The notes under the pieces: model-generated | Databases searched by the model: none | What the model was told of the DNA's origin: nothing | Seen by the model: the letters and a program-made list of their open reading frames with translations, nothing else | In this document: one piece after another, positions 1 through 46,517 of the stretch | Position numbering within the stretch: the stretch's first letter is position 1 | How the letters are laid out: each line of letters opens with the position of its first letter | Made by a program: the position numbers and the translations under genes | From: an uncultured Candidatus Saccharibacteria bacterium | GTDB taxonomy: Bacteria; Patescibacteriota; UBA1384; 2-12-FULL-50-11 | Length of the DNA stretch: 46,517 nucleotides | Direction: 5' to 3' | NCBI GenBank assembly: GCA_964358205.1 | Contig: CAYHNZ010000004.1 | Location: 1-46,517 of the forward strand

Positions 1-2
1 TA

Positions 3-206
3 ACCATCACTTGCTGTAGTCTAGTTCTTGTGATGATTCAAGACAAGGAACACCCCGGAGTACTGGTCTACGCCCTAGTGTTCTTTCTGTTGCTAACTCT
101 GGTGTCTTACCTGTTACTACAACAATATCTCGAGGCGGATCAGGTTAGCCAAAGCCAACCCCAGTTAATCTCCCCCGCTCTCGACATAAACGATATTTTT
201 AAGTAA
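3..206 (+). CDS. 3' part of a small membrane protein (runs off the left edge)
   Basis: Open frame from window start to TAA at 204-206; hydrophobic stretch VLVYALVFFLLLTLVSYLLL; followed by a hairpin. Confidence 0.55.
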   Translation, partial: TITCCSLVLVMIQDKEHPGVLVYALVFFLLLTLVSYLLLQQYLEADQVSQSQPQLISPALDINDIFK

Positions 207-212
207 AAAAGA

Positions 213-242
213 GCGGCGGAGGTGCTTATGCACGTCCGCCGC
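213..242. terminator. GC-rich hairpin between convergent genes, probable terminator
   Basis: GCGGCGGA-GGTGC-TTAT-GCAC-GTCCGCCGC preceded by an A-run (U-run on minus strand). Confidence 0.6.
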
Positions 243-267
243 CGGTGTTCAGGGGTTAGGTTGTCTC

Positions 268-747
268 CTACCAGCTGTCCCAGGCGTCGCCTTGGTTAGG
301 CTCAACATTGCCACGTCTCAGGTCGAGACAGAAATTCTTAATCGCTTCCAGGTCATTCGACACAACCTCAACTTCGGTGTCGATTGAGCCATCTTTGTTG
401 TAGCCCCTTGTCCTGTCGACGAGTGCCGTCAGAGATTCCTGGTGGTAAAGTCCACACGTGGGACCATCGCCAACGACCGTGAAGGCAAATCGCCACCGAC
501 CTGCTCTGACCCCTTCGATCTCGCTGAGATCGTAGTTTTTCATGAACTGAACCACGAGCCAGAAATCGGCTGATTTCTGGTCTTGGCCGAGCTGGATGTG
601 AAATGGGCAGGGTAGTTGCTTGTAGCCGTTTGGCGTCAGTTCCAACCACTTTCGGTTGATGACGGCTTCAAGGCTGAGTTCGCAACGAAGTGTTCCTTTT
701 TGTAAAAATACCATTGTTTTTCTTTTATCGTCCGCCCAAACTGGCAC
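268..747 (-). CDS. hypothetical protein
   Basis: 159-aa ORF ending near the hairpin; no recognised motif; start uncertain. Confidence 0.5.
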   Translation of the reverse strand: MPVWADDKRKTMVFLQKGTLRCELSLEAVINRKWLELTPNGYKQLPCPFHIQLGQDQKSADFWLVVQFMKNYDLSEIEGVRAGRWRFAFTVVGDGPTCGLYHQESLTALVDRTRGYNKDGSIDTEVEVVSNDLEAIKNFCLDLRRGNVEPNQGDAWDSW

Positions 748-839
748 GGAAGATCTCTTGATTCAACGACCACTCGCCAAATCAAGGAAACTATACCATA
801 TACAGCGGTATAAGTCAAGGGTTTTAGGCCAGATTTACT

Positions 840-1006
840 GAAGTCTAAAGGCGAAAATCCGAAGTCTAGCTATCAAGGCTAAAGCGACAAGTCTGAAGTC
901 TGATTTAAAGCTAAGGTAACAAGTATCAAGTTTTGGAATCGAGACACCTAAGACTTTTAACTTAAGACTTAATTCAGACTTGAGCCTTCAGACTTGAAAC
1001 TTTGAC
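840..1006. repeat. inverted array of short repeats (AAGTCT units then AGACTT units)
   Basis: AAGTCT-type units in 841-901 followed by complementary AGACTT units in ~951-996. Confidence 0.75.
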
Positions 1007-1011
1007 GCTCG

Positions 1012-3414
1012 TCAGCCTAAAGTCACTTCCACAAAATGGCTGCCGCCGGCGAACGGGCGAATGACATTGCCGGTCAGGCGGACGCCGTCAACAATAATCC
1101 GGTCGATGCCTTTGGAAACTCGAAAAGGGTTGAGTATACGAATGTGATAATCGGCGTCGCGGAACCGTCGCGTCACTTCGACCTGCCGCCAATCTTTGGG
1201 TAAGCAAGGATCAATTTTCAGTCCACCCAGAACCGGCTGAACGCCGAGAATATAATCGAGACAGCCTCGCCAGAACCAGGAAGCCGAGCCGGTCGCCCAA
1301 GCAAAAGAACCGCGACCAAATTCCGGATGTTCTGGTCCGTAAACAAATTCGGCGTAGACATACGGCTCGATTCTATAAATTTCCGGATCTGCCACGCGGT
1401 AAGTAAAATTAGTTTCTTGCCAAAACTTGAAAGCCTGATCACCGCGGCCAAGCATTGCTTCAGCGATCACTGCCCATGAAACCGGATGGTTGAAAATGGC
1501 GCCGTTTTCTTTCGTGCCCGGGGCAAACTGTGAAATGACGCCGTATTTTTCCTCCGGGTGCTGAAAGGCCGGCAGGAAAATCGCTGGGCCGTATTTGGTG
1601 TTGAGCCGTTTCCAAACCGCATCCATCGCTTTTATGCCCCGCTTTTCGTCGGCCACGCCCGAGAGGACCGCCCAAGTTTGGGCACTGATATCAATTTTTT
1701 GATAGCGATTCTTTTTTGACCCAAGCGGGGAGCCGGAATTAGTCGTGGAACGGATATACCACGAGCCGTCCCAAAAGTATTTATTGATCGAGTCTTTAAT
1801 CTTGTCGTAAGTCTGTTGATACTTGGCCACCAGAGCGTGCTCACCGACACCTTCCAAAATTGGTGCCATTTCTCGCAAGTTGTAACAGATCTGGCAGGCG
1901 ACCATCTGCGACTCACCCCCGCCCTGACGCTCGGGGTTGAAAGCGTCGTTCCAGTCGGCAGTCAAACGATACGGCAGGTGTCGTGGCGACAGATGCTTCA
2001 AACTATACTCAATCGCCCTGATTAAATGCTGTAAAACCGTGCCCGAACCGGAATCATAGTAGGGTATCGTCTCTTTTAGGAATCCTAAATCACCAGTTTC
2101 CTTCAAAAAGAAAATCGCCGAAAGCACCAGCCACTGCGGATCGTCAGAGTGATTAGTGACCTTTCCTTCGCGGGTTAGCTTGTCCCAATTATGAACCGTT
2201 CGTCCCTCCTTGAGTTGGAAACCAAGCAGGTTTTTCAGCTGCTGTTTGGCCAAAACAATGTCGTTTGGCATAACGCCGATAATGTGTTGGCACATATCGC
2301 GAAAACCGATCGTTGCCGAGCCACCGCCGATGTAATACGAGTCCATCAACGACCAATTGGCAGTCACCCAGGCCTGATACTTATTCCAGTAGTTAAACGA
2401 AATATCGAAGGCTTCTTCGGGGGTTTTGGCGACGGTTTTAGCGTTGTAGGAATTCCAAAAATTTTTAACTGCGGCGAAGGCGGCGTCGATCTCGCCAGGC
2501 CGTTTATACTTGTCGACAATCGCTTTGGCTCGTCGTTCACCAGTTGCCATCGCCTGATTAAAACTCTTCGATTCAGGCTTGGTTTCGACAGCGCCGAGAA
2601 TGGCATTGAGATTGGTCGTGGCGCCAGCACTAAGGATTATATTTTTTTGCAAAACGCCGACAGCCCGATGTCCCAAGCCCTGACTACGGGAACATTTACC
2701 GTCGACCACTGCTTGGGGGCGAATGATGTCGCCGTAGACTCCGGTAAACTTGTCCTTTTGACAATCAAAACTATCAACTTTATGATCGAGGGCAAAGTAA
2801 GCCACTTTGTCCCAGAACAACCCAGTTTCGCTGGCTGTTTCCCAATGCCTTTTCCCAGCAAAAATAATATCATTTTTAAATTCGGTGTGGTTAAAAAGAT
2901 CGTTGAAACTGGCTTCCTGGGAATTGCTTTTTTGCTGACCCAAACTCCACTCGACGAAAAAGAAAACGCTCAAATTTCGCCTTTTATCGCCCGAATTAGT
3001 CAGTTTTGTTTGCCATATTTCACAATTATCGCTTTGGGGCACGAAGAACAGTACCGAGCCATCGATGCCATTGTTAGCTGATTCAATAGCGGTGTAGCCA
3101 ATGCCATGTCGAGCCTCAAAATGATCAGGCTTTTTCATCACCGGCTGCCAACCTAAACTCCAAAATTCGCCACTGTCGTTATCCCGAATATAAATATAGC
3201 GACCTGGCCGATCTTCAATGACAACATCGCCCGGTATTTTGCGGGTAATATGGTTGTAGCCAGCGTCACCAACAAACGAATAACCGCCGCCCGTTTGGGA
3301 AATCTGGGCGACATACTCGCCGTTAGTCACAAAATTTACCCACGGCCGCGGCGTATCAGGCCGATGAATAATAAACTCATCACCAGTTTTCGAAAATTCG
3401 CCGTATGGTTCTAT
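1012..3414 (-). CDS. GH94 glycoside phosphorylase (cellobiose/laminaribiose/chitobiose phosphorylase family)
   Basis: Motifs GFRDMCQ, SDDPQWL, DWND, KENGAIFNH, TGSASW; conserved N-terminus YGEF..EFIIHRPDTPRPWVN lies upstream of the ORF-track start (3330), giving an ATA start at 3414 behind GGAGG. Confidence 0.9.
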   Translation of the reverse strand: MEPYGEFSKTGDEFIIHRPDTPRPWVNFVTNGEYVAQISQTGGGYSFVGDAGYNHITRKIPGDVVIEDRPGRYIYIRDNDSGEFWSLGWQPVMKKPDHFEARHGIGYTAIESANNGIDGSVLFFVPQSDNCEIWQTKLTNSGDKRRNLSVFFFVEWSLGQQKSNSQEASFNDLFNHTEFKNDIIFAGKRHWETASETGLFWDKVAYFALDHKVDSFDCQKDKFTGVYGDIIRPQAVVDGKCSRSQGLGHRAVGVLQKNIILSAGATTNLNAILGAVETKPESKSFNQAMATGERRAKAIVDKYKRPGEIDAAFAAVKNFWNSYNAKTVAKTPEEAFDISFNYWNKYQAWVTANWSLMDSYYIGGGSATIGFRDMCQHIIGVMPNDIVLAKQQLKNLLGFQLKEGRTVHNWDKLTREGKVTNHSDDPQWLVLSAIFFLKETGDLGFLKETIPYYDSGSGTVLQHLIRAIEYSLKHLSPRHLPYRLTADWNDAFNPERQGGGESQMVACQICYNLREMAPILEGVGEHALVAKYQQTYDKIKDSINKYFWDGSWYIRSTTNSGSPLGSKKNRYQKIDISAQTWAVLSGVADEKRGIKAMDAVWKRLNTKYGPAIFLPAFQHPEEKYGVISQFAPGTKENGAIFNHPVSWAVIAEAMLGRGDQAFKFWQETNFTYRVADPEIYRIEPYVYAEFVYGPEHPEFGRGSFAWATGSASWFWRGCLDYILGVQPVLGGLKIDPCLPKDWRQVEVTRRFRDADYHIRILNPFRVSKGIDRIIVDGVRLTGNVIRPFAGGSHFVEVTLG

Positions 3415-3469
3415 CTAATCCCTCCAGGATTTATCATAACAAGGCCAATTGACTAAGAGAAATGTTCGG

Positions 3470-4429
3470 CTATTTTACTCGAGAAGAAACCAACAATGGC
3501 TGTCGAACACTTTCCAGTAATACGTCGTGATTAACCCGAGAGGTAATAGTTGGGTCGGAACTCCGTTGAATTAGGTCACTCACGACGTTGGCTAAGAGCT
3601 GCTTGTAGCGATAGTCTTTGGTTTGGTCGTCGTCAAGTTCATACTGACTTTTCCCATCGGAAATAATCATTCGCTCGGGTAACCAACCAAATGTTGTGAT
3701 AGTGCCCCTTTCAAATAGATACTTTGTCTCAACTGATTCTTGTTGGTTACTGACATCTAGATTTGCCGAAAGAGTCGCTTTAACGGTAGGGAAATCAAGC
3801 TCAATGAGATGAGCATGACCAGGTTTTTGTTGGCAATGAAATTCGATCGGCTTCTCCCCGACAATATAGTTGTAAAGGTCGATAAAATGACAGTAGGTAT
3901 TTAAGAAGAATCCGCCGCTGGTACTACTGTCCCAATACCAATGATCCTCGGGGTACCCCGCCATCAGGGCGTGGGTAACGATTTCTTTCAGTTGCCCAAA
4001 TTTTCCCTCCTCAATGACTTTCTTTATCTGTTGGTGAAATGGGTGGTAACGTAAAATGAGGTTGGCCGCTAAACTTTTGCCTTTACTTTCGGCCAGCCCA
4101 ATTAATTGTTTGGCGTCGGCCACGGAAAACGCAATTGGTTTTTCAACCAGAACATTTTTCTCGTTTTCCAACGCTTCCATTGCTAGCTGAAAATGAGTAT
4201 TGGGCGGGGTAAGAATGATGGCTATATCGACAGAGTCTAATTCAAATAGCTCGGTCGGGCTTTTAGCAACAGTCGCAATCTCCTGTTGCTGGGCAACTCT
4301 ATTGGCCTGTTCAACGTCAAGATCGGTAATGGCTACAACCTCTACATTGGGCAGAAACTGTCGGTAAGCCCTCAGACACATTTCGGTAAATGCCCCGGCA
4401 CCGACGAATCCCAACCGAGTTTTGCTCAT
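3470..4429 (-). CDS. Gfo/Idh/MocA family NAD(P)-dependent oxidoreductase
   Basis: Rossmann GFVGAG, TPPNTH, VLVEKP motifs. Confidence 0.9.
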   Translation of the reverse strand: MSKTRLGFVGAGAFTEMCLRAYRQFLPNVEVVAITDLDVEQANRVAQQQEIATVAKSPTELFELDSVDIAIILTPPNTHFQLAMEALENEKNVLVEKPIAFSVADAKQLIGLAESKGKSLAANLILRYHPFHQQIKKVIEEGKFGQLKEIVTHALMAGYPEDHWYWDSSTSGGFFLNTYCHFIDLYNYIVGEKPIEFHCQQKPGHAHLIELDFPTVKATLSANLDVSNQQESVETKYLFERGTITTFGWLPERMIISDGKSQYELDDDQTKDYRYKQLLANVVSDLIQRSSDPTITSRVNHDVLLESVRQPLLVSSRVK

Positions 4430-5409
4430 CCTAATTGCTGGAGTAGTTCAACAAATCTTTGACGGGCTAATGGCAAGGCTTGGCGGGCCTCTTGGATGGC
4501 GGCCGGTTTTTCACCTGGTCGAGGCTGGTCGTAGTAGTCGTACCACTCGGCGAAACTACTCAAGAGACGAGCGGCCATCATTTTGGCAACTTGGACGGTC
4601 TCGTTTTTTTCCGCTTCCGTCTGGCATTGATCGAACATTGCCTTTAGCAGGGCCCGACCCAATTCGGGTCGATCGTAAGCAAAGCTCCAAACAGTCATCC
4701 AATCAATCGCCTTTGGCCCCCAAGCCGCCTCGCCCCAATCGATCACGAAGAAACCATTTTGACCCTGTAGAATATTGGCTGGTGCCAGATCGGTATGAAT
4801 AATGCTGCTACTTTCACTGACTGACAGCGGCTGGCTTAAAATTAGCTTAAGAGTATTAAGCATCTCCGGACCAAGGTGTTTACTCACAAACCCCTCTCTT
4901 TGGTTAAATTCTTTGAGCCACTGGGCTTGCCAGTCCCGATGGTTAAGTAGAGCTCGGTTGACACCTTGACTCATTTGATCGAGCGCCTGACGCAGCTCGA
5001 CCACAAATTTTATCAATTGAGTGGAGTCAATTTCTGATCTGAACGAATGGTTACCGACCGGAGCACCCGCTAATTCTAACCGAAGGATCCACTCCGGCGG
5101 CGAATCGAAATTCACCTTGATGGTCTTTTGCGCCGGGAGGCCGCCTTGCGCCAACCAGTCATTGATATGACGCGCGACAGTTTCGCTTTGAATAAATTTT
5201 TCTCGCGGATTAACCTGGCCAGGTGTCCTAACTTTTAGCCGGACGGGTATTTTTTTACCTTCTTCGTCCTGGACGCCAGCGATGAGAATTTTGTGAGCAG
5301 GCAGGACTCGCCAGGTAGAAAAATGGAGGTTTTCGAGGGGAGTGACATGGAGACTGGCCAAAATACTTGGTACAGCTCGGATCAGCTCCTCGTTAGTTAG
5401 TTCGGTCAT
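4426..5409 (-). CDS. aminoglycoside/choline phosphotransferase-like kinase
   Basis: IHTDLAPANIL and VIDWGEA motifs; 4-bp overlap with the downstream gene. Confidence 0.8.
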   Translation of the reverse strand: MTELTNEELIRAVPSILASLHVTPLENLHFSTWRVLPAHKILIAGVQDEEGKKIPVRLKVRTPGQVNPREKFIQSETVARHINDWLAQGGLPAQKTIKVNFDSPPEWILRLELAGAPVGNHSFRSEIDSTQLIKFVVELRQALDQMSQGVNRALLNHRDWQAQWLKEFNQREGFVSKHLGPEMLNTLKLILSQPLSVSESSSIIHTDLAPANILQGQNGFFVIDWGEAAWGPKAIDWMTVWSFAYDRPELGRALLKAMFDQCQTEAEKNETVQVAKMMAARLLSSFAEWYDYYDQPRPGEKPAAIQEARQALPLARQRFVELLQQLG

Positions 5410-6439
5410 TTTTAGTTAGCTCTGCAATACTTAAATAGGCCAATAAATAGGTAACAATCGACTCTGCGCCTTGATTCTTATTGACCCCACCGGGCGTTAC
5501 GGCGTCGTATATGCCACCCGTTGTCTCGTCAATTAAGGATTTTTCCTGGGAGTTGTTCCCCTTATACCAGCCAAACCAATCGCTAGCGACATTCAAGTAC
5601 TTCTGAGTGTCCGTTAACAGATAAAGTTCCGTCGCCGCTAAAACCATATCAGCTGCTTCTAGCGGCTGTTGGTCATAGGTGGCTTTTTGGCCATTTTTGA
5701 AAAACCAGCCATTTTGGCCAACGGGCGAAGGCTGACCGTTGAGACGGCAGAGACTATCAAGCCAATCGAATGATTTGATCGCTACTTCGCCTGCTGTCTG
5801 GTCTTGAAGAATTCGGGCAGCTCGCGCTAGGGCGTACGGCAAGATACCATTGGCATAAAAAAGTCCGTCCTCAAACCATAACCAGTCGTCAGTCGATTGA
5901 TTATTGAAGATGGCCACTAGTTTGTCGGTCCAACGCTTAGCCTCATCTAGCTTACCTGCCGCCAGTAAGCCGAGCAAAATGTAGGCCTTCGTTCGAACAT
6001 GGGGATGATCAAGGTGTTTTTCGATCGAGGCTCGGCTAAATATTTCATTCGCTTTTTCCGTCAGCTCTTTATCGGCATGGCTGGCCATCACTTCTCCTAG
6101 CACCCAAATTGCCCGGCCGATTGAGTCTTCTGATCCTTCCGATTCGAGTAATTTCTCGGAAAAGCTTAAAAAGTTGTGAAAGCTACCCCCCTCTTTCTCA
6201 ACTCGTTGCAGATAATTAAAATAGACTTCTGCCAAACTTAAAACTGAAGCGTCCTGAAAAAGGCGATAGTGCCAGAGGCAAACAATTAGAGCCCGTGCGT
6301 TATCATCGATTGAGTAGCCGTGAGCCGGATCGGGGACATCGAAATCGGCGTGTTGGATAACGCCGGTCGGTGTTGTTAGTCGTTTCAAATGGCGTAGACC
6401 TGGGGGATCACGAAACAGGTCAAGAAAGTTATTTTTCAT
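5393..6439 (-). CDS. putative alpha/alpha-barrel glycoside hydrolase-like protein usually found with or fused to GT4
   Basis: GVIQHA..HGYSIDDNARAL, DQQPLEA, NQGAES motifs; ATG at 6439 overlaps the GT4 3' end. Confidence 0.7.
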   Translation of the reverse strand: MKNNFLDLFRDPPGLRHLKRLTTPTGVIQHADFDVPDPAHGYSIDDNARALIVCLWHYRLFQDASVLSLAEVYFNYLQRVEKEGGSFHNFLSFSEKLLESEGSEDSIGRAIWVLGEVMASHADKELTEKANEIFSRASIEKHLDHPHVRTKAYILLGLLAAGKLDEAKRWTDKLVAIFNNQSTDDWLWFEDGLFYANGILPYALARAARILQDQTAGEVAIKSFDWLDSLCRLNGQPSPVGQNGWFFKNGQKATYDQQPLEAADMVLAATELYLLTDTQKYLNVASDWFGWYKGNNSQEKSLIDETTGGIYDAVTPGGVNKNQGAESIVTYLLAYLSIAELTKNDRTN

Positions 6440-7646
6440 GCTCTTTGGCCACGATCTCAAAAAGTTCCAGATGTCGCAAAGCAACATTAGGCCAAATCAT
6501 ACTCCGCCCATAGGCGTAGGCCCTCTGGGACATCTTCTGGGTGCCTTCCGGATCACTAAGCAACTGATTTATTTTTTTGGCCAGATCGCGATTGTCCAGG
6601 GGCTTACAGATAACTCCCCTACCGTCAGCTAATACTTCTTTGGCATAAACATAGGGTGTTGAGACACAGGGTCGGCCGGCACTAACCGCGTAAGACAGGG
6701 TCCCGGAAGAAACCTGATCCAAGTTGGGATAGGGAGTAACATAGATATCCGTTGCCCGGAGGTAGCTAACAATCTCGTCAAGAGTTAGGTAACGATTGAC
6801 GAACTCGACGTGATCTTCCAACCCCAGTTTTTTAATCAGCTCTTGTAAGCTCTCTCTATAAATTTCTCCTTCCTGGCGCAAAACGACCGGATGAGTTTCG
6901 CCTAAAAGTAATAGCTTAGTTTGTGGATTATTCTTGATGACTGCCGGTAGTGCTTCGATGGCATATTCGTAGCCTTTAGAGCGGCTGAACAAGCCAAAAC
7001 TGGAGATGATTGTCGAATTGGCGTAACCAAGTTTCTTTTTGTAGGGAGCACTTGGCCCAAAAGGGATATCTGGTACGCCGTGAGGTATAGTAACTATCTT
7101 ATTGGGATCGACGCCGTAATATTCACTAAGGAGTTTACCGGCAGCTTCGACAATCACAATCAGTGCCGCCGCTTTTTTAGACATTTCCTTGACGATTTTA
7201 ACCATTTTTGGCTCGGGTTTTTGCAAAACAGTATGAAAACAAATAATAATCGGCTTGGTGATTCGCTCCATAAAAGGCAGAACGTACTCGCCTTGAGTGC
7301 CACCAAAAATACCAAACTCGTGCTGAAGAACGACCACGTCGGCACTCGATTGATTGATATAATCAGCTGCTTTTAGCCAAGTACTTAAATCCTCCTGATC
7401 GATTTTGTATTTGACCTCCCAGGGGTAGGTTCGATGCTCACCACCCGAATGTTCGTCGTCGATGGCGATGATGTCAGCTAAATAGTAGGGATTAAGGATG
7501 TTGATGGCTTTGGTTATGGCGCGAGTGTAGGTAGCGATGCCGCACTCACGAGGAATGTAAGTGGAAACATAAATCGCTCGAACTTTTGGTTCGGTGGCAG
7601 CTAGTTGAGCAGCTAATTTTTGTTGTCGTAATAATGCTGGTGTCAT
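6429..7646 (-). CDS. glycosyltransferase family 4
   Basis: PRECGIATY, QHEFGIFGG, IPHGVP, KGYEYAI, SGTLSYA motifs. Confidence 0.9.
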   Translation of the reverse strand: MTPALLRQQKLAAQLAATEPKVRAIYVSTYIPRECGIATYTRAITKAINILNPYYLADIIAIDDEHSGGEHRTYPWEVKYKIDQEDLSTWLKAADYINQSSADVVVLQHEFGIFGGTQGEYVLPFMERITKPIIICFHTVLQKPEPKMVKIVKEMSKKAAALIVIVEAAGKLLSEYYGVDPNKIVTIPHGVPDIPFGPSAPYKKKLGYANSTIISSFGLFSRSKGYEYAIEALPAVIKNNPQTKLLLLGETHPVVLRQEGEIYRESLQELIKKLGLEDHVEFVNRYLTLDEIVSYLRATDIYVTPYPNLDQVSSGTLSYAVSAGRPCVSTPYVYAKEVLADGRGVICKPLDNRDLAKKINQLLSDPEGTQKMSQRAYAYGRSMIWPNVALRHLELFEIVAKEHEK

Positions 7647-7695
7647 ATCTCAATGGTTAGTTGTGCCCACATTGTAGAGTAATTAGTACGCCTAA

Positions 7696-8691
7696 TCAAT
7701 CGACCTGATGCTTTCCGTTGAGGTAATCAGCCGCCACTTCCGGACTAAAGACATCGATCACCACACCGCTACCCATCTCGTAGCCGCCAAAATTACCTAA
7801 TCTTGGAGCGATCTCGAGATGCCAACGGTAGTACTCGGCTTCTTCAAGCGAGTTAGGCGCCGAGTGAATATAAAAGTTGAGCGCCGGCTCGTTAAGAGCG
7901 CTGTTGATTTTAGCCATTGTTTTAGCCAAAACGGGGATCAACCCAGCCAGCTCGGTGGCGGAAATTTTGTCGAAGCGGCTGGTTTGGTATTTCGGCACAA
8001 TCCAAGTTTCAAACGGAAATCGAGCGGCGTACTGGACAAACGCAATGTATCGGTCGTTTTCGGCGACAATCCTTTTGGCGAATTTCTGTTCGTGGGCGAC
8101 TAGATCGTCAAAAGGGCTCCGGCTATTCATCTCAAGATACCGCTGGCACTCGGCTAATTCGCGAGTAATCAGGTTTGGAATAATATTGGATGAGAAAATT
8201 TGGGCGTGGGGGTGGATGATCGAAGCGCCGGCGGCTGACTTTTCATTATAAATTGCCATGGTGTACTCGTTGTTGCAAAGTTTATCGAAATGTTCGTAGC
8301 GTTTCTTAATTATTACCAATAAATCTCGCCAGGTACTGTGATCAAATTTTGGTAGCGGTTGGTCGTGGTCTTTGATAATTATTACGTCGTGTCCACCAAG
8401 TGATGGTTTGGCTAAGAAAAAATTGTTTTCAACTTTATATGAGCGCTCGCTACAACGCGAAGGATCTTCAACGAAAGCAGGGAATTTATTCGGGATGACA
8501 TAAACTAGTTCTGTCTCGTAGTGCTTAAGGCGATCCTTGGTGTAGTTATCGTTATTAACGCAGAAAGGGCAATTCTCTTTGGAGGTTGGAGTTGGTTGGC
8601 TGGCGACGACAAACTCACTCGGTCGTTTCGCTCGCTCCGGTGCAATCACTACCCAATCCCCAGTAATTATATTCTGTCGCAATTGAGGCAT
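7696..8691 (-). CDS. galT: galactose-1-phosphate uridylyltransferase-like (HIT superfamily)
   Basis: LRQNIITGDWVVIAPERAKRP, CPFC, NKFPA, AGASIIHPHAQ, WHLEIAP. Confidence 0.85.
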   Translation of the reverse strand: MPQLRQNIITGDWVVIAPERAKRPSEFVVASQPTPTSKENCPFCVNNDNYTKDRLKHYETELVYVIPNKFPAFVEDPSRCSERSYKVENNFFLAKPSLGGHDVIIIKDHDQPLPKFDHSTWRDLLVIIKKRYEHFDKLCNNEYTMAIYNEKSAAGASIIHPHAQIFSSNIIPNLITRELAECQRYLEMNSRSPFDDLVAHEQKFAKRIVAENDRYIAFVQYAARFPFETWIVPKYQTSRFDKISATELAGLIPVLAKTMAKINSALNEPALNFYIHSAPNSLEEAEYYRWHLEIAPRLGNFGGYEMGSGVVIDVFSPEVAADYLNGKHQVD

Positions 8692-8721
8692 CACACTTTC
8701 AGTGTAACTGAAAGTAATTAA

Positions 8722-8854
8722 CAATTTTCAATTTTCAGTTTTCAATTAATGACTCAATTCTCAATATTCAAAAAATGATCAATTAATCATAAAAAAATTG
8801 AAAATTATGACATTGAAAATTCACTGAAAATTGAAAATTCGAAAATTGAAAATT
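8722..8854. repeat. inverted heptamer array (TTTTCAA)n...(TTGAAAA)n
   Basis: Directly visible tandem degenerate 7-mers, first in one orientation then the complement. Confidence 0.85.
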
Positions 8855-8857
8855 GTC

Positions 8858-9343
8858 TCAAGTCATAAAGACTTGAGAAAGGGCGATTGCCACCGCATCG
8901 GCGGCGTCGTCGCCGAGTTTCTTTTTCTCGTCGATATTAAAATAATGACGGACAAAATTTTGGACATCTTTTTTCTTGGCTTTGCCGTTGCCGAGCAAAA
9001 CTTTTTTCAGCCGCAGCGGCGCAATTTCCACAATCTCGATATTGGCCTGGGCCGCCGCCAACAAAACCACTCCCCGGGCCTGACCGACGGCAAAAGCCGT
9101 TTTGGCGTTGTTGGCAAAAAATATCATTTCGATGGCAATCAAATCCGGCTTGATTTCGTTAAAGCGCTTGACCATCTCGTAGTATATAAAGGAAAGCTTC
9201 TGCGGTTCCGGCGAATTCGGCGTCGTCACAATGCAGTCGTAGTGAATCAGCTGCGGCTTGTCGTCGATAATCTCAATCAACCCCAAACCCAATCTCCCCG
9301 ACCCTGGGTCAATCCCCAAAATTCGCTTCCCCCTCATCAGCAT
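8858..9343 (-). CDS. ruvC: Holliday junction resolvase RuvC
   Basis: ILGIDPG, IAIEMIFF, VGQARGVV, GNGKAKK, DDAADAVAIA. Confidence 0.95.
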   Translation of the reverse strand: MLMRGKRILGIDPGSGRLGLGLIEIIDDKPQLIHYDCIVTTPNSPEPQKLSFIYYEMVKRFNEIKPDLIAIEMIFFANNAKTAFAVGQARGVVLLAAAQANIEIVEIAPLRLKKVLLGNGKAKKKDVQNFVRHYFNIDEKKKLGDDAADAVAIALSQVFMT

Positions 9344-9360
9344 CCAAGTGTACTTGGATA

Positions 9361-9416
9361 ATTTTCAAGTATCAATTTTCAGTTTTCAAATAATTTCCAA
9401 TTTCACAATTTCCAAA
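9361..9416. repeat. half array of the same heptamer family upstream of ruvC
   Basis: ATTTTCA/ATTTCCA tandem units; shares TTGAAAACTGAAAATTGA (minus strand) with 8722-8854. Confidence 0.75.
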
Positions 9417-9455
9417 AAGACTTGACAGCATCAAGGGGGGGGCTACTGTCAAAGT

Positions 9456-9767
9456 ATGGGTGTGAAACGAACGATCATTTGGGTTGCACTGGCGCTTTCT
9501 ATCGGTATCTTGGTTGGCTTTGGATTTCGAGGTCCTATTGCCAACCTTCTCAATATTAACGCTCAAGGAACGACGGCAAATTTTGGCCTCATCGTCGGTA
9601 ATCCCGAACAAAAATGCAAGCCACCCAAGATCTGGACTGGCAACGGTTGCGCTGACACTAACTCCTGGACCGTCGCTGATTGGCGCTACTTCTGGAACTG
9701 CCTACAAAACGGCCAGAGCCAAACAGTCTGTGCCGGAAAAACGGAAGCTGGTAGAGGCCGAAAGTAG
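9456..9767 (+). CDS. small exported/membrane-anchored Cys-containing protein
   Basis: N-terminal hydrophobic helix, four Cys; TTGACA at 9422; stop abuts the yebC stop. Confidence 0.6.
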   Translation: MGVKRTIIWVALALSIGILVGFGFRGPIANLLNINAQGTTANFGLIVGNPEQKCKPPKIWTGNGCADTNSWTVADWRYFWNCLQNGQSQTVCAGKTEAGRGRK

Positions 9768-10484
9768 TTAACTTACCTCGAAGTTGCTGTAGATGGCAGT
9801 CACATCGTCGAGTTCTTCCAATGTTTCCGCCAGTTTAATAATTTTCTCTGCTATCTTTTCGTCAGTAACCGGGACGGTGGCGAGGGGGTGATACTCAAAG
9901 CTAACATCGTGACTCTCAAATCCAGTTTCCGCCAATTGTCGGCGCACCTGTTCCAGCTCTTTCGGGTCGGTGTAAACAAAAACTTTTTTATCAGCGGTTG
10001 ATTCAAAATCTTGGGCCCCGGCGTCGATTGCCGCCAATTCCAACTCATCTGGTCGGTCGGTTTCAAAAACAATTTGGCCTCGTCGTTTAAATAGATAGCC
10101 GACCGAACCCGATTCGGCCAATTTACCACCGTTTTTATTTAAGACTGCCCGAATGTCGCCAGTCGATCGATTGTGATTATCGGTGGCAGCCTCAATCAAA
10201 AAACCGGTGCCGCCCGGGCCGTAGGCCTCAAAGATTATTTCCTCCAGCTTGGCGGCGTCACTGCCCTTGGCTTTGTCGATCGCCCGCTCGATATTGTCTT
10301 TAGGCATATTGGCCGTGTGGGCTTGGTCGATCGCCACCCGAAGTTGAAAATTCATTCCCGGATCGGTGCCGTGCCGAGCGGCAACCGTAATCGCCCGAGA
10401 CAATTTACTAAAAACCGCCCCGCGCTTGGCGTCCGCCGCCCCCTTTTGATGTCGTATACTTGACCATTTGCTATGCCCTGACAT
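9768..10484 (-). CDS. yebC: YebC/PmpR family protein
   Basis: MSGHSKWSSI..KG..DAKRG, NMPKDNIERAI, EAYGPGG, TDNHNR. Confidence 0.95.
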   Translation of the reverse strand: MSGHSKWSSIRHQKGAADAKRGAVFSKLSRAITVAARHGTDPGMNFQLRVAIDQAHTANMPKDNIERAIDKAKGSDAAKLEEIIFEAYGPGGTGFLIEAATDNHNRSTGDIRAVLNKNGGKLAESGSVGYLFKRRGQIVFETDRPDELELAAIDAGAQDFESTADKKVFVYTDPKELEQVRRQLAETGFESHDVSFEYHPLATVPVTDEKIAEKIIKLAETLEELDDVTAIYSNFEVS

Positions 10485-10555
10485 TTGTTTGAATCTTACC
10501 CCCTCAACTACTAATCGAACACCCCCAGAGCCGATCTCAAAACAACCGATGCTCC

Positions 10556-10591
10556 ATTGAGCCGTATGCGTTTAAACGCATACGGCTCAAT
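10556..10591. repeat. 36-bp perfect palindrome, core TATGCGTTTAAACGCATA (copy 1)
   Basis: ATTGAGCCGTATGCGTTT/AAACGCATACGGCTCAAT. Confidence 0.95.
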
Positions 10592-10593
10592 TC

Positions 10594-10965
10594 TCATTTT
10601 TGTTTTACTTTAAACTCTACTGACAAATCTAAAATAGAAAAAAGTCGATCGAGCAACTCAACTGTCGGGTTTGTTTTGCCACATTCAATTCTCGACATTT
10701 CGGCCTGACTCGTCCCGATCAGTATCGCCAAATTCAGCTGGGTCAGTTGCTTGCGATGCCGCGCCAAAATAATTTCATTGAGTAGAGTTTGAAACCATTC
10801 GGCCTTGATCGGCTCGAATTTGAAAAGCGTTAATTTATCGGCGAATACCTTCCGGATCCGGCGACGGTTGCGATACTTCATCGGCCCACCAGTGACGAGT
10901 GTCACATAATTCTTATCGTCCTCTTCCTCGTCGGACAGTATTCTTCTAGTCATTGTATAAAACAT
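10594..10965 (-). CDS. XRE/HTH_3 family DNA-binding protein
   Basis: C-terminal LTQLNLAILIGTSQAEMSRIECGKTNPTVELL helix-turn-helix. Confidence 0.8.
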   Translation of the reverse strand: MFYTMTRRILSDEEEDDKNYVTLVTGGPMKYRNRRRIRKVFADKLTLFKFEPIKAEWFQTLLNEIILARHRKQLTQLNLAILIGTSQAEMSRIECGKTNPTVELLDRLFSILDLSVEFKVKQK

Positions 10966-10967
10966 AC

Positions 10968-10993
10968 ACCGTATGCGTTTAAACGCATACGGT
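10968..10993. repeat. 26-bp perfect palindrome (copy 2), directly upstream of the HTH start
   Basis: ACCGTATGCGTTTAAACGCATACGGT. Confidence 0.95.
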
Positions 10994-11070
10994 TTGCTCC
11001 CCTATTTTTATTTTTTATTGTCTGAATCGTCTTATTTACTTCTTAAAAGTTAAATACTCAATAACCACAA

Positions 11071-11110
11071 TCTAATATTCATATGCGTTTAAACGCATAC
11101 GGGTATTAGA
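11071..11110. repeat. palindrome copy 3 with extended imperfect stem
   Basis: TCTAATATTCA-TATGCGTTTAAACGCATA-CGGGTATTAGA. Confidence 0.9.
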
Positions 11111-11166
11111 AGTCGAAATATAAAGTAGGGATCGGGGAGGGGGTGGTATCGGTTGGATTTATTTTT

Positions 11167-12066
11167 TTACAACCCGGTTTTGTATGAATAGCCCTCGGGG
11201 GTGATGTCGAAACGGATGGTGCCGGATTGGTCAGTGCGCAGGACAGGAATACCGAGCTGCTGTAAATGTTCCAAGGTTATTTGGTGAGGGTGGCCGTAGC
11301 GGTTGTTCTGGCCGGCCGAGATGACGGCAACTTTTGGGGTCACTGCCTGCAGAAACGGTACCGACGAGCTGGTATTACTGCCGTGATGGCCAGCTTTTAG
11401 AATATCGGCGTGCTTGACGATTCCTCGCGCTAGCATATTCGTTTCGTGTTCGCTTTCGGCATCACCGGTCATCATGGCGGTTGTCGCACCGTACTGCCAG
11501 AAGGTGACGACGCTGGCGTCGTGGGGATTTTCCAGTTGGCGAGAAGCAAAATTTTCTAGCGGATACAGGGCGATGCCGGTCAAGCCGCTAATGGTGAATG
11601 TTGTGCCGGCGGTGATAGCGACAGTTTTAATCTTTTTTTCGGCCACTAACGCCACGAATTTTTTGTAGGTGGCTGAATCGTAAGTCGCGCCGGAAATCCA
11701 TATTTCATCAACTTTGTAGCGCTCTAAGACGCTGTTTATTCCCGAGAGATGATCGGCGTGATTGTGGCTGATGATGATTAAATCGATCTCTTTGTCGGTC
11801 AACGGCATGGCTTTGGAGAGTTGCGACAAAACCGAAGTGTTCGGTCCGCCGTCGATCAAAACTTGGTGGCCGTCGTTGGTATCAAACAGAGCCGAATCGC
11901 CCTGGCCAACATCAAAAAACCATAGTCGCAAACTGCTATCGCGCTCGGCCGCTTGGAATTGGGAAGTGCCGAAAGTAATGAGGAGCAAGAAAGGAATAGC
12001 AATAATGAATTGCAGCGCTTTGTTTTTGCCTAGAATACGCAGAAAACTGTTATTGCTAGAGGGCAT
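11167..12066 (-). CDS. ComEC C-terminal metallo-beta-lactamase-fold nuclease (separate gene)
   Basis: FFDVGQGDS, LIDGG, SHNHADH, TGDAE, GHHGS, NRYGHPH; ATG at 12066 overlaps the upstream gene end. Confidence 0.9.
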   Translation of the reverse strand: MPSSNNSFLRILGKNKALQFIIAIPFLLLITFGTSQFQAAERDSSLRLWFFDVGQGDSALFDTNDGHQVLIDGGPNTSVLSQLSKAMPLTDKEIDLIIISHNHADHLSGINSVLERYKVDEIWISGATYDSATYKKFVALVAEKKIKTVAITAGTTFTISGLTGIALYPLENFASRQLENPHDASVVTFWQYGATTAMMTGDAESEHETNMLARGIVKHADILKAGHHGSNTSSSVPFLQAVTPKVAVISAGQNNRYGHPHQITLEHLQQLGIPVLRTDQSGTIRFDITPEGYSYKTGL

Positions 12067-13255
12067 CTTCTTCTTCGACGGCGAGTCGGTCAAACAAATC
12101 GTACTGCAGGGGTCGCTTGACATTAAGCCACTCCAACCCGCCGACAATAACAATCATCAATCCGGCAATGACCCAGGCCGGTAAGGTTAGATTGGTCGAG
12201 GCGAATTGCCACGAAGCCAACTTTTCACTCGAAAAAATCACCCAAGTTAGAAGCGGCCAGCTAGCCAGCATCAGGGTGTTGCCGATGATGGGAATAAACA
12301 TCAACATTGCGCCGATAATACCGATCGTCATCACCAGTGGCACGAGTGGCAAAACCAAAATATTAGACAGCGGGGAGATGACCGATAGTCGCTCAAAATG
12401 AGCGATAATCAGCGGTGCGGTCAGTAAAATTGCCGAGAAAGTTTCGGCCATAATCTGCCGAAGAATGACCGGTAATTTCGTTCGTATCAGCAGACGATTC
12501 AGATATGGCGAGAGGCGTACCAAGCCGTAAGTGGCGGCGACCGAAAGTTGGAAACCGACATCGAAAACTATTTTCGGCTCAAAAATCACCAAAACGGCGG
12601 CGGCGAAGATTAAGATGTTGACGGCGCGGCTCGGCCGGCCCAAGTATTTGGCTAGAATGACCGTCAGGGCCATCGCCGCCGCCCGCAAAATTGAGGCCGG
12701 GGCACCGGTGATAATGACAAAAAGCAGAATCAGCGCTGACGATACCCAAAGCGCTTTGCGGCCGATTAACGGCCAGAAGATACTGGTGGTGTTGGCGGTC
12801 AGAATTGTTAAGTTGTAACCAGAGACGGCGATAATATGGGTCAAGCCGACGGCGCGGAAGGTGTCGATCAGATCTTTATCGAGCTTGATCCGATTGCCCA
12901 GAAGGATGCCAGACATTAGCGAGCCGTGCGGCTCGGGTAAAGCCAGGGATATTTTGTCGACGATTAGATCCCGCAAATTACCAAGGACACCCGCCAGGTG
13001 GCCGATAACGGTTAGATTGAGCCAGACTTCGCCGGCGGTGACTTGCCATAAAAATGCCCCGAACGACAGACCGAAAAGAGTAAATGCGATGGTTTCGATC
13101 GGCTCGTCTTGGCCGCTCAATGCCACTATTAGCCAGATAGCCGCGACCCAGCCGATGATTAAGCGATCGATTTCAAAGTACGATCCGATCACCGCCCCAG
13201 CAATAATCGCCAAGCAAGTCAGGGCAAATTTTCGGGAAGGGGTCAGCCAGGCCAT
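12056..13255 (-). CDS. comEC: ComEC/Rec2 competence membrane channel domain
   Basis: GLTHIIAVSGYN, ASILRAAAM, DVGFQLSVAAT; multiple TM helices. Confidence 0.9.
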   Translation of the reverse strand: MAWLTPSRKFALTCLAIIAGAVIGSYFEIDRLIIGWVAAIWLIVALSGQDEPIETIAFTLFGLSFGAFLWQVTAGEVWLNLTVIGHLAGVLGNLRDLIVDKISLALPEPHGSLMSGILLGNRIKLDKDLIDTFRAVGLTHIIAVSGYNLTILTANTTSIFWPLIGRKALWVSSALILLFVIITGAPASILRAAAMALTVILAKYLGRPSRAVNILIFAAAVLVIFEPKIVFDVGFQLSVAATYGLVRLSPYLNRLLIRTKLPVILRQIMAETFSAILLTAPLIIAHFERLSVISPLSNILVLPLVPLVMTIGIIGAMLMFIPIIGNTLMLASWPLLTWVIFSSEKLASWQFASTNLTLPAWVIAGLMIVIVGGLEWLNVKRPLQYDLFDRLAVEEEDAL

Positions 13256-13318
13256 GGTCGAAACTTAACAGAATTTAACCTGGACGCAAATCTTGTTTGG
13301 CGGTAAACTGGTGTCAAT

Positions 13319-13828
13319 ATGATCAAGAAATCAACCAGCCCCAAACTTAGTCGTCTCGAAAAAGAACTCGCTGCCGAACACGAATCCAAATTGCGATTAG
13401 CAGCCGAATTCGCCAATTTCCAAAAACGAGTTGAGACTGAAAAGGATGCTTTGAGAAAGCATGCTAGTCGCGATCTGCTAGAAAAACTTTTCCCCATTTT
13501 TGATAATTTCTACCGAGCCAGCATGCACGCCCCAGAAGTCGGTTTGGAAGATCTACCAAATTTGACCGAAGGTGATTACCAGAAGATTTTTAACTATTTT
13601 TCCGGTCTGCGTTTAATCGAGAAACATCTTGAGCAAGTCTTGGGCGACGCCGGCTTGAAGCGGATTCCAACCGCCGGAGCGCTGTTCGATCACAATCTCC
13701 ACGAAGCCATCTCTCACGAACCCAGCGTCGAAGTCCCGGCTGATCACATCATCGCCGAAATCGAAGCTGGCTGGACAATCGACGACACGGTTATCAAGCC
13801 GGCCAAAGTCCGAGTTTCGAAGGGGTAA
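13319..13828 (+). CDS. grpE: nucleotide exchange factor GrpE
   Basis: RLAAEFANFQKR, FDHNLHEAI, VIKPAKVRVSK. Confidence 0.92.
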   Translation: MIKKSTSPKLSRLEKELAAEHESKLRLAAEFANFQKRVETEKDALRKHASRDLLEKLFPIFDNFYRASMHAPEVGLEDLPNLTEGDYQKIFNYFSGLRLIEKHLEQVLGDAGLKRIPTAGALFDHNLHEAISHEPSVEVPADHIIAEIEAGWTIDDTVIKPAKVRVSKG

Positions 13829-13834
13829 GTCAGA

Positions 13835-13855
13835 GGCTCGGCCGATGGCCGAGCC
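13835..13855. terminator. hairpin after grpE
   Basis: GGCTCGGCC-GAT-GGCCGAGCC between convergent ORFs. Confidence 0.55.
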
Positions 13856-13878
13856 CGGGGGATCGTGGGAAAGGGTCG

Positions 13879-14133
13879 TTAGTTCTGAACGGTGATTTTG
13901 GGTCGGCGTCTCCTGGAAAGCCTGACCAGTGTTTCTAGGCCAGAAGCGAATTCAGGGGTGCTGGTCGCCTCATGTAGTCGTCTTCGAAGCTCGATCGCAT
14001 CGTTGATTCCGTTGCTGAAGAGATCGAACTGGCCAGACCTAATTTGTTCTAGCTCTCGAGCATCTGCATCAATCGCTACACGGCTTGAACAGAATCCGAA
14101 TTGGAGAGGTGCATGTAAGGCTGTGGATACCAT
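13879..14133 (-). CDS. small hypothetical protein
   Basis: 84-aa ORF with AAGG upstream; no motif. Confidence 0.4.
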   Translation of the reverse strand: MVSTALHAPLQFGFCSSRVAIDADARELEQIRSGQFDLFSNGINDAIELRRRLHEATSTPEFASGLETLVRLSRRRRPKITVQN

Positions 14134-14234
14134 GGTCGTTTACCTTGTAAGTAAACTATCACATCTACTGAACTAATGACATATAAAAAAAGGCCGTCTG
14201 CTGTTGAGACGACCCATGGTGACAGGCGGATAGT

Positions 14235-14465
14235 TTACCAGCGACGGATAGTTGGACGATGGGTTCCTAGACCGATGCGGTTAAAAGTTATTCGTGGTTG
14301 GTAATATCTAATTTCTTCTGCCCGTGCGGTCAGCTCTTCGCCGAGACGTGTAGCCTCCGCAAAGGTCTGGCGCAAATTCTCGAGATTCTTTGGATCGGCC
14401 AACCAAGCCCCTACCCTGGCCACAACTTCTTCATTTGACGATTTCTTAATGCTCAATTCACTCAT
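14235..14465 (-). CDS. small hypothetical protein
   Basis: 76-aa helical-looking ORF, AAGGTG upstream, hairpin plus U-run downstream (14185-14216). Confidence 0.5.
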   Translation of the reverse strand: MSELSIKKSSNEEVVARVGAWLADPKNLENLRQTFAEATRLGEELTARAEEIRYYQPRITFNRIGLGTHRPTIRRW

Positions 14466-14505
14466 CTAAGGTTCACCTTTTTGTATTCTAGCTTGATGAG
14501 CGGTC

Positions 14506-14534
14506 TTGACAAAATGTAAAGGACGCTTTACATT
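14506..14534 (+). promoter_or_regulatory. sigma70-type dnaK promoter overlapped by a 9-4-9 inverted repeat
   Basis: TTGACA (14506-14511), 17 bp, TACATT (14529-14534); AATGTAAAG-GACG-CTTTACATT at 14513-14534. Confidence 0.7.
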
Positions 14535-14543
14535 GTTTATAGC

Positions 14544-14592
14544 ATTGATAATTGAAAATTTATTGAAAATTGGAAATTGAAAACTGGAAATT
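14544..14592. repeat. heptamer half array in the dnaK leader
   Basis: TTGATAA-TTGAAAA-..-TTGAAAA-TTGGAAA-TTGAAAA-CTGGAAA. Confidence 0.75.
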
Positions 14593-14612
14593 AACGACTA
14601 AAAGGAGTTTAT

Positions 14613-16571
14613 ATGAGCAAAATTATCGGCATTGATCTAGGTACGACTAACTCGGCTTCGGCTGTTATTGAAGGCGGCAAAGCCAAAATGATCCCGACTG
14701 CTGAAGGCGGCAATCTTGTGCCGTCGATTGTGGCGGTTAACAAAAAAGGCGAACGCCTCGTTGGCACTCTGGCCAAGCGCCAGTCTGTGACTAACCCAGA
14801 AAACACCGTTTACTCGATCAAGCGTCTGATGGGTCGCAAATTCGAGGACGAAGAGGTCCAGCGCGACATCAAGTTGATGCCGTACAAGATCGTCAACTCT
14901 AGCGGAGCCGTCAAAGTCAAAATTGGCGACCAAGACTACTCCCCCCAGGAAGTCTCGGCGATGATCCTCTCCAAAATCAAAGCTGATGCCGAGGCCTATC
15001 TCGGCGAAAAAGTCGACGGCGCCGTTATCACCGTCCCGGCTTACTTCAACGACTCCCAGCGCCAAGCCACCAAAGATGCTGGTACCATCGCCGGTCTAGA
15101 GGTCAAAAACATCATTAACGAACCAACTGCCGCCGCTCTGGCCTACGGCGTTGGCAAAGACGAAAAGAAAGATCAGAAAGTCGCCGTTTACGACTTTGGT
15201 GGCGGTACTTTTGATATCACCATCATTGAAATGGGTCACGCCGACGGCGAAGCCACCTTTGAAGTGCTCTCCACCGGCGGCGATACTCACCTTGGTGGTG
15301 ACGACATCGACCTGAAAATTATGGATTGGGTCGTCTCGGAATTCAAAAACAAAGAAGGCGTTGACCTAACTGGCGACGCCATGGCGATGCAGCGGGTTAA
15401 AGAAGCGGCCGAAAAAGCTAAAATCGAACTCTCCCAAACCCAAGAAGCCGAGATCAACCTGCCGTTTATCTCCGCTGACGCTGACGGTCCAAAAAACCTG
15501 CAGATGAATCTGTCGCGCGCCAAGTTGGAAAGTTTAGTCGGCGACTTAATTAAAAAGACCAACAACATCTGCGAGTCGGCCCTCAAAGACGCCAAACTCA
15601 CCAAAACCGCGATCGACGAGGTCATTCTCGTTGGTGGGATGACCCGAATGCCGCTAATCCAGCAGTTGGTCAAAGATGCCTTCGGCAAAGAACCGTCCAA
15701 AGGCGTTAACCCCGACGAAGCCGTGGCTTTAGGCGCGGCCATCAAAGGCGGCGTCTTATCCGGCGAAGTTAAAGACATTCTTTTGCTTGACGTCACCCCG
15801 CTGACACTGGGCTTGGAAACGTTGGGAGGAGTGGCGACGCCGCTGATTGAGCGCAACACTACTATCCCCGCTTCTAAAACCGAAACCTTCTCGACCGCTA
15901 GCGATAACCAGCCATCGGTTGAAATTCATGTTTTGCAAGGCGAACGACCGATGGCTAGCGACAACCGAACGCTGGGTAAATTCCATCTTGATGGTATTCC
16001 ACCGGCTCCGCGCGGCGTCCCGCAAGTCGAAGTGACATTTGACCTCGACGCCAACGGTATCCTCAATGTTAAAGCCAAGGACAAAGCCACTTCCAAAGAG
16101 CAGCACATCACCATTACGGCTTCGAGCGGCCTGTCTGACGAAGATATCGAGAAAATGAAAGCCGACGCCGAGAAGCACGCCGACGAAGATAAAAAGAAAA
16201 AAGAGTTGGTTGAAGAGCGCAACGGGGCGGAAAACCTCGTTCACCTGGCCGAAAAAACTCTTAAAGACGCGGGCGATAAGGTGAAGCCAGAAGACAAACG
16301 CGAAGTCGAAGACGCCGTCACCGCCGTCAAAGGTGTTATCCACAACGACGACAAAGACAAAATCAAAGAGGAAGCAGAAAAGTTGAGTGCCGCCCTCCAA
16401 AAAGTCGGTTCAGCAATGTACGAATCCGCTGGCGCGGATCAGCAGCCCTCCTCCGCTGAAGCTTCAGAGGACAAGTCAGCTCCCAGCGATCAGCCATCAG
16501 CCGAAGAACCAAAATCCGACGAAAAGCCGGAAGAGGCAAAGTCGGACGAACCGAAAGAAGAGACAAAGTAA
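14613..16571 (+). CDS. dnaK: chaperone DnaK (Hsp70)
   Basis: [56 protein letters not shown]; SD AAGGAG. Confidence 0.99.
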
Positions 16572-16591
16572 ATCGCAAAAGTTAGCGAGGG

Positions 16592-16620
16592 AAGCGGCGG
16601 GCTGAATAGCCCGCCACTTT
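16592..16620 (+). terminator. rho-independent terminator of dnaK
   Basis: GGCGGGCT-GAAT-AGCCCGCC followed by T-rich tail. Confidence 0.65.
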
Positions 16621-16663
16621 AGTACGTCTTGTATATTGATCAAAATAATACGATAAAGATGGT

Positions 16664-17050
16664 ATGGAACACGAACCAACAGATCTTGGAGGCATCGAAG
16701 ATAGTGCTTGGGAAGACGAAGAAGATCTTCGAAGTATCAAACCGGTTCCGATTTCTGTTGAGGAGTTGAGGGGGGAACTACATGGAGAGGAGTTTAGATT
16801 CACCCTTCAGCGGCTAAGTGCTATCGTCCGAGAACTTCACCAGGAATCAGAAAACCTCCCAGGCTTTATCGAGGGAGTGAGTAGACTGGAAGCCGCTGGA
16901 AAGAGCACCGATCTCTATTACGAAGGTTTGAAAGCGAGATTAGATGGAATGCGTGAAAACATAACCACGCTAAACCATATCCTAAGGGTAGAGTCGCCAG
17001 CTGGTGGAGACGACAGCCCGGACACCAACCAGCTGGAAGACGTGAAATAA
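16664..17050 (+). CDS. acidic helical hypothetical protein
   Basis: 128-aa ORF ending just before a strong hairpin. Confidence 0.55.
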   Translation: MEHEPTDLGGIEDSAWEDEEDLRSIKPVPISVEELRGELHGEEFRFTLQRLSAIVRELHQESENLPGFIEGVSRLEAAGKSTDLYYEGLKARLDGMRENITTLNHILRVESPAGGDDSPDTNQLEDVK

Positions 17051-17066
17051 CAGGAAGGTGTAAAGA

Positions 17067-17099
17067 AAGAGGGTCTGCCGTGAAACGGCAGACCCTCTT
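17067..17099. terminator. 15-bp-stem hairpin between convergent genes
   Basis: AAGAGGGTCTGCCGT-GAA-ACGGCAGACCCTCTT. Confidence 0.7.
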
Positions 17100-17125
17100 G
17101 GGAGTGGCGAGAAGCTCGGTTCGGC

Positions 17126-17633
17126 TTAGGATCCGAGGTTCTTGAGCCACTTCTCGAGTTTGTCGAGGCTCTCTTCGAGCTCTTCCAGGTGCATTTCCAG
17201 CGCCGTTTCACGCATCGCGTCACGACGCAGGTCGAAGACGAGTGGCAACACTAATGCCAGATCGGTACTAGTGTGATTCTTTCTGGCCTCCTCAATAGCC
17301 GATCTGATCGATCGTCTCGTCCGGAACTTCTGGGTCGTCGAGTTGCCGGAGTAAAAGGGCGATAGTGCTATCCCTGCTTGCCGCCAATCGCCTACGAACG
17401 ATGTCCGCGTAGAGCGCCGGCTTCTTGTCGGAGAAAGCTACCATCGCTGACATTACCAACCCGACTTGACGATTACCAACCTGCTGGAGCAGGAGCTCGA
17501 ACAGATCCGTAACATCTTGGTCGTTGAGCGCTGGGCTCTTCAACGATGACATAAGCATGTCAATGTGCTGTTTCAAGTTTTCGTTCAATACTTCCTTCCA
17601 AAGCGTCTTGGGATTGTACCGTAAAATTAGCAA
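17126..17633 (-). pseudogene. frameshifted helical hypothetical gene
   Basis: ORF stops at 17292, but a shifted frame continues AIEEARKN...LEELEESLDKLEKWLKNLGS to TAA at 17126; removing 4 nt in GATCGATCAGATCG joins the two. Confidence 0.5.
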
Positions 17634-17664
17634 TAATCAACCTATTTGCCATAAATCCAACCTG

Positions 17665-17746
17665 CCTGCCCCGCACTTTCACTTGATAGTGCGGTGGCCT
17701 GCCCCGCACAAAACTTTTCTCTGTTTACCTCTGTTTCTGTGCGGGG
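17665..17746. repeat. two tandem hairpins CCTGCCCCGCAC...GTGCGG at the left edge of the R-M block
   Basis: CCTGCCCCGCAC occurs twice, each closed by GTGCGG. Confidence 0.6.
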
Positions 17747-17771
17747 TTTAGCAGTACAATTTGGGCAAGTC

Positions 17772-19583
17772 ATGAAGATCAAAGAAATTCCAAAAATCGA
17801 TAGACCGCGAGAAAGATTTCTCAAAAAAGGCCCGGAAGCACTCTCAAAAAGTGATCTTTTGGCGATTTTGCTTGGAAGCGGGATAAGAGGCACGAATGTT
17901 CAAGAATTGTCTCAAAAAGTAATCAAAAAATTCGGTAAAAACTTTTTGACTATTACCGTTGACGATTTGCAAGAAGTCTCCGGAATCGGACAAGCAAAGG
18001 CGTTACAAATTGCGTCAGCAATTTCTTTGGTAAAGAGATTTTATGCAGACGATCAGACAAACGAAGTAAAAATCAGTAATTCTCAAGATGTGATCTCTTT
18101 AACTTACGATCTGAGAGATAAGAAAAAAGAGCATCTCGTTTGTCTGTATCTCAATGCAAGAAATATTCTTTTAAAAAAAGAAGTCATAAGTGTTGGACTT
18201 CTTGATAAGACGCTTCTGCACCCGAGAGAGATTTTTTATCCTGCAACGGAACTTAACGCCGCAAGTGTCATCCTTGTACACAATCATCCTTCTGGCGACT
18301 CAACACCAAGTGAGAAAGATGTTGAGATTGTTGAAAAAATCGCACAAGCAGGAGAAGTAATGGGAATTTCAGTTATTGATTTCGTTATCATCTCCGAAAA
18401 AGGAAATTATAGTTTTTATGAAAAGTTAAAAAATCAAGATAAAAGCTTTGGTTATGTTGCGGATGGAGTACAAGGAACGCTTTTTCACTTATTGGAAATT
18501 GAAAAACCGACCTATGAAGTCAGTGTACAAAAAATAGACAGACACTACTTCCAGCCACAAAAATCAAAAAGTGGGTATTTCCAGCTTCAAAACAGGAGAT
18601 ACCTGGGTAATAAATACAAATTGCTTGGATTTATCGAGGATATAATTTCTGAGAAATGTGGTTCAATCAATTCACTTTGCGATATTTTTGCGGGTACAGG
18701 CGTGGTTGGAGAAAGGTTCAACAGTCCAGAAATTAAAATTATTTCTAACGATTTTCTCTCGGCAAACTATGCTTGCTTGTGCGCATTTTTAGGAGTCGAT
18801 CGCGATATGCGACAAAGCATCTCTGAAAAGATATTATTTCTTAATAGTCTGTCGAATGACAAAGAAAATTATTTTTCCGAGCATTTTGGTGGAACATATT
18901 TCACAGAAGAAAATGCAATAAAGATTGGAGCAATACGCGCAGAGGTAGAAAAAATAGCAGAAAATGAGGATGAAAAAAATATTTTGATTTGTTCATTACT
19001 CTATGCTGTCGATAAGGTTGCTAATACTGTTGGCCATTACGATGCTTTTCGCAAACAATTAGACACGTTGCTACCTATGAGGCTTCTGATGCCCGATATT
19101 GATTATGCGCATAACACAGGTAATGAGATTTACAAAGAAGATGCGAATGATCTTATAAAAAAGATTTCTTTCGATGTTTTATATATTGATCCGCCATATA
19201 ACTCACGTCAATACTCGGACGCATACCACCTTTTGGAAAATCTTACCGAATGGAAGAAGCCCGAAGTTGTCGGTATCGGCAAAAAAATGGATCGCTCGCA
19301 TATCAAAAGTGATTACTGTCTTAAAGATGCGACGCGAGCATTTGCAGATTTAATCAAATACGCGGACTGCAAACACATCTTGCTTTCCTATAACAACACG
19401 GGGGATTCAAAAGACGGTCGTTCAAATGCACGAATGAATGATGATGAAATTTTACACATACTAAACGAGAAGGGCGAAGTCGAGATTTTCGAAAAGGATT
19501 ATAAGGCTTTTACAACAGGTAGGAGTAATGGAGAAGATAACGCGGAGCGCATCTTCTACTGTAAGGTAACAAAACAATTATGA
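17772..19583 (+). CDS. RadC (JAB/MPN) domain fused to a D12/FokI-type N6-adenine DNA methyltransferase
   Basis: N-half: DRPRERF..GPEALS..LLAILLGSG, HPREIF, HNHPSGD.TPS..D; C-half: RYLGNKYKL, DIFAGTG, YIDPPYN; no stop between; probable ATG 17772. Confidence 0.88.
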   Translation: MKIKEIPKIDRPRERFLKKGPEALSKSDLLAILLGSGIRGTNVQELSQKVIKKFGKNFLTITVDDLQEVSGIGQAKALQIASAISLVKRFYADDQTNEVKISNSQDVISLTYDLRDKKKEHLVCLYLNARNILLKKEVISVGLLDKTLLHPREIFYPATELNAASVILVHNHPSGDSTPSEKDVEIVEKIAQAGEVMGISVIDFVIISEKGNYSFYEKLKNQDKSFGYVADGVQGTLFHLLEIEKPTYEVSVQKIDRHYFQPQKSKSGYFQLQNRRYLGNKYKLLGFIEDIISEKCGSINSLCDIFAGTGVVGERFNSPEIKIISNDFLSANYACLCAFLGVDRDMRQSISEKILFLNSLSNDKENYFSEHFGGTYFTEENAIKIGAIRAEVEKIAENEDEKNILICSLLYAVDKVANTVGHYDAFRKQLDTLLPMRLLMPDIDYAHNTGNEIYKEDANDLIKKISFDVLYIDPPYNSRQYSDAYHLLENLTEWKKPEVVGIGKKMDRSHIKSDYCLKDATRAFADLIKYADCKHILLSYNNTGDSKDGRSNARMNDDEILHILNEKGEVEIFEKDYKAFTTGRSNGEDNAERIFYCKVTKQL

Positions 19584-21397
19584 AAAAACCTTGGTCAATC
19601 ACAACCACATTGCGAAACCCTGAGAGATTAAGAAATTTCTTGCAGGTTTTACGCAAACTTGAGGGCTTAGAGTGGAACCTTGAAAATCAAAAGAAATATC
19701 AGATCTTATTGATTCAAAATAGAATTTACGGCTACGGAAGTCGTCAGTTTTACAACGGACTTCCTCAAGAAAAGGTGGATTTGATTGATAATCAGTCAAA
19801 AGAAATTTCTTTTGAAGAAGCTGAGGAGATTTTCAATACAAAAAATTATGAAGATCCCGCAATGCGTGGAAGACAATCGATAAATCCTCTCAAGAAAATA
19901 GGACTGGTTTCAATAAAAGACAGTAAAGTATTCATAACTGATTTAGGAAAACTGTTCTTAAAAGATGACTTTGATTTTGGAGAAATCTTTTTTAGAAGTT
20001 TTTTGAAATGGCAGATACCGAACCCAGATAATCGAGATTACTCCACTAGCGGAGACTACGATATAAAACCATTTATTGGTACTTTGCATCTCATCAACAC
20101 TGTTAATGAAAAAGAAATTGCTCGAGGTAACAAGCCAAAAGGGATCAGTAAAAAAGAGTTCGCTCTTTTCGCACCAACTTTGGTGCATTATAAAGATATA
20201 AACGCACATGCTGAAAGAATCGTCGGTTTGCGAGAAGAATTACAAGGAAAGACAAAGCAAGAACAAAGAGAAATTTTTGATATTCACAAGAAGCAATTTG
20301 CCAGTGAGTTCTTGGGCGCTGATGATCAAGAAGAAATAGATGGTTTATTAAATAATCTGCAAGATTATGGAGATAACGCGATTCGCTACTTCCGCTTAAC
20401 TCGTTATATTCATATACGTGGTGGTGGTTTCTATATTGACTTAGAAGCAAGGAGATCAGTTGAAGTAGAATCACTGCTTGATTACGATAATGCACAATCG
20501 AAAGCATTTGGATCAAAGGAGGAATACCTTGCTTATATTTCTGACATCTCGCAACCTCAATTACCCTGGGAAACTTCAGAAAAATACTTTGAAATCATTG
20601 GAAAACTTATTGAAGAGATACGAGAGCATGAATGCGATCTACAAAAAGAACACACCGCAGTTAAAAAATATCAAGAAATGCAAAATGATGAGTTGAAAGA
20701 CTACATCGGAGAATTGCGAGCATATAGACGATCACTGCAAGACGAAGCAGATCACAGAAAATCTCAAACAGTTGAACAAATTGAAGCTTACATACAAAAT
20801 CTCGAAACTATTTTCGAATTTGATGATCGCCCGATACTACTTGAAAAATTATCGGCGCTCGGCTTGCATGCACTTAACGATGCATTGAAAATACAGCCGA
20901 ATTATCCCGTTGGTGATGATAACGAGCCGACCTTTACTGCGCCTGCGAACACTCCTGATATTGAATGCTTCTATGAAAACTTCAACGCAATTTGCGAAGT
21001 GACAATGCTGACTGGTCGAGATCAGTGGTACAACGAAGGGCAACCAGTCATGCGACACTTGAGAGATTTTGAAAATAAATATGAAAACAAGCCGTCCTAT
21101 TGTTTGTTTATCTCACCAAGATTACATAGAGATACAATGAATACTTTTTGGACTGCAATAAAATATGAATATGAAGGACGGCCACAAAAAATCATCCCCC
21201 TTTCTATCAATCATTTTGTTTTGATTTTAAAAGGTTTATTGCAGATGAAAGCAGAAAAGAGATTTTTGAAACACGAGGAAATTTCTCATCTTTACGAAAA
21301 AATACTGCATTCTTCGAATTCCTTCAACGACTCGGACGAATGGCTAAGGAGTATCCCAAGCACCATTTCATCATGGCAAGTAAGCCTTACTTCTTAA
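19580..21397 (+). CDS. AlwI-family type IIS restriction endonuclease
   Basis: KPWSITTTLRNPER N-terminus, FLKWQIPNP, catalytic PDIEC...CEVTM, EGQPVMRH; ATGA overlap with the MTase. Confidence 0.85.
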   Translation: MKKPWSITTTLRNPERLRNFLQVLRKLEGLEWNLENQKKYQILLIQNRIYGYGSRQFYNGLPQEKVDLIDNQSKEISFEEAEEIFNTKNYEDPAMRGRQSINPLKKIGLVSIKDSKVFITDLGKLFLKDDFDFGEIFFRSFLKWQIPNPDNRDYSTSGDYDIKPFIGTLHLINTVNEKEIARGNKPKGISKKEFALFAPTLVHYKDINAHAERIVGLREELQGKTKQEQREIFDIHKKQFASEFLGADDQEEIDGLLNNLQDYGDNAIRYFRLTRYIHIRGGGFYIDLEARRSVEVESLLDYDNAQSKAFGSKEEYLAYISDISQPQLPWETSEKYFEIIGKLIEEIREHECDLQKEHTAVKKYQEMQNDELKDYIGELRAYRRSLQDEADHRKSQTVEQIEAYIQNLETIFEFDDRPILLEKLSALGLHALNDALKIQPNYPVGDDNEPTFTAPANTPDIECFYENFNAICEVTMLTGRDQWYNEGQPVMRHLRDFENKYENKPSYCLFISPRLHRDTMNTFWTAIKYEYEGRPQKIIPLSINHFVLILKGLLQMKAEKRFLKHEEISHLYEKILHSSNSFNDSDEWLRSIPSTISSWQVSLTS

Positions 21398-21406
21398 ACA
21401 AAAAAT

Positions 21407-22174
21407 ATGAAAACAAATATTATCTACAACGGAGATTGCATCGAAATACTCAACAAGGAAGTAGATGAAAAATCCATTGACTTGATTTTTGCTGACCCGC
21501 CATACAATTTATCGGGAAATGGCTTGAAATGGAAAGGAAACAAGACAGGGGGCGACTGGTACATGGTAAATGAGCATTGGGATAAAATGACCGTTCCAGA
21601 ATATTTACAATTCACTCGAAAATGGATTGGTGCTTGCGATAGAGCCTTGAAGGACAAGGGATCAATTTACATCGCATGCAGTTACCACAATCTTAGCGAA
21701 GTAATGATCGTATTAAAACAACTCGATTTCAAGATCAACAACATCATTACTTGGTACAAAACAAATGCAATGCCAAATATGACAAGGCGGATATTTACTC
21801 ATTCTACGGAATTTGTTGTTTGGGCAGTAAGAGGAAGCGGCTGGACATTCAACTACGAAAAGATAAAAGAGATAAATCCCGATAAGCGAAAAGACGGAAG
21901 CCAAAAGCAAATGCGCGATCTTTGGGAGTTACCGCTCGTGCAAGGGAAGGAGAGATTAAGCGGTGATGACGGACGAGCATTGCATCCTACCCAAAAACCG
22001 GAAGAAATGCTCAAAAGAATTATTTTGGCTAGTTCAAATAAAGGAGAAGTTGTTCTTGATCCATTTTTGGGAAGTGGTACGACAACTTATGTAGCGAAAA
22101 AATATGGTCGAGATTGGATCGGAATTGAGCAAGATGAGGGATATGTAAGAATCGCCAAGCAAAGAATGAAATAA
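21407..22174 (+). CDS. beta-class N4-C/N6-A DNA methyltransferase
   Basis: FADPPY, HPTQKP, VLDPFLGSGTT. Confidence 0.92.
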   Translation: MKTNIIYNGDCIEILNKEVDEKSIDLIFADPPYNLSGNGLKWKGNKTGGDWYMVNEHWDKMTVPEYLQFTRKWIGACDRALKDKGSIYIACSYHNLSEVMIVLKQLDFKINNIITWYKTNAMPNMTRRIFTHSTEFVVWAVRGSGWTFNYEKIKEINPDKRKDGSQKQMRDLWELPLVQGKERLSGDDGRALHPTQKPEEMLKRIILASSNKGEVVLDPFLGSGTTTYVAKKYGRDWIGIEQDEGYVRIAKQRMK

Positions 22175-22462
22175 CAATATGAAGAATAGATACTCCGGGA
22201 CAAGTCCCAACAACGGGCTACTTTGTTAAAACTTTCACAGCTTAAACCCTGCTTCAGTACCGTTCTCTTTTTTCTTTAGATTTGCTAAAACCTAGTCGTG
22301 GGAATCGGACTGGCAATGTCCCCGCGAAAGCAGGAATAAACTTATCACATTTATCACATGCAAAAATAACAAACAATCAAAGAGGGGAACCGTCCCCTTT
22401 GTTTTAACCTTATAAGCTAGGCGCTTTGAGGTTATATCGACTGGTAGTATGCTACGGGAATA

Positions 22463-23956
22463 ATGAAACCGATCGTAGCACGCTTTCTTCTTTGTTTTTT
22501 TCTTACTCTCCTCGGTGCCTATATCTCCTGCCAGATTATTTCTAATGACTTAAATTTAAGTCCTCAGGAATTACAGAATGCTTTTATTGGGCTTGCTGCT
22601 TTATCGATACCTGTTCTGTGGAACGCTCACCAGAGAATTATCGCACTACGAGATAAGTCGGCGGATGGTTATGAAAAAATATTAAACACCCAGTTCTACG
22701 AGAAACTCTTAACAAAATTTGAGGTTGCGATCTTACTTCCGACGGCTTTCTTGGTCTTTGGCGGGTTACTCTTAGGAGGCCAAATTCTTGCCAGTCGCTT
22801 TTTGACAGTAACGGCTTTTACCGTGGCCATTCCCTATCTGCTAACCTTACATATTTGGTTTGATGTTCTGGAAAAGCTTACGGTAAAGAACCTCATATCT
22901 TTTATTGTCGACCTATCGCCAGACGATCCTCTTTTGCCCCAAGTATTTAAAGAAGTGTGGCAAAAAAGCGATGACGAGCTATTTGACAACGAAAAGGTAT
23001 ATCCTCGAACTTTGCTTGAACAGTTTATAGAAAAAATTGACCTAATGCTGACTCAAAATCACATTGATAGCACTGATGATATGGTTCAAAGCTTTTTGCA
23101 TAATTTCGACCAAAGAAGCCAAATCTTACGCTATGAGTACTATACCGTGACTAAAGCCCTGTTTAGGTGGCACAAAAAGATTTGGGAGCTAAGTGACGGA
23201 TTTAATAATGCCGACTACTTTACGCTCCGATTCTCGGTAGATAGTTTGCGAAGAGAAGTAAGGGGCCACTATTACTCTAATAGCTGGACTTACGAGTACT
23301 TCGGGAGTTTAAGCGATTTTATTAATCCTGAAACAGAGGCAAACAACTGGCAATACGTGAAAACATTTATGACTTCTGAGTTTAATGCCTTACTAGAAAG
23401 CCTTAATGAAATGAGTGACGCATATTCAGCTCTGGCTTTTGACTTTCCAAAGCATTGGAAAATTACATATGATCTTGAGACTAAACCAATCAGTAAGATA
23501 TTATTATTTACGTTCATTGGTTGGGCTCAGCATAAAATTCCGTCGCCTAAAAATTTCGATAAGGAGCTCGACCACGCAACTAGTGAGCTGTTTTCTGGCA
23601 CAGACCCGATGACCCTGAGTGACGCCTTAGATTTTATCTTTTCCCCTTGGGGCACTTCCAGAGTCGAGTCGTTTATAAAAAGGAGAAAAACATTCGGCCT
23701 TGCTAGCAATATACGGACGTTCTCCGGTGAGAATGGAGAACGGCAATGGGCGGAAGTATTAGATACTGAAAGAGAGACGACCCATAAACTGCTTATAAAG
23801 GTTTTTCCCGATGTCTTCTCGTCAACAGTATTAAGCCCTTTTCTCGCAGAAATCGCATCGTTGGAGAGCAGTAGCGAGCTGACTGAGATGGAGCAAATTA
23901 GGCTCCGCGACTTAAAGGGTCTTTTTACTGGAGTAGAATCTCAACTTGATGAGTAG
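22463..23956 (+). CDS. membrane protein with ~4 N-terminal TM helices and a large helical domain
   Basis: 497-aa ORF, hydrophobic segments in the first ~135 aa. Confidence 0.75.
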   Translation: MKPIVARFLLCFFLTLLGAYISCQIISNDLNLSPQELQNAFIGLAALSIPVLWNAHQRIIALRDKSADGYEKILNTQFYEKLLTKFEVAILLPTAFLVFGGLLLGGQILASRFLTVTAFTVAIPYLLTLHIWFDVLEKLTVKNLISFIVDLSPDDPLLPQVFKEVWQKSDDELFDNEKVYPRTLLEQFIEKIDLMLTQNHIDSTDDMVQSFLHNFDQRSQILRYEYYTVTKALFRWHKKIWELSDGFNNADYFTLRFSVDSLRREVRGHYYSNSWTYEYFGSLSDFINPETEANNWQYVKTFMTSEFNALLESLNEMSDAYSALAFDFPKHWKITYDLETKPISKILLFTFIGWAQHKIPSPKNFDKELDHATSELFSGTDPMTLSDALDFIFSPWGTSRVESFIKRRKTFGLASNIRTFSGENGERQWAEVLDTERETTHKLLIKVFPDVFSSTVLSPFLAEIASLESSSELTEMEQIRLRDLKGLFTGVESQLDE

Positions 23957-24647
23957 TGGCTCGCGGTTGTTTGATCAGGTGTTTGGCGCGCAACAATATG
24001 CTGACGATTTTGGTTGGTCACCTTCTTGGAACGCTGAAATTGACAAATGGCTGAACGAGTATCGGAAGTGTGATCCGCAACACTTTAATCGTCAGCTAAA
24101 CCGGCTCAAAAGGGACAAGCAGAGGGACGAATTACTTGCAGAGGCGAAGGCGGTTTTCTACTACAGCAAGAAGCTGAATTTCAAGATCACAGAAATTGAG
24201 CCAAAGGGCAAGGGCAGTAAAATGCTCGATTTTGCTTTCGACGACAAAAAAGGAAATCATTGGGTTGGCGAGGTAAAGTCACCTAATTGGAGAGGGGAGA
24301 TATGGAAGGACGATTCGATATCTGATGATGTAAAAAGACAACGAATGCTACAACCCCAACACATCAGTGGGGAGGCACGTTCATTTTCATTTGACGATGC
24401 GCTTGAAGACCCAATAATAAAGTCGATCCCTAAATTTGAGATTGGAAAAAACAATCTGCTAGTAATTGTGCCTAATATGTTTATTTCCATATTCGCAGGC
24501 CCCTTTATAGAGAGTAGGGTAAAGGATTTGCTAAAGCAGCATGATGCTCACGGTGTTATCTCTGCAGTTGCAATACTGGGGATTAGCCTACCCGTAGGGT
24601 CCACTGGATTTGATTATAGCTTCGGGCTTATAACACGGGACTACTAA
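23949..24647 (+). CDS. putative PD-(D/E)XK-fold nuclease
   Basis: LAEAK..MLDFAF...VGEVKSP motif pattern; start overlaps the upstream gene end. Confidence 0.6.
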   Translation: MSSGSRLFDQVFGAQQYADDFGWSPSWNAEIDKWLNEYRKCDPQHFNRQLNRLKRDKQRDELLAEAKAVFYYSKKLNFKITEIEPKGKGSKMLDFAFDDKKGNHWVGEVKSPNWRGEIWKDDSISDDVKRQRMLQPQHISGEARSFSFDDALEDPIIKSIPKFEIGKNNLLVIVPNMFISIFAGPFIESRVKDLLKQHDAHGVISAVAILGISLPVGSTGFDYSFGLITRDY

Positions 24648-24732
24648 GAGATGGTTCACCTTCGATCTGTTGATTCATGAATGTAGCTGACAACAGGTTG
24701 ATTCGCCAGATCGGCCGTGATCTAATCTGGTT

Positions 24733-25164
24733 ATGGCTGGTAATAAACTCTCTGGCGATGAGGGCGAATTAGAAGTCGTTGATTCTGTGCCTTGCCCGAA
24801 TTGCGGAAAAAAGTTGATGGTACTACCACCAAACTACCCGCTCTTTGATGTGCAATGCACCGGCTGTTCATTTCGCGCTCAAGTTAAAACCAACAACTCC
24901 AAACCAAAAAATATCATCTTTGGTGCCGGTTGGGACATTATGGAAAAAGTTTTGAAATCTGGCTTTATCACCCCGCCACTGATTGTCAATTTCAAATGGT
25001 CAGAGAAGGACAAGGAAAAACAAGAAATTCGATTCTATCCTTTCGTGCCGAAGCTGAATTTGAAAAAGCGATTTACAACCATAAAAAAATCAGGCCGAGA
25101 GCTTTGGATGTTTAATTATATTGGAATAGATAAACTGCCGCATTTCGTTGTCTACTCAAAATAA
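24733..25164 (+). CDS. DpnI/Dam-replacing-protein-like nuclease domain with Zn-binding Cys pairs
   Basis: CPNCG...NYPLFDVQCTGC...QVKT resembles the DpnI N-terminal catalytic domain; too short to include a winged-helix domain. Confidence 0.65.
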   Translation: MAGNKLSGDEGELEVVDSVPCPNCGKKLMVLPPNYPLFDVQCTGCSFRAQVKTNNSKPKNIIFGAGWDIMEKVLKSGFITPPLIVNFKWSEKDKEKQEIRFYPFVPKLNLKKRFTTIKKSGRELWMFNYIGIDKLPHFVVYSK

Positions 25165-25295
25165 TGCATAAACTTTCCCCATCAGATTTTGCGTCTTTAT
25201 ATGAGGAGTGCAAGCATTGCTACTGCTTGAAAATTAAAGAAAAAATTGGTCAGCCGAGTATGCCGATGCCGGGCGTGTTTTCGACGATGAAATAG
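25164..25295 (+). pseudogene. truncated 5' copy (43 aa) of the nuclease gene at 27187
   Basis: MHKLSPSDFASLYEECKHCYCLKIKEKIGQPSMPMPGVFSTMK*; 15 mismatches in 122 nt versus 27211-27332 by hand count. Confidence 0.9.
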
Positions 25296-25333
25296 CTCTT
25301 GACAGACCCGTACAAAAACCGAATGATGAATAT

Positions 25334-26188
25334 ATGGGTGATCGGAAATTAGGCAAAATTGCATTATTTGAAGGTCAAAAGATTCGTCGTCATTGGGACG
25401 AAGAAAAAGAGCTGTGGTTTTTTTCTATAGTCGATATAATTGCAGCTTTGACGCAAAGCTCTGATCATAAACAAGCACAGAGCTACTGGACCACACTGAA
25501 GAGTCGTCTTAAAGAGGAGGGTAGTGAGGTCGTCACAAAATGTGACCAACTGAAAATGCAGGCATCCGATGGCAAGTTTTATTTAACTGATGTAGCCGAT
25601 ACCCAAACTATGCTCCGCCTAATCCAATCCATTCCATCACCTAAAGCCGAGCCGTTCAAACTTTGGCTTGCCCGGGTCGGGTACGAAAGAATCGAAGAAA
25701 CTGAAGATCCAGAGATTGCCATCCAAAGAGCGCTAACTACCTACCTTAAAAAGGGGTATTCCAAAGCCTGGGTTGATCTGCGCCTTAAGAGTATCGAAAT
25801 TAGAAAAGATTTGGCCAATGAGTGGGAGGAACGGGGTGTGAAAACAAACGACGAATTCGCGATTCTAACCGACGACATTTCTTTTGCTTGGGCGGGATTA
25901 AAGACAAAAGACTACAAAAAATACAAGGATTTGAAAAAGGAAAGTCTGCGAGACAATATGACTAATTTGGAATTGGTGTTGAATATGTTAGCTGAAACTG
26001 CAACAACAGAAATCTCTAAAGCCCAGAAGCCAGAAACATTTCCTGAAAATCGACGAGTGGCTCGCAAGGGTGGAGGTATCGCCGGCAATGCCCGTAAGGA
26101 GATTGAGTCGACGACTGGTAAAAGAGTAATTAGTAAATACACTTTTAAAAAATCTCAAGAACAAAAAAAGCTGAAAGGCAAAGAATGA
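25334..26188 (+). CDS. Bro-N / phage antirepressor-like DNA-binding protein
   Basis: IRRHWDEEKELWFFSIVDII, DGKFYLTD, IQSIPSPKAEPFKLWLA, SLRDNMT; TTGACA at 25299. Confidence 0.8.
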   Translation: MGDRKLGKIALFEGQKIRRHWDEEKELWFFSIVDIIAALTQSSDHKQAQSYWTTLKSRLKEEGSEVVTKCDQLKMQASDGKFYLTDVADTQTMLRLIQSIPSPKAEPFKLWLARVGYERIEETEDPEIAIQRALTTYLKKGYSKAWVDLRLKSIEIRKDLANEWEERGVKTNDEFAILTDDISFAWAGLKTKDYKKYKDLKKESLRDNMTNLELVLNMLAETATTEISKAQKPETFPENRRVARKGGGIAGNARKEIESTTGKRVISKYTFKKSQEQKKLKGKE

Positions 26189-26217
26189 AGAAAACCTTTC
26201 CAGGGGAATTATATTCC

Positions 26218-26290
26218 ATAACCGTGAAAATCACTGTTTTTTTGTTGTTTTTCACGGTTATCTTGACAAAACAGTGAAAAAGACTACAAT
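26218..26290 (+). promoter_or_regulatory. inverted repeat plus promoter upstream of fic
   Basis: ATAACCGTGAAAA...TTTTCACGGTTAT (26218-26261); TTGACA 26263-26268, 16 bp, TACAAT 26285-26290. Confidence 0.65.
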
Positions 26291-26298
26291 TATCACCT

Positions 26299-27171
26299 AT
26301 GGCAAAGAAACAATCAGTTTTTAATAAGATCAGTTTTCTTCGGGAAAGATATTACAGGGCATCAACAGGCAAAGAGTCGCTAATTAAACTTATATCTGAA
26401 GCCGAGATAGCCGAGCAGGTCTACAACTCAAACGCTATTGAGAATAGCACTCTTACCCTCGAAGAAACTGAAAAAATCCTGCTGGCGATTGAGCTGGATC
26501 GTTTTATTAGTGAACGAGAAATTTTTGAAACCAAAAATCTGGCCCGAGTGGTTTCCTATATCGACATTAGAGCCAAAGAACAGGAAATGACGCTTGAGGT
26601 GATGCTGTCGTTGCATGAAATGTTAATTGCGAATATTCGGGATGATATTGCCGGAAGATTCAGGGCCGGTGACGAGTATGTTCGAGTCGGTAGCCATATC
26701 GCGCCGGCGCCAAAAGAGATACTGGAACGGCTCGAAAAAATGCTTGCAGAATATAATGCCAGCAGTCATGAAAATATTATCACTCGAATTGCGAAGTTGC
26801 ATTTAGTTTTTGAATACACCCACCCATTTATTGACGGTAACGGCCGCATCGGTCGGGTGCTGAATAACTATTTACTAATAAGGGAGGGCTTCGTCCCGAT
26901 CAACATCAAATTTATCGATCGAAAGAAATACTACAACGCCTTCAAAGAGTTTGATGAGGATGGGTCAACGGCCATTATGGAAGAGATTGTCGCCAAGGCA
27001 CTGACTAACAGCTACCACAAACGGCTAGCGTATTTGGAGGGAAAAAAGATCATTACTCTCTCTGATTACGGAAAGAGTAACAAAATCTCACACTCAAATT
27101 TAATCAACAAAGCTACTAGACAGACCATAGAAGCATTTTTAGAAAAAGGTGTTTGGAAAATTGGTGTTTGA
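26299..27171 (+). CDS. Fic family protein
   Basis: Canonical HPFIDGNGRIGR; N-terminal YNSNAIEN. Confidence 0.92.
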   Translation: MAKKQSVFNKISFLRERYYRASTGKESLIKLISEAEIAEQVYNSNAIENSTLTLEETEKILLAIELDRFISEREIFETKNLARVVSYIDIRAKEQEMTLEVMLSLHEMLIANIRDDIAGRFRAGDEYVRVGSHIAPAPKEILERLEKMLAEYNASSHENIITRIAKLHLVFEYTHPFIDGNGRIGRVLNNYLLIREGFVPINIKFIDRKKYYNAFKEFDEDGSTAIMEEIVAKALTNSYHKRLAYLEGKKIITLSDYGKSNKISHSNLINKATRQTIEAFLEKGVWKIGV

Positions 27172-27186
27172 ACGAAAAAGAATGCG

Positions 27187-27891
27187 ATGAAAACTAAAGA
27201 CGCGTTTTGGAAATTAAGTCCATCTGATTTTGCCTATTTGTATGAGGAGTGCAAGCATTGTTACTGCTTGAAAGTTAAGGAAAAAATTGGCCAGCCGAGC
27301 ATGCCGATGCCGGGGGTGTTTTCGACGATGAACTCGATAATGCAGGGGAGCGTTGTCGGCAAGAAACTGAAGACTATTTCAGCAGATCTTCCCGATGGCG
27401 AGGTTATCAAGCAAGAAGGATTTGTTAAGTCAAAGCCTATTCCTGGAACATCAGTTTTTATTGGCGGAAAGTACGATCTATTAGTGCAAAACCCAGACGG
27501 GACATATACGATTGTTGATTTCAAGATTTCTAAACCGGACGACGGCAAAGCCGAGAAGTATCAAACTCAACTTGGAGCGTATAAATTCGCCTTGGAAAAT
27601 CCTGAAAGTGGTGAGGCGATCAAAGTATCGAGGCTGGGACTACTGGTCTTTTATCCGGAGTCTGTCAGTTTTGAAAACGGCGTGGCTCGATTAGATTTTC
27701 CTCCCAAATGGCTGGAGATCCCGGCTGACGATACCGCATTTCTGAAACTTGCGCGGGAGATTGACAAGCTACTTACCGGACCGCTCCCACCCGAAGACCC
27801 AAACTGCAAATGGTGTAAATATCGCCACCTCGGCGAACAGTTGAGCCGTCACGACCCAGCCGTACCGTCTGACGACGAAGAGCCATTTTAG
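27187..27891 (+). CDS. PD-(D/E)XK nuclease (RecB/AddB/Cas4-like fold)
   Basis: LSPS..CKHC, GKYDLL, IVDFK, QLGAY, C-terminal CKWC. Confidence 0.85.
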   Translation: MKTKDAFWKLSPSDFAYLYEECKHCYCLKVKEKIGQPSMPMPGVFSTMNSIMQGSVVGKKLKTISADLPDGEVIKQEGFVKSKPIPGTSVFIGGKYDLLVQNPDGTYTIVDFKISKPDDGKAEKYQTQLGAYKFALENPESGEAIKVSRLGLLVFYPESVSFENGVARLDFPPKWLEIPADDTAFLKLAREIDKLLTGPLPPEDPNCKWCKYRHLGEQLSRHDPAVPSDDEEPF

Positions 27892-27982
27892 GCATACGTC
27901 CAGGCCGCCAAATATTTTCGCGCCGAGTAGCCGAATTTTCGTCCCGACCCATTTTTCCCTCGCTGCTTTTTTATAAAGAAAC

Positions 27983-28007
27983 AGGGCGCGGCTTGTGGCC
28001 GCGCCCT
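27983..28007. terminator. hairpin terminator between convergent genes
   Basis: AGGGCGCGGC-TTGTG-GCCGCGCCCT. Confidence 0.6.
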
Positions 28008-28022
28008 AAAGGACGGAAACAT

Positions 28023-29261
28023 CTACGGATAGCGATTGATTGCGATCGCAAAATTCTCGTAGTACGGATACTGGAACTTGAAGTCGCTTTCCGGAAGGTA
28101 CGCCGGAACCAGACAGGCCTCCCAGCGCACAGCTTCGTTCATGCCGGTGTAGCTGTAATCGAAAGACCATGTCCCATCACCGTTGATTTGAGTGTACGGC
28201 GGCACAAACGGCTGATACGGATCGGGTTGACCCGGCAGACCGAAGTAGACGACGATCTTGTAATCGCTGTAGCGGTTGACATTAGTCACCTTGCCGGTGA
28301 CCCTCATCGTTGTAGCGTTGGCTGACGTGATCTGGATCTTGGCCAGGAACAGATCGGTCGTGAGGATCGACTTCAACCGTAATTGGGTGTCGTAGATCCC
28401 CCAGTGCGGCCCGACTGCACCTTCAGCCGTTTTCCACGGCTCGTCGTTCTCTTCGAAGATGAAGAAGTCGTAGCCTTGGGCACGGGCAAACGCTGCCAGC
28501 GCCGAGACGTACCGACCCTGACCATCTTCCGACGCCCGTGGATCGCCGGCGCTAGGCCAACCCGATTCGGCAATAACCAGTTGCTTGCCCGGATAGGTTG
28601 CTTTCAGTGTTTCGCAGGCGTTATAAAGATAGCCGTTCCAGCCAGACACTGGATTAAGGATAGCGTTGTCGAGTGTCGCCCCTTCCCAGAACGGGAACAT
28701 ATTGGCGTAGATAACATCGCACTTGGCGACTACTTCGGGGTGATCCCGAAGCATACTCCAAGTATCACGGGTGGTCGTGGTTACACCAGTCGCTTTGACC
28801 CGATCGATATAACCGTTGAGTTGCGCCGGAGTTAAATCGCCGCGATACAGGCATTCGCTACCAACGACGGCAACATCAACCGCATGTTGGTTAATCAGAG
28901 CGATGAGGGCGTTGATTTCGGTTTCGTTGGCAGCCATGTTACTGGAAAGCCAGCAGCCGGCAGCAACTTTGAGTCCAAGAGCTTTCGCTCGCGGTGGAAT
29001 CAGTTCCGCGCCGTGAGTCGAGCTGTATGTCGAGACCCATTCCGAGATCCGTTCGGCTCGTTCTAACAATCGATCGACTGTCTCGCTAGAGACGGAGTCG
29101 CCGTTGTTGGGGTTGCCTGTCAGATACGGGCCGACGCAGAGGCCGTGGATCTTATTGATAACGACTGGGTCAATATTCCCACCCCCGGTGCCACCACCGC
29201 CACAGCCGGTGAGAAGAAGAGTCGTCGCAAGGACGATCAAAGATAGAAGGATGTGTTTCAT
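28023..29261 (-). CDS. GH17-like beta-1,3-glucanase lipoprotein
   Basis: Lipobox LLTGC after ATG 29261 (SD AGGAG); VVGSECLYRGD, NMFPFWEG, IAESGWPSAG, DEPWK..EGAVGPHWG. Confidence 0.85.
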   Translation of the reverse strand: MKHILLSLIVLATTLLLTGCGGGGTGGGNIDPVVINKIHGLCVGPYLTGNPNNGDSVSSETVDRLLERAERISEWVSTYSSTHGAELIPPRAKALGLKVAAGCWLSSNMAANETEINALIALINQHAVDVAVVGSECLYRGDLTPAQLNGYIDRVKATGVTTTTRDTWSMLRDHPEVVAKCDVIYANMFPFWEGATLDNAILNPVSGWNGYLYNACETLKATYPGKQLVIAESGWPSAGDPRASEDGQGRYVSALAAFARAQGYDFFIFEENDEPWKTAEGAVGPHWGIYDTQLRLKSILTTDLFLAKIQITSANATTMRVTGKVTNVNRYSDYKIVVYFGLPGQPDPYQPFVPPYTQINGDGTWSFDYSYTGMNEAVRWEACLVPAYLPESDFKFQYPYYENFAIAINRYP

Positions 29262-29449
29262 GTGTTTTTCTCCTGCATGTGAATGATTCGAATTGACAGT
29301 AGTATATTTGATAAGGACGGCTACTTCAAGGCCGCTAGCCCCAAATTCCCGCCCAATTCCAAATTTAGTTCCATCCAGGCAGTGGGTTTCCGGCACTTCA
29401 GCTCCTTCACAGTGAACCCTGGATATTCGGACTAACGATCTAACCTCTG

Positions 29450-29472
29450 AACTACACCCCTGGGGTGTAGTT
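29450..29472. repeat. 11-bp-stem palindrome in the GH17/heliorhodopsin divergent region
   Basis: AACTACACCCC-T-GGGGTGTAGTT. Confidence 0.75.
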
Positions 29473-29558
29473 ATGGTTTAGGGATGTGGATTCAGATATT
29501 GGGCTCTGGATTTTCGCTCAATTTCCATTGCTGTGTTATAAATAGTTATAAATAGATA

Positions 29559-30344
29559 ATGATGGATGAAACACAAATAAAGTTGGCGAAATTAAAAACA
29601 TTCAACTGGGTGATGTTTTTCTTGCACGCAGCTCAAGGCGTGGCAATTATATTATTGAGTCGTGATTTTAAACTACCTGTAACAACTAGCTATCTGACTT
29701 TTGACACAGCAACGCAGTCACTATTGCCGGCTTCAAGCGAACTATTCAAACTTTCCGTGCCGTGGATCGTGGCAGCGTTTTTCTTCTTGTCGGCCTTTAC
29801 CCATCTTTCAATTACTACTTTTTACAGCAAGACATATTTTGCCAATCTTTTGAAAGGCATTAATAAAGCGCGTTGGTGGGAGTACGCATTCTCGGCCTCG
29901 ATCATGATGGTGGCGATATCTATGTTAGTGGGAATTTACGATCTAGGAGCCTTGTTACTAATCTTTGCCGCTGTGGCTACGATGAACCTAACTGGCCTAA
30001 TCATGGAAACCCATAACGAAGGTGTTTTGGCGCGCGGCGAGAAGCCAAATTGGTTATCATTCAAACTGGGCTCGTTTATCGGATTAATCCCCTGGATAGT
30101 TATTGCATTGGCCTTTTGGTCAAGCGCCCATTTCAGCGGCGCCACCCCACCGACGTTTGTTTACTGGATTTTTGTTTCAATCTTTGTTTTCTTCAATTGC
30201 TTTGCAATCAATATGATCTTGCAGTATAAGCAGATTGGACCGTGGCGCGACTATCTCTACGGCGAGCGAGCTTACATTACATTGAGCCTGGCTGCGAAAT
30301 CTCTCTTAGCCTGGCAAGTATTCGCCGGGACGCTACGCCCGTAA
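29559..30344 (+). CDS. heliorhodopsin
   Basis: 7 TM; LHAAQ, THL, NKARWWEYAFSASIM, GERAYITLSLAAKSLLAW with retinal-binding Lys. Confidence 0.93.
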   Translation: MMDETQIKLAKLKTFNWVMFFLHAAQGVAIILLSRDFKLPVTTSYLTFDTATQSLLPASSELFKLSVPWIVAAFFFLSAFTHLSITTFYSKTYFANLLKGINKARWWEYAFSASIMMVAISMLVGIYDLGALLLIFAAVATMNLTGLIMETHNEGVLARGEKPNWLSFKLGSFIGLIPWIVIALAFWSSAHFSGATPPTFVYWIFVSIFVFFNCFAINMILQYKQIGPWRDYLYGERAYITLSLAAKSLLAWQVFAGTLRP

Positions 30345-30368
30345 GCCAGAACGGTTCCTGGTTTCTGA

Positions 30369-30463
30369 CCCCTCGATTCCGCTCCCCTCGACCCGGCTCG
30401 GGGTAAACAGGGTGAATTCAATTTTCCGATGCAAATTGGCTCTTCGATAAACTCAGAGTAAAC
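30369..30463. repeat. cluster of REP-like hairpins (CCCTCGA..CTC.GGGT type), one nested in another
   Basis: CCCTCGATTCCGCTC[CCCTCGACCCGGCTCGGGGTAAAC]AGGGT and CTCTTCGATAAACTCAGAGTAAAC. Confidence 0.55.
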
Positions 30464-30473
30464 GGCTTTTTTG

Positions 30474-30773
30474 CTAGGAATTCTTGGCGGCTAGGGCGTA
30501 AGGCAGGAAGTAGCGATCCCAGCTCTCGGTGGTCTCATGGTACTGATTGTCGCCATAGAATGAGTTGACGAATATCTCTCGAACGCGGGCGATCTCTTTT
30601 AAAAACTTACTATTGTTACTGTCGGACAAACTCCAGTCGAGTAACTCTAGTGCTCGCTCGGCCGCGCCTTCGGCGCGGCTCTTGTTAGTATCTTTCCACT
30701 TCATCGCCCGACCAACTTCGCTACCGATATTGCCGAACTGATAGTAGATATCGTGCGATTGCCAGTCGGTCAT
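30474..30773 (-). CDS. small helical conserved hypothetical protein
   Basis: GNIGSEVGRA..ERALELLD..EIARVRE; ATGA-coupled to the upstream gene. Confidence 0.75.
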   Translation of the reverse strand: MTDWQSHDIYYQFGNIGSEVGRAMKWKDTNKSRAEGAAERALELLDWSLSDSNNSKFLKEIARVREIFVNSFYGDNQYHETTESWDRYFLPYALAAKNS

Positions 30774-31120
30774 TTGATAAGTTCTGCAACAATTTCTTTA
30801 ATTTTATCTTGAATTGATTGGTCTTCGACTGATCGGGAACGATTATTTTGTGACGGCCGGATGTTAATCATCGAATCATATTCGATCAAATCGTCGTCGT
30901 TGGGACGGAGATTGATTCCCCAAAGATTATGCTGATTGGATCCTTTTTCTAATAAAAACGCTTCTTCGTCTGCGTGCATGGCCCCACCAATGGCCATAGT
31001 TCTTTTCTCAACATCAACGACGGCTTTTACCAACTCTCCGGCAAACTGCTCTTCTGCCATTTCTTTCAGTTTTCCGACGGAAATATTTTTATCAACAAGC
31101 TCGATTGCCATCTCTGGCAT
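30770..31120 (-). CDS. DUF5674-like protein
   Basis: VKAVVDVEK..GGAMHADEE..GSNQHNLWGIN..SMINIRP. Confidence 0.75.
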   Translation of the reverse strand: MPEMAIELVDKNISVGKLKEMAEEQFAGELVKAVVDVEKRTMAIGGAMHADEEAFLLEKGSNQHNLWGINLRPNDDDLIEYDSMINIRPSQNNRSRSVEDQSIQDKIKEIVAELIK

Positions 31121-31204
31121 AGTAAAGTATTGTGAGGCCGATTTGTAGACATAGAAGTGAGGCCCTGGATTATTTGTTGCAAAAGTTTAAGAATTAAATT
31201 GAAA

Positions 31205-31711
31205 ATGAAAGCTTTTGTGCCACGAATAATTAAGTTGCCAGATCGGAAAGTTATCTCCGTTACTTCGCATGGTGATCCGAACAAAGTGATGGAGCCGTAT
31301 ATGAAAGCGCTCTACGGTGCTGCGTATGGCGCAAAAATGGGAGTGTATAAACCCAAGGGTATTAAAATGGAACTGGGAAAACTGGCGGCGCGGTGGCCGG
31401 ACGCCCACTTGAAACCAAAAGACGAATGGACAGGGATTTGGGGCGTCGCGGTACCAGACTACGTCACCCAAAAAGATCTGCTGCAGAAAGACCCGAAAAT
31501 TAAAGCGACAATTGAGACCTGGAAGGGCGGCGATTGCGCCGAGGTTCTATATATCGGGCCATACGCTGACGAAGGCCCGACAATCAAAAACTTACACAGA
31601 TTCGTTGAAGATTCCGGCTACAAATTAGTTGGCCAACACGAAGAAGAATACTTATCTCGCCCCGGCGCAGGCGCCAAAACCATCATCCGGAATCTGATCG
31701 AGAAGAAGTAG
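31205..31711 (+). CDS. GyrI-like small-molecule-binding protein
   Basis: GDPN..ALYG, LYIGPYADEGPTI..LH, HEEEYLS. Confidence 0.8.
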   Translation: MKAFVPRIIKLPDRKVISVTSHGDPNKVMEPYMKALYGAAYGAKMGVYKPKGIKMELGKLAARWPDAHLKPKDEWTGIWGVAVPDYVTQKDLLQKDPKIKATIETWKGGDCAEVLYIGPYADEGPTIKNLHRFVEDSGYKLVGQHEEEYLSRPGAGAKTIIRNLIEKK

Positions 31712-31728
31712 TTTGTTGCGAATCATTC

Positions 31729-31750
31729 CGTATGCGGTATACCGCATACG
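31729..31750. repeat. 22-bp perfect palindrome, variant of the TATGCG..CGCATA family
   Basis: CGTATGCGGTATACCGCATACG. Confidence 0.85.
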
Positions 31751-31803
31751 ACGCAATCTCGTTCCATTAAAATAATCCGTAGTTTTTAGACTACAATGTA
31801 TTC

Positions 31804-32631
31804 ATGCGAGCATTTCTCAAACGGTTTTGGTGGGCGGGACTAATCGTCGTTGGGTTGGTTTTGATCATCGGGACAATGCTTTTTTCTGGCAAAGATAGCA
31901 TCGATAAGAATGAGATGACTAGGAACGACTCGTCGACAGCTGGAGAGACGAAAGACAAAGAAAAGAAGATTGAATGGCCGAGCCAGGACGCGAAGTATAT
32001 TACAGCCGTACCGTTGGATCTGACCCAAATACAGAGCATCTCTAAATACCGCAGTTGCGCAGGGCACGATTTTTCTGGTTATAACTTTGAGCAAACACTG
32101 GAGACCGACCGTTCAATGAAGCACTATATTTATCCCGTGGCCCAATTTCAGGGAACGATCAACAAAGTTAAGATGTTCGCTCCTTTCGATGGCACTGTCT
32201 CGAGTATTGACCTCGAAAGCGATCAAATAGGCCAACCCGGTAAACGCCCTCAAACTGGCAACGGGATAACTTTTTCGACCCCGGCCGACCCGAATGTCGG
32301 CTTTGAATTTAGCCATATTTATTTTGTTAAAGAGTTCAAAGTGGGCGATGTGGTGAAGGGGGGCGAGTTGATCGGTTACGCAGCTTTAGGCGACAAAGGC
32401 AATGATTTTGATCTAGTGTTGTCGGGGCCGCGAATGAGTAATTCTTCTATTTTCGGTAGCGTCTTCGATCATATGACGGAAAGTGTCTTGGGTGAGTTTG
32501 CCGCTCACGGCGTCACGATAGGAAATACCAAATTCACCAAGGAATATCGCGACGCTAACCCATGTGGTTACGCCGCTGGCACCCAAAAGGGCGGAAGGCC
32601 GGGCGAAAGCTGGATCCAGCTGACGAGGTAA
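31804..32631 (+). CDS. membrane-anchored exported protein, M23/hybrid-motif-like fold
   Basis: N-terminal TM; FAPFDGTV...FSHI...VGDVVKGGELIG. Confidence 0.6.
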   Translation: MRAFLKRFWWAGLIVVGLVLIIGTMLFSGKDSIDKNEMTRNDSSTAGETKDKEKKIEWPSQDAKYITAVPLDLTQIQSISKYRSCAGHDFSGYNFEQTLETDRSMKHYIYPVAQFQGTINKVKMFAPFDGTVSSIDLESDQIGQPGKRPQTGNGITFSTPADPNVGFEFSHIYFVKEFKVGDVVKGGELIGYAALGDKGNDFDLVLSGPRMSNSSIFGSVFDHMTESVLGEFAAHGVTIGNTKFTKEYRDANPCGYAAGTQKGGRPGESWIQLTR

Positions 32632-32676
32632 ACTTCCTAGTAGTTGACAACTAATTTTGGTGGTACGATTTTTCTA

Positions 32677-33636
32677 ATGAGTGAGCAGGTGGCGGACAAT
32701 CCAACCCCAACACCGGTCAAGAAAAAACGTCACGGCTGTCTTAAGGGCTGTTTTATATTTTTCGGTTTGCTTGTCGTACTGCTGGTTGGCAGTGCCCTAG
32801 TTACGGGCTTTCGAGATACGGACGCCAATGTTCTCAAAAATTATCAGCCATCGGAGGTTATTGCAGATATTGCCCTGAAGAATACCTACACCGACAAAGG
32901 TAAGGCGATGCTCTACCGCACCGATCCGAAGTTTGTTGGAGGTGAAGAATTCCGAGCTATCTGCGCCGCTGACGGAATCGAGGGCTTGGCCTGCACCGAT
33001 ACCCGTAAAACCACCCTACTGCAAATTGACGATCCGAAATTTGTTGACCACAAGTACTCGGCCGCTACCCACGAAATGTTGCATGTCGCCTATCATAAGC
33101 TCACCGATACCGAAACAGCCGCAGTTAACGTCTTACTCGATCAGGAGCTACTCAAACATAAGGACGACTACCATCTATCTGGCATCCTTGACATGTTGAA
33201 AGAGAAAAAAGCCGGTGATACCGAAACGATGTACAGCGAGCTCCATTCAAAGTTTGGCGTCGAATACGCCGACTTGGTTCCGGGGCTGGAAGAGCATTAC
33301 AAGCTCTACTTTACCAATCGAGCCGAAGTGGTCCGACTTTACCAAGAAGGTGGCTTTAACAGTCGAGTCCGCCGAATTGATCAGTTAAATGCGGAGGGAC
33401 TAGCTATGGAAGCGAAGATCAACGCCCTTGATAGTACCCTTCGTTCTTTGCAGGCGGCTGGTGTGGCCAATGAGGATGTCGATGCGTTTAATGTCAAGGT
33501 CAATCAAGTTAACAGTCTGATCAGACAGTACAATGCTAAAGCCGCCGAGTCGCAAAAACTCTTCGCCGAGGTCGAAACTTTTTATCGCTACTTCAACCCG
33601 AACTACAAAACCCCCGAAGCCAAAACCGAGCAGTAA
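32677..33636 (+). CDS. membrane-anchored protein with zincin-like HEXXH motif and coiled-coil tail
   Basis: TM at N-terminus; ATHEMLH, ELHS. Confidence 0.65.
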   Translation: MSEQVADNPTPTPVKKKRHGCLKGCFIFFGLLVVLLVGSALVTGFRDTDANVLKNYQPSEVIADIALKNTYTDKGKAMLYRTDPKFVGGEEFRAICAADGIEGLACTDTRKTTLLQIDDPKFVDHKYSAATHEMLHVAYHKLTDTETAAVNVLLDQELLKHKDDYHLSGILDMLKEKKAGDTETMYSELHSKFGVEYADLVPGLEEHYKLYFTNRAEVVRLYQEGGFNSRVRRIDQLNAEGLAMEAKINALDSTLRSLQAAGVANEDVDAFNVKVNQVNSLIRQYNAKAAESQKLFAEVETFYRYFNPNYKTPEAKTEQ

Positions 33637-33729
33637 CTAGGGAATTACTACTCAACGGCTAGTCTATTGTCGCAACAAAACACTTCGGCAAAGCACCGCC
33701 TAGCTTGATCCAAGTAATCAGGTCCGCTC

Positions 33730-34545
33730 CTACAGAGCCTGTTTAAAACCGATAACGAAGCCGATCGTAAAAGCAATAACTGGGATGGCTATGGCGATGA
33801 TACTAATTACGACTCCGGCAATAGCCATACCCCTCGCCGAAGTTTTCATACCTTTTACGCCGAACACCAGACTTAGGATTCCCAATAAACCGATCAACAT
33901 ACTGAAGATCGTTCCGGCCAAAGCAACGATACTAATAATTAGCGACCACATCCCGAGACTACTATTTGGTGCTTCTGTAGCCTGAACTGGCATAGCGACC
34001 GGAGCTGGAGCAACTACTGGCGTTGGAGTAGCTACCGGTGCTGGTGTCACCGAAGCTGGTTGCGTAACTTGATCGTTGGTTGCTTGTGTATTTTCCATAC
34101 TGACAGCGTATGAATTCGAAATAGTGGTGTCAAGTTTTTGAGATTTGGTTAATCTTTTTCTCGCTATTCGTTGGCCAATTAGAACCGCGACGCCAGCAAT
34201 AATCAAGTCACCAATTACGTCAAGGATCTTTCCGGTATCATCAGATGCGAACCAAAAACGGAAAATCACTAGAGCGACAACAATCGGTGTCCAGAGCCAC
34301 CAGTTATTCCAAATCTTGTCTATGGAGACCCTAAGTCTGCCTCGGTTGAAAATAATAATAAACATTGAGATGTCGGCAAAAATCAGAATTGGTAGAGCAA
34401 TTATTATCTCTAGGTTAAAATCCCAGGTTAGGGCAATCAGACTAAAGATAATAATGGGGGTCAATAAACAGGTGGCAATAATAGCCGAACGACGCCGAGT
34501 TCCGTCTAGTTCGTTTCGAGTTTGATTCGGAGAAAAATCGTCCAT
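33730..34545 (-). CDS. multi-pass membrane protein with Pro/Ala/Thr linker and DUF4190-like C-terminus
   Basis: TM segments, PASVTPAPVATPTPVVAPAP linker, RGMAIAGVVISI. Confidence 0.65.
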   Translation of the reverse strand: MDDFSPNQTRNELDGTRRRSAIIATCLLTPIIIFSLIALTWDFNLEIIIALPILIFADISMFIIIFNRGRLRVSIDKIWNNWWLWTPIVVALVIFRFWFASDDTGKILDVIGDLIIAGVAVLIGQRIARKRLTKSQKLDTTISNSYAVSMENTQATNDQVTQPASVTPAPVATPTPVVAPAPVAMPVQATEAPNSSLGMWSLIISIVALAGTIFSMLIGLLGILSLVFGVKGMKTSARGMAIAGVVISIIAIAIPVIAFTIGFVIGFKQAL

Positions 34546-34561
34546 TTTCTACAAGCTAGTA

Positions 34562-34885
34562 CTATTCGACGATAACCGCCGTACCATAGCAGAGGACTTC
34601 GGTGACGCCAGACATAACATCGTTAGCATCGTAACGCACAGCGATGATGGCATTAGCGCCCACTTCCTCGGCGTGACGAACCATAATTTCGTACGCTTCG
34701 GCTCGGGTTTTCTCGCAGAGCTCGGTAAACAAGCTGATATTGCCGCCGAGAATTGTTTGCAGAGAGCCGCCAAGCGTCCCAAAAATTGATCGCGACCTAA
34801 CCGTGATGCCACGAACTAAGCCAATATTCTTGACGATTTTCTTGCCCGGTAACTCAAAAGCAGTGGTAATATTTTGACGATCCAT
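34562..34885 (-). CDS. YbjQ/UPF0145 family protein
   Basis: GLVRGITVRSR, GANAIIAVRYD, EVLCYGTAV. Confidence 0.92.
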   Translation of the reverse strand: MDRQNITTAFELPGKKIVKNIGLVRGITVRSRSIFGTLGGSLQTILGGNISLFTELCEKTRAEAYEIMVRHAEEVGANAIIAVRYDANDVMSGVTEVLCYGTAVIVE

Positions 34886-34944
34886 TGGAGATATTTTACC
34901 ATTTGTAAAGCAAACTTGACATTTTTGAGGTAAAATAGGGGTAG

Positions 34945-35571
34945 ATGGCTAAAGATTTTTATGATGTTTTAGGTGTTTCCAAAGGGGCGAGCGAGCAAGA
35001 GATTAAAAAGGCCTACCGAAGTAAGGCTCATAAACTGCACCCCGATAAGGGCGGTGACAAAGCGGCGTTCCAGGAAATTAACGAGGCCTATCAGGTGTTG
35101 GGCGATAAAAATAAAAAAGCCCAGTACGACCAGTTTGGTAGTGTCGGTCGAGGAGCAGGAGGCTTTGGAGGCGCTCATCCGCCAGCTGGCGGAAAAGGAT
35201 TTGGTGGCTTTGACGGTTTTAATGTTAATTTCGGCGGCGGCCATCCGCCAGCTGGCGGAGGCGGTTTCGGCTCTATTTTTGAAGATTTATTTGAATCTGC
35301 TTTCTCACAAGTACAGGTTCAGCTGGCTATTTCTATCCCTCAAGCCGTTTTAGGTGACACGGTCCGTTTTAAGACTAATTTTGGCGATGAGATTGAGCTA
35401 AGAATTCCTCCGGCTACCCAAGAAGGGCATTCCTTCAGGTTCAGAGGTAAGGGTCAGCAAACCCGCCGTGGTCGCGGCGACCTGACGGTGGTTATCCACA
35501 TCGAAATCCCCCACCGCCTGACCCGCGAACAAAAAGAGCTTTACGAACAGCTAAGACGAGCTTCGTCGTAA
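34945..35571 (+). CDS. dnaJ: DnaJ-type co-chaperone lacking the zinc finger
   Basis: J domain with HPD, G/F-rich linker, short C-terminal domain; 208 aa, no CxxCxGxG repeats. Confidence 0.88.
35178..35193. repeat. intragenic 16-bp palindrome TCCGCCAGCTGGCGGA (copy 1)
   Basis: Perfect palindrome read as PPAGG in dnaJ. Confidence 0.9.
35244..35259. repeat. intragenic 16-bp palindrome (copy 2)
   Basis: Identical to copy 1, same frame. Confidence 0.9.
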
Positions 35572-35628
35572 CGACGGTTGATTTCTTGACCATTCCCTAG
35601 TATAATTCTCTAGTTTCGAGGTGAGGTT

Positions 35629-36687
35629 ATGAAAGCACTTTTTATTTTGGAAATTCTGCTATTTGCAACTTTTGCCACTGCGCAGGAACTGCCGCCTCAT
35701 CCGAGGCAAGATGAAATATTCGCCCGGCTCCAAAGTGCGGGTGTTGGCTTGTGGTCATATAAGGTCTACGACCCAGCCGTGATCAGCCAGATCTGTGCCG
35801 AAGTGGGAGCGGGGCATATCAAGCTTAGAGCATTTGCCGATGGTCGACGTGCCATTCAACCGGCGCGTTTAGCCAAGCTGATAAACAAGCTCAGCCCGCT
35901 GAAGGTAGAGGTCTGGTGTCATACGCGCGGAAGAACGCTCGATGCCGATCTCGACTACTTGGCCAACTTCTACCAGCAGGTGGAGGATCAAGACAACTTC
36001 GTTGGGCTAATGCTTAACATCGAGCACAATATCAGCGCTCGCCAGGCTGGTTATCTGGTTAGCCAAATCGCATCCTATCGTGACCGACATGCGGCGGGGT
36101 CGCTGATTGGGTTTTCAAGCTATCCGGTCATCGATCTACACACTGACAAGGTGCCGTTTGACACGATCGTTCGCCAGGTCGATTATGTCGCCCCGCAGGT
36201 CTACTGGGCTCACAACGGTAGTGGACCAAAGGAGTATCTCGATCGCAGCTACCAAACCTGGCTTCGTCAGGGAAAACGACTTGGGTTTGATCCGATCATC
36301 GCTCCGGTTGGCCAAACCTACTCGAGCGAAGGACGCCAAACGCTAAAGCCCGGCCAGTTGACCGAGTTCATCGAAGCAACGAAGGGCTATAAAGCAATTT
36401 CCTTTTACTCGATCGACGAGCTTAAGGAGAAACAGTGGGCGATCGATGAAGTAGCTCGAGCGATCAGGGAGTATCGTCCTCAAGACATCCCGGGTTTGGC
36501 TGGCCAACCTAACGCAACAACGCCAGTACTCGAAAGGGTCTGGACATTGGTTCTGTGGTTGGTGGGAGCGTACTTGCTTGTCGCTTTCTTAGTCTTCTTG
36601 GCCAGGTTCCGGCAAAAAGGCGCTAGTTGGCTTACTCTAGCCACGGCACTGAAATGGCCGAAATGGTTATGGAAGATTAGGAGATAG
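35629..36687 (+). CDS. exported glycoside-hydrolase-like (TIM-barrel) protein with C-terminal TM anchor
   Basis: Signal peptide, LMLNIE, GFSSY, DYVAPQVYW, C-terminal hydrophobic helix; TATAAT at 35601, SD GAGG. Confidence 0.6.
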   Translation: MKALFILEILLFATFATAQELPPHPRQDEIFARLQSAGVGLWSYKVYDPAVISQICAEVGAGHIKLRAFADGRRAIQPARLAKLINKLSPLKVEVWCHTRGRTLDADLDYLANFYQQVEDQDNFVGLMLNIEHNISARQAGYLVSQIASYRDRHAAGSLIGFSSYPVIDLHTDKVPFDTIVRQVDYVAPQVYWAHNGSGPKEYLDRSYQTWLRQGKRLGFDPIIAPVGQTYSSEGRQTLKPGQLTEFIEATKGYKAISFYSIDELKEKQWAIDEVARAIREYRPQDIPGLAGQPNATTPVLERVWTLVLWLVGAYLLVAFLVFLARFRQKGASWLTLATALKWPKWLWKIRR

Positions 36688-36751
36688 ACGATCTTGACAG
36701 TGTTCTTGGGCCGGTGCGATTGCGCCGGCCATTTTTGAAAAAACACCGGAT

Positions 36752-36850
36752 GGCCGAGGTGATCTGACGGTGGTTATTCATATCGAAATCCCCCACCGCC
36801 TGACCCGCGAACAAAAAGAATTATATGAGAGATTGAAGAATTTAGGCTGA
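36752..36850 (+). pseudogene. orphaned alternative 3' end of dnaJ
   Basis: [32 protein letters not shown]; 38-bp core 36782-36819 identical to 35500-35537. Confidence 0.92.
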
Positions 36851-36861
36851 AAACATATAGT
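36833..36861 (+). promoter_or_regulatory. promoter of the downstream ncRNA
   Basis: TTGAAG (36833-36838), 17 bp, TATAGT (36856-36861). Confidence 0.6.
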
Positions 36862-36866
36862 CGTTA

Positions 36867-37022
36867 CGGTGGGTAGCTTGGAATACACGGCGTGGTCCAG
36901 TCATTGGATGAGTCTAAGAGGTGGCTTTCTGGTAAGGTTACCCGCCATAACGGACGAACAGCGGTACCCAGACCGTGATGGGTAAGCCCACCACCGGGTC
37001 GTCCTTACCGGCGACCCATTTT
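36867..37022 (+). ncRNA. ssrS: probable 6S RNA with terminator
   Basis: Rod-like fold: CGGUGG/CCACCG, GCUU/AAGC, CACGG/CCGUG, central bubble, GUCU/GGAC, GGUGG/CCGCC; then GGGTCG..CGACCC-ATTTT terminator; no ORF. Confidence 0.7.
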
Positions 37023-37083
37023 CTAATGCGGGATTTGACACTCAACCCAGTTGCTTGGATACTAATTGTAGGAGGAAACAAAA

Positions 37084-37614
37084 CTGCAAACCGTACCCAG
37101 TTGGGATCTGTTCTTAGTTATCTTTTTCATCGTTAGCATTGGCTATTCGTTCGTCTTGCAACGCGACAAAGTAGTGGTGACTTTGCTAGCTATTTATGTC
37201 GGCATAGTTATCGCCTCGGTTTTGGGCGGCCCAGCCCAACAATTTTTCCAGGGCGACAAGACGGTTGGTAACCAGTTGTTTATTAAAGCTAACACCTCGC
37301 CATTTACTATTCAGGCCGGACTGTTTTTCTTGACGACCGTTTTGGTTTCGATTCGGTCAGGAATAGGTAATCGCGGCTCGTCTGGTGGCGGTAAGCTGTC
37401 GGCATTCGAACTAGCTCTGTTTAGTTTTCTTAACTCGGCCCTAATCTTGACGGCGGTTTTCTCGTTTATGGATCCAGCTTCTCGGAGTCAGTTTGCTGAA
37501 AATTCCCGAATTGCTCGGGTCTTCATTAATCGGGAAATGTGGTGGACAGTGGCGCCGCTCATCGCCCTAATCGCCACCGGCGGCTTGGGCAAAGGCCGTT
37601 CGCAGGATTACTAG
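37084..37614 (+). CDS. conserved membrane protein (CvpA-like), probable CTG start
   Basis: AGGAGG at 37070-37075, CTG at 37084 in frame, adding LQTVPSWDLFLVIFFIVSIGYSFV; TTGACA at 37035. Confidence 0.75.
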   Translation: MQTVPSWDLFLVIFFIVSIGYSFVLQRDKVVVTLLAIYVGIVIASVLGGPAQQFFQGDKTVGNQLFIKANTSPFTIQAGLFFLTTVLVSIRSGIGNRGSSGGGKLSAFELALFSFLNSALILTAVFSFMDPASRSQFAENSRIARVFINREMWWTVAPLIALIATGGLGKGRSQDY

Positions 37615-37673
37615 AATCCCTAAAAGAAGGAGTGCGTATTCAGGCTCGGACTAATTTTTGCTACCCTAAAACC

Positions 37674-38264
37674 ATGGTCGGTCTCAATAACGAAGAACGG
37701 ATACTCGAGCTCGAGCGGCAGATTTCTAGTTTGCGTGAGCAGTTAATCACTGACGAGCTAACCAGAATTCTCAACCGCAAGGGTTTAATGACCATGCTCA
37801 AGCCGTTAGTCGGTGAAGTCACCTTTCAGCTCAATAATCCCGAGCGACGAAAAAATGTCATTATCCGCGCCCTGTCGCTAGTCTTCATTGATATCGACCA
37901 CTTTAAAGCAGTCAACGATACTTACGGCCATCAGGCCGGCGATTTAGTTTTAAAAACGGTGACTAAAATTTTACGCGATTCTGTACGAGAAATTGATGTC
38001 GTTGGTCGCTACGGCGGCGAGGAATTGATTGTTGGCCTGGTCGGAGCGGGACCAAAAGACGCTTTAGAAATTACCGAGCAACTGCGTCAAAAAATTGCCG
38101 AGACTCCAATCAAGTTCCGCGATCAAATCATCATAGTTACCGCCAGCTTCGGTATCGCTAGCCTTTTGCCTGACTTAAATTTAGAAGAACTGATTAAAAG
38201 GGCCGACGAAGCGTTGTATTTGGCTAAGAACTCCGGTCGCAACAAAGTGGTAGTAGCCAAGTAG
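37674..38264 (+). CDS. diguanylate cyclase (GGDEF domain)
   Basis: DELTRILNR, DIDHFKAVNDTYGHQAGD, REID I-site, GRYGGEE, RADEALYLAK..GRN; short N-terminal coiled coil. Confidence 0.92.
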   Translation: MVGLNNEERILELERQISSLREQLITDELTRILNRKGLMTMLKPLVGEVTFQLNNPERRKNVIIRALSLVFIDIDHFKAVNDTYGHQAGDLVLKTVTKILRDSVREIDVVGRYGGEELIVGLVGAGPKDALEITEQLRQKIAETPIKFRDQIIIVTASFGIASLLPDLNLEELIKRADEALYLAKNSGRNKVVVAK

Positions 38265-38279
38265 GCTGGTTTTGATGAC

Positions 38280-38307
38280 AGTGGCCGGGTGCAAGCACCC
38301 GGCCACT
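38280..38307. terminator. 13-bp-stem hairpin after the GGDEF gene
   Basis: AGTGGCCGGGTGC-AA-GCACCCGGCCACT. Confidence 0.6.
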
Positions 38308-38600
38308 AGTATGACGAAGACTCAATTGGGCTTCTGCTTTGTTCGATGCCGATTCCAGCAACAGTTGCGGCAGCCGCTCTGTTGCCTCACCGTCTTACCC
38401 CCACGTTTCCGAGTTGCCCCAGAACGAGTGCGACCAACAGAGCCGAAAGGTGGCAATTGAGTTTGATGATTCAATTTGTCTCATGTCCTCCGTGAATTAC
38501 CCTAACAACGAACCAGTCGCAAAGTTAAGTTATCGTAGCCGTTAATCATATTAACGTCAAGGAGTGGATTAGGATTTAGGGACACGATTACTATTATGTT

Positions 38601-38940
38601 TGGTAGGCCTGGCGGGAGTCGAACCCGCCGCACAGTGCTTAACATCCGGCAACAAGTTACCTTGTCCCCGCCAAAGGCGGGTTGTCGGCTGGACTATATC
38701 TTCGCCGCAGCGAAGATACTGACCGCTATCGGTGGGTATATCTTCGCCATTTCAGGCGCATCGCGTGTAGTCTCTGAGGGGAGTTTCTCCTCCGCTTAAA
38801 TCGGAATACTCTTCCCTGCTGATTGTCCTCGTCGTAAAGACGGTGGGAGATCCCAGCATATAGCGATGTTCACTTGATAAGTTTTGTTCCCCATCAAGGC
38901 TCCAAAGAAGGCACCTGCTCTACCGCTGAGCTACAGGCCT
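38601..38940 (-). tRNA. tRNA-Lys(UUU), split by an intron (exons 38940-38908 and 38642-38601)
   Basis: Acceptor AGGCCUG/CAGGCCU-A-CCA, D arm GCUC/GAGC, anticodon stem GGUGC/GCACU, T arm GCGGG-UUCGACU-CCCGC; joined loop CU-UUU-AA; mature length 75 nt. Confidence 0.85.
38643..38907 (-). ncRNA. group I self-splicing intron, 265 nt, no internal ORF
   Basis: P AUGCUGGGA (38851-38859), Q AAUCAGCAGG (38815-38824), R UCAGAGACUACA (38766-38777), S AAGAUAUAGUCC (38691-38702); P3 CAUCGC/GCGAUG; P1 with U34-G wobble; terminal G. Confidence 0.92.
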
Positions 38941-39081
38941 AAATTTCAAAATGTACGAACACAACAGACTAATTTTAGCATATGATTAGATAAGAATGAA
39001 GCCGGATACGCCTTCGATGTCGAGCCTTTTATTGGCGAGAGCTATGAGCAGAGCGATTATTTGCTCACTAACGTTCGCAAA

Positions 39082-39927
39082 ATGAAGCCACGACACCCAT
39101 TTGAGCTTAAAGCAAAAGTCATAAAACGACGGCAAGAAGGAGAATCACTCAAACGGCTGGTTGTTGAATTTGGGTTGCCCAAAAGTACTGTTCAGGGCTG
39201 GATAGCGAATATTCTATTGTCCCAACGCGCCAGAAACCGAATAGACGAACGAGCTAGACAACAAGGGAGAAGTATCCGTAGTAATCGGCGACTAGTCTTG
39301 CCTCCGACCATATATTCGACACCGTTCTCACCCGATTTAGTTAGATTTTTCGCCCATTGTTTATTCGATGGCAGTATTCGTCACGATCAGGCCATCTACT
39401 ACTCTAGTCATTCAACTCTAGCTCAAAAATTCGCCGAGAATGGTCAAATACTGTTTGGCCTGAAACCAAGATGGGGGAGAAACAAGGATGGAGTCTTGCG
39501 AGTCCACTTCTTTTCCAGAAATTTGGCAGAATTCCTACTGGCTCGAAAAGAGATGTTGTTCAAAAACATTGGGAGAATGGAACGAGCCCATCAATTAGAA
39601 TTTCTTAAAGCGTTCTTTAACGACGAGGGATCTGTTACTTTCCGAGCAGAAACTGGCAAGAAGGCAGTCAGGGGCTATCAAAAGAATGTTAAAATCCTTG
39701 AGATCGTCGTTTCTCTGCTCCATGGTTTAGGCATTGATTCAAAACTCGAAAGCTTGAATCACTCGCCCGAAATAGCAATCCGAGGCCGAGAAAACATTAA
39801 AAAATTCGCTCAAGTTATTAACTTTGATGCTGGTGTTTCGTTTCTGGCGACGAGGAAAAATAGCTACTACTCAAAGCCAATTGAAAAACGAGTTGTTTTG
39901 CGACAGCTGTTAGCCTCTTATCGCTAG
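39082..39927 (+). CDS. free-standing LAGLIDADG-family endonuclease with N-terminal HTH
   Basis: HTH GESLKRLVVEFGLPKSTVQGW; two LAGLIDADG-like helices FFAHCLFDGS and FLKAFFNDEGS. Confidence 0.85.
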   Translation: MKPRHPFELKAKVIKRRQEGESLKRLVVEFGLPKSTVQGWIANILLSQRARNRIDERARQQGRSIRSNRRLVLPPTIYSTPFSPDLVRFFAHCLFDGSIRHDQAIYYSSHSTLAQKFAENGQILFGLKPRWGRNKDGVLRVHFFSRNLAEFLLARKEMLFKNIGRMERAHQLEFLKAFFNDEGSVTFRAETGKKAVRGYQKNVKILEIVVSLLHGLGIDSKLESLNHSPEIAIRGRENIKKFAQVINFDAGVSFLATRKNSYYSKPIEKRVVLRQLLASYR

Positions 39928-40853
39928 CTTTTGGGCTTCTGTAAAAAGTTAAATGCGCTGGTGGCGGCGACCGAACCCATGGCGGCGGCGGTAATGTCTT
40001 GTTTAAAATGCCCAAAGAAGTTGGTGGCGTCGCCGGCGGCAAAGACGCCTTCGATATTCGTTTCCATCATATTGTTGACGGCCACGTAGCCGTGTGGGTC
40101 GAGCTTTACTCCTAGCGATTCGACCAGCTCCATCTCCGGCACCGCACCGATTTCGACAAACAGGCCATCAAGTTTCAGCTCCTGGTCGTTCGCAAGTTTG
40201 ACGCCTGTTAAACGGGAGTCACCCAAAATCTCCTTGACTTGGGAGTTTGGCAAGACTGCCACTTTCGTACCAAGATACGGCTTGAGGCGTTCGCCGTTAA
40301 TTGGCTCGGGGTGAAGTCCATCTCCCCGGACGATCATATATATTTTTTCGGCGTACTGGACGGCCAAAAGCGCTCCCTTAACTGAAGCGTCACCGCTGCC
40401 AACAATAGCAATGGTTTTACCTTTATAGAGCGGTCCGTCGCAGGTGGTGCAATAATGGACGCCCTTGCCTTGAGAAAAGTCGTCTTCTTTCGGTAGGTTG
40501 AGCTTGCGCCTGGCGGCACCGTGAGTAAAGATCACTGCTTTAGCGAGGTATTCTTCGCCCGACTCGCCAGTCAACTTAAAGCCTCCGTCTCCGCCAGCTG
40601 GCGGACTAGTAATCTTTTCAATTTTATCGGCAATGACTTTAGCGCCCAGCGCTTCAACCTGTTCCTTGACCTTGATAATTAAATCGTAACCATCGATGGC
40701 TTTGAAACCTGGGTAGTTTTCAATCGTCCAGGCTGTCGAAGTGGCCCCTCCGAGCTCGGCACCGATAACTAATGTCGACAGCTCGTAGCGAGCCGTATAA
40801 AGGGCGGCACTAAGTCCGGCCATCCCAGAACCGATAATTATGACATCTGTCAT
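39924..40853 (-). CDS. trxB: thioredoxin-disulfide reductase
   Basis: IIGSGMAG, IENYPGF, YCTTCDG, VGSGD, GVFAAGD. Confidence 0.9.
   Translation of the reverse strand: MTDVIIIGSGMAGLSAALYTARYELSTLVIGAELGGATSTAWTIENYPGFKAIDGYDLIIKVKEQVEALGAKVIADKIEKITSPPAGGDGGFKLTGESGEEYLAKAVIFTHGAARRKLNLPKEDDFSQGKGVHYCTTCDGPLYKGKTIAIVGSGDASVKGALLAVQYAEKIYMIVRGDGLHPEPINGERLKPYLGTKVAVLPNSQVKEILGDSRLTGVKLANDQELKLDGLFVEIGAVPEMELVESLGVKLDPHGYVAVNNMMETNIEGVFAAGDATNFFGHFKQDITAAAMGSVAATSAFNFLQKPKS
40590..40605. repeat. intragenic 16-bp palindrome (copy 3) in trxB
   Basis: TCCGCCAGCTGGCGGA read as S-PPAGG-D. Confidence 0.9.
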
Positions 40854-40939
40854 GTCGACCCAGCATACTCATAAATTTTGCTTGCCAGCAAGCTGTCACT
40901 AGCGTCAAGCCAACTCTTTGTTACAATTAGCTCATATCT

Positions 40940-41440
40940 ATGGCTAAACTTGTTCGCAATTCTCTCTTTACGCTCGTGATATTGATCTTAACGGCCATCG
41001 GTCTTAGCTGGAACAAAAAGGTTGTCCGCCAAGCCGACCCGATCCAAATTAGCAATACTGTGCTCTCGGCCGCCTCGGCCGAAGACAAGCAGGATTTTCC
41101 GTTGAAATTGGAATTTACTCGCCGCCACGTTAAATTAGGACAGTATCAGGAAATGAAGATCGCTACTCTTGCTAATGCCGAACTGCAAATCGTCACCATT
41201 TATCCGACAGGCAGTATTAATAATCCCCAGACAATACGTGCCGTTGCCGATGAAACCGGTCACTATTCGATGAAGTTTAAACTCGATGATTTTGCCTTTT
41301 TGGGTGTCTTCCAAACCAAAGTTTTGGCTCGATTTAATGGTCGGGAGTCGCAAACTTCTGGTCGATACGCCTTGCAAACTTGGACTCAATCTGACAAAAC
41401 ATTAGGTGCGGATGGCTATACTTACCCAATTGTGCCCTAA
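40940..41440 (+). CDS. exported hypothetical protein
   Basis: N-terminal signal/TM, beta-rich remainder; 3 bp from the next gene. Confidence 0.7.
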   Translation: MAKLVRNSLFTLVILILTAIGLSWNKKVVRQADPIQISNTVLSAASAEDKQDFPLKLEFTRRHVKLGQYQEMKIATLANAELQIVTIYPTGSINNPQTIRAVADETGHYSMKFKLDDFAFLGVFQTKVLARFNGRESQTSGRYALQTWTQSDKTLGADGYTYPIVP

Positions 41441-41443
41441 CAG

Positions 41444-42487
41444 ATGACCGATCGTTTGAAGGTTGTGGCTTTGGGTGGCGGCACTGGTTTAGCAACGCTA
41501 TTGCGCGCCCTCAAACACCACCCAATTAATTTAGCGGCGGTGGTGACAATGACTGACAACGGCGCTTCCAGCGGGCGATTGTCGCGAGAACTTGGAACAC
41601 TGCCCCCGGGGGATGTTCGAAAATGTTTGGCGGCTCTTGCCAACGACGAAACTCTTTTAACCCAACTGTTTGATTATCGATTTAACCGTGGTCGGGGGAT
41701 TAACGGCCACTCGCTCGGTAATTTATTACTACTGGCATTGGCCGATATCACCGGTAGTTTTGACAATGCCGTTGAAGCTTGTAGTAAAATCCTCTCAATC
41801 AAAGGTCAAGTTATTCCCTCAACTTTAGATCACGTCAGTATCGTGGCGGAACTCGCCAATGGCCAGAGAGCTTTGGGCGAAGTTGATATTCCGGTCATGG
41901 GTCATCGCTTCGGCATTGATCACTTGGAGCTATTACCGGAGGAAGCTAAAGCCAATCCGAATGCCGTCCGTTTTATCGACAGTGCTGATTTGATTATCGT
42001 TGGACCGGGTAGTCTGCTGACCAGCGTTATACCAAACTTTCTGATTAAAGAAATCGGCCAGGCTTATAGTCGCTCTAAAGCCTTCAAACTTTTTATCTGT
42101 AATGTTTCGACCGAACGCGGTGAAACCGAGAATTTTTCCGTCGATGATCACATCAGGACAATCCAGCAGCATGTCCACAAATTAACTTTTGATGCAGTGT
42201 TGGTTAACGACAATATTGTTTCGCTCTCTGACCAGGAGGGAAAACTCGGCAGTATCCGTAATATTACAACCGACCAAGAAATGATTCGAGGCATTCCGGT
42301 GATTCGAGCCGATGTGATTGACGAGCAAAGACCGCTCTATCACGACCCGAAAAAATTAGCCGAAGTAGTTTGGCGCATCATCGCTCAGAGCCTGACAGAA
42401 TCTAATGCCGAGGAAAAACTGTCCCATTTCAAGCGAAAACCACGAAGACCGACGAACCATGTTGAGCCGCTTGTCGGCGAAAGCTAG
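41444..42487 (+). CDS. yvcK: YvcK/GlmR (UPF0052) family protein
   Basis: VALGGGTGL, TDNGASSG, PPGDVR, GHSLGNL, GPGSLLTS. Confidence 0.92.
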   Translation: MTDRLKVVALGGGTGLATLLRALKHHPINLAAVVTMTDNGASSGRLSRELGTLPPGDVRKCLAALANDETLLTQLFDYRFNRGRGINGHSLGNLLLLALADITGSFDNAVEACSKILSIKGQVIPSTLDHVSIVAELANGQRALGEVDIPVMGHRFGIDHLELLPEEAKANPNAVRFIDSADLIIVGPGSLLTSVIPNFLIKEIGQAYSRSKAFKLFICNVSTERGETENFSVDDHIRTIQQHVHKLTFDAVLVNDNIVSLSDQEGKLGSIRNITTDQEMIRGIPVIRADVIDEQRPLYHDPKKLAEVVWRIIAQSLTESNAEEKLSHFKRKPRRPTNHVEPLVGES

Positions 42488-42678
42488 GAGCGAAGCGACT
42501 ATATCGAGATACGGTGAGGAAGGATGAGTGGTTTGCAGACGAAATGTCGCTCGCAAGCTCGCTCGTCTTGGTCGCTGAAGCTCATAAGATGGGGCTGTTT
42601 TAACCGGCAAGCAGTATTGTTATTAGTTTGGATGTTGCGGTTAGATTTTGTCAGGCTCTCAGCAAGAGTTAGTCGTAA

Positions 42679-43557
42679 CTACTTAGAGTCCTTAACCTGG
42701 CCAGATTGGGGATCGATTACGAAACTTATGCCGAGTGGGCTGGTTGGCAATTCTTTGATAATGCCCTTGGTAACTAAGTCTAGCGGGCTGGTTGGGTAGC
42801 GGCTGAACTGTTGATGATATTTATCGACCGCGTCTTCCAAGAAGAAAATCATTTCCATATGGAGCAGTTGCTTGCCACTGCGCTCACGAACAAAATCATC
42901 TTTGGTGGTGTCGTGGACAGTTTTAAAGATTTGATAAGCCAGTTGACGCTGATCAGCTTCCTTATAATAGATACCGGCGAAATATTGGGTAATTGGCGGG
43001 GCATCTTTTTTGGTCGCTGCAATCTGAAATTCTTTAGCAGCTGAAACAAAATCCTTTTTATAAATGTGATAAACCAAGCCGGTATAGTAGGGCATCTCCC
43101 AACTGTCAGGCAAATTTTGCTTACCTTTCTCACCTAGTTGAATGGCTTGATCGGGAAATCCTTCACCCGGTAAAATTATCAGCCCCGTTTGATAGGCCTG
43201 GAGGAATTTCGGTGACAGGTCGGTGACGACATTGAAAAGTTCGGCTAATTTTCGGTATTTGCCGTTCGGCGTGCCACCGCCGTAGTACTGAATCAGAGTC
43301 AGCCAGTAGTAATCGGCTAAAAATTCAGTCGAGCCAAAACTAATTGCTTTGGCTAAAGGCGGTGAAAGCGGTTGCGGTTCGATATAAATATTGTAATCAA
43401 CGCCGATTAATTTCGGCGGCGAATAACGTCGCCAAGCGTCGTAATTGATCTGCGCCACAAAGCTCAATCCCAAGAAAACCACCACCCAGATAATGGTCAG
43501 TTTTCTCAAGCTATCTAGTCCCCAGTTCCTAGTTCCTAGTCCCCCCCTAGAACTCAT
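42679..43557 (-). CDS. membrane-anchored TPR-like protein resembling PilG of PilGHI systems
   Basis: ADYYWLTLIQYYG, TDLSPKF..AY, helical repeats, C-terminal YHQQFSRYP..LDLV; third gene of the ABC operon. Confidence 0.6.
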   Translation of the reverse strand: MSSRGGLGTRNWGLDSLRKLTIIWVVVFLGLSFVAQINYDAWRRYSPPKLIGVDYNIYIEPQPLSPPLAKAISFGSTEFLADYYWLTLIQYYGGGTPNGKYRKLAELFNVVTDLSPKFLQAYQTGLIILPGEGFPDQAIQLGEKGKQNLPDSWEMPYYTGLVYHIYKKDFVSAAKEFQIAATKKDAPPITQYFAGIYYKEADQRQLAYQIFKTVHDTTKDDFVRERSGKQLLHMEMIFFLEDAVDKYHQQFSRYPTSPLDLVTKGIIKELPTSPLGISFVIDPQSGQVKDSK

Positions 43558-44314
43558 CTTTTCGGAAAGCCGACATTCCCAGAATTAGCAGAAAGGCAGT
43601 ATAGCCGACAAAGTAAAGTAATATCCAGACGACTTGGGTGATGTCAGGTGCGAGGTTAAAGACGACGTCGTTACGGAGATTAAACTTCTCCAAATTAGGA
43701 AAGACATAGTAAACTCCCTCCAGAATACCGCGAACGACAGGTGAGGCTTTTTGAGACAGTAACCAAATGGTCGCCGAGCCGTGACCAATCAGCGTGACGC
43801 CAAAGGTGTAAATAGCGCTCGACAATGGCGAAGTAAACGAACTGAAAAGCAGACTGACAGCCGTCAGTAACCAAGCTTCTAAAATAACTGCGCCGACGGC
43901 AAAGTATGCGGCGACCGGCACTTGATGAGTTTTAATCGCTAGGACAGCCACAAACATCGTCGCCATAATTAGACCAGCCACTAATATCGTCAAACAAAGC
44001 CCAAGAAATTTTCCTAAGTAAAAAGTTTCTCGCGACACCGGTTTACTTAAGACCAGATAGATTGTTTTGCGCTCGACCTCTTTAAAAACTAATTGGGTGC
44101 CGATGAAATAGGTGATGATCAGCAAGAAAACCAGCATCGCTGTCAGGCTAAAGTCTTGAATAACTCGAGCGTCCTGCCCGAGCGATACTGACCCAGCCAG
44201 AAGCGATGCCGCAATTACTAACACCGCAAAACCAACCAAAGAGTAGAGTAGTTTATCGCGCAAAGTTTCCCGAAAAGTATTGAGGGTAATCGCCCACAGA
44301 ACTTTAGGCCTCAT
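43547..44314 (-). CDS. ABC-2 type permease (PilI-like)
   Basis: NTFRETLRDK, EVERKTIYLVLSKPVSR..FYLGKFLG, multiple TM. Confidence 0.85.
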   Translation of the reverse strand: MRPKVLWAITLNTFRETLRDKLLYSLVGFAVLVIAASLLAGSVSLGQDARVIQDFSLTAMLVFLLIITYFIGTQLVFKEVERKTIYLVLSKPVSRETFYLGKFLGLCLTILVAGLIMATMFVAVLAIKTHQVPVAAYFAVGAVILEAWLLTAVSLLFSSFTSPLSSAIYTFGVTLIGHGSATIWLLSQKASPVVRGILEGVYYVFPNLEKFNLRNDVVFNLAPDITQVVWILLYFVGYTAFLLILGMSAFRKDEF

Positions 44315-45029
44315 GACGAATGCTCCGAACAAATAATTCTTCCAACGATTGTTTTGACGATTTGACTAAGGCTTTCGGCGCGCCTTGAAGGATGATTTTG
44401 CCCCGATGTAAAATTGCCACTTCGTCACAAATCTCTTCAACATCCGACAGGATGTGCGAGCTAAAAAAGATTGTCGCGCCAGCTGATTTAAGCTTTAAAA
44501 TCATTTGTTTAAAATCTAATCGTCCGAGCGGATCCAAACCGTCAAGTGGCTCGTCTAGTAGCAATAATGACGGATTATTTATTTGGGCAACGGCGAAGGC
44601 CAATCGTTGATGCATGCCCTTGGAGAACTTTCGAACGGGTATCTCTTTGGCGTCTTTGAGGCCAACCTCCCTTAATAGCACGTCAATTTTTTTCGTGGCA
44701 ACTTTTTTATCGATTTCAAACAAATCAGCCACGAACTCCAGCACTTCACGGGCTTTAAGGTGGTAATAAAATTGAGGATTTTCGTTCATAAAGCCAATTT
44801 TTCGCTTGGCTTCCAGGGATCCGGCTGGCTGGCCAGCGATGGTAATATTGCCCTTATCGGGAAAAAGTAGACCAGCCACGAGCTTAACGGTCGTTGTTTT
44901 GCCAGCGCCATTGGGACCAATCAGGCCAAACACCTGACCTTTCTTGATGTGTAGCGACAGGTTGTCTACGACTGTTACAGTGTCATTTCTCTGGTAAAAT
45001 TGTTTGGTCAGGTTACGGATAACTAGCAT
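44304..45029 (-). CDS. ABC transporter ATP-binding protein (PilH-like)
   Basis: GPNGAGKTT, FSKGMHQR, LLLDEP, SSHIL. Confidence 0.92.
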   Translation of the reverse strand: MLVIRNLTKQFYQRNDTVTVVDNLSLHIKKGQVFGLIGPNGAGKTTTVKLVAGLLFPDKGNITIAGQPAGSLEAKRKIGFMNENPQFYYHLKAREVLEFVADLFEIDKKVATKKIDVLLREVGLKDAKEIPVRKFSKGMHQRLAFAVAQINNPSLLLLDEPLDGLDPLGRLDFKQMILKLKSAGATIFFSSHILSDVEEICDEVAILHRGKIILQGAPKALVKSSKQSLEELFVRSIRHEA

Positions 45030-45066
45030 TAATCTTTTTTAACCTAAAAAATTACTCAAGTCAAAG

Positions 45067-45837
45067 ATGCACAAACTCATTGCCGTTGTCGGTCCGACCG
45101 GTTCGGGAAAAACTGCCCTGGCGGTCAAACTTGCCCAGAAATTCAACGGTGTCATAATTTCGGCCGACTCCCGACAGGTTTATCGGGGGCTGGATATCGG
45201 TACTAATAAAGAAGGGACACCCGGCAGGTGGAACAACCAGACAGTCAGACTGATCGACGGCATTCCCCAACTTTTGATCGATGTTGTCGACCCGGGCGAT
45301 CGCTTTACTCTCAACGATTGGTTGCAACAGGCCCGGTATGGGTTAAAACACATATTTGAAAGAGGGCAATTACCGATTGTGGTTGGTGGGACGGGGCTGT
45401 ATGTAACGGCACTTTTGGAGGGTTATCAGCCCGGCGGCGGTCGATTTGCTATAAATAATCAACCGGTCGATTTCGAATCTTTAATATTAATGCCAGCTAT
45501 CGACCGAGAAATATTAAACCAAAAATCCGACCAGCGATGCAGCCGTGTTTTCGACGCCCTAGTAGCGGAAACAGAAGAATTGTTGGCGTCAGGAGTTTCG
45601 GGCGACTGGCTCGACAAAATTGGCCTTGATTATCGATATGTGTTTAAACGTATACGGGGGCAGTTGAGTCGGGAAGAAGCGATCGAGCAATATCAAGCGG
45701 CCAGTCGGGCTTATATTCGTCGTCAACTGACTTGGTGGCGCCATCACGGAGAGCCGGTGTTGGTTGGGTCGGTTCGGCGGGCAGAATTATTAGTTAAAAA
45801 AGGACTCGGCATAAGACCGCCGAGTCGTAGGAGTTGA
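45067..45837 (+). CDS. miaA: tRNA dimethylallyltransferase (short form)
   Basis: GPTGSGKT, ISADSRQVYRGLDIGT, VVGGTGLY, YIRRQLTW. Confidence 0.92.
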   Translation: MHKLIAVVGPTGSGKTALAVKLAQKFNGVIISADSRQVYRGLDIGTNKEGTPGRWNNQTVRLIDGIPQLLIDVVDPGDRFTLNDWLQQARYGLKHIFERGQLPIVVGGTGLYVTALLEGYQPGGGRFAINNQPVDFESLILMPAIDREILNQKSDQRCSRVFDALVAETEELLASGVSGDWLDKIGLDYRYVFKRIRGQLSREEAIEQYQAASRAYIRRQLTWWRHHGEPVLVGSVRRAELLVKKGLGIRPPSRRS

Positions 45838-45934
45838 TCGGCTCAATGCAAAACCGATCGAATTCATTATCCATTAGCTATTCTTGAAAGTCAACCGAAA
45901 AACGCTAAATTGAGACTATGGGATGGAGGGGATT

Positions 45935-46517
45935 TTGAAGTGTCCGATGTGCGGTGGCGATTTTGAGAACGTCAACTTAAAAACAGTTGGCGGCAGTGGC
46001 ACTTGGGCCAAGCACTGTAATCAATGCGGCGGCTTTTGGTTTGAGCGCGAGCCAACCGAATTTTTATCGGTTAATTCCATAGGTAAGGTCGATGTGCCAA
46101 CTCCCAACTATTCGCTCAAAAATATCGACTTGGTTTGTGCGAATGACAATTCGCTTCTGGTTGGCGTCGAGCGGGATGATTTACCGGCTGGAACGCAGTA
46201 CTGGCGTTGTCCTGATTGTGACGGAACATTCTATCCCAAGGGTCAGTTGGCGTTAGTCACCCACTGGCAACATGATGTCCACGGCGATCAGATCGCTGGC
46301 TTGGTTTCGGCTCGGTCGCGCGCAACTCTAGCTGGTGTGCTAGTGTTCGTGGGGACGGCGATGATGATGGTTGTTGCCCAAGAAACTGATCCGAATCTCT
46401 CGGCCGCTAGCGAGCAAGTTCTACCGACTGGTGGACCAAATATCTTAACCCTTTTATTATTGGGCATTACTTATCTGGCCGGGACAATTTTGGCGGTTTT
46501 GGGCCGAAAAATCCCGA
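45935..46517 (+). CDS. zinc-ribbon (zf-TFIIB-like) membrane protein, runs off the right edge
   Basis: GGAGG then TTG 45935: MKCPMC..HCNQCGGFWF..CPDCDG, followed by TM segments; frame open to window end. Confidence 0.75.
   Translation, partial: MKCPMCGGDFENVNLKTVGGSGTWAKHCNQCGGFWFEREPTEFLSVNSIGKVDVPTPNYSLKNIDLVCANDNSLLVGVERDDLPAGTQYWRCPDCDGTFYPKGQLALVTHWQHDVHGDQIAGLVSARSRATLAGVLVFVGTAMMMVVAQETDPNLSAASEQVLPTGGPNILTLLLLGITYLAGTILAVLGRKIP

What the first reader, a model, noticed from the sequence alone, without database searches (positions are those of the whole stretch)
38601..38940. Group I intron inside the anticodon of tRNA-Lys(UUU), position 34/35
Seen: two perfect tRNA halves are separated by 265 nt carrying the group I P/Q/R/S consensus elements. 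The only junction that obeys the group I rule (exon ends in U, intron ends in G) and restores a 7-nt loop gives CU-U^UU-AA. P1 (CUUC/GGAG) places a U-G wobble exactly at U34. A73 and the lack of A20 fit Lys rather than Arg. Established, from recall: bacterial tRNA group I introns are known mainly in Leu(UAA), fMet, Arg(CCU) and Ile(CAU), and recently Asn/Asp. Inference: Lys(UUU) is an unusual host, standard annotation would probably miss this tRNA, and if it is the only UUU tRNA then decoding AAA depends on self-splicing.
Basis: partly seen in the sequence, partly recalled or inferred. Interest (0 to 1): 0.85.

Follow-up and report, generated by a model that had tools for sequence, protein, structure and literature searches.

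The report
Self-splicing intron splits lysine tRNA gene
The only gene for the lysine tRNA that reads AAA in this tiny groundwater bacterium is interrupted inside its anticodon by a group I ribozyme intron, a real but not unique arrangement that ordinary annotation overlooks.

Summary
Confirmed, on the minus strand. Window 38940..38601 holds a tRNA split by a 265-nt group I intron (38907..38643). Rfam RF00028 scores it 39.7 bits, below the 50-bit cut-off. Default ARAGORN and Rfam at gathering find nothing.

The junction is CU-U^UU-AA, giving tRNA-Lys(UUU). A relative (G017) carries an uninterrupted, syntenic tRNA-Lys(UUU) identical to exon 1 plus exon 2. All eight intron-bearing homologues keep U-1, omega-G, a U34-G wobble in P1 and a P10 pairing. 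Of 57 modelled pairs, 98.9% of cells pair and 19 pairs show compensatory change.

No other Lys(UUU) gene was found in this 94%-complete, 0.86-Mb genome, where AAA is the commoner lysine codon.

The site is not unique. I found it in 8 of 162 genomes of the same class, in one further genome labelled Saccharibacteria, and in two Anaerolineae. One Anaerolineae copy carries a PD-(D/E)XK endonuclease gene.

A 2020 preprint already raised the split-tRNA types from 4 to 21, but its table is an image I could not read.

Splicing itself is untested: no RNA run was listed. I rate it a new member of a known kind, of moderate interest.

The parts
38908..38940 (-). tRNA-Lys(UUU) exon 1 (33 nt): acceptor 5' strand (A1), D arm, anticodon-stem 5' strand, then C32 U33 U34
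   Evidence: It is 100% identical to the 5' part of the uninterrupted G017 gene.
38643..38907 (-). Group I intron, 265 nt, from C+1 to omega-G (38643)
   Evidence: RF00028 scores 39.7 bits. The helices are supported by eight homologues.
38900..38910 (-). P1: C32 U33 U34 C+1 (38910..38907) pairs with the internal guide GGAG (38903..38900), with a U34-G wobble at the 5' splice site. Guide G38903, the UUU loop (38906..38904) and C+1 can also pair with exon 2 (UUAAG) as P10.
   Evidence: 8 of 8 homologues keep the three exon pairs. In 7 of 8 the +1 pair is C-G or U-A. P10 has 3-6 pairs.
38873..38898 (-). P2 hairpin (9 pairs)
   Evidence: 9 pairs fold in all 8 homologues although the sequences differ.
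38759..38868 (-). Core: P3 (38868..38863 with 38764..38759), P4 (38858..38854 with 38821..38817), P5 (38848..38846 with 38828..38826), P6 (38816..38814 with 38780..38778), and the P7 5' strand GACUA (38772..38768)
   Evidence: P3 and P6 show changes on both sides. P4 and P7 never vary.
38692..38758 (-). P8 (CGCC 38758..38755 with GGCG 38706..38703, or with the first copy at 38748..38745), J8/7 AAGAUA (38702..38697), and the P7 3' strand UAGUC (38696..38692)
38707..38748 (-). 42-nt insertion specific to this genome within P8/J8-7. It has a 12-nt direct repeat and an inverted 9-mer, and is absent from the seven other homologues.
   Evidence: It is present with 0 differences in contigs of three runs, and in a variant strain from another study.
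38646..38688 (-). P9 three-way junction: P9 (CCGAC/GCCGG, with one A-C mismatch), the P9a hairpin, and the P9b hairpin with a GUAA loop
   Evidence: All five P9b pairs show changes on both sides.
38601..38642 (-). tRNA-Lys(UUU) exon 2 (42 nt): U35 U36 A37 A38, anticodon-stem 3' strand, variable loop, T arm, acceptor 3' strand, A73, CCA
   Evidence: Its first 40 nt are identical to the G017 gene.

Best explanation
This is the organism's single tRNA-Lys(UUU) gene, interrupted between wobble U34 and U35 by a compact 265-nt group I intron.

**Proposed mechanism (inferred from group I chemistry)**
1. The precursor folds so that C32-U33-U34 and the first intron base pair with the internal guide GGAG (P1). 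The U34-G wobble marks the 5' splice site.
2. A free guanosine bound at P7 attacks after U34.
3. The terminal G (window 38643) then takes the same site.
4. The guide's 5' part holds exon 2 (UUAAG) as P10.
5. The exons are ligated, restoring the loop CUUUUAA.

**Consequence.** AAA is the commoner lysine codon and no second Lys(UUU) gene was found. AAA decoding should therefore depend on this splicing.

**Origin.** The intron belongs to a family that sits at the same site in other CPR bacteria and in Anaerolineae. One Anaerolineae copy carries a homing-endonuclease gene, so the intron probably arrived by homing and has since lost that gene.

**Shown:** anatomy, junction, conservation, and sole copy in the assembly. 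**Inferred:** catalysis and in-vivo splicing.
For: **Intron identity**
- RF00028 matches the full model, E 1.4e-8.
- On eight homologues, 57 pairs (tRNA stems plus P3-P9b) pair in 98.9% of cells, against 33.6-45.5% for slid controls. Nineteen pairs change on both sides, and 0 of 500 shuffles reach this.
- P1, P2 and P10 are kept in 8 of 8, with U-1 and omega-G in 8 of 8.

**Junction and host**
- G017 has an uninterrupted tRNA-Lys(UUU) equal to exon 1 plus exon 2.
- Its flanking genes are homologous to those of the window, at 65% and 75% amino-acid identity.
- G040 and G118 also allow only the UUU junction under the U/G rule.

**Necessity**
- Default ARAGORN finds 40 tRNAs with Lys(CUU) only.
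- No other CUUUUAA stem-loop lies in a tRNA context.
- AAA runs at 37.4 and AAG at 22.4 per 1000 codons, in 371 crude ORFs of at least 250 aa.

**Family and mobility**
- The site is occupied in 8 of 162 class genomes, plus L052, L057 and L075.
- The ORF in the L075 intron matches PF11645, E 4.7e-20.
Against: - No RNA evidence exists. No RNA run was listed, so splicing and the ligated junction are untested.
- The RF00028 score is below Rfam's gathering score here, and in 8 of the 9 homologue loci tested.
- This genome alone carries a 42-nt insertion in P8/J8-7. In the unconstrained fold its inverted 9-mer pairs with the second, functional copy of GCGAAGAUA, which could slow or block folding.
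- P9 has an A-C mismatch in the three genus members.
- P1 is only 4 pairs closed by a 3-nt loop.
- The assembly is 94% complete, so a second Lys(UUU) gene on unassembled DNA is not excluded.
- Body identity to the genome's own Lys(CUU) is 51 of 73. That is no higher than to several other tRNAs, so the tRNA body does not itself argue for Lys.
Confidence: 0.85

Rival explanations
1. The split gene is tRNA-Asn(GUU). The intron would lie between 33 and 34, as ARAGORN calls it, or in front of position 32 (C-1/omega-G, loop AUGUUAA).
For: - ARAGORN -i labels it Asn(GUU).
- Default ARAGORN finds no Asn(GUU) gene in the genome.
- The junction in front of position 32 keeps omega-G. Introns with C at -1 are reported in 10.1101/2020.01.27.920355 (whole text read).
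Against: - The 33/34 junction makes the intron end in U.
- The uninterrupted orthologue reads CUUUUAA.
- P1 puts the wobble G opposite U34 in 8 of 8 homologues.
- The discriminator is A73, not G73. That G73 marks Asn is recalled, not tested.
- Contig C7 carries a separate split tRNA with U1-A72 and G73. It reads GUU when spliced at 35/36, and its exon boundaries are those where BLAST matches in relatives begin or end.
Confidence: 0.03
2. The split gene is tRNA-Arg(UCU), with the junction at 35/36 or 36/37. The classical Arg(CCU) and Ile(CAU) introns sit after position 36.
For: The 5' flank reads CUUCU, so a UCU anticodon can be assembled. The classical introns' position is named 'Arg.5Ug, Ile2.5Ug' in 10.1101/2020.01.27.920355.
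Against: - Either junction makes the intron end in U, not G.
- An uninterrupted Arg(UCU) gene exists on C16.
- The orthologue is Lys(UUU).
- Position 20 is U, not A (read; the A20 rule for Arg is recalled).
Confidence: 0.01
3. The intron copy in this genome is crippled by its private 42-nt insertion, or needs a protein helper. The gene would then be a pseudogene or would be spliced poorly, and AAA would be read in some other way.
For: - The insertion is unique to this genome among the 8 homologues.
- The unconstrained fold sequesters the second GCGAAGAUA copy.
- The score is below the Rfam cut-off.
Against: - The duplication leaves one complete copy of the P8 3' strand and J8/7 next to P7, so the core can still form.
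- The same insertion persists in contigs from three runs of one study (two samples) and, with changes, in a strain from a second study.
- No other Lys(UUU) gene was found, while AAA is 3.7% of codons.
- Both exons are identical to a relative's intact gene, which argues against decay.
Confidence: 0.08

Closest known systems
Cyanobacterial and plastid tRNA-Leu(UAA) group I intron ('Leu.3Ug' in 10.1101/2020.01.27.920355)
   Same: The intron sits in the same place in the anticodon loop: after wobble U34, CUU/intron/..., with U-1 and omega-G. It is small, has no ORF and lies in an essential tRNA.
   Different: The host is tRNA-Lys(UUU) rather than Leu(UAA). The lineage is CPR/Patescibacteria and Anaerolineae rather than cyanobacteria. 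I made no sequence comparison with a Leu intron, so relatedness beyond the shared fold is untested.
Azoarcus tRNA-Ile(CAU) and Agrobacterium tRNA-Arg(CCU) IC3 introns
   Same: These are compact bacterial tRNA group I introns of about 200-250 nt. Like this one, they have P2, a simple P5 and no P5abc (their architecture is recalled).
   Different: They sit after position 36 ('5Ug'), not at 34/35. Subgroup IC3 membership of the present intron was not tested. Its L2 is an 8-10-nt A-rich loop, not a tetraloop.
Synechocystis tRNA-fMet intron with its PD-(D/E)XK homing endonuclease (PDB 2OST; the name I-Ssp6803I is recalled)
   Same: The Anaerolineae member of this Lys intron family (L075) encodes a 147-aa PF11645 PD-(D/E)XK protein. 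Its only PDB match is 2OST.
   Different: The PDB match is weak (E 0.0098). The window's own intron has no ORF. The host tRNA and insertion site differ.
Group I introns of CPR rRNA genes (cited in PMC11809585 and PMC8172020, passages read)
   Same: The core of the Lys intron is 74-88% identical over 62-78 nt to introns that sit in rRNA-like flanks in G004, G005 and G098. The same genome has two introns in its 23S gene.
   Different: Those sit in rRNA and are followed by long sequence that I took, by eye only, for homing-endonuclease genes. The rRNA context of the G004, G005 and G098 copies was also judged by eye from conserved flanks, not tested.
The 17 new split-tRNA types of Williams 2020 (bioRxiv 10.1101/2020.01.27.920355)
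   Same: The same kind of object, found the same way (RF00028 hit inside an ARAGORN split call, with the U-1/omega-G rule). Metagenomic 'unnamed phyla' had 0.49 such genes per genome.
   Different: Whether Lys at position 3 is among the 21 types is not visible to me: Table 1 and Fig. 3 are images and the supplements are closed.

Membership tests
Group I intron | P1 with a U-G wobble at the 5' splice site | tested here: met
   U34 pairs with the guide G in 8 of 8 homologues. The neighbouring +1 pair changes on both sides.
Group I intron | Terminal guanosine (omega-G) before the 3' splice site | tested here: met
   G at window 38643. Found in 8 of 8 homologues, and also in L052 and L075.
Group I intron | Conserved core P3-P8 and P4-P6, with the P3/P7 pseudoknot | tested here: met
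   P3, P4, P6, P7 and P8 pair in 100% of cells, P5 in 91.7% and P9 in 92.5%. P4 and P7 never vary, so they carry no covariation evidence.
Group I intron | Score at or above the Rfam RF00028 gathering score (50 bits) | tested here: not met
   39.7 bits here. Only 1 of 9 homologue loci reaches it (L011, 59.3 bits). The preprint 10.1101/2020.01.27.920355 notes that none of the Rfam seed sequences is bacterial, and it uses 18-20 bits.
Group I intron | Guanosine-dependent self-splicing | not testable with these tools
   Needs in vitro transcription and splicing.
Subgroup IC3 (classical bacterial tRNA introns) | Subgroup-specific peripheral elements and sequence signatures | not tested
   No subgroup models were on hand. 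The compact architecture is compatible with IC3.
tRNA-Lys(UUU) | Cloverleaf with a 7-nt loop CUUUUAA after exon ligation | tested here: met
   The exons equal the uninterrupted G017 gene, which ARAGORN calls tRNA-Lys(UUU).
tRNA-Lys(UUU) | Discriminator A73 (recalled as the bacterial Lys rule) | tested here: inconclusive
   A73 in the window, G002, G004 and G017, but U73 in G027, G040, G062, G070 and G118.
tRNA-Lys(UUU) | Charging by lysyl-tRNA synthetase | not testable with these tools
   Biochemical.

The most novel reading that the evidence does not exclude
The Lys(UUU) 34/35 intron may be a host-site type not yet described in print.

- It would be one mobile family shared between CPR bacteria and Anaerolineae. 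An endonuclease-bearing form survives in Anaerolineae, and the family has close kin among CPR rRNA introns.
- In this 0.86-Mb genome the only genes found for Lys(UUU), Asn(GUU) and Phe(GAA) are all split by group I introns. About 12% of codons (AAA, AAU, AAC, UUU, UUC) would then be read by ribozyme-matured tRNAs.
- That would tie translation capacity to guanosine- and Mg-dependent RNA catalysis.
Probability: 0.3. Interest if true: 0.55.

Novelty: new member of a known kind. Interest (0 to 1): 0.4.

Why it matters
- **Annotation.** Default tRNA finders and Rfam at its cut-off leave this genome apparently without tRNAs for AAA, AAU/AAC and UUU/UUC. That could be misread as gene loss or recoding in a reduced CPR genome. 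Recognising the introns restores a complete decoding set.
- **Biology.** It shows how far self-splicing introns have entered single-copy essential RNA genes in ultra-small bacteria. This 0.86-Mb genome has six RF00028 matches.
- **Evolution.** The Lys intron family offers a natural series for studying homing, transfer between phyla and tolerance of insertions in the ribozyme core. The series runs from an empty site, through ORF-less and ORF-bearing forms, to a form with a private P8 insertion.

Tried and rejected
- **Default scans.** ARAGORN and Rfam at gathering found nothing in the window. The feature appears only with ARAGORN -i or with the E-value threshold.
- **cmscan's P1** was rejected. 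By covariation it is P2.
- **ARAGORN -i on the genome** listed 18 'intron' calls. I kept only the 3 that coincide with RF00028 hits and did not examine the other 15.
- **tRNA body similarity** as a test of Lys identity: 51 of 73 to the genome's Lys(CUU), no better than to Met, Ile, Thr or Arg. Not informative.
- **Promoter/terminator scan**: nothing upstream of the gene on the minus strand, and counts were at the level of shuffles.
- **RNA evidence.** No RNA holder was listed. Laid contigs show no joint across the intron.
- **BLAST hits in G005 and G015** to the 3' end of the query were fetched. They turned out to be tmRNA 3' ends, not tRNA-Lys.
- **Genus mates.** The Lys gene was not found by BLAST in G001, G003 and G005 (86-93% complete). 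I draw no conclusion from this.
- **The 30-nt unique part of the insertion** has no other copy in the genome.
- **Literature.** Searches found no explicit bacterial tRNA-Lys(UUU) group I intron. PMC5733544 (passages) reports a 'group I intron' in cyanobacterial tRNA-Lys(CUU), among introns it gives as 22-49 nt long. That is too short to be a group I ribozyme, so I set it aside. PMC13060386 and PMC13578239 (passages) were irrelevant.
- **Not visible.** Table 1 and Fig. 3 of 10.1101/2020.01.27.920355 are images and its supplements are closed. Either may list this type.

Full report
**What is there**

Read on the minus strand, window 38940..38601 is a tRNA gene in two pieces.
- Exon 1 (38940..38908, 33 nt) carries the acceptor 5' strand, the D arm, the anticodon-stem 5' strand GGUGC, and then CUU.
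- Exon 2 (38642..38601, 42 nt) starts UUAA. It continues with the stem 3' strand GCACU, a 5-nt variable loop, the T arm, the acceptor 3' strand, A73 and an encoded CCA.
- The 265 nt between them match Rfam's group I intron model over its whole length, at 39.7 bits with E 1.4e-8 on the 741 nt searched.
- That score is below the 50-bit gathering score, so Rfam at gathering reports nothing. Default ARAGORN finds no tRNA in the whole window.

Only the strand was left unsaid.

**Which tRNA and which junction**

The loop can be rebuilt in eight ways (read).
- Only CUU + UUAA puts a U before the intron and a G at its end. This gives the loop CUUUUAA and anticodon UUU.
- ARAGORN -i picks CU + GUUAA (Asn), which makes the intron end in U.
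- The Arg(UCU) junctions also end in U.
- A junction in front of position 32 would give C-1/G.

The decisive evidence is comparative.
- In a genome of the same family but another genus (G017), BLAST matches query positions 1-33 and 299-338 at 100%, back to back.
- The gene there is an uninterrupted tRNA-Lys(UUU) and equals exon 1 plus the first 40 nt of exon 2.
- Its neighbours are homologues of the window's ORFs 39924-40853 and 37156-37614, at 65% and 75% identity. It is therefore the orthologous empty site.
- The genome already has Arg(UCU) on C16.
- It also has a separate split tRNA on C7 with U1-A72 and G73, which reads GUU when spliced at 35/36.

**The ribozyme**

I found intron-bearing homologues in G002 and G004 (same genus), and in G027, G040, G062, G070 and G118 (other families of the class). 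I aligned them as A1.
- All eight have U-1 and omega-G.
- All eight pair C32-G, U33-A and U34-G(wobble) with a guide RGAG followed by CC.
- The next pair is C-G in four, U-A in three, and unpaired in one.
- The guide's 5' side pairs with exon 2 (UUAAG) over 3-6 positions, a P10 that independently fixes the 3' splice site.
- P2 folds as 9 pairs in all eight although the sequences differ.
- For 57 further pairs (tRNA stems, P3, P4, P5, P6, P7, P8, P9, P9b), 98.9% of cells form standard pairs, against 33.6-45.5% when partners are slid by 1-3 columns.
- Nineteen pairs change on both sides, and 0 of 500 shuffles reach that. The eight sequences are related, and three are from one genus, so the counts are not independent events.
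- P4 and P7 never vary, so they say nothing either way.
- P9 has an A-C mismatch in the three genus members.

Subgroup was not tested. The architecture is compact: P2, a simple P5, and a P9 three-way junction with a GNRA-type loop.

**Is the gene needed?**

- The assembly is 862,613 bases in 43 contigs, 94% complete.
- Default ARAGORN finds 40 tRNAs and one tmRNA. These include Lys(CUU) but no Lys(UUU), Asn(GUU) or Phe(GAA).
- A scan for CUUUUAA closed by a 5-pair stem found one other site, and it has no tRNA context.
- In 371 crude ORFs of at least 250 aa, AAA is 37.4 and AAG 22.4 per 1000 codons.

The inference that AAA decoding depends on splicing is therefore reasonable. It is limited by the incomplete assembly and by the lack of any RNA data: no RNA run was listed.

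**A private oddity**

- This genome's intron has 42 extra nt (38707-38748) that are absent from the other seven.
- The extra piece repeats the 12-mer GGCGAAGAUAUA (the P8 3' strand plus J8/7). It also holds an inverted copy of nine of those letters.
- One full copy remains next to P7, so the core can form.
- In the unconstrained fold, however, the inverted 9-mer pairs with that functional copy.
- The insertion is not an assembly error. Contigs from runs X1, X2 and X3 cover it with 0 differences, and a variant strain from another study (X5) also has it, with four changes inside.
- Its origin is unexplained, and its unique 30 nt occur nowhere else in the genome.

**How common is this?**

- A BLAST search of all 162 genomes held for the class found the intron in 10. 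In 8 of these it sits in tRNA-Lys(UUU).
- In G005 and G098, and in a second locus of G004, a 62-78-nt stretch of 74-88% identity lies in introns whose flanks look like 16S or 23S rRNA. That context was judged by eye.
- A pattern built on exon 1 plus the guide sequence, scanned over one genome for each of 185,579 species, gave 46 stretches.
- Ten of the 46 are intron-split tRNA-Lys genes. The other 36 were uninterrupted tRNAs or unrelated sequence, by inspection.
- Seven of the ten are identical to the class genomes already found. Their record titles read Candidatus Berkelbacteria, Patescibacteria group and Candidatus Saccharibacteria.
- Three are new: one further genome labelled Saccharibacteria (L052) and two Anaerolineae (L057, cut by a contig end, and L075).
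- L075 has the same exon junction and core, but an intron of roughly 610 nt (ARAGORN's figure). A 147-aa ORF lies between the P6 strands and matches PF11645, a PD-(D/E)XK endonuclease, at E 4.7e-20. Its only PDB match is 2OST, at a weak E 0.0098.

The site is therefore occupied in at least 11 species-level genomes of two phyla. That fits a homing intron that has spread and then lost its endonuclease.

**Literature**

- Williams 2020 (10.1101/2020.01.27.920355, whole text read) names four classical types: Leu.3Ug, Arg.5Ug, fMet.2Ug and Ile2.5Ug. It raises the number to 21 and finds 0.49 split tRNAs per genome in metagenomic unnamed phyla. The table and figure listing the types are images, and the supplements are closed.
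- Lui et al. 2021 (PMC8172020, passages) state that some CPR tRNAs have group I introns and are hard to detect.
- The tRNAscan-SE 2.0 paper (PMC8450103, passages) says the program is not designed for such introns.
- Nine searches found no explicit mention of a bacterial tRNA-Lys(UUU) group I intron.
- The 'Lys' case in PMC5733544 concerns one of a set of inserts of 22-49 nt, in tRNA-Lys(CUU), and cannot be a group I ribozyme.

**Verdict**

The intron sits at 34/35 of the only detected tRNA-Lys(UUU) gene, with a conserved and covarying P1, P10 and core.
- It is a new member of a known kind, not a new kind. The kind, its prevalence in CPR genomes and the method of finding it are all in print, and the same site recurs in public genomes.
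- Still open: actual splicing, the effect of the 42-nt insertion, and whether this host type has already been tabulated.

Noticed in passing
G000:C7:25917-26269 (-), locus L002/L094: A second split tRNA in the same genome has a 280-nt group I intron (RF00028 45.1 bits). With U1-A72 and G73 it reads Asn(GUU) if spliced at 35/36 (U-1, omega-G). ARAGORN calls it Thr(UGU). Intron-bearing homologues occur in several relatives; exon matches stop at query 34 and start at query 315.
   Followed up: partly
G000:C29:8683-8977 (-), locus L001/L102: A third split tRNA is Phe(GAA), with a 222-nt group I intron at 33/34 (RF00028 48.5 bits). It is conserved with the intron in G002, G003, G040 and others, and uninterrupted in G006, G007, G014, G015 and G016.
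   Followed up: partly
G000:C32:8245-8571 and 8715-9029 (-); G000:C26:640-828 (+): Three more RF00028 matches. The first C32 match lies inside, and the second overlaps the edge of, the Rfam match to the 23S 3' part (model 2048-2912). The C26 match lies about 460 nt upstream of tRNA-Ile(GAU), and its context is not confirmed. That makes six group I matches in a 0.86-Mb genome.
   Followed up: partly
window 38707-38748 (-): A 42-nt insertion in P8/J8-7 is private to this genome's intron. It has a 12-nt direct repeat and an inverted 9-mer. It is real in independent contigs, and its origin is unexplained (a template-switch duplication or a small inserted element).
   Followed up: partly
L034 (G004:C30:345-416), L013 (G005:C2:82227-82289), L044 (G098:C35:911-988): Introns in rRNA-like flanks share 74-88% identity with the P4-P6-P7 part of the Lys intron. 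The genus-specific P6 extension of the Lys intron is nearly the same as in the G004 23S-like intron. This suggests exchange between rRNA and tRNA introns.
   Followed up: no
L011, L012, L040, L042, L043 (tRNA 3' ends): The Lys(UUU) genes of the other families have G1-C72 and U73, whereas the window's genus and G017 have A1-U72 and A73. Both discriminator and first pair are unusual for one isoacceptor within a class.
   Followed up: no
G000:C7:35427-35500 (-) and G000:C16:5125-5510 (-): ARAGORN calls a tRNA-Ile(UAU) and a tmRNA with tag ANVMSKVKATVANAFGSFVAQPVFA. Several tRNAs (Pro UGG, Leu UAG and others) are not found in the assembly.
   Followed up: no
window 38908-38940, runs X1 and X2 (loose ends at 38908): Short, deep contigs join a near-identical exon 1 directly to a UUAAGC... 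continuation. These are uninterrupted Lys(UUU) genes of other, more abundant organisms in the same groundwater samples.
   Followed up: no

What the first reader, a model, noticed from the sequence alone, without database searches (positions are those of the whole stretch)
38601..39927. ORF-less tRNA intron paired with a divergent free-standing HTH-LAGLIDADG gene: candidate two-part homing system
Seen: the intron encodes no protein, but about 140 bp from the tRNA 5' end a divergent gene encodes a two-motif LAGLIDADG protein with an N-terminal HTH, wedged so that its stop overlaps the trxB stop. Established: LAGLIDADG proteins are homing endonucleases or maturases of group I introns, and collaborative homing between an ORF-less intron and a neighbouring endonuclease is described in phages. 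Inference: the enzyme may cut intron-less tRNA-Lys alleles, with the intron giving immunity and both spreading through transformed DNA (comEC is present). Alternatively it acts in trans as a maturase or as a regulator of the shared divergent promoter.
Basis: partly seen in the sequence, partly recalled or inferred. Interest (0 to 1): 0.85.

Follow-up and report, generated by a model that had tools for sequence, protein, structure and literature searches.

The report
tRNA-Lys-linked free-standing LAGLIDADG endonuclease gene
A small selfish-looking nuclease gene sits beside the only tRNA-Lys(UUU) gene of this tiny groundwater bacterium, and its relatives in about a hundred other genomes always sit beside that same tRNA gene, with or without the self-splicing intron seen here.

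Summary
The minus strand 38601-38940 holds the genome's only tRNA-Lys(UUU), split after U34 by a 265-nt ORF-less group I intron. A divergent 281-aa gene (39082-39927) encodes an N-terminal HTH plus an I-DmoI-like two-domain LAGLIDADG fold, with both catalytic acids invariant. Its stop overlaps the trxB stop.

In 93 of 94 informative distinct relatives the gene lies next to tRNA-Lys(UUU), in four arrangements, but only 12 of those tRNAs carry an intron. A same-genus genome has the intron and a clean empty site without the gene. The gene is patchy (6 of 61 and 7 of 81 genomes). The tRNA+gene cassette is 99-100% identical between genomes whose flanks are 76-90% identical. Broken copies and one remnant exist.

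Within the window's own class, gene and intron co-occur (5 of 6 versus 4 of 51).

Best reading: a free-standing homing endonuclease dedicated to the tRNA-Lys(UUU) locus, driving the linked tRNA allele. The intron is a frequent partner. That the intron gives immunity is possible but unshown.

A related single-motif family flanks at least 15 other tRNA genes (53 of 55 copies within 150 nt). No cleavage was tested.

The parts
38601..38642 (-). 3' exon of tRNA-Lys(UUU), CCA encoded
   Evidence: Read. The exons joined in a script give a 75-nt tRNA-Lys(ttt) by ARAGORN. Stems co-vary across 8 genomes.
38643..38907 (-). ORF-less group I intron (265 nt), inserted after U34 of the anticodon
   Evidence: RF00028 39.7 bits, E 1.7e-8, below the gathering score of 50. 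In an alignment of 8 homologous introns, 35 of 71 predicted pairs have compensatory changes. P1 is exon CUU plus the first intron base paired with (G/A)GAG, with a U.G pair at the splice site in 8 of 8. The last base is G.
38670..38737 (-). Optional hairpin inside the intron
   Evidence: Present in the window, L094 and L095; absent in G004, G002, L057, L013 and L014. One contig of run X9 skips 38670-38737.
38908..38940 (-). 5' exon of tRNA-Lys(UUU)
38941..38956 (.). tRNA leader shared with the gene-less same-genus genome G004
   Evidence: Window and G004 agree here (AAAWTYCAAAATGTAC) and diverge beyond it.
38957..38995 (.). Left end of the inserted cassette: a block shared with distant gene-bearing loci, holding a TGnTAAAAT (extended -10-like) site for the tRNA at 38980-38972(-)
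   Evidence: The 39-nt block is near-identical in L096, whose protein is 57% identical, and similar in L094 and L095. G004 instead has its own TTGAGC-N17-TATAAT. The promoter role is my inference; the simple sigma-70 scan lists nothing here.
38996..39085 (+). 29-codon upstream ORF created by an 86-nt insertion (39005-39090, flanked by the repeat ATGAAGCC); its stop overlaps the gene's ATG (ATGA)
   Evidence: Read. Contigs of two runs from two other studies (X5, X9) join 39004 to 39091. The insertion has no other copy in the genome. L094-L096 have 51-55 nt between tRNA and ATG.
39082..39927 (+). Free-standing HTH-LAGLIDADG gene (281 aa): HTH about 39100-39204; motif 1 at 39343-39372 (D96 at 39367-39369); motif 2 at 39601-39630 (E182 at 39625-39627)
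   Evidence: Pfam. Invariant residues. AlphaFold2 pLDDT 92.6. I-DmoI is the best fold match, TM 0.73-0.77 on the target. PDB profile hits to an intein endonuclease at 8e-6 and I-DmoI at 4e-3.
39924..40853 (-). trxB-like thioredoxin reductase, convergent; right border of the insertion
   Evidence: Pyr_redox_2 3e-40. In G004 its stop lies 51 nt from the tRNA 5' end, with no gene between.

Best explanation
The gene 39082-39927 is a free-standing homing-endonuclease gene of a family dedicated to the tRNA-Lys(UUU) locus of CPR/Patescibacteria and some Omnitrophota.

Proposed mechanism (inferred, not shown): the enzyme cuts tRNA-Lys(UUU) loci that lack the gene, in or right beside the tRNA gene. Repair from a gene-bearing copy, taken up for example by transformation, then copies the gene together with the neighbouring tRNA allele. 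The unit that spreads is therefore nuclease gene plus linked tRNA allele. Where that allele carries the group I intron, the intron is carried along.

In the window the roughly 970-bp cassette (38957-39927) sits between the trxB stop and the tRNA leader. It appears to bring its own promoter block for the tRNA.

The linked allele must resist the enzyme. An intron in the anticodon loop, or an unusual anticodon stem, could each do this. Which of these applies here is open.
For: Enzyme features:
- Two LAGLIDADG motifs with D96 and E182 invariant in 35 sequences.
- Confident I-DmoI-like model.

Linkage to the tRNA:
- 122 loci collapse to 98 clusters at 97% aa identity. Of these, 93 of 94 with enough flank lie next to tRNA-Lys(UUU).
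- Only 5% (27 of 538) of long open frames in G000 lie within 150 nt of any tRNA.
- There are four arrangements, each forming its own part of the protein tree.

Patchy distribution:
- Full-length copies in 6 of 61 genomes of the window's class, and in none of 5 same-genus genomes.
- 7 of 81 genomes around G061.

Empty site:
- G004 has trxB, a 51-nt spacer, then tRNA-Lys with intron.

Recent transfer:
- L034 versus L038: tRNA plus gene are 99-100% identical, the downstream flank 76-90%.
- L146 versus L148: 97-100% from -377 to about +800, lower further upstream.

Decay:
- L044 has an in-frame stop.
- G058 is split in two frames.
- G040 keeps only about 20 codons of the 5' end after its intron-bearing tRNA.

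Linked alleles differ:
- Around G061, none of 7 gene-bearing genomes has one of the 8 commonest anticodon stems, which 52 of 68 gene-less genomes have.

Host gene, not cargo:
- In 5 of 5 gene-bearing genomes checked, the adjacent tRNA-Lys(UUU) is the only pattern match.

Intron link in the window's class:
- 5 of 6 versus 4 of 51, Fisher p 1.7e-4. With the 4 undetermined genomes counted against the link, p 1.1e-3.

A DNA uptake gene (ComEC type) is present.
Against: - No cleavage, binding or expression data exist, and no RNA run holds the stretch. The target site is unknown.
- In 81 of 93 members the adjacent, only tRNA-Lys(UUU) is intact and intron-less. Self-immunity there is unexplained unless the site is split by the insertion itself or depends on the allele.
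- The large clade with the start codon 0-3 nt after the tRNA end (57 of 79 clusters, my count) could also reflect long vertical co-expression or a host function.
- Genomes are kin, so the Fisher tests overstate.
- The 47 'intron-less' calls rest on a sequence pattern; I did not fold each one.
- Metagenome bins often break at tRNA loci, so some 'absent' calls may be assembly gaps.
- In the window's genus the intron was already present without the gene (G004, G002). Entry of the gene into this locus therefore cannot have used an intron-less target.
Confidence: 0.6

Rival explanations
1. Strict collaborative homing, the first reader's model and a special case of the best explanation. The enzyme cuts intron-less tRNA-Lys(UUU) genes at the intron insertion site in the anticodon loop. 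The intron splits the site and is the immunity determinant. Intron and gene spread together.
For: - Gene and intron co-occur in the window's class: 5 of 6 versus 4 of 51.
- This holds across five families, three arrangements and two different intron types, window-like and a tRNA-Leu-like type scoring 84-102 bits.
- Intron-bearing gene-linked alleles have common stems. The same stems occur intron-less in gene-less genomes such as G017, G022, G023, G034, G035 and G055.
- Intron-less gene-linked alleles around G061 have rare stems.
- The family stays with Lys(UUU) although it sits on either side of the tRNA. The anticodon loop is the only Lys(UUU)-specific constant.
- Free-standing endonuclease plus ORF-less intron converging on one site is described in two phages (PMC3984707, passage read).
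Against: - L096/P0006 is an intact gene beside an intron-less tRNA whose anticodon arm equals the exons of L094 and L095.
- L055/G050 is intron-less within the clade of intron-bearing L013 and L014.
- G029 (intron, no gene) and G050 (gene, no intron) are in one genus.
- 81 of 93 members have no intron.
- The window's lineage had the intron before the gene (G004, G002), so this model's homing could not have placed the gene here.
- Hitch-hiking of the intron on gene conversion explains the co-occurrence equally well.
Confidence: 0.25
2. Domesticated DNA-binding protein, by analogy with WhiA: the HTH-LAGLIDADG scaffold binds the shared promoter region or the tRNA gene and regulates tRNA-Lys and its own expression, without cutting.
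For: - HTH plus LAGLIDADG scaffold. WhiA is among the fold matches, at lower rank: E 3e-6 to 7e-6, TM 0.44-0.58.
- The gene shares a short divergent spacer with the tRNA, and the cassette appears to supply the tRNA promoter.
- The junctions with the tRNA are precise and conserved.
Against: - Both catalytic acids are invariant; that WhiA lacks them is recalled, not tested here.
- The distribution is patchy, with broken copies.
- Near-identical cassettes sit in diverged flanks.
- Most relatives manage the same tRNA without the gene.
- The HTH is N-terminal, not C-terminal as I recall for WhiA.
Confidence: 0.08
3. Maturase acting in trans: the protein helps the ORF-less intron fold and splice.
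For: LAGLIDADG maturases exist (established knowledge, recalled). The gene lies next to an intron-bearing gene, and gene and intron co-occur in this class.
Against: - 81 of 93 members have no intron beside them.
- G004, G002 and G029 keep the intron without the gene.
- The genome's two other tRNA introns (Phe, Asn) have no such neighbour.
- Small introns of this kind in tRNA genes self-splice (reference list of PMC3984707; recalled).
Confidence: 0.04
4. An inactive relic: the gene arrived by ordinary recombination and no longer does anything.
For: The window copy has an 86-nt insertion that pushes the start away from the cassette promoter and creates an upstream ORF. Decayed copies exist elsewhere.
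Against: The reading frame is intact, with all invariant residues. Homologues at 53-87% identity keep full length. The upstream ORF ends in ATGA on the gene's start, which allows coupled translation (inference).
Confidence: 0.05

Closest known systems
Collaborative homing in phages: a free-standing endonuclease plus a neighbouring ORF-less group I intron, such as F-CphI beside psbA of cyanophage S-PM2 (PMC3984707, passage read; PMC6083498, listing and abstract start only)
   Same: [quoted passage not shown]
   Different: This case is a bacterial chromosome, not a phage. The host gene is a tRNA. The enzyme is a LAGLIDADG with an HTH, whereas F-CphI uses an Endo VII-type motif according to that abstract. 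Most family members have no intron, and cutting at the intron site is untested.
T4 mobE and trans homing of the defunct I-TevIII intron (PMC2790892, abstract start seen)
   Same: A free-standing endonuclease mobilises flanking DNA, including a neighbouring intron, by co-conversion. This is the hitch-hiking reading favoured here.
   Different: mobE is an HNH enzyme in a phage nrd locus. No experiment exists for the present case.
T4 SegB, a GIY-YIG homing endonuclease inside the phage tRNA gene cluster (PMC2330249, abstract start seen)
   Same: A free-standing endonuclease gene among tRNA genes drives preferential inheritance of the tRNA region.
   Different: Different nuclease family, and phage co-infection rather than a cellular genome. 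It is not one clade per tRNA.
I-DmoI and intein-borne LAGLIDADG_3 endonucleases (PI-PfuI, Tli VMA)
   Same: Best fold and profile matches: a single chain with two LAGLIDADG domains and Asp/Glu at the motif ends.
   Different: Those enzymes are encoded inside introns or inteins and lack the N-terminal HTH. Sequence identity is about 20%.
[quoted passage not shown]
   Same: Precedent for a homing enzyme whose target is a tRNA anticodon region holding a group I intron.
   Different: That enzyme is encoded inside the intron, and I recall it is not a LAGLIDADG enzyme.
LAGLIDADG genes inside rRNA introns of CPR bacteria (PMC11270868, abstract start seen and a term search; PMC8172020, passages read)
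   Same: Same phylum and same nuclease superfamily. This genome also has such rRNA introns.
   Different: Those are intron-encoded in rRNA genes. PMC11270868 contains none of the words tRNA, free-standing or helix-turn-helix.
WhiA
   Same: A LAGLIDADG scaffold fused to an HTH.
   Different: See the membership test: the domain order is reversed and the catalytic acids are retained here.

Membership tests
LAGLIDADG endonuclease, single-chain two-domain type | Two LAGLIDADG motifs, each ending in an acidic residue followed by Gly | tested here: met
   ...CLFDG (D96) and ...FFNDEG (E182). Both are invariant in 11 and in 35 sequences.
LAGLIDADG endonuclease, single-chain two-domain type | Two alpha-beta-beta-alpha-beta-beta-alpha domains packed through the motif helices | tested here: met
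   AlphaFold2 pLDDT 92.6, pTM 0.77. Foldseek matches to I-DmoI at E 7e-9, TM 0.73-0.77 on the target. Pfam LAGLIDADG_3 34.8 bits against a cut-off of 22.5.
Homing endonuclease (function) | Site-specific cleavage of a long target in alleles that lack the gene | not testable with these tools
   No assay was possible; the target is not known.
Homing endonuclease (function) | Sporadic distribution, empty sites, excess identity of the element over its flanks, decayed copies | tested here: met
   Present in 6 of 61 and 7 of 81 genomes. Empty site in G004. L034/L038 and L146/L148 identity profiles. Decayed copies L044, G058 and G040.
Group I intron | Match to the family model | tested here: inconclusive
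   RF00028 39.7 bits, E 1.7e-8 on 901 nt, but below the gathering score of 50. Homologous introns in L057 and L013 reach 59 and 55 bits.
Group I intron | Conserved paired core with covariation, a U.G pair at the 5' splice site, terminal G | tested here: met
   35 of 71 pairs have compensatory changes. U.G in 8 of 8. The intron ends ...GGATG.
Group I intron | Self-splicing | not testable with these tools
   No RNA data.
Collaborative homing pair | ORF-less intron and free-standing endonuclease gene side by side | tested here: met
Collaborative homing pair | The endonuclease target is the intron insertion site, and the intron protects it | not testable with these tools
   Indirect evidence points both ways: co-occurrence against L096, L055 and 81 intron-less neighbours.
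Collaborative homing pair | Gene and intron co-occur across genomes | tested here: inconclusive
   Yes in the window's class (5 of 6 versus 4 of 51). No across the family (12 of 93 with an intron).
LAGLIDADG maturase | Encoded in, or functionally tied to, the intron it helps | tested here: not met
   The gene is free-standing. 81 of 93 members have no intron nearby. The intron persists without the gene.
WhiA | N-terminal domain, a LAGLIDADG scaffold without catalytic acids, and a C-terminal HTH (architecture recalled) | tested here: not met
   The HTH is N-terminal and D96/E182 are kept. There are no WhiA Pfam hits. WhiA ranks below I-DmoI in fold search.

The most novel reading that the evidence does not exclude
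CPR bacteria carry a superfamily of free-standing HTH-LAGLIDADG homing endonucleases in which each clade is dedicated to one tRNA gene. These include the two-motif Lys(UUU) family and single-motif families beside Trp, Phe, Lys(CUU), Arg, Val, Gly, Ile, Ala, Gln, Thr, Tyr, Ser and Pro. The enzymes would cut the tRNA gene of naive genomes, plausibly the inverted-repeat anticodon arm. They would drive whole resistant tRNA alleles through populations by transformation. Group I introns in the anticodon loop and odd anticodon stems would be the two forms of resistance. This arms race would explain why bacterial tRNA introns sit where they do.
Probability: 0.3. Interest if true: 0.85.

Novelty: new variant of a known kind. 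Interest (0 to 1): 0.72.

Why it matters
Free-standing homing endonucleases that cooperate with ORF-less introns are known from a few phage genes. Here the same logic may act on an essential cellular tRNA gene in bacteria with very small genomes.

It comes with a natural series of states that can be compared directly:
- no gene, no intron;
- intron only;
- gene only;
- both;
- decayed gene.

If the enzymes do cut tRNA genes, three things follow. Whole tRNA alleles would be shown to move horizontally as drive units. There would be a testable origin for anticodon-loop introns in bacteria. And there would be a set of compact natural nucleases with an extra HTH and long targets.

For annotation, it explains missing tRNAs and contig breaks at tRNA loci in CPR bins. 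It also names a widespread 'hypothetical protein' family: 95 representative clusters at E 1e-30 or better and 493 at 1e-10.

Tried and rejected
- ARAGORN with default settings and Rfam at gathering scores found nothing in the window. The intron hides the tRNA, and the intron scores below the curated cut-off.
- NCBIfam gave no informative family for the window protein. PADLOC and PHROGs gave none for it either. The single-motif paralogue hit only HTH-type models.
- The simple sigma-70 scan lists no promoter in the 141-nt spacer. The TGnTAAAAT site is my own reading.
- No RNA holder is listed for the stretch, so nothing can be said on expression or splicing.
- The contigs laid did not bridge a gene-less or an intron-less form of this locus. 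An abundant relative's trxB contig runs on into unlike sequence at 39948, but I could not see what follows.
- The 86-nt insertion has no other copy in the genome, so I dropped the idea of a small repeat element.
- I first read L146/L148 and L103/L105 as one cassette in unrelated downstream contexts. One search shows that L146 has about 1.3 kb extra DNA after the gene, after which homology resumes. I therefore claim only an adjacent indel.
- ARAGORN's 'tRNA-Stop(tta)' beside the gene in L018/L112 is most likely a mis-call. The arm reads GCTCG CTTTTAA CGAGA, as in L021, which is called Lys.
- ARAGORN's amino-acid labels for split tRNAs are unreliable: the window's own split tRNA comes out as 'Asn(gtt)'. 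I read Lys, Phe and Asn by eye only for those I name.
- The two archaeal loci L051 and L052 (27-32% identity over 137 residues, no tRNA found) were left out of all counts. P0005, L044 and L048 were left out of the tree as too short.
- Supplementary files of papers were not consulted. Those of PMC11270868 and PMC8172020 might list tRNA introns or such genes.
- Not found in print: searches, plus a term search inside PMC11270868, gave no description of LAGLIDADG genes flanking tRNA genes in CPR bacteria. The library lacks most subscription journals.
Full report
WHAT IS THERE

The window is contig C4 of an 862-kb, 43-contig genome. The names that sources give to homologues point to CPR/Patescibacteria: a 'Candidatus Berkelbacteria' protein is 82% identical.

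On the minus strand, 38940-38601 is a tRNA gene split by a 265-nt intron.
- ARAGORN with default settings misses it, and Rfam at gathering scores is silent.
- At E-value threshold RF00028 matches 38678-38914 with 39.7 bits, E 1.7e-8, under the cut-off of 50.
- Reading the strand gives a 5' exon of 33 nt ending ...GCCUU, an intron ending ...GGAUG, and a 3' exon beginning UUAAGC... with CCA encoded.
- The loop is CUU|UUAA, so this is tRNA-Lys(UUU) with the intron after U34. The exons joined in a script are called a 75-nt tRNA-Lys(ttt).
- The other 40 tRNAs of the genome include Lys(CTT) but no second Lys(TTT), so this is the only copy.
- Eight homologous introns from other genomes align well. 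Of 71 predicted pairs, 35 have compensatory changes, and P1 has a U.G pair at the splice site in 8 of 8.

The divergent gene, 39082-39927, encodes 281 aa.
- Pfam: LAGLIDADG_3 at 2e-8; HTH hits all just below their cut-offs (HTH_28 24.0 bits against 25).
- AlphaFold2 model with pLDDT 92.6.
- I-DmoI is the best fold match, E 7e-9.
- D96 and E182 are invariant in 35 sequences.
- Its TAG shares two bases with the trxB stop.

THE FAMILY AND ITS NEIGHBOUR

Species-representative genomes gave 41 loci and metagenomes gave 80. With the window, L055 and L057, but without the two archaeal part-hits, this makes 122 loci, which collapse to 98 clusters at 97% identity.

Of these, 93 lie beside tRNA-Lys(UUU), four have too little flank, and one (L153) shows none. 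The arrangements are:

| Arrangement | Clusters |
|---|---|
| tRNA then gene, same strand, no intron | 79 |
| tRNA with intron, then gene | 2 (L013, L014) |
| Gene, then tRNA with intron | 6 (Omnitrophota-type loci: L020, L045, L048, L050, L149, L154) |
| Divergent, with intron | 4 (window, L057/G027, L094, L095) |
| Divergent, without intron | 2 (L096, L099) |

In the first group the start codon lies 0-3 nt after ARAGORN's tRNA end in 57 of 79 clusters (...GGGCGCAC|ATGAA...).

For comparison, 5% of long open frames in G000 lie within 150 nt of a tRNA. On the protein tree each arrangement forms its own group, and the abutting type is one large clade (three short rows left out). In five of five gene-bearing genomes checked, the neighbouring tRNA is the only Lys(UUU) pattern match, so it is the host's own gene, not cargo.

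SIGNS OF MOBILITY

- Full-length copies occur in 6 of 61 genomes sampled from the window's class, and in none of the five other species of its genus. They occur in 7 of 81 genomes around the Kaiserbacteria genome G061.
- In the genus, the stretch from GGDEF gene to tRNA-Lys to trxB is syntenic.
  - G001, G003 and G005 have an intron-less tRNA of clearly different sequence (stem TCTCC/GGAGA against GGTGC/GCACT).
  - G004 has the intron-bearing allele, with 51 nt between the tRNA and the trxB stop. That spacer holds its own TTGAGC-N17-TATAAT.
  - G002 has the intron-bearing allele at a contig end.
- Against G004, the window's insertion begins 16 nt upstream of the tRNA (38957). It starts with a 39-nt block, including TGcTAAAAT, that is shared with L096, whose protein is only 57% identical. 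I infer that the cassette brings a promoter for the tRNA.
- Cassettes are more alike than their flanks.
  - L034 versus L038: 99-100% over tRNA plus gene, 76-90% downstream.
  - L146 versus L148: 97-100% from -377 to about +800, less further upstream.
- Decayed copies exist: L044 (in-frame stop), G058 (two frames), and G040, where only about 20 codons of the 5' end remain after an intron-bearing tRNA-Lys.

THE INTRON QUESTION

Across the family only 12 of 93 neighbours carry an intron. L096 (= P0006, intact) lies beside an intron-less tRNA whose anticodon arm (ACGGA CUUUUAA UCCGU) equals the exons of L094 and L095. L055 is intron-less within the clade of L013 and L014. The intron is therefore not required.

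In the window's class, however, the two go together. The six genomes with the gene are G000, G027, G044, G049, G058 and G050, and only G050 lacks the intron. Among genomes without the gene:
- four have the intron (G002, G004, G029, G040);
- four are undetermined;
- 47 have an intron-less pattern match, which I did not fold one by one.

Fisher's test gives p 1.7e-4, or 1.1e-3 if the four undetermined genomes count against the link. Kin are not independent. Two unrelated-looking intron types are involved.

Around G061, where introns are rare (75 of 81 genomes match the intron-less pattern), the seven gene-linked alleles have none of the eight commonest anticodon stems, which 52 of 68 gene-less genomes carry.

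Both patterns fit a target in the tRNA gene with a resistant linked allele. Both also fit simple co-transfer of the neighbouring allele. I cannot separate the two readings by computation.

A WIDER FAMILY

The genome also has five single-motif HTH-LAGLIDADG-like genes. They are related to the window protein over the HTH and the first domain (hhalign probability 98.7%), and a Glu-Gly is invariant. In the 61-genome sample there are 57 matches in 26 genomes. Of the 55 I fetched, 53 have a tRNA within 150 nt. In most, the stop abuts or overlaps the tRNA 5' end.

ARAGORN labels these neighbouring tRNAs as follows (labels for split tRNAs are unreliable):
- Trp, Lys(CUU), Arg, Val, Gly, Ile, Ala, Gln, Thr, Tyr, Pro and Ser;
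- intron-bearing Phe and Ser-like tRNAs;
- and, by my own reading, an intron-bearing Asn.

The copy beside Lys(CUU) in G000 is 100% identical over about 600 nt to that of G005, while the flanks are 70-86% identical.

DETAILS OF THE WINDOW COPY

An 86-nt insertion (39005-39090), flanked by the repeat ATGAAGCC, separates the ancestral start (38996) from the present one. Contigs of two runs from two other studies lack it. It creates a 29-codon upstream ORF that ends in ATGA on the gene's start codon.

VERDICT

The best-supported reading, at about 0.6, is a free-standing homing endonuclease gene dedicated to the tRNA-Lys(UUU) locus that spreads together with the linked tRNA allele. The intron is a frequent fellow traveller. 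It is contradicted by several gene-plus-intron-less loci. Regulator, maturase and relic readings are less likely.

Nothing here shows cleavage. The literature searches found phage precedents (collaborative homing, mobE, SegB) and CPR rRNA-intron endonucleases, but no account of tRNA-flanking LAGLIDADG genes.

Noticed in passing
G000:C5:9510-10199(-), C5:10597-10926(-), C15:2630-3379(-), C16:10355-11149(-), C19:2474-3127(-): Five single-motif HTH-LAGLIDADG-like genes in the same genome, each within about 100 nt of a tRNA gene: Trp, Thr(GGU), Lys(CUU), Val(GAC) and Ala(GGC). In 61 related genomes, 53 of 55 such genes examined have a tRNA within 150 nt, and four carry in-frame stops.
   Followed up: partly
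G000:C29:8683-8977(-) and G000:C7:25917-26269(-): Two more ORF-less group I introns in the same genome, in tRNA-Phe(GAA) and tRNA-Asn(GUU) by my reading of the flanks. These are the other tRNAs that ARAGORN misses. Neither has a LAGLIDADG gene beside it here, although relatives have one beside an intron-bearing tRNA-Phe.
   Followed up: partly
G000:C26:258-828, C32:8245-9029, C18:16741-17181: Group I intron matches next to LAGLIDADG reading frames at the 16S 3' end and in 23S rRNA, and a LAGLIDADG_3 match inside a 1064-aa frame that looks like an intein.
   Followed up: no
window 38996-39090: An 86-nt strain-specific insertion flanked by the 8-nt repeat ATGAAGCC makes a 29-codon upstream ORF whose stop overlaps the gene's ATG. 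Related contigs in two other studies lack it.
   Followed up: yes
window 38670-38737: A 68-nt hairpin, partly duplicating the GCGAAGATAT core segment, is an optional insert in the intron. It is present in the window, L094 and L095, and absent in five other homologous introns and in one contig of run X9.
   Followed up: partly
L084 (G066:C10) versus L015 (G061): A gene-less relative has tRNA-Lys(UUU) between the same flanking genes but in the opposite orientation. Its anticodon stem (AGCGAC) is the one found in two gene-bearing genomes, G079 and G081.
   Followed up: partly
L184 (G040:C10, just after the tRNA at locus 1479-1804): A remnant of about 20 codons of the endonuclease 5' end directly follows an intron-bearing tRNA-Lys(UUU). 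This looks like a deleted copy that left the intron behind.
   Followed up: partly
window 17694-21397: A RadC-like domain fused to a D12-class adenine methyltransferase is followed by an AlwI-type restriction endonuclease. This looks like a restriction-modification pair.
   Followed up: no
window 39948-40855, runs X1 and X2: A 7-10 times more abundant relative (about 88% identical in trxB) occurs in the same runs. Its contig departs from the window at 39948, just after the trxB end, so it does not carry this cassette in the same place.
   Followed up: no
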